Source of the DNA: a virus
Virus genome (UHGV): UHGV-0208284
Strand: one strand, 5' to 3'
Length of the DNA: 12,688 nucleotides
Shown: positions 1 to 12,688 of the stretch, in pieces
Layout: every line of letters starts with the position of its first letter
Position numbering within the stretch: position 1 is the stretch's first letter
Position numbers and translations under genes: made by a program
Notes under the pieces: generated by a model
What the model was told of the DNA's origin: nothing
Seen by the model: only the letters and a program-made list of their open reading frames with translations
Databases searched by the model: none

Positions 1-346
1 GGTTGTCCGGTATTTGCCGGTATGGAATTACCGAAAGGCGCGGTAGTTACTGAGTAACAGGCATTACAGCAGCCCTTCAGTGTGAGGGGCTGCGATAATG
101 CCGGTATTAGAGTGCGTGTAAATGATAATCGCTCCCATTTTCACGGGTCCTTTCCGGAATCTGAAACACCGAGGGACGGCATACGCGCAGAAATCGCCAA
201 ATTTTTGCATTTTCATTCGTCATCATCATCTTGTTAACCGCATGATATTTATTGTTAATTTATTTTTTCTATGTCGAAATTGGTGGTTTTTTATTCATCA
301 ACATAAAGCTCGTCGTGATCTTGGTTTTTTATGTGTCGGGTAAATT
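1..346 (+). other. Candidate packaging-initiation (cos-like) region upstream of the terminase genes
   Basis: Non-coding leader directly 5-prime of the small terminase gene, which is where cos lies in lambda-type phages. It holds three copies of CCGGTAT (7-13, 18-24, 101-107), a 7-bp inverted repeat gcagccc/gggctgc (69-75 and 87-93), and an AT-rich stretch (about 220-345) with two GGTTTTTTAT direct repeats. The only ORF here (122-343) is low-complexity and has no ribosome-binding site. No cohesive-end sequence can be identified from sequence alone. Confidence 0.25.
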
Positions 347-844
347 ATGGATCGTGAACTGAAGAATCTTGCACTCAACATCAGTCAGGTAGCTGCTCTG
401 TCTGGATTGCACCGACAAACGGTATCTGAAAGGTTAAAAAAAATTAAAACCGCTGGTGGGCACGACAAACTTAAGTTGTACAAACTCACTGATATTCTGG
501 CTGAGTTATTGAAGTTGCCACCGCCTGTCGCTGAAGGGGAAATGGATCCTCACGACCGAAAAGCCTGGTATCAGTCAGAACGGGAACGCCTGAAATTCGA
601 ACAGGAAGTCGGAGAATTGATCCCTGCGTCTGATGTCGCCCGTGAATTTGCTGAAATGGCAAAGGCTATGGTGCAGGTTCTGGAAACTCTCCCCGATATT
701 CTTGAACGCGATTGTGCTCTTGAGCCTTCGGCTGTCATGCGGGTGCAAAGCATTATTGATGATCTGCGTGACGAAATTGCGCGGCGGGTGGCGGATGACA
801 GCAAACCGGAAGATGAAGAGGAGGAAAATCAGGAGGACGAATAA
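347..844 (+). CDS. Terminase small subunit (Nu1-like, N-terminal HTH, acidic C-terminal tail)
   Basis: 165-aa ORF immediately upstream of, and overlapping by 1 nt (TAATG), the large terminase. It has an N-terminal helix-turn-helix-like segment (ISQVAALSGLHRQTVSERL) and an acidic C-terminus (PEDEEEENQEDE). Position and architecture are typical of lambda-type small terminases. Confidence 0.7.
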   Translation: MDRELKNLALNISQVAALSGLHRQTVSERLKKIKTAGGHDKLKLYKLTDILAELLKLPPPVAEGEMDPHDRKAWYQSERERLKFEQEVGELIPASDVAREFAEMAKAMVQVLETLPDILERDCALEPSAVMRVQSIIDDLRDEIARRVADDSKPEDEEEENQEDE

Positions 845-2961
845 TGCCTGTGCAGGCGACCGCCAGATCTTTGAAACTGGATACAGGCCAGTTAATTAAA
901 GCGCCGCGCAGAATGCCTGTTGCCGAAGCGGTTCAAAAATTTATGCGAGTCCCTACATCTGGTGGCAACTCTGTTCCGTGGGATCCACTGGTTGCACCGT
1001 ATGTGATTGAACCCATGAACTGCCTGTCGTCCCGTGAGTTTGATGCGGTTGTTTTTGTTGGTCCTGCCCGTACGGGCAAGACTAACGGCCTGATTGATGG
1101 CTGGGTGGTTTATAACATTGTCTGCGATCCGTCTGACTTTTTGCTGGTGCAGATGACGCAGGATAAGGCGCAGGAGCACTCCAAAAAGCGCCTGGCAAGA
1201 ACATTTCGTTGCAGTCCGGAGGTCAGAAAACGCCTCAGCCCACGCCGTAACGATAACAACGTTCATGACAAATATTTTCTGTCAGGTAGCTTTCTGAAAA
1301 TCGGCTGGCCATCCATCAATGTCATGTCATCCTCTGATTTTAAATGTGTGGCGCTGACTGATTACGACCGATTTCCTGAAGATATTGATGGCGAAGGCGA
1401 TGGTTTTTCCCTGGCGTCAAAACGTACCACCACATTTATGTCTGCAGGTATGACGCTGGTGGAGAGTTCGCCCGGGCGTGAGATCACAAACAGTAAGTGG
1501 CGCAGAACATCACCGCATGAGGCGCCGCCCACCACAGGTATCCTTTCTCTGTATAACCGTGGCGATCGTCGTCGCTGGTACTGGCCCTGCCCGGATTGTG
1601 GTGATTATTTTCAGCCATCCATGGAGGCTATGACGGGGTATCGTGACAATCCTGATCCTGTAAAAGCGAGTGAAGCGGCTCATATATTATGCCCTCATTG
1701 TGGCAACCGAATCACCGCGGACATGAAACGTGAACTGAATGGACGCGGTGTGTGGTTGCGTGAGGGTGAGCTGATCGACAGGGAAGGGAATGTTACCGGA
1801 ACACCCCGGCATTCAAGGGTTGCGTCATTCTGGATGGAGGGGCCCGCTGCAGCCTATCAGACCTGGGCACAACTGGTTTACAAACTACTGACAGCTGAGC
1901 AGGAATATGAAGCCACAGGCAGTGAAGAAACACTGAAGGCGGTGATTAATACCGACTGGGGATTACCTTATTTGCCTCGTTCTGCACTGGAGTTGCGCAG
2001 TGCAGATGTGCTGATGCAGCGGGCCGAAGATTACGGTAAACGCCTGGTGCCACCGAAAGTACGTTTTCTTATTGCGGCAGTCGACGTGCAGGGTGGGAAG
2101 AACCGGCGGTTTGTGGTGCAGATTACTGGCTATGGTGAGGACGGCGAACGCTGGCTGGTGGACCGTTATAACATCCGGCATTCATTGCGCTGTGATGAAA
2201 ATGGTGAGGCTCTTCCTGTACATCCCGGCGCTTACCCGGAAGACTGGCAGTTGCTGGTCACCGATGTACTGGAGAAAACATATCCGCTCCAGTCCGATTC
2301 GTCCCGCAGAATGCCTGTGCTGGCAATGGCGGTTGACAGTGGGGGTGAGGACGGTGTGACCGATAACGCCTATAAATTCTGGCGAAAATGTCGTCAGGAT
2401 GGACTGGGCCGACGGATTTTTCTGATAAAGGGTGACAGCACGAAACGCCAGAAAATTATCACCATCACACACCCGGATAATACCGGGCGAAGCGATCGCC
2501 GTGCTGATGCCCAGGGAAAGGTGCCGGTATACCTCCTGCAGACGGATCAGTTGAAAGACCAGCTAAGCAATAACCTGCAGCGTGAATCTCCCGGGCCGGG
2601 GTACATTCATTTTCCTGACTGGATTGGAGAATGGTTTTACGAAGAACTGACCTATGAAGAGCGTGGCGCTGACGGTAAATGGCGTAAGCCAGGCAAAGGG
2701 AATAACGAAGCCTTTGACCTTTTCTGTTATGCCCATGCGGTCGCCATTCTGCGTGGCTATGAAAAAATCCGTGACTGGAGTAACCCTCCCCAGTGGGCAA
2801 GAGGGCAGGATGCTGACGCGGGTGCTTCGGCAGACAAACGCTCTTCCGGTGTGGCGGACAAGAAAAACGTTGCCGGAAGAAATGAGCGGCGAGAAGAAGC
2901 GTCGTCAGAAGCGTTATCCGGAAACTGGTTATCACTACCCCGAAACGGAGGCTGGTTGTGA
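844..2961 (+). CDS. Terminase large subunit (lambda gpA-like)
   Basis: 705-aa ORF with a Walker A P-loop (GPARTGKT, nt about 1060-1083) and two CxxC pairs forming a zinc-ribbon-like motif (CPDCGD ... CPHCGN, nt about 1588-1712). Size and domain order match the gpA family as I recall it; it follows the small subunit and precedes W-like and portal genes. Confidence 0.9.
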   Translation: MPVQATARSLKLDTGQLIKAPRRMPVAEAVQKFMRVPTSGGNSVPWDPLVAPYVIEPMNCLSSREFDAVVFVGPARTGKTNGLIDGWVVYNIVCDPSDFLLVQMTQDKAQEHSKKRLARTFRCSPEVRKRLSPRRNDNNVHDKYFLSGSFLKIGWPSINVMSSSDFKCVALTDYDRFPEDIDGEGDGFSLASKRTTTFMSAGMTLVESSPGREITNSKWRRTSPHEAPPTTGILSLYNRGDRRRWYWPCPDCGDYFQPSMEAMTGYRDNPDPVKASEAAHILCPHCGNRITADMKRELNGRGVWLREGELIDREGNVTGTPRHSRVASFWMEGPAAAYQTWAQLVYKLLTAEQEYEATGSEETLKAVINTDWGLPYLPRSALELRSADVLMQRAEDYGKRLVPPKVRFLIAAVDVQGGKNRRFVVQITGYGEDGERWLVDRYNIRHSLRCDENGEALPVHPGAYPEDWQLLVTDVLEKTYPLQSDSSRRMPVLAMAVDSGGEDGVTDNAYKFWRKCRQDGLGRRIFLIKGDSTKRQKIITITHPDNTGRSDRRADAQGKVPVYLLQTDQLKDQLSNNLQRESPGPGYIHFPDWIGEWFYEELTYEERGADGKWRKPGKGNNEAFDLFCYAHAVAILRGYEKIRDWSNPPQWARGQDADAGASADKRSSGVADKKNVAGRNERREEASSEALSGNWLSLPRNGGWL

Positions 2962-3176
2962 AGAAAGAAGAAGTTTATCAGACGCTGGTCATGGTGCGTC
3001 AGGCTTACCGGGACTCCCTTGATGGTAAAAGCGTTTCCTTTACCGGGGTGAATGGTCGCGCCATTACTAATCATGATCCCGCTGCATTACGTGCAGAACT
3101 TGAATACTGGGAAAAACGCTGGGCGGCAGTCTGCCAGCCCACAAGGAAACCGTACAAACTCGCTCGTTTCTCCTGA
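2958..3176 (+). CDS. Head-tail joining protein (lambda gpW-like)
   Basis: 72-aa ORF starting at GTG 2958, overlapping the terminase stop (GTGA), with a GGAGG ribosome-binding site 6 nt upstream. The pattern D-x3-GK-x-V ... GR ... L ... LE resembles lambda W, and it sits between gpA-like and portal genes as in lambda. Confidence 0.6.
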   Translation: MKKEEVYQTLVMVRQAYRDSLDGKSVSFTGVNGRAITNHDPAALRAELEYWEKRWAAVCQPTRKPYKLARFS

Positions 3177-3184
3177 GGATTTTT

Positions 3185-4696
3185 ATGGGTTTTTTTGATA
3201 AAGCACTTGGCGCAATTGCGCCAGGGTGGGCAGTTTCGCGTGCCAGAAACAAAATGCTGTTGAGGGCTTATGAAGCAGCGCAGCCTTCACGCCTGAATAA
3301 GGCCCGGCGCGAAGTCCGTTCGGCGGATACTGCTGTTTTTGCAGCCGGGACGTCATTACGTGAACAGGCAAGAGCGCTGGATGAAGATCACGATATCGTG
3401 ATTGGTCTGCTGGATAAGCTGGAAGAGCGGGTTATTGGCGCACAGGGGATCCAGGTCGAGCCGCAACCACTGAGAAGCGACGGCACGCTTCATGAGTCAC
3501 TGGCGGAGCAGATATCGTCGCTGTGGTCTGAATGGTCCGTTCGCCCGGAGGTGACGGGGATGTTCACCCGTCCGGAAGCTGAACGGATGGCGCTGCGATC
3601 CGCCTTGCGTGATGGCGAAATGTTTGTACAGCTGGTGCGCGGACCTGTCGCCGGGCTGAATCATTCCACTGTGGTGCCATTATCACTGGAGCTTCTCGAA
3701 GCAGATTTTGTTCCGGTTAATCTGAATACGAATGCAGGGCAACAGATCCGTCAGGGCATAATTCTTAATAACTGGGGGCGGCCTGTAGGATATCGCGTAT
3801 ACAAATATCATCCTGCAAATCTGCGCGGTTTCAGCGCCGAGCTCAAAACTGTTAAGGCGGACAGCATGCTGCATCTGGCGATGCGGAAGCGCCTGCATCA
3901 AGTAAGAGGTGTCAGTCTGTTACATGGCGTGATTCGCCGGATTGCAGATCTGAAAGATTACGAAGAATCAGAGCGAGTGGCTGCCCGTATTGCTGCCGCG
4001 CTTGGCTTCTACATTAAACGCGGTGATGCAGCCAGCTTTCCGACGGATAACGACTGGACACCTCCGGAACAAAAAAACCGATATTTTGATATTTCGCCGG
4101 GCATGATTTTTGACGAACTGGCACCCGGTGAAGATCTGGGAATGGTGGAGTCTAACCGCCCGAATGTTCATCTTTATGAATTCCGTAACGGTCAGTTGCG
4201 GGCTGTGGCTGCCGGAACCCGTGGCAGTTATTCCAGTATTGCCCGTGACTATAACGGCTCCTACAGTTCGCAGCGCCAGGAACTGGTGGAAGGTTACGAA
4301 GGCTACGGTGTTTTACAGCAGTGGTTTGTCGGTCAGTACAGTCGCCCGGTGTACCGGGCATGGCTGGAGCAGGCAAAGCCTTTTCTTGATATTCCCCCTG
4401 ATGTGGATATATCCACGCTTTTCAACGCAACTTATCTTGGCCCGGTGATGCCGTGGATTGATCCGGTGAAGGAGGCTGCAGCATGGCGGGCCATTCTTCG
4501 CGGTGGTGCCGGGACGGAGGCCGAGTGGATACGTGCTCGTGGGCAGTCACCGCAGGAAGTAAAACGCCAGCGACTGCGTGAAACTGAATTTAACCGGGAA
4601 AACGGTTTGGTGTTCGATTCGGATGCCGCTAACGATAAAGGAGTGATTCCTGATGCAGCAAATGACAAGTCCGCGTCTTCGCGGGACGATAATTAA
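3185..4696 (+). CDS. Portal protein (lambda gpB-like, putative)
   Basis: 503-aa ORF located between the W-like gene and the prohead protease, with a GAGGA ribosome-binding site upstream of the ATG. Size fits lambda-family portals. The assignment rests on synteny and size; I do not recognise a diagnostic motif. Confidence 0.65.
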   Translation: MGFFDKALGAIAPGWAVSRARNKMLLRAYEAAQPSRLNKARREVRSADTAVFAAGTSLREQARALDEDHDIVIGLLDKLEERVIGAQGIQVEPQPLRSDGTLHESLAEQISSLWSEWSVRPEVTGMFTRPEAERMALRSALRDGEMFVQLVRGPVAGLNHSTVVPLSLELLEADFVPVNLNTNAGQQIRQGIILNNWGRPVGYRVYKYHPANLRGFSAELKTVKADSMLHLAMRKRLHQVRGVSLLHGVIRRIADLKDYEESERVAARIAAALGFYIKRGDAASFPTDNDWTPPEQKNRYFDISPGMIFDELAPGEDLGMVESNRPNVHLYEFRNGQLRAVAAGTRGSYSSIARDYNGSYSSQRQELVEGYEGYGVLQQWFVGQYSRPVYRAWLEQAKPFLDIPPDVDISTLFNATYLGPVMPWIDPVKEAAAWRAILRGGAGTEAEWIRARGQSPQEVKRQRLRETEFNRENGLVFDSDAANDKGVIPDAANDKSASSRDDN

Positions 4697-6740
4697 TCCC
4701 CGTGCCAGCCTTGCGGGGGTGGATGCCGCTAATGGTCAGTGCTGGTACGAAATCCGGGCACAGACTGCCGGGCGGGTGGAAATTTTTCTTTATGACGTAA
4801 TTGGTGGATGGGGGATTTCAGCACAACAGTTCATCAATGACTGTAAGGAAGCGGGGGTGTTTGAGGCCAGCGCCATTGATTTGCATATTCACAGCCCGGG
4901 CGGCGATGTGATGCAGGGCTTTGCCATCTTTAACACGCTGTCACGCCTGAAAGCAAAGGTGGATATCTGGGTGGATGGTGTTGCTGCCAGCATGGCCTCC
5001 ATGATTGTCTGCCTGCCCGGCGCCACAGTACATATGCCGGAGAATTCCTGGCTGATGATACACAAGCCGTGGGGCGGCGCTTCCGGCGATGCGGATGATA
5101 TGCGTGATTATGCCGACTGGCTGGATCGCAACGAGGCGTTGATGCTGTCAGCCTACATGAATAAAAGCGGACTCGGGCAGGAGGAGCTGGAAGCCATGCT
5201 GAAAGCAGAAACCTGGATGAACGGTGCTGAAGCTGTGGAAAAAGGCTTCGCTGATACGCTTGAACCTGAATTACAGGCTGCGGCCTGTGTGAATCAAAAT
5301 AAACTGAAGGATTACCATAACATGCCAGAACAGATTAACGCGCTTTTTGCTCCGCGTGCAGAAACGACGAACGGACAGCAGCAGGAACCGAAAACAGCCC
5401 CGCAAAATGCACAACAGACAACTGCTCAGCAGGTGCCATCAACCGGAAATGTGGATATCAGCGCAATTGCTTCGCAGGTTCAGCAACAACTGATGGCAGC
5501 CAATGCGGAACGTGTGCAGGCTGTAACTGCAGTATTTGCCTCTTTCCCGTCTTATGCCGACCTGAAAGCGGAGTGTCTGAACGACATGACCTGTACGGAA
5601 GCACAGGCCCGTGAAAAACTGTTGCAGGCGCTGGCAGCCGGAACGACACCAAGTGCAGGTCCGGGAGCCATTCATATTCATGCAGGAAACGGTAATCTGG
5701 TTGGCGATTCCATTCGTGCAGCTGTCATGGCGCGCGCCGGATATGCCGAAGCAGAAAAAGACAATGCCTATAACGGCTTTACACTGCGTGAATTGGCGCG
5801 TGCTTCGCTGGTTGATCGCGGCATCGGTATTTCCGGTCATTCCGCGCCCATGGCGATGGTTGGACTGGCATTCACTCACAGCAACAGCGATTTCGGCAAT
5901 ATCCTGATGGATGTGGCCCATAAAGCCGCGTTGCAGGGCTGGGATGAGGCCAGCGAAAATTTTGACAAGTGGACCCGCAAGGGAACGCTGACCGATTTTA
6001 AAACAGCGCACCGCGTCGGGCTGGAAACTTTCCCGACGCTGCGTCAGGTATTACCGGGCGCTGAATATAAGTATGTAACGCTGAAAGATCGTGGCGAACC
6101 GATTGCACTGGCGACTTATGGCGAATTGTTCAGCATTGATCGCCAGACCATCATCAATGATGACCTGGATATGCTGACCCGTATTCCGATGGCTATGGGG
6201 GCGGCAGCACGCACTACTGTGGGAGATCTGGTCTGGGCTGTGCTGACCAGCAACCCCAAAATGTCGGATGGCAAACCGCTGTTCCATGCAGATCATGGCA
6301 ACCTGGTGACGGCAGATTTGTCTATTGAAGGGCTGGATTCCGGGCGTAAAGCCATGCTGCTCCAGAAATCAGGTGACCGTCGCCTGAACATTCGTCCTGC
6401 TTTTATGCTGACGCCTGTAGCCATTGAGTCGCGAGCTAATCAACTGATTAAGTCTGCCAGTGTGCCTGGTGCAGATGCGAACAGCGGCATTATTAACCCG
6501 ATCCAGAATTTCGTCACAGTTTTGTCAGAAGCCCGTCTTGATGACAACAGTCCGACGGATTATTACCTGGTGGCAGCGCAGGGGCGTGACACGATTGAAG
6601 TGGCTTATCTTGATGGTATTGATACGCCATATCTGGAACAGCAACAGGGCTTTACGATTGATGGCGCAGCCTTCAAGGTGCGCATTGATGCTGGTGTGGC
6701 ACCACTTGACTGGCGAGGTATGGTCAAAGTGAAAAAATAA
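4653..6740 (+). CDS. Prohead protease (ClpP-like, S14) fused to a Gln-rich linker and a C-terminal major capsid domain
   Basis: 695-aa ORF with an AAGGAG ribosome-binding site about 10 nt upstream, overlapping the portal 3-prime end by 44 nt. The N-terminal region of about 200 aa carries ClpP-like Ser and His motifs (GVAASMASM at nt about 4976-5000; MIHKPWGG at nt about 5054-5077). A Gln/Ala-rich low-complexity linker follows (nt about 5290-5650), then about 360 aa that I infer to be the major capsid domain, because no other capsid-sized gene lies between portal and tail genes and a strong terminator follows the gene. Confidence 0.75.
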   Translation: MQQMTSPRLRGTIINPRASLAGVDAANGQCWYEIRAQTAGRVEIFLYDVIGGWGISAQQFINDCKEAGVFEASAIDLHIHSPGGDVMQGFAIFNTLSRLKAKVDIWVDGVAASMASMIVCLPGATVHMPENSWLMIHKPWGGASGDADDMRDYADWLDRNEALMLSAYMNKSGLGQEELEAMLKAETWMNGAEAVEKGFADTLEPELQAAACVNQNKLKDYHNMPEQINALFAPRAETTNGQQQEPKTAPQNAQQTTAQQVPSTGNVDISAIASQVQQQLMAANAERVQAVTAVFASFPSYADLKAECLNDMTCTEAQAREKLLQALAAGTTPSAGPGAIHIHAGNGNLVGDSIRAAVMARAGYAEAEKDNAYNGFTLRELARASLVDRGIGISGHSAPMAMVGLAFTHSNSDFGNILMDVAHKAALQGWDEASENFDKWTRKGTLTDFKTAHRVGLETFPTLRQVLPGAEYKYVTLKDRGEPIALATYGELFSIDRQTIINDDLDMLTRIPMAMGAAARTTVGDLVWAVLTSNPKMSDGKPLFHADHGNLVTADLSIEGLDSGRKAMLLQKSGDRRLNIRPAFMLTPVAIESRANQLIKSASVPGADANSGIINPIQNFVTVLSEARLDDNSPTDYYLVAAQGRDTIEVAYLDGIDTPYLEQQQGFTIDGAAFKVRIDAGVAPLDWRGMVKVKK

Positions 6741-6741
6741 T

Positions 6742-6769
6742 AAAAACCGCCGGACAGGGCGGTTTTTTT
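6742..6769 (+). terminator. Rho-independent terminator downstream of the capsid gene
   Basis: An A-tract, then stem ccgcc (6747-6751), loop ggacag, stem ggcgg (6758-6762), then T7 (6763-6769). The A-tract/T-tract flanks could extend the stem to 9 bp, which would let it act in both directions. It lies 2 nt after the capsid stop codon. Confidence 0.75.
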
Positions 6770-6815
6770 ATGACTGAGGCGGCGTGGCAGGCGCCGCATT
6801 TACCGGAGAGAAAAA

Positions 6816-7145
6816 ATGTCAAAAAATTATGTTCAGGACGGAAAAACCGTTGAGTGGGTGAATGGTACCGGAAAGGCTGTGTTATCAGGCGATCTTGTTG
6901 TTCAGGATAATCTTATCGGCGTTGCGCATGCTGATATTCCTGAAGATGCATCCGGTGTTTTACATACGACAGGTGTGTTTTCTTTGCCTAAAGAAGCGGA
7001 GGCGATGACTCAAGGTAAGCTGGTGTATTTCAAAGCCGATACGGCAACGCTGACGGCAACGAAATCAGGTAATACGCTGGTGGGTACCGTCTGGTGTAAC
7101 GCTGAAACCAGTGATGCCACTGTGTGTGTACGTCTGGGGTACTGA
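6816..7145 (+). CDS. DUF2190-like small head protein (putative decoration/cement protein)
   Basis: 109-aa ORF with a GGAGAG ribosome-binding site. Motifs GVF-LPK, G-x-VYF, NTLVG and a C-terminal V-x-V-x-L resemble the DUF2190 family commonly found next to capsid genes. It does not resemble lambda gpD. Confidence 0.6.
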   Translation: MSKNYVQDGKTVEWVNGTGKAVLSGDLVVQDNLIGVAHADIPEDASGVLHTTGVFSLPKEAEAMTQGKLVYFKADTATLTATKSGNTLVGTVWCNAETSDATVCVRLGY

Positions 7146-7531
7146 TGAACAGGTTCCGACGCCTGCTTACAAACGCGGATGCCCGGGTAACCCGGGCATT
7201 TGCTGAAGAGATACCCGCATATCTGTTCCTCCGGGACGGAGAAAAACGGCCTGTGAGGGTGATATTCGAATCGCCGGATGCGACCGTCGGGATCCGTGAT
7301 GGTGGTGAAATTAATGATCATGCGCCAGCCTTCAGTGTCATGACAGCAGATATTTCCGGATTAATGAAACGTGATCAGGTGGAAATTAATGCTGATATTT
7401 TTCATGTGACACATATTGGCGCTGATGAGGAAGGGCGTACGCGGGTTACCCTCGCGCGGGGAGAACCCGGAAGAAGTACACCTGCTGCCCCTGTCCGACC
7501 GAGTAAACGTTATGGCAGTCAGAGAGCATGA
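7145..7531 (+). CDS. Head-tail attachment protein (lambda gpFII-like)
   Basis: 128-aa ORF starting at ATG 7145, overlapping the upstream stop (TGATG). Segments VRVIFESPDA and PAFSVMTADISGLMKRDQVEINADIFHVTHIGADEEGRTRVTLARG parallel lambda FII (VIRGVFDDPE ... SLFVRTDEVRQLRRGDTLTIG ... WLGRG) as I recall it. Confidence 0.6.
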   Translation: MNRFRRLLTNADARVTRAFAEEIPAYLFLRDGEKRPVRVIFESPDATVGIRDGGEINDHAPAFSVMTADISGLMKRDQVEINADIFHVTHIGADEEGRTRVTLARGEPGRSTPAAPVRPSKRYGSQRA

Positions 7532-8234
7532 ACGAAGCAGTGCCCGGCAGCGACGGCTGGCACGAAACCTCGTCGTTGATATTGATGAAGATGAGGTGCT
7601 GAAAATTATCGCGAAACTGGGTGGTTCAAAAAGTCAGATCCGTAAAGCCTGGGGTGTGGCGCTGAAAAGAGCCGCGTCCGCACTGCGGATGAAGGCCATG
7701 GCAGAGTTTAAAAAACAGGTTGCGCCACGCAGCCAGAAAATGATCAAAAACCGTGTTTTGAATGCTTTTATCATTCGTCGAAATGGCGATGAGTTTGATG
7801 AGGCGAAGGTATGGTTTGGCCTGAACGCCATCAAAGTACGTGATTTGCGCGGACGTATTACCGGTGGAAGGCGTGGTGAACGCCATCAGTTGCGCGATGA
7901 ACGGGGACGTTTTGCACCGGCCACACGCCGAAGACAGGCGAGGGAGATTCGTTTTAAACCTGCCGGGGAGGCAATACCGGTCACTACCTGGTCAGGTGAA
8001 GAGGCTTTCATTAATGAATTTGAGTCTGAAAACCGGAGCGGACGCATTTCACGACGTAAGACGGTACTGGTCCGGCAGGCATCCGGACGACGAAGGGTGC
8101 GCGAAGCAGAAATTGATATTTATGAAGCCATGCTGAACCGTATAGAGGATTTTGTTTTCCCGGATGCGGAAGCGCTGATCCTGAAAAATTTTGAGCATGA
8201 ACTGAAATTCCGGGTATTTAAGGGGCTGGAGTGA
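7512..8234 (+). CDS. Hypothetical Arg/Lys-rich virion morphogenesis protein (possible neck or tail-completion protein)
   Basis: 240-aa ORF from the first in-frame ATG that does not deeply overlap the FII-like gene (20-nt overlap). It is very basic (for example RRGERHQLRDERGRFAPATRRRQAREIRFK) and sits between head-completion and baseplate genes. Family not recognised. The start is uncertain because the ribosome-binding site is weak; the open frame extends back to 7416. Confidence 0.5.
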   Translation: MAVREHERSSARQRRLARNLVVDIDEDEVLKIIAKLGGSKSQIRKAWGVALKRAASALRMKAMAEFKKQVAPRSQKMIKNRVLNAFIIRRNGDEFDEAKVWFGLNAIKVRDLRGRITGGRRGERHQLRDERGRFAPATRRRQAREIRFKPAGEAIPVTTWSGEEAFINEFESENRSGRISRRKTVLVRQASGRRRVREAEIDIYEAMLNRIEDFVFPDAEALILKNFEHELKFRVFKGLE

Positions 8235-8797
8235 TGGAACCATTGATGATGGGAACCTGGCATCGGGCAGTGATTGACAGTCTGAAACAAATTCCCTGGG
8301 TGGAAGATGCCGATGACTACCCGGAAAAAGTGACGCAACTGGTGACGCCTGCCGTGTTTGTGGATGTACCCGGCTGGGACAAGGCTCAGTTTGCCGACGG
8401 GCAGACACGGGTCACGCTGAAATGCGATCTGTTTGTGGTGACTGATCGGGCCGGAAAGACGGAAAACGTGCCAAAACCGCAGATATTTGCCCGCTGTCTG
8501 GCAATGGATTTATCTGACTGGATTGATGGAGCCACGTTCGGGCTGGATAACGTTGACCCGGCGGTTTTTATCGATGCTGAGGTGGATACCTTCGACCGAC
8601 TGCTGGACGACTACATCGTTTTCCGTGTCTCTTTTGAACAGGACATTCCGGTCGGCGAAGATCCGTTTGCAGTTCCGGCAGGTGCGCCGTTACAGGAAGT
8701 CTGGCTGGGTAAAGTACCGGAAACCGGTAAAAAGCATGTGCAGAATTATCGTCTTATCTGGAAAGCGGAGGGCACCGGTGATGAGTCTGGCGGATGA
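8234..8797 (+). CDS. Hypothetical phage structural protein (possible tail-completion or neck protein)
   Basis: 187-aa ORF with ATG overlapping the upstream stop (TGATG) and GGAG 4 nt upstream. It is acidic and lies immediately upstream of baseplate V. Family not recognised. Confidence 0.5.
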   Translation: MEPLMMGTWHRAVIDSLKQIPWVEDADDYPEKVTQLVTPAVFVDVPGWDKAQFADGQTRVTLKCDLFVVTDRAGKTENVPKPQIFARCLAMDLSDWIDGATFGLDNVDPAVFIDAEVDTFDRLLDDYIVFRVSFEQDIPVGEDPFAVPAGAPLQEVWLGKVPETGKKHVQNYRLIWKAEGTGDESGG

Positions 8798-9404
8798 AGT
8801 GGCAGAGTTACGCCGCAGGGTGGCGGATATGGTCCGACGCGGCGTGGTGGAGGAGGTGATCCCGGGTAGCCCGGTGATGGTCCGGGTGGATATCGGGGAT
8901 GTGCTTTCACCGCCGTTGCCCTGGATTCAGGTGCAGTCCGGGCGTTACATGCAGGTCAGTAATTACCCGGCACCCGGAGATGCGGTCACGGTGATATCGG
9001 AGGCAGGTGATCTGCGTAATGGTCGGGTGTATCCGGGGGCCAACATTGACGCGATTCCGGTACCGGCGGGCAGTGAACACGAGCATGTTATTTTGTTTGA
9101 TACCGGAACGGAGATCCGTTACGACCGCCAGGCTAATGCCCTGTCCATCACGCTGGCTGAAGGCGGCAGCTATAAAATCACCGGCAGGGGAACGCTTGAC
9201 GGTCCGGTGGAAATCACGGATACCCTGACTGTGCAGGGAAAAACGAAGATTAATGCCGATACGCAGGTTCTGGGCAATATCGGTGCCTCACAGGAGATCA
9301 CCGACAAAACCGGTAGCATGAGTAAAATCCGCGAAATTTATAATACTCATGATCACCCAGGCGACAGCGGGGGAACCACCCGTAAACCTAACCAGGAAAT
9401 GTGA
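8781..9404 (+). CDS. Baseplate assembly/spike protein (P2 gpV-like)
   Basis: 207-aa ORF with a GGAGGG ribosome-binding site 7 nt upstream of the ATG. The C-terminal motif HDHPGDSGGTT (nt about 9349-9381) matches the conserved C-terminal motif of P2 gpV-family spikes as I recall it, and the size matches. The ORF track extends this frame upstream to 8487, but that part overlaps the previous gene and is probably not translated. Confidence 0.85.
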   Translation: MSLADEVAELRRRVADMVRRGVVEEVIPGSPVMVRVDIGDVLSPPLPWIQVQSGRYMQVSNYPAPGDAVTVISEAGDLRNGRVYPGANIDAIPVPAGSEHEHVILFDTGTEIRYDRQANALSITLAEGGSYKITGRGTLDGPVEITDTLTVQGKTKINADTQVLGNIGASQEITDKTGSMSKIREIYNTHDHPGDSGGTTRKPNQEM

Positions 9405-9405
9405 A

Positions 9406-9427
9406 CGCCGCACCGGCGTTTTTTTTT
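9406..9427 (+). terminator. Weak terminator-like hairpin plus T9 tract between baseplate V and W
   Basis: Stem cgccg (9406-9410), loop cac, stem cggcg (9414-9418), then nine T residues (9419-9427). The 5-bp stem is short, so at most a partial terminator or attenuator. Confidence 0.35.
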
Positions 9428-9439
9428 CGGAAAAATTTC

Positions 9440-9796
9440 ATGATTGGTATTGATTCCGCCACTGGCAGATATCTGCACGGTAACGAACATCTGCGTCAGT
9501 CCGTCACCGATATTTTATCAACACCGGTCGGCAGCCGGGTACTTCTCAGGGAATACGGCAGTAGGTTGTTCAGTCTGCTTGATAACCCGCAGGATGATTT
9601 TACGCGGGTGAGGATTGTCCGTGAAACGGCAACCGCCCTTGAACGCTGGGAACCCCGCCTGACCCTCCGGCGGGTGGAGGTGACGTGGACAGGAGAAGGA
9701 AGCGCCTGGCTGACGCTTGTCGGGGTGAACAACGAAACACAGGAAACGATTCGACTCGAGGAGATAAAAATTGGCAGCATCTCAGGCAATCATTGA
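9440..9796 (+). CDS. Baseplate protein (P2 gpW-like, gp25 family)
   Basis: 118-aa ORF. The motif STPVGSRVLLREYGS and an overall pattern (ALERWEPRLTL ... V) resemble P2 W / T4 gp25-like baseplate wedge proteins. The start is taken as ATG 9440; an alternative GTG at 9401 would overlap the V stop and place the hairpin/T9 inside the coding sequence. Confidence 0.8.
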   Translation: MIGIDSATGRYLHGNEHLRQSVTDILSTPVGSRVLLREYGSRLFSLLDNPQDDFTRVRIVRETATALERWEPRLTLRRVEVTWTGEGSAWLTLVGVNNETQETIRLEEIKIGSISGNH

Positions 9797-10685
9797 TCTG
9801 TCCGCGATACCTGTACCGGATGCGGTGGAGGTGCCGGACACCGCTGTACTGGTCACTCAGATAGTGGCGAAATATCAGGAACTGGACACGTTGTTTTCGG
9901 CCCTGGTGGAATCCGATCCGGCGTATAAATGGGCAGAGGCACTGGCTTTTCGGGTGGCGCTGATGCGCCAGCAGGTCAATGATGCTGTCCGGGCTGTACT
10001 GCTTGCCAGTGCCCGCAGGAACGATCTGGATCAGATTGGTGCGAATTTTCAGGTGCAACGTCTGGTGATTACCCCGGCAGATGACAGCACTATCCCGCCC
10101 ACGCCTGCGGTGTATGAAGATGATGACGCTTTTCGCGAACGTATTCAGTTGTCATGGGCACGACTCAGCACCGCAGGCGCGAGAAACGCATACCACTATT
10201 TTGCACAGAGTGCCGATCCTGATGTGCTGGATGTGAAAGCCTACGGACCGGAAACGCATTCACAGGAAGGGCGTGTTTTTCTTTATGTGTTAGCGCGTAC
10301 AGGAAATGGTACGGCATCACAACCTCTGCTGGATAAGGTGGCGGCGTCAGTCAATGATGATGAAATTCGACCCCTGACGGATTTTGTCAGCGTCCGTGCG
10401 GCAGAAATTATTCCCTACGATGTGGTGGCGGATATCCATATTCCCTACGGGCTGGATGGTGAACTGGTGATGAAAAATGCCCGCCAGGCGCTGCAGACCT
10501 ACACTGACAGTGTGCACCGGATTGGCTCTGTGGCGTCCTGCTCAGGTATGGACGGAGCCCTGCATCAGACGGGGGTGATTACGGTGGCACTGAAATCGCC
10601 GGCCAGTGATATTGTTCCGGCGATGGGGCAGGCTCCATGGTGTCGCTCAGTCACACTGAACAAGGTGGAGACAACCGATGAATGA
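9771..10685 (+). CDS. Baseplate protein (P2 gpJ-like)
   Basis: 304-aa ORF. IIDLSAIPVPDAV near the N-terminus and NDLDQIGANFQVQRLVITPADDSTIPPTPAV (nt about 10020-10113) closely parallel P2 J as I recall it. The apparent start is TTG 9771 with a GAGGAG ribosome-binding site 8 nt upstream; it overlaps the W-like gene by 26 nt. The first in-frame ATG is about 65 codons downstream, beyond the conserved N-terminus. Confidence 0.85.
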   Translation: MAASQAIIDLSAIPVPDAVEVPDTAVLVTQIVAKYQELDTLFSALVESDPAYKWAEALAFRVALMRQQVNDAVRAVLLASARRNDLDQIGANFQVQRLVITPADDSTIPPTPAVYEDDDAFRERIQLSWARLSTAGARNAYHYFAQSADPDVLDVKAYGPETHSQEGRVFLYVLARTGNGTASQPLLDKVAASVNDDEIRPLTDFVSVRAAEIIPYDVVADIHIPYGLDGELVMKNARQALQTYTDSVHRIGSVASCSGMDGALHQTGVITVALKSPASDIVPAMGQAPWCRSVTLNKVETTDE

Positions 10686-12688
10686 CAAAATCAGAAGCAT
10701 ACTACCGGTCAGCGCCACCCGGGCAGAGCGGGTGGTGGACAGTACTGCCGGTGATATGCTGGCGGAAATCGCGGTCTGTCTGATCCGGTATGTCAAAAAT
10801 CCCGATTTATGTCCTGCTGAATTGCTGCCATGGCTGGCCTGGGAAATGTCGGTGGATACCTGGAACGAACACTGGACAGAGGCGGAAAAAAGGGCGGCAA
10901 TAAAGCGTGCTGCCTATATCCATCGTCACAGGGGAACAAAAGCCGCACTGAATGAATCCCTGGCAGACAGTCCGTTCCGGTCGCAGATTGTGGAGTGGTA
11001 TGAGCAGACGCCACCGGGAGATCCCTATACCTTCCGGCTGAATGTGGAGCAGAAGGACCTGCCGGTTCTGATAAACGACCACCAGGATTTGAAACATGCC
11101 GTATTACGGGCAAAAAATCTGCGCAGCTGGTTCAGTGTTCATATTTACGGAAGTAGTCGCGGAAATGGCTTTGGTTATGGTTATGTCACCGCGACGGAAA
11201 AACTGAAAAACAGGATACTGCCGTCAGAAATACAGCTGATACCAGATAATCTGCGACTGATCCCCGGAGAAGAGGTGTCTGTAAAGGTGACGGTGCTTCC
11301 CCTGATTGCAGATGATCGTTCGTTTACGGTACAGATCGAAGATGAAGGCGTGGCGGCAATCAGTATTTCTGGCGATATTATTACTCTGACAGGGAAGCGG
11401 TTTGGTCACACCACTGTAATTGTTTCAACGGTGAATGGTGTGATTGCCAGACTGCCCGTAAATGTTGTGTCTGTTGTTCAGGTTATTGTTCGTGCTGATA
11501 ATGTCAGCAGACCTCTGTTTTTTACAGACGCTCAGGATAATGACTTCACCATTGATTATGGTGATGGAGTGGACTGCAGGGATTATGTCATTGAAGCAGG
11601 TATGGTTAAAACCACCCGGGAATTACCTGTCGGGGAAGAAATTACGCTGACGATTAAAGGTGCTGAAAGTGTGACATTCTACTCATCATCAGCATTAAAC
11701 AGACCCAACCCATTACTGGAGATTATCAGGGTCAGTGGCACCAGAAGATATATGTCGCAGTTTGCAAATTTGCAGAATACATTACGAAAAATTCATGCAG
11801 GTGCTTTTGATAATTTGCCTCGTGCACTTTCATTCTCAGGGGCGTTTCGGGGATGTTCAGCATTAACTGAATTACCTGAAAACCTTTTTGCACAATGTGC
11901 AGAGGTATCTTCATGGAATGAGGTATTTTACGGATGTACTGGTCTGACAGATATTCCGGTTTTATTTGCACCTGAATCAAATGCGCGCACGCTTTCAAAG
12001 TTGTTCTACGGTTGTTCGAAAATAGTCCGGGTTCCGGAGGCGTTGTTTGCAGGTATGGATGACGCCTGGACTTTTGAGTCAGCATTTTACGGATGCAGCA
12101 AGATGGTTAATGCGCCGGCCATTCCCGCACGCAGTCTTCAGAACCTTTACATGACTTTTTCCGGTTGTAGTGAGCTGACTGAGCTTCCTGTGATATGGGG
12201 GAAAGAAAACGAAAGCCATGCGTTATCGATTAATTTGTCTTACGCATTTTACGATTGCCGGTCTCTGACTGTTATTCCTGAAAACTGGCTGGATGTTATC
12301 CGACATCGGATAGCGCATGTCAGAGGGATATTTAATAGGTGCTCCAGCATACGCAGTGTCCCCTCACGATTATTTGCCGGAGCAAATAATCTACGCACTG
12401 CTGACAATGCGTTTAATGACTGCCGCGGTATTACCCGTATCGGAGAGGGGGTGTTTGAGGGATGCCGGAGTCTGAGCGAAATAAACGATGCGTTCAGTTA
12501 CTGCAGTGCGCTTGAGACAACCGGCAACAGGATTTTTGCGGATTGTGTGTCTCTGAGGTCAGTGGCATCTGCGTTTGCCAACAGCGGTATTGTTAATGCC
12601 GGAGAAGAGCTTTTCGCTGGTTGTACATCCCTGACATTAATGGAGTCCGTTTTTGTAAACTGCCGGAAACTGGTTATGTTGCCGGACA
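10678..12688 (+). CDS. Tail protein: P2 gpI-like N-terminal domain fused to an Ig-like (Big_2-type) domain and Cys-containing LRR-like repeats; 3-prime end beyond the window
   Basis: Frame open from ATG 10678 (overlapping the J stop by 8 nt) to the window end, verified codon by codon with no stop. The N-terminal segment NPDLCPAELLPWLAWEMSVDTWNEHWTEAEKRAAIKRAAYIHRHRGT closely matches the P2 gpI N-terminus as I recall it (NPDTCPANLLPWLAWAFSVDRWDEKWPEATKRAVIRDAYFIHCHKGT). Nt about 11221-11470 encode a bacterial Ig-like pattern (VSVKVTVLPLIADDRSFTVQIEDEGVAAISISGDIITLTGKRFGHTTVIVSTVNGVIA). Nt about 11830-12688 encode at least 12 tandem degenerate repeats with consensus F-x-G/D-C-x-S/A-L-T-x-I/L-P-x-x-L-F. 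Confidence 0.85.
   Translation, partial: MNDKIRSILPVSATRAERVVDSTAGDMLAEIAVCLIRYVKNPDLCPAELLPWLAWEMSVDTWNEHWTEAEKRAAIKRAAYIHRHRGTKAALNESLADSPFRSQIVEWYEQTPPGDPYTFRLNVEQKDLPVLINDHQDLKHAVLRAKNLRSWFSVHIYGSSRGNGFGYGYVTATEKLKNRILPSEIQLIPDNLRLIPGEEVSVKVTVLPLIADDRSFTVQIEDEGVAAISISGDIITLTGKRFGHTTVIVSTVNGVIARLPVNVVSVVQVIVRADNVSRPLFFTDAQDNDFTIDYGDGVDCRDYVIEAGMVKTTRELPVGEEITLTIKGAESVTFYSSSALNRPNPLLEIIRVSGTRRYMSQFANLQNTLRKIHAGAFDNLPRALSFSGAFRGCSALTELPENLFAQCAEVSSWNEVFYGCTGLTDIPVLFAPESNARTLSKLFYGCSKIVRVPEALFAGMDDAWTFESAFYGCSKMVNAPAIPARSLQNLYMTFSGCSELTELPVIWGKENESHALSINLSYAFYDCRSLTVIPENWLDVIRHRIAHVRGIFNRCSSIRSVPSRLFAGANNLRTADNAFNDCRGITRIGEGVFEGCRSLSEINDAFSYCSALETTGNRIFADCVSLRSVASAFANSGIVNAGEELFAGCTSLTLMESVFVNCRKLVMLPD
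11830..12688 (+). repeat. Tandem degenerate coding repeats (F-x-G-C ... L-T-x-IP ... LF units) within the gpI-like fusion gene
   Basis: The protein-level period is about 23-28 residues in the first half and about 13-14 residues toward the window end. At nucleotide level the motif attttacggatg recurs (11927-11938, 12080-12091) with a near copy at 12245-12256. GC content is about 32-48 percent per 60-nt line here, against mid-50s in the head genes. Confidence 0.6.

Follow-up and report, generated by a model that had tools for sequence, protein, structure and literature searches.

The region immediately upstream of the terminase genes in UHGV virus genome UHGV-0208284 very probably holds a lambda-type cos site, spanning about bases 122-303 and belonging to a lambdoid prophage with head genes of the Gifsy-2/mEp213/LLS type. 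We use "the window" for the whole 12,688-nt stretch of this genome that was analyzed, and all coordinates are counted from its first letter. A sequence-only reading of the same DNA had treated bases 1-346 as one repeat-bearing, AT-rich leader and a candidate cos or terminase-binding region. A cos of this type is indeed located upstream of the small terminase gene, but the CCGGTAT repeats, the hairpin and the palindrome that had drawn attention to the region lie outside it, and 1-346 is not a single leader since bases 1-57 are coding. The parts that are diagnostic of cos are the cosQ heptamer, the 12-bp nick interval with its CG flanks, the I2-like block, the IHF-like site and the TTCGWCAYC sites. 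The features of the region are listed in Table 1.

Table 1. Features at the start of the window, with positions, strand and supporting detail.
Feature	Position	Strand	Detail
3' end of 98-aa phage gene, phrog_1935	1-57	+	Last 18 codons; TAA stop at 55-57
Hairpin after stop codon	60-103	+	Outer stem 60-66/96-102, inner stem 69-79/83-93
Mosaic junction, upstream module/cos-terminase module	about 105-121	.	Alignments with A19 and other prophages
cosQ region	122-157	+	ATGATAATC...CACGGGTCCTTTCCGG; homologous to lambda right end
Predicted 12-nt 5' cohesive end AGGGACGGCATA	172-183	+	Inside cosN, ~162-193
I2-like block CGCGCAGAAATCGCCAAATTTTTGCATTTTCA	184-215	+	Between cosN and cosB; most invariant columns of alignment A1
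R3-like candidate TerS site TTCGTCATCATCATC	216-230	+	Conserved CATCAYCAYC block
IHF-like site, I1 equivalent	235-247	-	TATCATGCGGTTA; one mismatch to WATCAANNNNTTR
R2-like site	269-278	-	Reverse complement TTCGACATAG; ATGTCGAA at 271-278 on the plus strand
First GGTTTTTTAT (285-294, T-run spacer) and R1-like TTCATCAACA (294-303)	285-303	+	
Subgroup-specific leader, ~43 nt	304-346	+	Second GGTTTTTTAT at 323-332; weak ribosome-binding region
Small terminase (TerS)	347-844	+	165 aa, DUF1441 family; Pfam PF07278, 2.1e-44
Large terminase (TerL)	844-2961	+	705 aa, lambda gpA family; Pfam GpA_ATPase and GpA_nuclease
72-aa ORF	2958-3176		Without family match; occupies the position of lambda W

Gene order and protein families

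The TerS ORF also matches phrog_141, annotated as 'terminase small subunit', and tblastn with the protein found matches in Gifsy-2, Fels-1, mEp213, mEp460, LLS, cdtI and VT1-Sakai, its identity to the Gifsy/mEp213/LLS group being 42-80%. BLASTP gave no alignment between TerS and lambda Nu1, which leaves it outside the Nu1 family, and a PDB sequence search with TerS returned no match. A single-sequence AlphaFold2 model of the protein had a mean pLDDT of 46, too poor for a fold search, while a weak, sub-threshold HTH_30 match over residues 10-40 hints at an N-terminal helix-turn-helix. The TerL ORF carries both the ATPase (PF05876, 1.5e-78) and the endonuclease (PF20454, 9.8e-89) domains, and the terS stop and terL start codons overlap at 841-844 (ATAATG), which suggests translational coupling of the two genes. 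TerL and the 72-aa ORF are followed by a lambda-family portal and then by a ClpP-capsid fusion, both recognized with Pfam. TerS, TerL, portal and capsid fusion are each a full-length ORF in the window. A DUF1441 TerS directly after cos, followed by a gpA TerL, a portal and a ClpP-capsid fusion, is the composition of the Gifsy-2/mEp213/LLS module.

P2-like baseplate genes were observed after the head module (gp25/W-like, 9401-9796, and J-like, 9771-10685), and an open frame of at least 676 codons that begins at 10660 runs off the end of the window and is 79-95% identical to 'phage tail protein I' regions of E. coli. A lambda/Gifsy-like head module ahead of P2-like baseplate genes means that the element pairs a lambda-type head with a contractile-tail baseplate.

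The probable cos site at about bases 122-303

In a pairwise alignment, bases 122-157 match the last ~50 bases of the lambda genome, including an exact ACGGGTCCTTTCCGG. The heptamer GGGTCCT at 145-151 is part of 15 bp that agree exactly with the lambda right end, where its counterpart lies 30-24 bases from the end of the lambda record; it occurs only once in the window and is conserved in the relatives of our alignment A1. We take this heptamer to be cosQ, following the work of the Feiss laboratory. Headful (pac) packaging was considered and rejected on the basis of the gpA-type TerL and the homology to cosQ and cosN.

The nick flanks read ACG/GGGCGGCGACCT/CGCGGG in lambda and the predicted ones CCG/AGGGACGGCATA/CGCGCAG in the window, and those of the window also align with the record starts of LLS, cdtI and yong2. 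The LLS record begins GGGCGGCGCGCT CGCGGG... with a 12-nt cohesive end annotated, an end that was arrived at by inference rather than measurement (PMC12315714), the cdtI record begins GGGCGGGAGCGT CGCGGA..., and the yong2 record begins CGCGGG.... Among the prophages and IMG/VR loci of the window's subgroup, exactly 12 nt separate ACACCG from CGCGCA, TGCGCA or CACGCA, the interiors being AGGGACGGCATA, GGGGACGGCATA, GGGGGATGCGGA, AGGGGATACGGA and GGGGGATGCAGA; the corresponding 12 nt are GGGGTCTGGGGA in SerU-LTIIb and AGGGTCGGTAGA in vB_EcoM-705R4. The interval is constant across these seven interior variants, two of which stand beside other small terminases. Fixed flanks, a fixed length and a free interior are what is expected of an interval between staggered nicks, and we therefore place the cohesive end at 172-183, the predicted nicks following base 171 (top strand) and base 183 (bottom strand), to within ±2 nt.

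That register is given as ±2 nt because the distance from cosQ to the nick is 20 nt in the window against 22-23 nt in phi458, LLS and lambda, because the I2-like block is 2 nt longer in the window, and because yong2 has 14 nt rather than 12 between CCG and CGCGGG at its end junction (L026 and L007). For yong2 this means either a top-strand nick shifted rightward by 2 nt or an overhang of a different length. The diverged interior of the cohesive end is the least expected feature of the site: in the ungapped register only 3 of its 12 positions are identical to lambda GGGCGGCGACCT, with the divergence extending to the left half. IMG/VR was scanned with an I2-like 30-mer for viral contigs ending at the predicted nick, and the nine loci found supplied further cosN variants. 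Contig-end distances refer to the three loci whose stored stretch shows an end near the match (L019, L024 and L025), and these ends are 320-585 nt from the I2-like match, not at the nick, so that the scan supplied no support for the predicted ends.

The cosB of lambda, 21, phi80 and Gifsy-1 has the order R3-I1-R2-R1 with R2 inverted (Feiss and colleagues, PMC9026076), and Gifsy-1 has lambda-like 12-nt cohesive ends (PMC4669245, PMC4856287). Alignment A1, which covers 11 relatives, consists of conserved blocks between variable spacers, namely CGCG.A.AA..G.C...TTTTT, CATCAYCAYC, TTGAT, TGTCGAA, and a T-run with TTC..CA. Aligning with the cos regions of related prophages had been proposed as a check by the sequence-only reading, and it came out in favor of a cos, as the I2-like, R3, R2, T-run and R1 blocks are conserved in all 11. 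The I2-like block itself aligns with lambda bases 13-45, and the R3-like site has the same offset as the R3 that an unbiased search located in Gifsy-2, LLS, yong2, VT1-Sakai and L020. In the window and in 9/11 of the DUF1441-TerS relatives, the minus strand carries an IHF-like site at a distance of 50-52 nt from the predicted bottom-strand nick, and it is perfect in E10, WGI31CT, phi458, CP-1639 and cdtI. Scanned in the same way with WATCAANNNNTTR, lambda has its site at bases 79-91, again on that strand and with one mismatch. The R2-like site coincides with the conserved TGTCGAA block and in relatives is the inverted partner of R1. The element at 285-303 is a direct repeat of 210-232, and its TTTTTTGTTC..CA is kept in all relatives in A1. 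The close relatives L018 and L020 have TTCGACAACA as R1, making the TTCATCAACA of the window more degenerate. The R-like sites are TTCGWCAYC-like.

The unbiased search looked for direct-inverted-direct triplets and was scored against 200 shuffles. Triplets at offsets of ~33/85/110 were found in Gifsy-2 (0/200 shuffles), LLS (0/200) and yong2 (4/200), the Gifsy-2 triplet being TCAGCACTGA / TCGACACTGA / TCGACACTGA, and the same offsets were found in VT1-Sakai and L020 with scores that are not significant (28/200 and 23/200, respectively). For the window alone the triplet is not significant (26/200 shuffles), the search being dominated by T-rich words, and its R sites rest on positional homology, the positional equivalents being TTCGTCATCA (216-225), TTCGACATAG (reverse complement of 269-278) and TTCATCAACA (294-303). 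We infer that the R-like sites and the IHF-like site are binding sites for terminase and IHF, respectively.

By analogy with lambda, and provided that this copy is active, the DUF1441 TerS would bind R3 (216-230), the inverted R2 (269-278) and R1 (294-303), with IHF, between R3 and R2, putting a bend into the DNA at 235-247. This would then anchor the gpA-type TerL on cosN, where TerL would make nicks staggered by 12 nt at ~171/172 and 183/184 to leave the 5′ overhang AGGGACGGCATA. Packaging would proceed rightward into the terminase and head genes, and the terminating cut at the next cos would need the cosQ heptamer (145-151). The packaging site of this prophage family is now placed precisely enough for end-mapping or cosmid-packaging designs.

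Some features could also be read as signs of a decayed, non-functional cos in a defective prophage: R1 is more degenerate than in L018 and L020, there is one mismatch in the IHF-like site, and position 1 of the putative overhang is A in the window and G in the E. coli A19 prophage. Related prophages such as E10 are clearly deleted, TerL in E10 being truncated after ~650 bp and abutting or fused to a baseplate gene fragment (L003 5813-6578); E10 is a deletion remnant that still has an intact-looking cos and small terminase gene. We consider decay unlikely for the window, as its TerS, TerL, portal and capsid fusion are intact in length, its cos and terminase stretch is nearly the same in A19 (98.5% identity), and the A at position 1 is shared with E10, L017, L019, L021, L023, yong2 and 705R4.

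The AT-rich tract that had been described just before the small terminase gene is there, with a GC content of 0.34-0.385 over 101-400 and the ORF starting at 347. The low GC and T-runs of 200-346 would also suit a tract that is mainly a promoter or regulatory leader of the terminase operon and not a packaging site, and sigma-70-like matches in 1-500 number three against 1.2 expected. All three, however, are on the minus strand, and the conserved blocks fit the cos layout of lambda and Gifsy. In addition, transcription of lambdoid head genes starts at a late promoter situated upstream of the lysis genes and passes through cos. A mainly regulatory role is therefore highly unlikely, and we retain the packaging site as the explanation for the conserved blocks, though part of 304-346 may be a translation-initiation leader.

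The pair of GGTTTTTTAT repeats (285-294 and 323-332) had been noted as ~37 bp apart in the AT-rich tract. Both are present, 38 bp start to start, and the window has these 2 copies against 0.02 expected. Only the first belongs with the cos: it falls between R2 and R1 in the conserved cosB-like element, overlaps R1, and is likely in the terminase-binding region. The second sits in the leader or ribosome-binding region, next to the start codon. A19, L018 and L020 carry this leader; E10, WGI31CT and L023 lack it, and their terS follows R1 directly. It resembles the ribosome-binding region of VT1-Sakai, and within it 310-323 and 325-338 show partial repeat similarity to portions of R3 and R2 (repeats D1 and D2). 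One could speculate that the window's subgroup is distinguished both by a non-canonical cohesive end (RGGG and a free interior, with fixed ACACCG/CGCGCA) and by the gain of a partly duplicated R-like element at 304-346, an idea we regard as rather doubtful. If true, the cohesive-end sequence and packaging specificity would drift against a constant cosQ and constant nick flanks, and cosQ/cosN would be swapped as a cassette, separately from cosB and TerS.

The upstream module and its repeats

Bases 1-120 are outside cos. They comprise the terminal part of an unrelated gene with the hairpin 3′ to it, and a recombination junction. Bases 1-57 share 94% identity with the last part of phiP27 L33 and of the A19 gene WP_001585563, and the 98-aa gene of the A19 prophage, the closest relative, ends at the equivalent of window position 57. 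The near-palindrome reported at about 47-59 is GTTACTGAGTAAC at 46-58, with 6-bp arms, and it spans the TAA stop of this gene. The inverted repeat reported at 69-93 is also present, though as the inner stem of the larger hairpin at 60-103. This hairpin has a predicted RNA fold of -33.7 kcal/mol (z = -5.2 against shuffles) and is kept in phiP27, A19 and E10. Neither a T tail nor an intrinsic-terminator pattern accompanies it, and Rfam gave no match within 1-400. It is possible that it represents an uncharacterized RNA element of the lysis-to-head junction.

The three CCGGTAT copies that had been counted within 110 bp are found at 7-13, 17-23 and 101-107. Across the whole window and both strands there are 8 copies against 1.09 expected, a number reached by 0/200 shuffles, with starts at 7, 17, 101, 2480, 2524, 7974, 9100 and 10785; five of the 8 are far from cos and within coding regions. 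Given this over-representation, with three copies in the first 107 bp, and the unusual stability of the hairpin, one could suppose that the CCGGTAT repeats, the hairpin and the palindrome are terminase recognition elements, either cosB-like repeats or cosN. Several observations weigh against this, and we consider it extremely unlikely. Copies 1 and 2 are coding sequence of the 98-aa gene, as is the palindrome for most of its length up to the stop, and copy 3 overlaps the 3′ arm of the hairpin. In A19, copy 2 has changed to CAGGTAT and copy 3 to CCGGTTA; in E10 they read CCTGTAT and CAGGTGT, respectively, although both prophages have the same terminase type.

Comparison with other phages separates this segment from the terminase as well. 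Window 1-109 is 94.5% identical to phiP27, where it forms the terminal part of hypothetical gene L33 and is followed by an HNH endonuclease gene, then an annotated 10-bp cos and an unrelated HNH/HK97-type terminase; phiP27's own annotated cos is ~400 bp downstream of the shared segment. A19 aligns with the window over 1-105 at 94% and over 121-900 at 98.5%, and in place of window 106-120 it carries 265 bp (L002 6104-6368) with a 71-aa ORF of unknown function that has weak PHROG matches only. The point of this insertion, between the 1-105 segment and the cos, marks a hot spot of recombination. In other prophages that have the same terminase, including relatives with the same TerS family, the alignment begins only at 117. 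Because of the coding location, the sharing with phiP27, the A19 insertion, the non-conserved copies and the relatives that match only from 117, we conclude that CCGGTAT, the palindrome and the hairpin are not tied to this terminase. The result separates eye-catching but irrelevant repeats from the parts of cos.

Comparison with known packaging systems

The lambda cos shares with the window the exact cosQ and its flanks (ACGGGTCCTTTCCGG) with the ATGATAATC block upstream, the CG flanks of the 12-bp nick interval, and CGCG followed by an AT-rich I2-like segment. Both also have an IHF-like site, on the same strand, separating the first R-like site from the second, and both are located just upstream of terS and a gpA-family TerL. 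Lambda differs in having a Nu1 small terminase where the window has a DUF1441 protein, and R sites of the CGTTTCCTTTCT type where those of the window are TTCGWCAYC-like. Its cohesive end is GGGCGGCGACCT, compared with the strongly diverged AGGGACGGCATA predicted for the window, and its cosQ-to-nick distance is 23 nt compared with ~20 nt.

The group of Gifsy-1/Gifsy-2, mEp213/LLS, mEp460/phi458, cdtI and VT1-Sakai has in common with the window the DUF1441 TerS, the head-gene set, and the order and spacing of the I2-like block, R3, IHF, R2, T-run and R1. The cohesive end's left half, GGGCGG, is conserved in lambda-like phages (Feiss and colleagues), and the Gifsy/mEp213/LLS group keeps this canonical GGGCGG... 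overhang (GGGCGGGAGCGT, GGGCGGCGCGCT). The subgroup of the window instead has RGGG and a variable interior between ACACCG and CGCGCA, as well as the extra ~43-nt leader with the second GGTTTTTTAT.

SerU-LTIIb and vB_EcoM-705R4, compared over L029 900-1140 and L030 900-1012, respectively, have a near-identical cosQ-cosN segment, ...GGGTCCTTTC..AAACACCG/12 nt/CGCGCAAAAAC. They differ in what follows it: SerU-LTIIb has a lambda Nu1-type TerS and R sites of the GATCCGTTCTTCTTC type (lambda/21-like), and vB_EcoM-705R4 pairs the segment with another small terminase. Since near-identical cosQ/cosN is joined to other TerS and R sites, the cosQ/cosN and cosB/TerS parts recombine independently, and modular exchange is indicated. 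This exchange, together with a 12-nt cohesive-end interior that varies freely between fixed flanks, is a modest point that leaves the current understanding of lambda-like packaging unchanged. The small terminase and head genes assign the site to the Gifsy-2/mEp213/LLS branch and not to lambda proper, with a working that is lambda-cos-like. The lambda/Gifsy type of cos is already known, and the window adds a further member to it.

Follow-up and report, generated by a model that had tools for sequence, protein, structure and literature searches.

Terminators located behind major capsid genes are familiar, and a site homologous to the one studied here has already been annotated. In bacteriophage T7, the terminator T-phi lies downstream of the major capsid gene 10. 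In mEp460 (NC_019716), a rho-independent terminator is annotated at positions 6334 to 6353, in the gap that separates the head maturation protease/capsid gene from the head-decoration gene. Intercistronic hairpins described as mRNA decay terminators are found between pufA and pufL of Rhodobacter capsulatus and, as REP hairpins, between malE and malF of Escherichia coli. These stable, tail-less hairpins are thought to block 3' exonucleases and to raise the abundance of the upstream segment.

The gap between the capsid fusion gene and the DUF2190 decoration gene of the virus genome UHGV-0208284 was analyzed. The window, i.e., the whole stretch of DNA that was analyzed, comprises 12,688 nucleotides. 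The gap is 75 nt long and contains two hairpins, termed hairpin 1 and hairpin 2; a description of such a capsid-decoration gap was not found in the literature searched. Comparison with mEp460 revealed the same elements at the homologous position (a GCCC/GGGC stem, T7, the spacer GTACCTGAAAT, a second hairpin, and GGAG), although the stem sequences differ from those of the window and the first stem has 4 bp. The mEp460 record annotates the first hairpin only, and the second hairpin and its conservation are absent from it. Like T-phi, hairpin 1 directly follows the top-expressed late structural gene, and read-through is needed for the genes beyond. T-phi differs in that it acts on T7 RNA polymerase, consists of a single large hairpin, and is followed by a gene that does not encode a decoration protein, whereas in the window the host polymerase is in use and a Q-type antiterminator is probably involved. 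Hairpin 2 resembles the puf and malEF hairpins in being stable, tail-less, and intercistronic. The function of those hairpins was shown by experiment, whereas that of hairpin 2 is proposed here from sequence comparison. Furthermore, REP elements are dispersed repeats with a consensus, whereas hairpin 2 is single and has no conserved sequence: a scan of the window for GCGGCG-N5-9-CGCCGC revealed one site, and the stem sequence varies among relatives, which sets hairpin 2 apart from the REP/BIME class. What is newly shown is that this tail-less second hairpin, for which Rfam has no match, has been kept throughout a very large family of prophages while its stem underwent extensive compensatory change.

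Anatomy of the capsid-decoration gap

The window carries the late structural operon of an enterobacterial prophage, and every gene is located on the plus strand (Table 1). The upstream cistron of the gap corresponds to a 99%-identical homologue in E. coli A19, which is named [quoted passage not shown] in RefSeq. The downstream cistron had been described as DUF2190-like in the initial annotation, which is borne out by the Pfam match (Table 1); it also matches PHROG 122 "head decoration" (E 1.8e-37). Connector genes and then P2-like baseplate genes are located 3' of the decoration gene. From position 347 to 12688, the window represents a hybrid phage in which a lambda-type packaging/head module (gpA terminase, lambda-family portal, ClpP-capsid fusion, and cement protein) is combined with baseplate, sheath, and tube genes of the P2 type; the two relatives examined also have a lambdoid early region, including a Q-like gene. 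Near the start of the window, a stop codon (55-57) is followed by a hairpin of 7 bp (GCAGCCC 69-75/GGGCTGC 87-93) that has a loop of 11 nt and lacks a T tail; a T-rich region and then the small-terminase-like gene are located further downstream.

Table 1. Coordinates of genes and RNA features in the late operon of UHGV-0208284
Feature	Position	Strand	Evidence or remark
DUF1441 small-terminase-like gene	347-844	+	
gpA-type large terminase gene	844-2961	+	
Head-tail adaptor gene	2958-3176	+	
Lambda-family portal gene	3185-4696	+	
ClpP-like prohead protease/major capsid fusion gene (upstream cistron)	4653-6740	+	Pfam CLP_protease and Phage_capsid_4
Tandem in-frame stops TAA TAA of the capsid fusion gene	6738-6743	+	Sequence reading
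A5 tract	6742-6746	+	Able to pair with the U tract and extend hairpin 1 to 10 bp
Hairpin 1, CCGCC/loop GGACAG/GGCGG	6747-6751/6752-6757/6758-6762	+	Terminator stem-loop
U7 tract of the terminator	6763-6769	+	Sequence reading
Spacer ATGACTGAG	6770-6778	+	One version of the AT-(A/G)-(C/T)-CTGA(A) motif
Hairpin 2, GCGGCG/CGCCGC	6779-6784/6792-6797	+	Stem-loop (6779-6797) without U tail
Shine-Dalgarno sequence GGAG of the decoration gene	6805-6808	+	7 nt past hairpin 2 and 7 nt ahead of the ATG
Head-decoration/cement gene, 109 aa (downstream cistron)	6816-7145	+	Pfam PF09956 (Phage_cement_2/DUF2190), E 3.8e-27

Hairpin 1 starts 6 nt past the first capsid stop codon, and the second stop codon (6741-6743) overlaps the A tract beside it. 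The initial annotation had placed both hairpins, and its coordinates proved right to the base. Its proposed free-energy check also came out in favor of both structures. With the A/U extension, hairpin 1 reaches -15.2 kcal/mol (z = -4.2), a value attained by 0 of 200 dinucleotide shuffles; without this extension, the stem-loop has about -9.4 to -9.9 kcal/mol. Hairpin 2 has a stem of 6 to 7 bp, as an additional U6785-G6791 pair forms a seventh pair and leaves a 5-nt loop, and its energy of -14.2 kcal/mol (z = -3.0) was matched by 1 of 200 shuffles.

Terminator scores were calculated with our own implementation of the d'Aubenton-Carafa formula using ViennaRNA energies. Hairpin 1 obtained a score d of +30.7 with a tail score of 5.0. 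It was also the top-ranked site of a terminator pattern scan, where it was reported as its symmetric minus-strand reading, in a noisy scan with 18 sites in the window versus 12.5 expected. A G+C stem with a loop in the range of 3 to 8 nt, an adjoining U run, and a sense-strand position just past a stop codon that is kept in relatives were all found. By all sequence criteria, hairpin 1 is thus a canonical Rho-independent terminator. The attributes "strong" and "leaky," used in the initial annotation, go beyond what the sequence shows; the G+C stem is short, with 5 bp in the window and 4 bp in the Gifsy clade, so that "strong" is not established. The A5 tract lies outside the conserved core because it is not conserved in relatives. 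The A run opposite the T run gives the window copy of hairpin 1 a bidirectional look and is missing from most relatives.

Hairpin 2 is followed in the window by the tail AUUUACCG, which has a tail score of 1.46 and results in d = -25.2. It is not itself a terminator in the window because it has no U tail. The sequence 3' of the hairpin reads ATTTACC, GGAG, seven bases, and ATG.

The gap was also inspected for a promoter, and this candidate was rejected. The TAT-N2-C sequence past the T run lacks the final T that is conserved in -10 elements, the corresponding -35 element would fall in the variable hairpin 1, and a promoter scan revealed none on the plus strand there.

Conservation of both hairpins and their strand asymmetry

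Searches with the capsid domain yielded 80 genome loci and 80 viral contigs, in each of which the capsid stop and the decoration start were located. The comparison set consisted of 69 distinct gap versions from Enterobacterales with capsid identities of 64 to 100%. The genera represented include Citrobacter, Enterobacter, Scandinavium, Pantoea, Serratia, Rosenbergiella, Klebsiella, Yokenella, Kosakonia, Rahnella, Erwinia, and Morganella. All 69 versions revealed a common architecture, i.e., a short G+C hairpin, 6 to 9 T residues (with one interruption in two versions), a spacer starting with AT, a second G+C hairpin, 0 to 14 nt, GGAG, and the start codon. Hairpin 2 was found in every version (69/69), and the GGAG of the decoration gene was invariant across the gap alignments. 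A matching layout was identified in Gifsy-2, mEp460, VT1-Sakai, Hafnia phage yong2, and Citrobacter phage Chris1. Relatives from Pseudomonas have the terminator only, directly ahead of the Shine-Dalgarno sequence, and lack hairpin 2; high-G+C alphaproteobacterial relatives are mostly without a U-tailed hairpin.

For the scoring of relatives, a terminator-like site at most 120 nt from the capsid stop was counted as positive. Positive sites were present in 62 of 62 distinct relatives with a capsid identity of at least 85%, in 23 of 28 at 60 to 85%, in 5 of 10 at 45 to 60%, and in 3 of 28 at 25 to 45%, compared to 3 of 384 coding control windows (0.8%). Hairpin 1 had d > 0 in 65 of the 69 Enterobacterales versions. 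Hairpin 2 carries a U5-6 tail and scored as a good terminator in 29 of the 69, the window not being among them, which the initial annotation had not anticipated; it is tail-less in the clade of the window and throughout the Gifsy/Stx clade. Relatives whose hairpin 2 scores as a terminator tend to have a weaker hairpin 1. Where both hairpins are U-tailed, 20 to 30 nt apart, the arrangement is like that of the rrnB T1-T2 tandem terminators, unlike the window and the Gifsy/Stx clade with a second hairpin that lacks the U tract. In three IMG/VR loci, hairpin 1 is weakened by point changes (d ≤ 0), and hairpin 2 is U6-tailed with d of +31 to +35. This pattern suggests that the two hairpins can substitute for each other. 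Judged by these scores, hairpin 2 is a putative back-up terminator in some lineages and is conserved family-wide only as a stem-loop.

Among the 69 versions, the stem of hairpin 1 occurs in 12 distinct forms and that of hairpin 2 in 40, and every version pairs. When the arms of hairpin 2 were crossed between lineages, 51% of the positions paired, and full complementarity was obtained in 7.7% of the combinations. A structural alignment was built by hand around the structure and padded with N, so that its 100% pairing is by construction, and its sequences are phylogenetically related; the informative measures are the diversity of pair types and two controls (shuffles and slid partners). Changes on both sides were found in 13 of 16 pairs (4 of 6 in hairpin 1 and 9 of 10 in hairpin 2). 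None of 500 shuffles, which gave 0.161, reached the covariation score of 0.686, and slid partners gave at most 0.11. No structure was predicted by MAFFT and RNAalifold for 40 divergent gaps because the stems were misaligned; in a sequence-only alignment of 25 gaps from the Gifsy-type set, which is more uniform, the RNAalifold prediction contained hairpin 1 together with the core of hairpin 2. The loops of hairpin 2 vary in length and sequence. This result indicates that the structure of hairpin 2, not its sequence, is kept, and it argues against a sequence-specific ligand.

Because both hairpins are kept with altered stem sequences in hundreds of related prophages, the comparison indicates that neither is a product of chance and that both are real RNA elements. 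An intrinsic terminator after the capsid gene, as proposed in the initial annotation, is thereby supported by the full set of sequence features, by compensatory changes, and by the annotated site in mEp460. The gap thus provides a well-supported transcript boundary for the annotation of a common prophage head module, which occurs in Gifsy-type prophages, Stx-phage-like prophages, and P2-tailed lambdoid hybrids. The second hairpin, ignored by annotators, is subject to selection for its RNA structure in all distinct versions from Enterobacterales that were compared.

The strand of the functional molecule was deduced from the following features. The T run is located 3' of hairpin 1 on the plus strand in all versions. 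In the hairpin 2 region, the plus-strand RNA folds better in 45 of 55 distinct versions, with mean energies of -14.5 versus -11.9 kcal/mol. G-U pairs in this region number 58 on the plus strand versus 9 on the minus strand. These results indicate that the functional molecule is the sense transcript.

The same data bear on a small RNA encoded on the minus strand, which would consist of the reverse complements of hairpin 2 and then hairpin 1 with a U5 run provided by the A5 tract. An Rfam search of the window gave one match, STnc370 (RF02064), which covers the full model on the minus strand from 6736 to 6800 with 33.5 bits (E 0.2 for the whole window), and the symmetry of hairpin 1 in the window, where it is flanked by A5 and T7, agrees with such a transcript. 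STnc370 is like the gap in having a small hairpin and then a terminator hairpin between A and U runs. However, the match lies far below the gathering score of 54, falls mostly on the generic terminator part, is on the strand opposite the conserved features, and has no common sequence outside the terminator. It was therefore rejected as a generic hairpin-plus-terminator resemblance. The A tract needed for a minus-strand U tail is missing from most relatives, Rfam gave no match in the gaps of seven relatives, no promoter-like site was found upstream near 6800 to 6860 on the minus strand, and it is the plus strand that folds better and carries the G-U pairs. A minus-strand small RNA is consequently hardly credible.

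Known small RNAs of prophages do not correspond to the gap element. In Sakai Sp12, HnrS/EcOnc10-12 are encoded between lysis and terminase genes; the Pas small RNAs, AgvB, and AsxR are located in the Q/moron/lysis region, and sRNA-17 is located in a gap of more than 1 kb. An antisense open reading frame (6605-6799, minus strand, 64 codons) starts at the 3' edge of hairpin 2 and reaches into the capsid gene. Many relatives keep this frame open. However, it extends across the terminator, has no other support, and was rejected as a gene.

The gap is also a mosaic junction. In dozens of relatives, the capsid domain is 89 to 92% identical and the decoration protein 41 to 50% identical. This mismatch indicates that recombination has repeatedly joined different modules at or near the terminator. 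Moreover, the spacer motif is better conserved in sequence than either stem, and the T run and the spacer motif are the most conserved bases of the gap. Both observations would suit an element acting at the DNA level, either a short conserved linker that promotes recombination of head-gene modules or a palindrome bound by a protein; hairpin 2 would then have no function as RNA. Linkers and protein sites conserve sequence, whereas here the stems vary and complementarity alone is kept, and the strand asymmetry of the G-U pairs cannot come from a constraint on DNA. We regard a DNA-level element as very improbable.

Hairpin 1 in a putatively antiterminated late operon

The initial annotation had interpreted hairpin 1 as a leaky terminator that keeps capsid transcript levels above those of the downstream genes. 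In its plain form, this attenuator would stop a fixed fraction of late transcripts at hairpin 1, whereas hairpin 2, as a second terminator that is degenerate or kept as a back-up, would have no role of its own. Hairpin 1 is canonical, and its short stem suggests incomplete efficiency; in addition, hairpin 2 scores as a terminator in the 29 relatives mentioned above. Inefficient terminators that balance expression have been documented in phages, according to a preprint on Pseudomonas phage LUZ7, which cites T7 in this context (10.1101/2022.03.18.484859).

The operon context argues against plain attenuation. Two relatives, the E. coli A19 prophage (capsid domain 99% identical) and Citrobacter phage Chris1, were inspected in full, and both are lambdoid. 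In both, RusA, DUF968, and a Q-like antiterminator gene are positioned ahead of the lysis genes and the late operon in one orientation. The Q-like genes belong to phrog_753 (E 2e-74 and 5e-60, respectively). They come from these two relatives, which may be mosaic; the window itself ends short of the early region. In lambdoid phages, Q-loaded RNA polymerase ignores intrinsic terminators. A second canonical terminator was identified within the operon of the window at 9405 to 9427. It consists of ACGCCG (9405-9410) and CGGCGT (9414-9419) followed by T9, is located after the TGA of a baseplate V-like gene (9402-9427 with the stop codon) and just ahead of a gpW/gp25-like gene, and is not accompanied by a second hairpin. 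A terminator inside the operon fits an operon that needs processive antitermination. The Q-like genes of the relatives and this second terminator together suggest that late transcription is probably terminator resistant, which weakens the simple attenuation model. Furthermore, cement/decoration proteins are needed in roughly capsid-like copy number, so a step-down of the transcript at this position is not an obvious solution to stoichiometry. A degenerate relic would also not keep pairing through 40 stems in clades that were never U-tailed. The initial annotation is thus only partly supported, as its terminator stands as a canonical element, but its use as a plain leaky attenuator appears improbable.

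The reading to which we give slightly more credence than doubt is a two-part module at the 3' boundary of the capsid message, in which hairpin 1 would terminate unmodified polymerase and both hairpins would protect the RNA made by read-through. RNA polymerase that has not been modified by the antiterminator, i.e., in the lysogen or before Q acts, would stop at hairpin 1, and a transcript ending just past the capsid gene would result. The late lytic operon would probably be read by Q-modified, terminator-resistant polymerase, which would largely override hairpin 1, so that both hairpins would be embedded in polycistronic RNA. There, they would most likely block 3'-to-5' exonucleolytic decay, stabilize the upstream RNA, and allow the capsid segment to outlive the distal message. 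In the relatives with a U6-tailed hairpin 2, this hairpin would serve as a back-up (tandem) terminator.

Role of hairpin 2 and of the spacer motif

A role of hairpin 2 in RNA stability or processing had been proposed in the initial annotation, and it fits the conservation of the structure despite varying loop and stem sequences. As a stable tail-less stem-loop that is located between two cistrons and kept as a structure, hairpin 2 has the structural features of the decay-barrier class. This assignment within the boundary module rests mainly on exclusion. The rejected alternatives include an RNase III site, as stems of 6 to 10 bp are too short for this enzyme, and insulation or sequestration of the Shine-Dalgarno sequence by hairpin 2. 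The predicted accessibility of the Shine-Dalgarno sequence and AUG was 0.51 with hairpin 2 intact, 0.53 with hairpin 2 disrupted, and 0.46 with hairpin 2 deleted, i.e., without consistent change.

The location of hairpin 2 is equally compatible with a role in the downstream cistron. In every Enterobacterales version, hairpin 2 ends 0 to 14 nt ahead of the invariant GGAG. It might therefore act as a 5'-untranslated-region element of the decoration message, with hairpin 1 still serving as the terminator. It would either shield a new 5' end from RNase E after cleavage of the A/U-rich spacer or influence the structure around the ribosome-binding site, e.g., by placing the U-rich tract near the Shine-Dalgarno sequence. 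The single-stranded spacer between the hairpins resembles the known layout of RNase E sites, hairpin 2 is tail-less in the clade of the window and in the whole Gifsy/Stx clade, and the Pseudomonas relatives, which have a different ribosome-binding context, are without hairpin 2. However, the predicted accessibility is the same with or without the hairpin, and a U6-tailed, terminator-like hairpin 2, as in the 29 relatives, would remove the downstream gene from the transcript. The similarity of hairpin 2 also follows the upstream and the downstream flanks about equally, with too few discordant pairs to favor either side. We consider a role in the 5' untranslated region rather unlikely, although it is the main rival of the boundary module.

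If hairpin 2 controls the balance of capsid and decoration protein or the stability of the late mRNA, it would represent a simple and widespread post-transcriptional tuning in a Q-antiterminated operon and, in addition, a compact part for synthetic operon design. These results are of modest practical value and do not overturn current understanding.

The conserved spacer is left unexplained by the boundary module. Hairpin 2 and the AT-R-Y-CTGAA spacer might together form a specific cis-regulatory RNA motif that has not been described before and has a function of its own, a suggestion that we make tentatively and hold to be more doubtful than probable. Such a motif could be a processing site that uncouples the capsid and decoration messages or a protein-bound operator that sets the capsid-to-decoration ratio, and its function would then go beyond generic termination or exonuclease blocking. 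The candidate motif family would comprise a very large set of enterobacterial prophage head modules, including those of Gifsy-2 and of lambdoid prophages of E. coli O157.

When viral contigs were scanned for GGGC-T7-AT-NN-CTGAA, at least 80 loci were obtained. Among the matches listed, 56 represent the capsid-decoration junction with hairpin 2. The other 24 lack a capsid homologue upstream and a capsid or decoration homologue nearby, and the downstream stretch covered contains no obvious second hairpin. In these cases, which include six individual IMG/VR loci, the sequence follows terminators in unrelated phage contexts. GGGC-T7-AT-NN-CTGAA may reflect a general sequence preference just past U tracts.

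Follow-up and report, generated by a model that had tools for sequence, protein, structure and literature searches.

Necks of the Closest Described Systems

The genes FII, Z, and U of phage lambda stand in that order, and in phage necks more generally the gene of the tail completion protein (TCP) is placed between the head-closure (Hc1) and terminator genes (PMC11099176); the location and role of the TCP in the neck have been described (PMC11661146; PMC11099176). The TCP fold, as in 80alpha gp51, comprises a long N-terminal helix, an apical loop or β insertion, and a C-terminal helix, to which models of lambda gpZ add a β domain (PMC11661146). The C-terminal loop and β-hairpin of lambda gpFII bind the O-loop of the terminator gpU, whose ring is negatively charged (PMC10721106). 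In P2, a single adaptor, gpL, replaces gpW and gpFII, and the tail terminator gpR has been structurally compared with PA0615, the collar of the R2 pyocin (bioRxiv 10.64898/2026.09.14.750843); the TCP listed for P2 is gpS (PMC11099176). The collar tethers tube and sheath (PMC11329794), in the case of PA0615 at the baseplate-distal end. For the Wolbachia phage WO, the S1 Text gives the order gpFII-gpZ-Collar-gpV, and HHpred was used there to relate the WO collar to that of R-pyocins. A literature search combining "lambda-like head" with "P2-like tail" found no papers.

We analyzed a stretch of 12,688 nucleotides from the virus genome UHGV-0208284, hereafter the window. A preliminary description had read the interval 7145–8797 as a junction in which two proteins of unrecognized family presumably adapt a lambda-type connector to a contractile P2-type tail. 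We consider it very probable that three translationally coupled genes in this interval instead encode the lower half of a "type 1" neck of the canonical kind, an ordinary and already described phage neck rather than a new adaptor. The FII-Z-collar-V arrangement is the one already published for phage WO, and the window adds a member to this known neck.

Gene Content of the Window

The following features carry the argument; strand is given after the coordinates.

2958–3176, plus: gpW-like head-tail adaptor, predicted to form the uppermost neck ring, under the portal (phrog_118 "head-tail adaptor," 2.2e-17)
3185–4696, plus: portal protein, lambda family (PF05136 Phage_portal_2, 7.2e-89)
6816–7145, plus: capsid cement/decoration protein, DUF2190 (PF09956 Phage_cement_2, 3.8e-27; phrog_122 "head decoration," 1.8e-37)
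7145–7531, plus: gpFII-type head-closure (stopper) protein, 128 aa (PF05354, 1.9e-12; phrog_82 Hc1, 2.3e-26; NF049848, 2e-10; PDB 1k0h gpFII, E 0.0022)
7512–8234, plus: predicted tail completion protein (TCP/Neck1), lambda gpZ family, 240 aa, pI 11.0 (phrog_27, 8.3e-26)
8234–8797, plus: predicted tail (tube and sheath) terminator, R2-pyocin collar PA0615 family, 187 aa, pI 4.3 (profile match to PDB 6u5f_A)
8781–9404, plus: baseplate spike gpV (TIGR01644 phage_P2_V, 1.3e-21; phrog_9992, 1.5e-24)
9440–9796, plus: baseplate wedge gpW/gp25 (PF04965, 1.1e-15; phrog_43, 7.2e-39)
9771–10685, plus: baseplate wedge gpJ (PF04865, 3.6e-23)
10678–12688, plus: gpI baseplate protein fused to Ig-like (Big_2) and BspA-type LRR domains (PF09684 Tail_P2_I, 3.2e-36; PF13306 LRR_5, 2.9e-13; Big_2, 6.6e-4)

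Upstream of the neck, the window also encodes a gpA-type large terminase and a ClpP-protease/capsid fusion. The gpW-like ORF, which gave no match in a Pfam scan, has the large terminase on one side and the portal on the other, like lambda W. The small terminase is of the DUF1441 type in the Pfam scan and does not belong to the Phage_Nu1 family. The lambda-type order proposed in the preliminary description is borne out for the terminase, the gpW-like protein, the portal, and the protease/capsid, whereas its Nu1 has to be replaced. As for its "FII-like" gene, we rejected the ORF at 6816–7145 as FII given its match to the DUF2190 cement/decoration family (PF09956, 3.8e-27), and the true gpFII homolog is the uncounted gene that follows it. 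The interval 7145–8797 contains three genes (7145–7531, 7512–8234, and 8234–8797) and not the two that had been described.

Downstream, the profile matches support the V, W, J, and I genes as originally named, and the gpV and terminator genes have 17 nt in common. The frame of the gpI fusion is open for 670 codons up to the end of the window and the ORF continues past it; the relatives L015–L017, whose tail module is 97–98% identical to window positions 7446–12688, have 802-aa homologs of this fusion. Sheath, tube, and tape-measure genes are absent from the 12,688-nt window, in agreement with the earlier suggestion that they lie downstream of the fiber genes, and this is where near-identical Escherichia coli prophages have sheath, tube, chaperone, tape measure, U, X, and D. 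Contigs that encode an identical 240-aa protein or gpV share this layout. The downstream tail genes are known from relatives that are 95–98% identical and not from the window's own element.

That the window stops before the sheath and tube genes, and that the nearest solved relative of its terminator comes from the headless tailocin R2 pyocin, could be taken to mean that this is a defective element, or one whose particle is unconventional (such as a tailocin or headless tail), with neck genes that are relics lacking a head-joining role. We reject this reading as highly improbable, given that all window ORFs of the head, neck, and baseplate are intact, close-packed, and overlapping, that a gpZ-type TCP and an FII stopper make sense only with a head, and that relatives possess full head and tail modules. 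The block is also carried by isolated phages (Chris1 and yong2), and electron microscopy shows Valp1, another carrier, to be a myovirus (PMC11054321).

A gpFII-Type Stopper and a gpZ-Type Tail Completion Protein

The product of 7145–7531 passes the curated threshold of PF05354 (48.1 bits; cutoff 26) and scores 40.5 bits against the NF049848 equivalog model (cutoff 25), which places it in the lambda gpFII family (PF05354).

The second ORF of the interval starts with ATG and encodes 240 residues with a computed pI of 11.02 and a net charge of +21. Its match to phrog_27 spans profile positions 4–194 of 199, and lambda gpZ matches the same profile (3.2e-69). An hhalign comparison of the family of the 240-aa protein, represented by 32 enterobacterial-type relatives with Wolbachia sequences excluded, against a group composed of lambda gpZ and PF06763 members returned a probability of 97.6% (E 2.8e-12, 174 columns); against lambda gpZ alone the probability was only 36%. 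PF06763 is matched by 10 of 40 family members. The 240-aa protein by itself matches neither PF06763 nor any other Pfam family and no NCBIfam model, and the family profile found no matches among PDB sequences.

An AF2 model of the protein (pLDDT 81.6) consists of helices at residues 26–81, a β region at 86–198, and helices at 204–237. This layout of N-terminal helices, β domain, and C-terminal helices resembles published models of gpZ (PMC11661146). A Foldseek search of the model against PDB gave no significant match, the 80alpha TCP included, and a search against BFVD gave modest matches only, to entries named "minor tail protein" and "HK97 gp10 family" (E 2e-5 to 0.1). The gene sits between the FII-type gene and the terminator gene, the context of Z in lambda. 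We assign the 240-aa protein as a predicted lambda gpZ-type tail completion protein, with membership in the family established by the profile comparisons.

A Terminator of the Pyocin Collar Family

The third ORF, which also begins with ATG, encodes 187 residues with a computed pI of 4.33 and a net charge of −16. A profile of its family (33 sequences) matches PDB 6u5f_A, "Collar PA0615," with an E value of 1.5e-28, and the conserved C-terminal motif of the family aligns with PA0615; the protein also matches phrog_1072 (2e-49). This link requires the family profile: in a phmmer search of PDB with the single sequence we saw only noise and not PA0615. An exact-sequence lookup returned no record, the protein has no Pfam or NCBIfam match, and a Pfam scan of its 33 relatives yielded nothing meaningful. 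Given that a word-indexed homolog search with the single sequence produced only six matches, we reseeded it with relatives derived from synteny. Such seeding is potentially circular, so the PA0615 and gpZ links were retested without Wolbachia sequences, and the PA0615 link also without those of Burkholderia. Both held, with a 13-sequence profile lacking Wolbachia and Burkholderia still matching PA0615 over its full length (E 5.6e-9).

The top Foldseek match of the AF2 model of the 187-aa protein is again the R2 pyocin collar (6u5f_A, 9.3e-8, TM 0.61/0.68), and the list continues with the Mu terminator (9khy, 1.7e-6), A-1(L) gp7, lambda gpU (E 2.6e-4, TM up to 0.7), T5 p142, GTA, T4 gp15, and the diffocin collar; every one of the top matches is a collar or a terminator. 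The model has a pLDDT of 77.6, with low confidence over the C-terminal 40 residues. It supports a tail-terminator fold, and profile and model together identify the protein as a probable tail terminator belonging to the family of the R2-pyocin collar PA0615. The gene is directly 5′ of gpV in the window and in every relative examined. Membership in the sequence family of lambda gpU was rejected: hhalign gives 3.3%, gpU belongs to phrog_37 as opposed to phrog_1072, and the two have just the fold in common.

These assignments bear on the proposal that the two proteins fall outside all known families and constitute a novel adaptor fitting a lambda-type connector to a P2-type contractile tail. In its favor, neither protein has a Pfam or NCBIfam match, their RefSeq homologs are labeled "hypothetical protein," and the model of the 240-aa protein lacks a fold match in PDB. 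Profile methods, however, place the two proteins in the gpZ tail-completion and pyocin-collar/terminator families, and the pair accompanies lambda-type necks from E. coli to Wolbachia, being named gpZ and Collar in WO. The alternation of a very basic and an acidic protein is not peculiar to this locus either: the computed pI values are 12.0 and 4.05 for lambda Z and U and 10.5 and 4.5 for P2 S and R, and a basic-then-acidic charge pattern is a general signature of TCP/terminator pairs. We regard a novel adaptor as very improbable. The preliminary description was accurate in noting a highly basic and an acidic protein between the head and baseplate genes and in placing them at the head-tail interface, where their neck families belong; it is the claims of unrecognized family and of an adaptor role that give way to clear homology with characterized families, an outcome that the description itself had named as refuting it.

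A second proposal is that the two proteins are a far-diverged P2 gpS/gpR pair, such that the P2-type module starts two genes earlier and the lambda-type module ends at FII. P2 R and S are located directly upstream of the V operon, gpR is the terminator that has been compared with PA0615 and gpS the listed TCP (see above), the charge pattern agrees, and the recombination breakpoint at 7446 described below puts both genes in the tail module. Yet hhalign of both families against gpR and gpS gives less than 1% probability, the 240-aa protein falls demonstrably in the lambda gpZ family, and the window has the lambda-like order of TCP then terminator, whereas P2 has terminator then TCP. Therefore we view the two pairs as probable functional equivalents that share a terminator fold superfamily and not as members of the same sequence families, and we consider the P2 pair very unlikely. 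Membership in PF06891 (gpR) and PF05069 (gpS) was rejected for both proteins, with hhalign probabilities of 0.1–0.4% in all four comparisons and no Pfam match. Since P2 gpR and gpS show no sequence resemblance to either protein, the term "P2-type" fits the baseplate but not the 240-aa and 187-aa proteins. The comparisons with P2 R/S, lambda Z/U, and Mu neck proteins that had been suggested earlier led to lambda Z by sequence and to lambda U and the Mu terminator by fold, but not to P2 R/S or the gpU sequence family.

A Mosaic Joint inside the Stopper Gene

One further feature is defined by matches of nine E. coli contigs.

7445/7446, no strand: mosaic (recombination) breakpoint between head cassette and neck-tail module

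These nine contigs have a canonical lambda head; their match to the window begins exactly at 7446, with 90–98% identity, and they have nothing in common with window positions 216–7445. Among the matches listed for one query, 14 with only 80% query coverage begin at query positions 347–349, which correspond to window positions 7446–7448. The true nucleotide-level joint is sharp and lies at 7445/7446, inside the FII gene, and not across the 240-aa and 187-aa proteins. The mosaic nature of the locus, with a lambda-type head and neck order followed by a P2/R-pyocin baseplate, was correctly recognized in the preliminary description, and it is the position of the joint that we revise.

One tail module is joined at 7445/7446 to two unrelated head cassettes. 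Therefore the tail module brings with it the TCP, the terminator, and the C-terminal end of FII that contacts the terminator, whereas upstream of the joint entire head cassettes are swapped. The C-terminal 27 residues of FII are identical in FII of E. coli 52F4, whereas the rest of the protein is ∼46% identical. The FII core domain (residues 1 to ∼100) forms part of the head cassette, and the 27 residues of its basic C-terminus move with the tail module. Head-cassette exchange in these prophages occurs at a fixed point within the stopper gene, and the joint leaves the part of the stopper that touches the terminator in lambda on the side of the terminator, an example of a mosaic joint that respects a protein–protein interface.

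We speculate, as a tentative reading that we hold to be possible but not the likelier one, that the breakpoint at FII codon ∼101, which recurs with base precision, marks a defined, portable docking interface composed of three co-inherited elements: the basic C-terminal end of the stopper (∼27 residues), the TCP, and the acidic terminator. If so, any lambda-type head cassette could plug onto this contractile tail, those seen here being either the canonical Nu1-A-W-B-C-D-E-FI or the ClpP/capsid-fusion type, and the joint would represent a natural design rule for head-tail chimeras.

Proposed Organization of the Neck

The analysis establishes the family memberships, the terminator fold, the synteny and its conservation, and the complete tails of relatives, and we infer the stoichiometry, virion location, and contacts of the three proteins. 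By homology, the gpFII-type stopper would form a hexamer that seals the filled head beneath the portal-gpW adaptor. [quoted passage not shown] The PA0615-family terminator, by homology with PA0615 and the diffocin collar, would form a hexameric ring that caps the tube, with a C-terminal arm that may hold the last sheath ring and a ring surface that may dock the FII ring. A special lambda-to-P2 adaptor is unnecessary. The terminator ring is, to our knowledge, the generic adaptor or interface in all long-tailed phages; here a contractile-tail terminator stands where lambda has gpU.

Two proteins that are "hypothetical" with respect to RefSeq, Pfam, and NCBIfam in the examined E. coli and enterobacterial prophages can accordingly be named as a putative gpZ-type TCP and a putative collar-type terminator. 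That a very basic protein precedes an acidic one, odd at first sight, is a general trait of this pair.

Comparison with Known Systems

The order FII-Z-terminator in the window is that of lambda FII-Z-U and is followed by a P2/pyocin-type V-W-J-I. The lambda order is identical, FII and Z of the window are true members of the lambda families, and lambda gpU has the same fold class as the 187-aa protein and is likewise acidic. The 187-aa protein is 56 aa longer than gpU and has a C-terminal arm that would be expected to bind the sheath. The gene after the terminator also differs, the window having baseplate genes where lambda has the tube gene. P2 gpR (terminator) and gpS (TCP) are functional equivalents of the window pair and are encoded just upstream of V-W-J-I, but they have no detectable sequence similarity to it and their gene order is reversed.

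The R2 pyocin collar PA0615 (PDB 6U5F/6U5J) is both a full-length profile homolog and the best structural match of the 187-aa protein, although identity in the Foldseek alignments is merely 17–19%. Its gene is directly upstream of that of the gpV homolog PA0616 in the R2 pyocin, as the 187-aa gene is upstream of gpV in the window. Given that the R2 pyocin has no head, FII, or TCP, its collar is a free cap, whereas the predicted ring of the window must also dock an FII-type stopper.

The block next to gpV is conserved in Chris1, yong2, Valp1, EcoM-569R10, Burkholderia HM795, and Wolbachia WO, and spans phages of Citrobacter, Hafnia, Vibrio, Burkholderia, and Wolbachia (WO). A megablast search of the region against the phage collection gave no match, these relatives being found at the protein level only. 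WO is like the window in having FII-type, gpZ-type (phrog_27), and collar-type (phrog_1072) genes right before gpV, W, J, and I, and in having this block behind a lambda-type head module (gpA, gpW, and a lambda portal). The WO and window proteins, however, share only 25–30% amino-acid identity. Where the window has a ClpP/capsid fusion and a DUF2190 cement protein, WO encodes C, D, and E as separate head genes; it also has a PAAR gene, and its tail genes are located elsewhere. The enterobacterial TCP is ∼70 aa longer than that of WO (240 vs. 170 aa) and has a larger β/Arg-rich middle region.

Gene Content of the Late Operon

The plus strand of the window forms a tightly packed late operon that runs from the small terminase through a gpI fusion.

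Genes of the late operon
347–844, plus strand, small terminase (DUF1441, not Phage_Nu1)
844–2961, plus strand, gpA-type large terminase
2958–3176, plus strand, gpW-like adaptor (phrog_118)
3185–4696, plus strand, lambda-family portal
4653–6740, plus strand, ClpP-protease/major-capsid fusion (695 aa; PF00574 plus PF25209)
6816–7145, plus strand, DUF2190 cement protein
7145–7531, plus strand, gpFII homologue (128 aa; PF05354, 1.9e-12)
7512–8234, plus strand, gpZ-type tail completion protein (TCP; 240 aa; PHROG 27)
8234–8797, plus strand, pyocin-collar-family tail terminator (187 aa; PA0615 profile match)
8781–9404, plus strand, gpV
9440–9796, plus strand, gpW/gp25
9771–10685, plus strand, gpJ
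10678 to window end (ORF continuing beyond), plus strand, gpI + Big_2 + BspA-type LRR fusion

The genes here are coupled, with TGATG overlaps at 7143–7147 and 8232–8236, a 20-nt overlap between the FII gene and the 240-aa gene, and a 17-nt overlap between the 187-aa gene and gpV. Two hairpins lie between genes of the operon. The first, at 6742–6771 between the capsid-fusion and cement genes, is strong and GC-rich (AAAAACCGCC-GGACAG-GGCGGTTTTTTT) with A- and T-runs on either side, and looks like a candidate intrinsic terminator or attenuator that could work in both directions. The second, at 9403–9430 (GAACGCCG-CAC-CGGCGTT followed by T9), is terminator-like, sits in the 35 nt that separate gpV from gpW/gp25, and could be an attenuator within the baseplate operon.

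The Neck Proteins Belong to Known Families

A preliminary description placed two unassignable proteins in the interval 7145–8797 and read them as a novel adaptor between a lambda-type head and a P2-type baseplate. Both proteins are real, one of 240 aa and basic (pI 11.02, net +21) and one of 187 aa and acidic (pI 4.33, net −16), and the baseplate order V, W, J, I does follow them, from 8781 to the window end. A third gene of the interval, at 7145–7531, had been overlooked; its product matches PF05354 (1.9e-12), NF049848 (2e-10), and PDB 1k0h (E 0.0022), and is the genuine homologue of lambda gpFII, the head-closure stopper. The observation was largely correct apart from this gene and two labels, Nu1 and FII, corrected here.

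The 240-aa protein had no match in Pfam or NCBIfam scans, but the family could be assigned by profile search, which covered nearly the entire profile of PHROG 27, "tail completion or Neck1 protein" (8.3e-26). This PHROG includes lambda gpZ itself (3.2e-69) as well as the syntenic proteins of Wolbachia phage WO and Burkholderia phage HM795. Because our first family alignment was partly seeded by synteny, we repeated the comparison using only 32 enterobacterial/Vibrio-type relatives against lambda gpZ plus PF06763-positive proteins; hhalign joined the two groups (97.6% probability, E 2.8e-12, 174 columns, query 28–236 with gpZ 5–183). In an AF2 model (pLDDT 81.6), helices at the N- and C-terminal ends frame a central beta region, in agreement with published TCP models, in which lambda gpZ bears an extra beta domain at its apex (PMC11661146); Foldseek returned no matching solved structure for it. 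On the sequence profiles, we assign the 240-aa basic protein as a gpZ-type TCP.

The 187-aa protein falls in the pyocin-collar family of tail terminators. A family profile built from 33 sequences matches the R2-pyocin collar PA0615 (PDB 6U5F/6U5J) over its full length (E 1.5e-28), and a 13-sequence profile that leaves out the Wolbachia and Burkholderia sequences still does so at 5.6e-9. With an AF2 model (pLDDT 77.6, C-terminus weak), Foldseek ranked the two states of the pyocin collar best; the Mu terminator and cyanophage A-1(L) gp7 came next, and there were further matches to lambda gpU, T5 p142, T4 gp15, the diffocin collar, and the GTA terminator. Comparison by hhalign rejected membership of the 187-aa protein in the gpU sequence family, and likewise rejected P2 gpR and gpS for the 187-aa and 240-aa proteins, which have no sequence resemblance to them. 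With the two proteins falling in the gpZ and PA0615-collar families, the novel-adaptor reading is refuted, clear homology to characterised families being what the preliminary description itself had named as ruling it out. Their charge contrast is generic, as a basic TCP with an acidic terminator is found in all six relatives examined and in lambda Z/U (pI 12.0/4.05) and P2 S/R (10.5/4.5).

Conservation of the Arrangement

The FII–Z–terminator order of the window is the same as lambda FII–Z–U. The same three genes lie 5' of gpV in Citrobacter phage Chris1, Hafnia phage yong2, Vibrio phage Valp1 (seen by electron microscopy to be a myovirus; PMC11054321), the Escherichia vB_EcoM-569R10 group, Burkholderia phage HM795, and Wolbachia phage WO, whose collar had been assigned to the R-type bacteriocin ring via HHpred (PMC9203015, S1 Text). 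The window is a new enterobacterial member of this known, published neck/baseplate arrangement. Among 5426 complete E. coli genomes, 78 have the region, with identity reaching 96.4%. E. coli A19 matches window 121–11151 at 95.5% and continues 3' of the match with fibre, chaperone, sheath, tube, assembly chaperone, tape measure, U, X, and D genes; contigs with an identical 240-aa or gpV protein carry the same complete tail set. The predicted location of sheath, tube, and tape measure 3' of the window is therefore borne out in near-identical relatives.

Two points of modest weight remain: an annotation gap and a precise, recurrent head-cassette breakpoint. The gpZ-type TCP and collar-type terminator of the enterobacterial lineage have no Pfam or NCBIfam model, and RefSeq names both "hypothetical protein" (7512–8797 and the homologues in the comparison contigs L001 and L010–L018). 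PHROGs labels phrog_1072 "unknown function" despite its match to a solved structure.

Exchange of the Head Cassette

Nine E. coli contigs (L010–L018) have a canonical lambda head composed of Phage_Nu1, GpA, gpW, a lambda portal, S49 protease C, D, E, FI, and FII, and show no nucleotide similarity to window 216–7445. In all nine, the match to the window starts at exactly 7446 and holds at 90–98% identity as far as 11202, 11891, or the end of the window; the first ~215 bases of the window are also common to them. A ~7.2-kb packaging/head cassette, from the small terminase through the FII core, has thus been swapped between conserved flanks. The right joint is base-precise (7445/7446, near FII codon 101), and the left lies roughly at ~215. 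A 73-aa ORF at 122–343, just 5' of the small terminase, spans this left edge and has no Pfam match.

The window's ClpP/capsid-fusion head type reaches at least 80% coverage of a 5200–7445 probe in only 5 of the 5426 complete E. coli genomes, and shares 73–75% DNA identity with Chris1. Protease and major capsid protein form a single fusion at 4653–6740 with DUF2190 as decoration protein, whereas lambda has separate C/Nu3 and E genes and gpD decoration.

Overall identity between the two FII versions is ~46%, but their last 27 residues, TLARGEPGRSTPAAPVRPSKRYGSQRA, are identical, with a net charge of +5 over the last 25. It is tempting to speculate that the joint is placed so as to keep the terminator-contacting FII C-terminus with its own terminator; the site might just as well be set by local homology or by the overlap of FII with the beginning of the TCP gene.

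Proposed Working of the Neck

Based on family membership, we posit the following as the most likely scheme. By homology, the portal, the gpW-like adaptor, and an FII hexamer would close the head, and the 187-aa terminator, as a hexamer, would cap the tail, with its body on the last tube ring. The C-terminal arm of the terminator would tie the last sheath ring, as in tailocin collars (PMC11329794; for a comparison of the terminator arrangement with P2 gpR, see bioRxiv 10.64898/2026.09.14.750843). The basic TCP would lie in the lumen at the tail top, touching the end of the DNA and the N-termini of the tape measure as 80alpha gp51 does (PMC11661146), and would be needed for efficient head–tail joining and correct DNA routing, as is SPP1 gp16.1 (PMC11099176). 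Heads and tails would then join via the FII–terminator interface; in lambda, the FII beta-hairpin and C-terminal loop meet the O-loop of gpU, whose ring is strongly negative (PMC10721106).

The gpI Fusion and Further Breakpoints

The last ORF joins a gpI domain (Tail_P2_I, residues 9–149) with an Ig-like domain of the Big_2 family and leucine-rich repeats of BspA type; its homologues have 802–855 aa, in contrast to 176 aa for P2 gpI. This domain architecture suggests a putative baseplate-borne receptor-binding module. Further breakpoints lie just past the gpI N-terminal domain, at ~11151–11202 and ~11891: similarity ends at 11151 in A19, at 11202 in contigs of the E. coli 52F4 type, and at 11891 in L018, and L015–L017 run on to the window end at 97–98%. 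Across this stretch, GC content falls from ~0.55 to 0.42–0.48.

Follow-up and report, generated by a model that had tools for sequence, protein, structure and literature searches.

Intrinsic terminators that are overridden by the antiterminator Q, such as lambda tR' and those downstream of it, appear in the late operons of phages as a G/C stem-loop on the coding strand with a U-tract 3' to it. Processive antiterminators allow RNA polymerase to bypass many terminators (PMC7969949). When a terminator is located a few base pairs past a stop codon, the terminating ribosome represses it almost completely, and terminator efficiency becomes maximal only beyond ∼30 bp from the stop codon (PMC4824070). 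For internal terminators in late operons, our literature search returned nothing usable. The closest described arrangement of the baseplate genes is the V-W-J-I-H-G order of P2 and Wphi (Peduovirus), and in Wphi the V and W genes overlap by ATGA, without a spacer or hairpin. Here, we describe a hairpin and T-run of the same general form as the Q-overridden terminators, located on the coding strand between homologous V (TIGR01644) and W (PF04965) genes that occur in the same order as in P2. The element was found in a 12,688-nt stretch of viral DNA (UHGV virus genome UHGV-0208284), hereafter referred to as the window. As an earlier note on this DNA had pointed out, baseplate genes are usually tightly coupled, and a spacer at this position is unusual next to the ATGA overlap of the P2-type genes.

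The window corresponds to the late structural region of a prophage, and every gene lies on the + strand. The first gene encodes a DUF1441 small terminase and is followed by genes for a gpA-type large terminase, a lambda-family portal, a ClpP-protease/major-capsid fusion, a cement protein, a head-tail attachment protein, and two unknown proteins. These are followed by the 207-aa baseplate spike protein V (8781-9404), the 118-aa baseplate wedge protein W of the gp25 family (9440-9796; PF04965, E 1e-15), J (9771-10685; PF04865), and a long I protein (PF09684 plus Big_2 and LRR_5) that starts at 10678 and runs off the end of the window at 12688. V had no Pfam match at E ≤ 1e-3 and is matched by the NCBIfam model TIGR01644 (phage_P2_V; 77 bits versus a cutoff of 46.75), and its homologues in RefSeq are 624 nt long. 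Neighbouring genes nearly all overlap or abut, with only two gaps longer than 30 nt, one following the capsid gene (6741-6815) and the other between V and W (9405-9439). The gpI-family protein is very long, with more than 670 aa inside the window and ∼855-861 aa in relatives, as compared to 187 aa in SC476. The additional sequence follows the Tail_P2_I domain and contains a weak Ig-like Big_2 match and BspA-type leucine-rich repeats (LRR_5), an extension that is unusual for a baseplate wedge protein and may represent a receptor-binding module. Homopolymers also occur inside coding sequence, as an A8 run in the DUF1441 small-terminase gene (436-443) and as T7 (3190-3196, codons 2-4) and A7 (4071-4077) runs in the portal gene.

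The V-W spacer consists of ACGCCG, CAC, and CGGCGT, followed by the T's and then CGGAAAAATTTC. Its 5-bp G/C core pairs CGCCG (9406-9410) with CGGCG (9414-9418) around a CAC loop (9411-9413) on the + strand, and the T9 run that follows (9419-9427) is the longest homopolymer in the window. The 5-bp GC stem and nine T's are therefore present as the earlier note had described them, and so is the spacer, although its length is 35 nt (9405-9439) instead of the 36 nt given there. RNA folding extends the core to an 8-bp stem, GAACGCCG paired with CGGCGUUU (9403-9410 with 9414-9421; −10.5 kcal/mol), and since the predicted fold reaches 9403, two bases of the V stop codon (TGA, 9402-9404) sit inside the stem. 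Downstream of the run, CGGAAAAATTTC (9428-9439) makes up the translation-initiation region of W and probably contains the ribosome-binding site.

A strict terminator scan (stem ≥ 5 bp, including ≥ 4 G-C pairs; loop 3-8 nt; seven or more T's immediately after the stem) was performed on both strands of the window. Only two sites were returned, the V-W element and a post-capsid site at 6747-6769. Both are on the coding strand, directly 3' of a stop codon, and they occupy the only two gaps longer than 30 nt. The mean expectation from 2000 dinucleotide shuffles was 0.014 sites, and none of the 2000 shuffles reached two. A T9 or A9 run by itself was present in 17% of shuffles and the local fold z-score of the V-W hairpin is a modest −1.7, so it is the hairpin, T-run, and position taken together that are significant. 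On this combined basis, the V-W hairpin and T-run are confirmed as real and non-random. With its G/C stem, 3-nt loop, and uninterrupted U-tract abutting the 3' side of the stem, the element has the predicted form of an intrinsic terminator. At gathering threshold, Rfam gave no match anywhere in the window. A search for an alternative antiterminator fold or leader found none, and the sole predicted alternative was the lower extension of the same stem. A single candidate for an internal W promoter was found (9301-9328; 9/12 match), with promoter-like sites in the window occurring at chance level (14 versus 11.4 expected), and no promoter hexamers flank the T-tract.

The transcriptional context of the element can be viewed in the closest full prophage, that of E. 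coli A19 (locus L023), which is 96% identical over the entire window. A19 has a lambdoid order consisting of a cI/cro-like region, RusA, and a DUF1133 gene, and then several terminator-like hairpins, holins, endolysin, and structural genes, all on one strand. The DUF1133 protein (PF06576) is found at the Q position and has a near-threshold match to Phage_antitermQ (PF06530; 25.6 bits versus a cutoff of 26). DUF1133 proteins of Stx phages have been listed as Q antiterminators by HHpred (PMC8136144). Because the closest whole prophage is lambdoid and carries this Q-like gene, which is located in A19 and lies outside the window itself, late transcription is probably resistant to terminators. Between the putative Q gene and the holin genes, the A19 region 33112-35080 contains genes for an AraC-family regulator and a divergently oriented hypothetical protein along with four or more terminator-like hairpins, and looks like a moron-type insertion in the late leader.

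Elements resembling the one between V and W recur in these operons. In the A19 late operon, a G/C hairpin with a T-run is present in at least four gaps, following the ClpP-MCP, V, fibre-assembly, and tube genes, and the SC476 prophage, a member of clade C (see below), has such elements after its capsid, V, and tube genes. From this distribution, the V-W element appears to be one of a set of putative late-operon punctuation elements. Its sister in the window (6743-6769, + strand) immediately follows the ClpP-capsid fusion gene and is conserved in A19 and SC476. This stem-loop, AAAAACCGCC-GGACAG-GGCGGTTTTT followed by T7, is stronger than the V-W hairpin, with a folding energy of −16.2 kcal/mol and a z-score of −5.1. 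It is also palindromic enough to appear bidirectional, and a second G/C hairpin in the same gap (∼6777-6800, GGCGGCG..CGCCGC) is likewise conserved in A19 and SC476.

We propose that the V-W element is a putative conditional insulator and does not set the V:W ratio, a reading that we regard as about evenly poised between right and wrong. The element would act where two modules meet, within a long late operon that runs in one direction and belongs to a lambdoid prophage with a P2-type contractile tail. A polymerase lacking both a Q-like antiterminator and a close trailing ribosome would terminate there, one example being stray transcription reaching the tail genes of a lysogen. In the lytic cycle, the element would be read through, as the late transcription complex would be terminator-resistant and the ribosome finishing V would cover the 5' arm of a stem that starts inside the stop codon. 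Such read-through would leave the element unable to tune V against W. Since Q modification and ribosome occlusion would both suppress termination, any benefit would rest entirely on the putative role in the lysogen. Our confidence is limited because the stem is short (five G-C pairs and a triloop) and because clade B, the commonest lineage among the relatives described below, lacks the hairpin. The low z-score and a clade C W-leader hairpin that has no T-run also count against an insulator. If the proposal is true, antiterminated operons could hold many internal stops that silence tail genes in the lysogen at no lytic cost.

The earlier note had suggested that the element could be an attenuator lowering W, J, and I expression relative to V. 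As a partial attenuator, it would end a fixed fraction of transcripts during lytic growth, so that W, J, I, and the fibre are lowered as compared to V and the head genes. The terminator anatomy fits such a role, and with sister elements following the capsid and tube genes, which encode high-copy proteins, a graded operon polarity is conceivable. However, by overlapping with the V stop codon, the stem falls in the zone where termination is repressed by ribosomes (PMC4824070), Q-type antitermination is the probable context, and clade B makes the same tail without the hairpin. Nor is there an alternative structure among the predicted folds that would make the element regulatable. A contractile-tail baseplate requires fewer copies of V, its trimeric spike protein, than of W, J, or I. 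As V is the low-copy component, a supply of W, J, and I below that of V would mismatch the need. Attenuation is thus unlikely, and the suggestion that the element lowers W, J, and I relative to V was not borne out.

To place the element among its relatives, the homologous V-W regions carried by 83 complete E. coli genomes were compared, along with contigs from IMG/VR and metagenomes, and were seen to form three groups. Against isolated phage genomes, megablast found no near match at the DNA level, a more distant search found similarity in the J gene only, and a W protein search of genome contigs found only five loci, all remote and of alpha- and beta-proteobacterial origin. Clade A comprises the 22 sequences, including the window, that are at least 92% identical to it. 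Their stem is identical in all 22, which is uninformative as to whether the structure is maintained, and one loop variant (C to T) occurs in L011. Clade B is the commonest lineage (∼66 of the 83 E. coli genomes) and is ∼81% identical across the junction. It retains the V-W order and a 31-34 nt spacer, TCTCCTTTCAGTTCTTTTTCCGGAATAAACAAC, that is alignable with clade A, and when this spacer was folded no hairpin was obtained; its T-run is interrupted or differs in length, ranging from T4 to T8. With the commonest lineage lacking the hairpin, the V-W element must be dispensable. A metagenome scan with the 20-mer AACGCCGTACCGGCGTTTTT identified six matches that are V-W junctions. Twenty further matches, found in unrelated contexts and followed by only T5, were treated as chance. 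Among the metagenome loci L197-L220, where the 20-mer recurs in such unrelated sequence, ∼12 contigs share a conserved ...GGGCTGCATCAACGCCGTACCGGCGTTTTTCGCGGCGG... context.

Clade C consists of 55 viral contigs and five E. coli genomes, includes Citrobacter phage Chris1, and has a V protein that is ∼62% identical. Here, the gene after V encodes the tail sheath instead of W. A hairpin is again found directly 3' of the V stop codon, with the form CCTGC-NNNN-GCAGG and T7. All 55 loci have the same 5' arm and 54 of them the same 3' arm; the loop occurs in eight variants, and 53 of the loci have a T7 run and the other two a T8 run. In Hafnia phage yong2, whose V is 54% identical, the element is the doubly compensated CCCGC-TCCG-GCGGG with T7. 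Tail blocks are permuted among these related lambdoid/P2-tail hybrids, as seen in A19, SC476 (L112), Chris1 (L113), and yong2 (L114). The window lineage has the order V, W-J-I-fibre-tfa, then sheath-tube-E-T-U-X-D, and clade C has V, sheath-tube-E-T-U-X-D, then W-J-I-fibre-tfa; V is attached to the head-completion genes in both.

These comparisons bear on whether the hairpin could be a neutral relic, a terminator left over from an ancestor whose tail genes were separate units (as in P2) and functionless now. The post-V junction is indeed a point of rearrangement, with V followed either by W-J-I-fibre or by sheath-tube-...-D, and in clade B the hairpin has decayed while its flanks can still be aligned and the length of the T-run drifts. 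A relic is difficult to reconcile with a stem that is unchanged in 22 of 22 clade A sequences differing by up to ∼8% elsewhere, or with the post-V stem of clade C, which is invariant around a free loop and has a compensatory pair in yong2. Together, the invariant stems, free loops, and yong2 compensatory pair suggest selection on pairing, and we consider a neutral relic to be rather unlikely.

The origin of the V-W stem was investigated by collecting 80 W genes with their upstream DNA. Stems and loops were counted directly; in the MAFFT alignment (A4), the 13-nt clade A hairpin sits one column out of register with the 12-nt hairpins. Many loci share a W-leader layout of a CGCC/GGCG stem, a 9-nt linker, (A)CGGAAAA, ∼7 nt, and ATG. 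A hairpin is present in 45 of the 80 leaders, including those of clade C, where D precedes W, and is absent from the other 35. The exact CGCC/GGCG stem is found in 25 of 80 with at least nine different loops, and stem variants include TGCC/GGCA, GCGCC/GGCGC, and TGCCACC/GGTGGCG. The CGGAA motif, 12-13 nt upstream of the W ATG, is kept in most lineages whatever gene precedes W. The window spacer aligns with these leaders without a gap and its T9 falls exactly on the 9-nt linker, so the stem is most simply explained as an inherited W-leader hairpin. The window CGCC/GGCG stem therefore appears to derive from the W-leader hairpin of the wider phage family, related to the D-W leader hairpin of Chris1/yong2-type phages and not to their post-V hairpin. 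In clade A, the 9-nt linker would then have turned entirely to T, by which the hairpin would have gained its terminator form. T-rich linkers or a full T7 occur in a few other lineages (L146, L148, and L142/L144/L145).

Such an ancestry raises the alternative that the hairpin belongs to a leader RNA of the W-J-I-fibre block, serving as a processing site, a stabilising hairpin, or an opener of the W ribosome-binding site, with the T-run being incidental. A CGCC/GGCG stem 9 nt upstream of CGGAA also where W follows D, an unchanged stem with at least nine loops in 25 of 80 loci, and the gap-free alignment of the window spacer all speak for this alternative, and because the clade C W-leader hairpin has no T-run, its stem must be conserved by something other than termination. 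On the other hand, a hairpin is lacking in 35 of 80 W leaders, a mostly invariant stem such as this provides little true covariation, Rfam has no matching family, and the clean T7-T9 linker of the window lineage is the very feature that makes a terminator. We consider a leader RNA role doubtful, if worth bearing in mind.

Hairpins of this kind are also found ahead of other tail blocks. The sheath gene is preceded by a G/C hairpin, T7, ATG, and GGAGAAA, whether it follows V (clade C and yong2) or the fibre-assembly gene (A19), and the W-J-I-fibre block retains its CGCC/GGCG hairpin, 9-nt linker, and CGGAA after either V or D. One cassette, CCCGC-TCCG-GCGGG-T7-ATG plus a purine-rich GGAG-type motif, is present at two different junctions, D-to-W in the viral contigs L142, L144, and L145 (∼660-700, upstream of W) and V-to-sheath in yong2 (L114, 2116-2151), which suggests that hairpin cassettes are exchangeable between junctions. 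In its broadest form, the idea would be that intergenic hairpins are portable leader cassettes, moving together with the tail-gene block that follows them and acting both as expression punctuation and as preferred breakpoints for block permutation, a generalisation we rate as conceivable but improbable.

The T-run itself was the subject of a second suggestion in the earlier note, namely that slippage in the tract could alter W expression, with the tract encoding FFF in frame if W were to start at a GTG codon at 9401. In the window, this GTG shares its frame with ATG 9440, and translation from it would give V N A A P A F F F R K N F M. When tract length was compared among relatives, as the note had advised, it was found to vary from T7 to T9, with T7 in three, T8 in 15, and T9 in four of the 22 clade A sequences including the window; some of the entries behind these counts may be duplicates between collections, and homopolymer sequencing error is possible in single records. 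Sequences with T9 have identities to the window of 99.4%, 96.6%, and 94.5%, and its occurrence on several backgrounds marks T9 as a real allele of a tract whose length has changed more than once.

GTG 9401 is in frame with the W ATG in T9 alleles only and is out of frame in T7 and in the majority T8, and in L001 and L026 a TAA stop replaces it (ATGTAA). All RefSeq homologues of W are annotated from ATG with a length of 118 aa. These observations refute the GTG-9401 reading. Read-through of the V stop codon would meet the next stop at 9441-9443, and as GTG 9401 is not conserved or is out of frame, the tract is non-coding. The run is flanked by the V stop codon on one side and the W ribosome-binding site on the other, and it precedes the conserved CGGAA motif; its length consequently has no effect on SD-to-ATG spacing. 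A non-coding tract at this position offers no route from length to W frame or W expression.

A phase-variable tract, in which slippage switches W through the GTG-9401 frame or through spacing, would draw on the T7, T8, and T9 alleles that have arisen more than once on different backgrounds among close relatives. However, with the tract placed between the V stop and the W ribosome-binding site, frame and SD-to-ATG spacing stay constant, and with the GTG replaced by TAA or out of frame in T7 and T8 sequences, W remains intact at 118 aa. Phase variation is for these reasons extremely improbable. The claim that tract length alters W expression likewise fails, as the tract is outside the W frame and every allele keeps the 118-aa protein. 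The polymorphism is as expected for a homopolymer under weak constraint, drifting between seven and nine T's.

Overall, the V-W element is an ordinary feature, another terminator-like hairpin inside a phage late operon. For annotation, the value of the analysis lies in placing the W start at ATG 9440, in adding one more predicted internal terminator, and in cautioning that the T9 tract should not be annotated as a site of frameshifting or phase variation. A mildly novel aspect is that junction hairpins appear to stay with the gene block that follows them when tail modules permute, and this module-leader pattern in relatives could be of use for studying the rearrangement of mosaic phage genomes.

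As compared to lambda-type late terminators, the V-W element shares the setting of a long one-directional cluster with a Q-like gene upstream (in the closest relative) and several elements per operon. It differs from the lambda tR' type in its short stem of five G-C pairs, in abutting the upstream stop codon, and in lying deep in the structural genes instead of beside the late promoter. The baseplate genes resemble those of P2, whereas the head and regulatory genes here are lambda-type. A close counterpart to the element is the post-V hairpin of Chris1, yong2, and their prophage relatives, which likewise has a 5-bp G/C stem starting from the V stop and a T-run after it (T7 there), but that stem has a sequence of its own, CCTGC/GCAGG or CCCGC/GCGGG, and leads into the tail sheath gene instead of W. 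Like homopolymeric contingency tracts, the V-W run consists of a single repeated nucleotide (7-9), and close relatives differ in its length; unlike them, it is found outside coding sequence and is not enclosed by promoter hexamers, and its changes in length are predicted to have no on/off consequence.

Follow-up and report, generated by a model that had tools for sequence, protein, structure and literature searches.

An exchangeable low-GC module encoding Ig-like, PKD-like and LRR domains at the C-terminus of a P2 gpI-like baseplate wedge protein

[quoted passage not shown] Canonical gpI is a protein of about 176–200 aa whose C-terminus is this tether and which has no receptor-binding domain; among the matches listed for a core-only search, nearly all gpI homologues are 176–235 aa long. 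LRR domains have been predicted in some DUF7941 proteins, where they are modelled as a host-recognition fiber cloud (Goslar preprint). The literature that we searched contains no description of LRR-bearing gpI proteins, and nobody appears to have characterized an extended gpI variant. Here, we analyze a window of 12,688 nucleotides from a viral genome (UHGV-0208284) in which a gpI-like ORF continues well beyond the usual end of the protein.

A gpI-like wedge protein with a large C-terminal extension

The gpI-like ORF starts at position 10678, where it shares an 8 nt overlap with the gene for a gpJ-like wedge protein, and it runs past the end of the window (12688). At least 670 aa are encoded within the window, and the full-length homologue in near-identical E. 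coli prophages (P0001; 44 member sequences) is 802 aa, so the protein does not have the size typical of gpI (about 176–235 aa, ending in a short fiber tether). Most relatives carry a short gpI of 193–196 aa without the extension. The features of the locus are:

9771..10685, + strand: gpJ-like baseplate wedge gene (Pfam Baseplate_J, 82.6 bits)
10678..11150, + strand: gpI core, codons 1–158, a P2 tail protein I/pyocin Tri2-type triplex subunit
11151..11202, + strand: breakpoint zone and fiber-tether segment, codons 159–175, SSRGNGFGYGYVTATEK
11203..11463, + strand: Ig-like domain 1 (Big_2), codons 176–262, GC 0.48
11464..11727, + strand: second beta-sandwich (PKD-like), codons 263–350, GC 0.42, GC3 0.37
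11728..12688, + strand: predicted BspA/DUF285-type LRR solenoid (FxGCxxL units), codons 351–670, cut by the window end
11401..12100, no strand: GC trough, GC 0.42–0.45, GC3 about 0.33

Pfam Tail_P2_I (PF09684) matches the core at aa 9–149 with 124.7 bits (cutoff 20.6), covering the whole profile, and the pyocin Tri2 structure (PA0619, PDB 6u5b) matches aa 13–128 with an E value of 4.6e-18. The core has a GC of 0.53 and a GC3 of 0.59 and is 93–99% identical at the nucleotide level to its relatives, whether their gpI is short or long; for the gpJ-like gene, the corresponding figure is 92–99%. The P2-type gene order, V, W (gp25-like), J and I followed by the fiber H and the chaperone G, is kept in the window's lineage. 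W and J were recognized in the window by Pfam; V was assigned from the NCBI annotation of colinear relatives only, and gave no Pfam hit in the window or in two relatives that are 97–98% identical to it (L005 and L006). Both of these relatives encode Phage_tail_fib and Caudo_TAP proteins downstream of gpI, and in prophages with the window's allele, a separate tail-collar fiber gene (525 aa) and a Caudo_TAP chaperone gene lie immediately 3′ of the long gpI.

Past the core, codons 159–175 coincide roughly with the start of the fiber-binding tail of P2 gpI, a correspondence by residue number with no alignment. The Ig-like domain that follows is simply the stalk of a far larger LRR extension. The second beta-sandwich contains the motif FT-I-DYGDG, in which T291, D293, Y294, G295, D296 and G297 are invariant in the alignment of alleles; its model is all-beta with a pLDDT of about 85–93, and the corresponding segment of a Clostridium MAG protein matches Pfam PKD_4. 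The extension contains about 17 BspA/DUF285-type LRRs, and the full-length homologue adds ∼132 codons to the LRR region. Against Pfam LRR_5, the protein of the window scores 50.3 bits and P0001 scores 64.5 (cutoff 27.7), and sequence matches in the PDB are 4gt6, 4fs7 and TpLRR. The predicted solenoid fold of the repeats has an AF2 pLDDT of 90–97, and Foldseek pairs it with 4gt6 (E 4e-6, probability 1.0). Whole-model Foldseek TM-scores were low (0.1–0.2) because the model combines several domains with a poorly predicted gpI core, which is of low confidence in the AF2 model, and aa 176–365 were therefore modelled alone.

The sequence-only reading of this DNA had described the C-terminal part as a repeat region. 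The description holds for the LRRs of the protein but not for the DNA, where Tandem Repeats Finder detected no repeat array in the region; replication slippage is therefore not the source of the repeats.

Compositional shift and exchange between conserved flanks

The same reading had counted 32–48% GC in 60-nt lines of this region, set against head and baseplate genes in the mid-50s, and had placed the shift inside a single ORF just downstream of the conserved gpI part. Measurement bears out all three points: the lines at 11740, 11800, 11860 and 11920 have GC values of 0.33, 0.48, 0.37 and 0.40, the genes upstream of the low-GC stretch have values of 0.53–0.55, and the change lies within the gpI-like ORF. 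In sliding 300-nt segments, the backbone (601–11100) has a mean GC of 0.533, with an sd of 0.029 and a minimum of 0.46, and the segments at 11401–12000 fall to 0.42–0.43 (z −3.6 to −4.0 vs the backbone). Codon usage changes in the same direction. GC3 of the ORF is 0.57 over codons 1–175 and 0.30–0.37 over codons 261–450, and relative to backbone blocks (0.533 ± 0.039), the GC3 of about 0.33 in the low-GC stretch corresponds to a z of −5.2.

The drop had been said to begin at 11440. It is real, but it begins near 11100–11200 and takes the form of a ramp with no step; the maximum likelihood change point is at 11066, and the homology breakpoint is at 11151. The trough is not confined to the repeats, spanning the second Ig-like domain as well as the first LRRs. 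GC is 0.41 over the first 100 codons of the LRR region and 0.49 thereafter, with partial recovery to 0.49–0.51 past about 12030–12300. Low GC (0.37–0.43) is also seen at the far left of the window, at 1–450.

Alignment with relatives, the check that the sequence-only reading had suggested, revealed different C-terminal modules on the same gpI backbone, in agreement with the horizontal exchange that had been proposed. E. coli A19 is 95.5% identical to the window and colinear with it over 121–11151, beyond which nucleotide homology is gone. The A19 extension has the same architecture at 30–49% aa identity to the window's allele and a normal GC of 0.52–0.59; a further allele, 401651, has a GC of 0.50. 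The low-GC alleles are that of the window (0.46) and that of E. coli M8 (0.44). Nucleotide homology stops at 11150/11151 for A19 and A10 and at 11202 for most short-gpI relatives, in which identity drops to random at 11150–11200. In all relatives, homology restarts at the 5′ end of the separate tail-fiber gene, and the module is therefore flanked by conserved sequence on both sides. The N-terminal adaptor of the fiber is conserved regardless of whether gpI is short or long. L005 and L006 carry the window's allele at 97–98% nucleotide identity behind a different head module. One element of the original proposal, that a receptor-binding domain had been replaced, does not fit: canonical gpI has no such domain to replace, and the module is therefore an add-on that varies by presence or absence, with divergent alleles.

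Nucleotide-detectable homologues of the window's allele occur in 4 of the 5426 complete E. coli genomes. By megablast, the gpI-like ORF has no match among 50,697 deposited phages, and the Klebsiella phage homologues were found by tblastn only. A search for the donor lineage returned neither a donor nor a low-GC near-relative of the extension; beyond the enterobacteria, identity does not exceed 33% even for the nearest relatives, and the contig scan yielded nothing but prophages of Klebsiella and surface proteins from Clostridia MAGs (27–33% identity). A whole-library HMMER search gave 16,868 hits, dominated by the LRR superfamily.

The alleles range from 614 to 1009 aa. They are set apart by blocks of LRR sequence, with greater conservation in the caps and in the two Ig-like domains, a pattern that fits diversification of a binding surface. 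A comparison of the window with L005 gave a dN/dS of 0.44 for the LRR region, of less than 1 for the mid domain as well, and of 1.5 for Big_2, the last from 10 substitutions; with such a handful of changes, these values do not demonstrate positive selection. We rejected a diversity-generating retroelement as the source of variation, as the genes called up to 10 kb away in both directions in L005/L006 include no reverse-transcriptase family and no DNA repeats were found in the region. The A19 allele is split into ORFs of 855 and 178 aa. We also considered the shorter one as a remnant of an older allele left by recombination; it matches the C-terminal cap that is missing from the 855-aa ORF, so that the simpler reading is of a single A19 gene divided by a frameshift or stop, with the shorter ORF as its 3′ end. 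Some copies, at least, may therefore be decaying, which would suit a dispensable accessory.

Taken together, the low-GC stretch is genuine and marks an exchangeable module of ∼1.9 kb. The homology break, the compositional deviation beyond what the encoded protein explains and the occurrence on multiple backbones with conserved flanks are those of a mosaic module, and the phenomenon is ordinary phage mosaicism.

Possible roles of the extension

We regard it as likely that the ORF encodes a gpI wedge with a mobile, allelic Ig-PKD-LRR cassette that is exchanged between conserved flanks and serves as an auxiliary adhesin. The short C-terminal fiber tether of gpI is lengthened by an adhesin-like module of ∼625 residues, comprising a Big_2 Ig-like domain, a PKD-like sandwich and ∼17 BspA/DUF285 LRRs with conserved N- and C-caps. 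The cassette, located between the gpI core and the 5′ end of the tail-fiber gene, may be gained, lost or swapped by recombination in the flanking conserved sequences. Its mobility is supported by its presence on wedge proteins of both the Tail_P2_I and DUF2612 families and in Klebsiella. The lower GC and GC3 of the window's allele would reflect a history different from that of the backbone. As there is one gpI per wedge, each baseplate would have six extensions projecting from its rim next to the six fibers. From there, they may modulate adsorption or host range, either as an auxiliary adhesin or as a second device for receptor binding, with the gpH-like fiber probably staying the main one. 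Domain content (Ig-like plus LRR) and position suggest such a role. The sequence-only reading had spoken of a host-range cassette, of which the cassette stands; a role in host range is one that we infer only, since the classical host-range genes, fiber and chaperone, are still encoded downstream.

A more independent function appears rather unlikely. Here, the extension would be a second recognition device in its own right, either a second receptor-binding protein conferring a dual-receptor host range or a BspA-like adhesin for gut mucus or animal-cell ligands. Its source would be the surface proteins that gut anaerobes make, and it would have moved as a plug-in between the unrelated baseplates of myophages with Tail_P2_I and DUF2612 wedges.

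It is doubtful that the extended gpI is the primary receptor-binding protein, swapped by recombination and alone setting host range. Its distal baseplate position and its LRR and Ig-like binding folds would be suitable, and it resembles receptor-binding proteins in being hypervariable and mosaic relative to the structural backbone, as the A19 comparison illustrates. However, the extension has none of the recognizable fiber or spike features of receptor-binding proteins (collar, beta-helix, chaperone dependence), which belong to the separate downstream gene. Moreover, same-allele prophages retain the complete fiber and its chaperone directly 3′, the fiber adaptor is kept with either form of gpI, and a 193-aa gpI suffices in most relatives.

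Just as doubtful is the idea that the extension binds molecules of gut mucus or animal cells and so holds virions in the mucosal niche. BspA-type LRR proteins bind such molecules for oral and gut bacteria, with BspA adhering to host matrix proteins, and a mucus-adherence model has been proposed for Ig-like domains on phage capsids. Outside phages, the extension is closest to proteins on the surface of gut anaerobes that have BACON, Mfa-like, PKD and DUF285 domains. The structure that it matches best is that of a cell-surface LRR protein of Faecalibacterium, and the strains that carry it were isolated from the gut (mouse, bat and human stool). A gut origin would, however, be expected of any E. 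coli prophage, and a location at the baseplate rim beside the fibers favors contact with the bacterial surface.

It is very improbable that the extension has no present function and is carried along as a decaying or neutral passenger. The broken A19 copy and the absence of the module from most relatives could be read in this way, but the ORF is open across 670 codons in the window and 802 in P0001, the architecture and caps are kept at 30–50% identity in Escherichia, Salmonella and Klebsiella as well as in an unrelated myophage, the fold is predicted with very high confidence, and the LRR and mid domains have dN/dS values of less than 1. Least credible is that the GC drop is a by-product of the amino acid or structural needs of Ig/LRR domains and is uninformative on horizontal origin: LRR proteins are high in Leu, Phe, Asn and Ile, and GC1 is somewhat lower in the extension (from 0.57 to 0.45–0.53), but the shift is mainly at the third position (0.33 vs 0.53), the same residues re-encoded with backbone codon usage would give a GC of 0.499 in place of the observed 0.418, so that synonymous sites and not amino acid content carry the shift, and this result largely refutes the explanation together with the higher GC of the A19 allele at the same architecture; the GC of the 401651 allele also speaks against it.

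Mosaic exchange of tail-tip modules is the usual phage route to altered attachment, and the phenomenon is expected. Less familiar is the attachment site, where a minimal P2-type gpI, normally a mere fiber tether, docks a large LRR adhesin-like module, as is the reappearance of the same module on another family of wedge proteins. If it does bind a receptor, the extension would offer a swappable handle, already framed by conserved sequence at either end, with which P2-like phages and R-type tailocins could be retargeted, and the module would be needed in prophage host-range prediction for E. coli, Salmonella and Klebsiella.

Comparison with known systems

The N-terminal 158 residues are like the wedge proteins of the P2 gpI, R-type pyocin Tri2 (PA0619) and Mu gp48 type. 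Canonical gpI ends after the tether, whereas the window's protein continues into the Ig-like, PKD-like and LRR domains. The same combination of Tail_P2_I, Big_2, mid domain and LRR_5/DUF285 is found in gp35, “tail protein I”, of Klebsiella phage ST16-OXA48phi5.4 (Peduoviridae, Reipivirus) and in the equivalent prophage genes of K. spallanzanii and K. michiganensis. As in the window, a tail-collar fiber comes next and GC dips relative to the backbone. The Klebsiella versions, which reside in a true P2-type head/tail genome, are longer (1008–1009 aa) and 33–34% identical over the extension, and they have a conserved 70-aa ORF between gpI and the fiber that is absent from the E. coli prophages.

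With the BspA-type/DUF285 proteins of gut and oral anaerobes (4gt6, 4fs7 and TpLRR, 6mlx), the window's protein shares the FxGCxxL motif in half-units of 13–14 aa and, by prediction, the solenoid fold; the pairing of PKD with LRR also occurs in a chromosomal Clostridium MAG protein. The BspA-type proteins belong to the cell surface and have signal peptides or anchors, whereas the extension is fused to a virion baseplate subunit, at an identity of at most 33%. Lambda gpV also has a C-terminal Ig-like (Big_2) domain, but there it sits on the tube, and here it sits on a baseplate wedge with a bigger LRR extension. The DUF2612 wedges of E217/Pam3-like myophages (P0017, P0244 and P0250) carry the same C-terminal module at 33% identity over 77% of the query, in a gene that lies directly past Baseplate_J and ahead of a Collar fiber, as in the window. 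They differ from the window's protein in belonging to another N-terminal Pfam family, in having extra Big_2 copies, and in an extension whose GC is above that of the core, the opposite polarity to the one described here.

Gene order and protein architecture

The window holds the late operon of a prophage, with all genes on the + strand and most of them named by Pfam; a P2-type baseplate block comes after the head genes.

Genes of the window (named by Pfam except where stated)
347-844, +, DUF1441 protein
844-2961, +, gpA-type large terminase
3185-4696, +, lambda-family portal
4653-6740, +, ClpP-protease/major-capsid fusion, 695 aa
6816-7145, +, cement protein
7124-7531, +, head-tail attachment protein
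about 8781-9404, +, V-like spike gene (baseplate assembly protein V), named from the NCBI annotation of colinear relatives only
9401-9796, +, gp25/W
9771-10685, +, Baseplate_J
ATG 10678 to beyond 12688, +, gpI-like ORF, overlapping J by 8 nt

Pfam gives no match for the three proteins encoded between the head-tail attachment gene and gp25/W, the third being the V-like spike protein. The mechanical ORF list contains long TTG-initiated ORFs at 7416-8234 and 8487-9404, both overlapping their neighbours; the true starts probably lie near 7512 and 8781, because these genes measure 723 and 624 nt in relatives.

The gpI-like ORF is still open at 12688, so that only 670 codons are visible in the window. 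In place of the cut-off protein, AlphaFold2 modelling used P0001, an 802-aa full-length E. coli homologue that is 96% identical to the window protein over residues 176-670. The gpI core matches Tail_P2_I (Pfam) at residues 9-149 with 124.7 bits, as well as the solved pyocin triplex subunit Tri2 PA0619 (6u5b, E 4.6e-18). The extension beyond it has three parts: a Big_2 Ig-like domain (codons 176-262); a second beta-sandwich at about residues 263-350 with an invariant FT-I-DYGDG motif, whose equivalent in a homologous Clostridium protein scores as PKD_4; and a solenoid of about 17 BspA/DUF285-type leucine-rich repeats (LRRs), built of 13-14-residue FxGCxxL half-units and matching Pfam LRR_5. The solenoid is closest to a Faecalibacterium cell-surface LRR protein, 4gt6. 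The model of P0001 has pLDDT 80-97 at residues 180-802, and the gpI core is poorly modelled, which is expected because this subunit folds within the wedge. In PHROGs, the whole protein falls in phrog_9915, "unknown function".

Base composition of the extension

Against a backbone reference of 300-nt windows over 601-11100 (mean GC 0.533, sd 0.029, minimum 0.46), the 300-nt windows at 11401-12000 have a GC of 0.42-0.43 (z -3.6 to -4.0). The GC drop claimed in a sequence-only reading is therefore real, and its hand counts within 11700-11940 were reproduced (0.33, 0.48, 0.37, and 0.40 per 60 nt). Its start at 11440 was not borne out; GC ramps down from near 11100-11200, with a change point at 11066, and partially recovers to 0.49-0.51 past about 12030-12300. 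The C-terminal repeats of that reading hold at the protein level only, because Tandem Repeats Finder returns nothing from the DNA. The shift is mainly synonymous. GC3 in the gpI-like ORF is 0.57 over codons 1-175 versus 0.30-0.37 over codons 261-450, a low-GC3 stretch at z -5.2 relative to 190-codon blocks of backbone genes (0.533±0.039), and the observed GC is 0.418 versus 0.499 predicted for identical amino acids with backbone codon usage.

Among alleles, the GC of the extension is 0.46 in the window, 0.44 in the mouse E. coli prophage M8, 0.50 in 401651, and 0.53 in the E. coli prophage A19, with backbones at 0.54. Klebsiella carriers have an extension GC of 0.46-0.53, below their backbone of 0.59-0.60, and in an E217-like phage the polarity of core versus extension is reversed. 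Core and extension are thus uncoupled in composition, as expected with separate histories. No donor was found, the best relatives outside Enterobacteriaceae being at most 33% identical.

The left end of the window is also low in GC (0.37-0.43 over 1-450). A 73-aa ORF (122-343, GC 0.38) with no Pfam match lies there upstream of the DUF1441 gene, and A19 has about 250 additional bases between window positions 105 and 121.

Breakpoints and exchange among relatives

Comparison with relatives, set beforehand as the test, confirmed both a recombination breakpoint and alternative C-terminal modules on one backbone. Window positions 121 to 11151 align colinearly with A19, from a vampire bat, at 95.5% nucleotide identity, with no nucleotide homology beyond. 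The gpI of A19 has the same architecture, yet is only 37% identical in Big_2, 49% in the middle domain, and 30-44% in the LRRs, and its extension GC stays at 0.52-0.59. Two other E. coli assemblies, L005 and L006, are 97-98% identical to the window between 7446 and its end, an interval that takes in the whole extension. In most E. coli relatives the match is limited to the first 473-525 nt of the gpI-like ORF, and at 11150-11200 identity collapses from about 95% to the random level; their short gpI (193-196 aa) ends 17-20 residues past a shared ...GYGYV(T/M)ATEK. Two alleles are intermediate: in M8 (803 aa) nucleotide identity decays from 88% to about 70%, and in 401651 (861 aa) it drops to about 55%.

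All relatives regain homology at the tail-fibre gene's 5' end, and the N-terminal 110 residues of the fibre are conserved with either long or short gpI. The extension is therefore a cassette of about 1.9-2.1 kb that is present in some relatives and absent from others, sits between two conserved flanks, and has several very divergent alleles. The description of the exchange as "replacement of a receptor-binding domain" does not fit, since canonical gpI is without such a domain and the module is simply absent from most relatives; the low-GC module may still reasonably be taken as a putative host-range cassette.

The long gpI of A19 is split (locus L009, 19925-23067) into an 855-aa ORF without the conserved C-terminal cap and a 178-aa ORF that begins 38 nt later and aligns to the cap (43-54% identity, residues about 626-801 of other alleles). 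A frameshift, stop, or sequencing error probably accounts for the split of what would be a single gene of about 1040 aa.

Other junctions were seen. A second one separates 1-7445 from 7446-12688: nucleotide homology to L005/L006 starts only at 7446, inside the head-tail attachment gene (7124-7531), upstream of which those assemblies carry a lambda-like head module (S49 protease, gpD-like decoration protein, gpE-like capsid, FI) versus the ClpP-protease/capsid fusion (4653-6740) and cement protein of the window; A19 has the head type of the window. At the 3' end of the V spike gene (9246-9404), the last ~55 residues occur in two alleles, one in the window, L006, and a further relative (L002), the other in M8 and another relative (L003). 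Nucleotide identity is 0.57 across this patch versus >0.9 in the flanks; it is a further small swap, at the spike tip.

Distribution and possible role of the extension

The extension is rare. Homologues of the window's allele are nucleotide-detectable in only 4 of 5426 complete E. coli genomes, a count that misses divergent alleles such as that of A19, and gpI homologues listed from a core-only search are nearly all 176-235 aa, except for a few partial entries. Proteins of E. albertii and Salmonella share the architecture, as do gp35 (1008 aa) of the Peduoviridae Klebsiella phage ST16-OXA48phi5.4 and prophage proteins of K. spallanzanii and K. michiganensis. A second wedge family, DUF2612, likewise has members joined to the Big_2/mid-domain/LRR unit: one is in a locus of an E217/Pam3-like myophage, where the gene lies directly after Baseplate_J and before a Collar fibre, and there are further such DUF2612 proteins. 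Distant LRR relatives are surface proteins of gut metagenomes and uncultured Clostridia with BACON, Mfa-like, PKD, and DUF285 domains, one of the Clostridia proteins in a plainly chromosomal context; the LRR superfamily as a whole is very large, with 16,868 cluster representatives at E ≤ 0.001.

In the P2-like Klebsiella phage (L007 10487-10699) and the unrelated E217-like myophage (L008 10440-10670), the LRR-bearing wedge gene is separated from the fibre gene by a 70-76-aa ORF with no Pfam family. The two versions are 50% identical, and no such ORF is present in the E. coli prophages. This ORF may encode a helper that moves together with the module.

A 2026 cryo-EM preprint on P2 describes six wedges, each composed of two gpJ and one gpI; from R153 onward, gpI forms a flexible C-terminal tether, which pairs with the adaptor at the N-terminus of the gpH fibre. 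Judged by residue number, the recurrent breakpoint at codon 158 falls about where this tether begins. The long gpI would keep the tether, because the GYGYVTATEK segment and the fibre adaptor are both conserved; beyond it the protein would run outward as an Ig-like stalk bearing an LRR binding surface, so that the baseplate rim would bear six additional adhesin arms. Across alleles (614-1009 aa), conservation is fair in the caps and in both sandwich domains, and the central LRRs are highly variable, with blocks of them inserted or deleted, a pattern that fits, without proving, a diversifying binding surface. Since the classical fibre and chaperone remain in prophages with the window's allele, the extension is best seen as an auxiliary adhesin rather than the primary receptor-binding protein.

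The fibre gene 3' of this allele is intact in L006 (12422-13999, 525 aa) and broken in L005, a Logan assembly (12422-13998; 93 + 433 aa). In M8 an IS66 element (tnpA, tnpB, tnpC; L001 10461-13049) sits between the fibre-assembly gene and the sheath gene and therefore interrupts the tail operon.

Mosaic tail genes that carry a compositional signature are textbook knowledge, and public databases already contain these sequences, annotated "phage tail protein I". In the literature searched, we found no LRR-bearing gpI described or tested; it is an uncharacterised protein of an otherwise familiar mosaic type.
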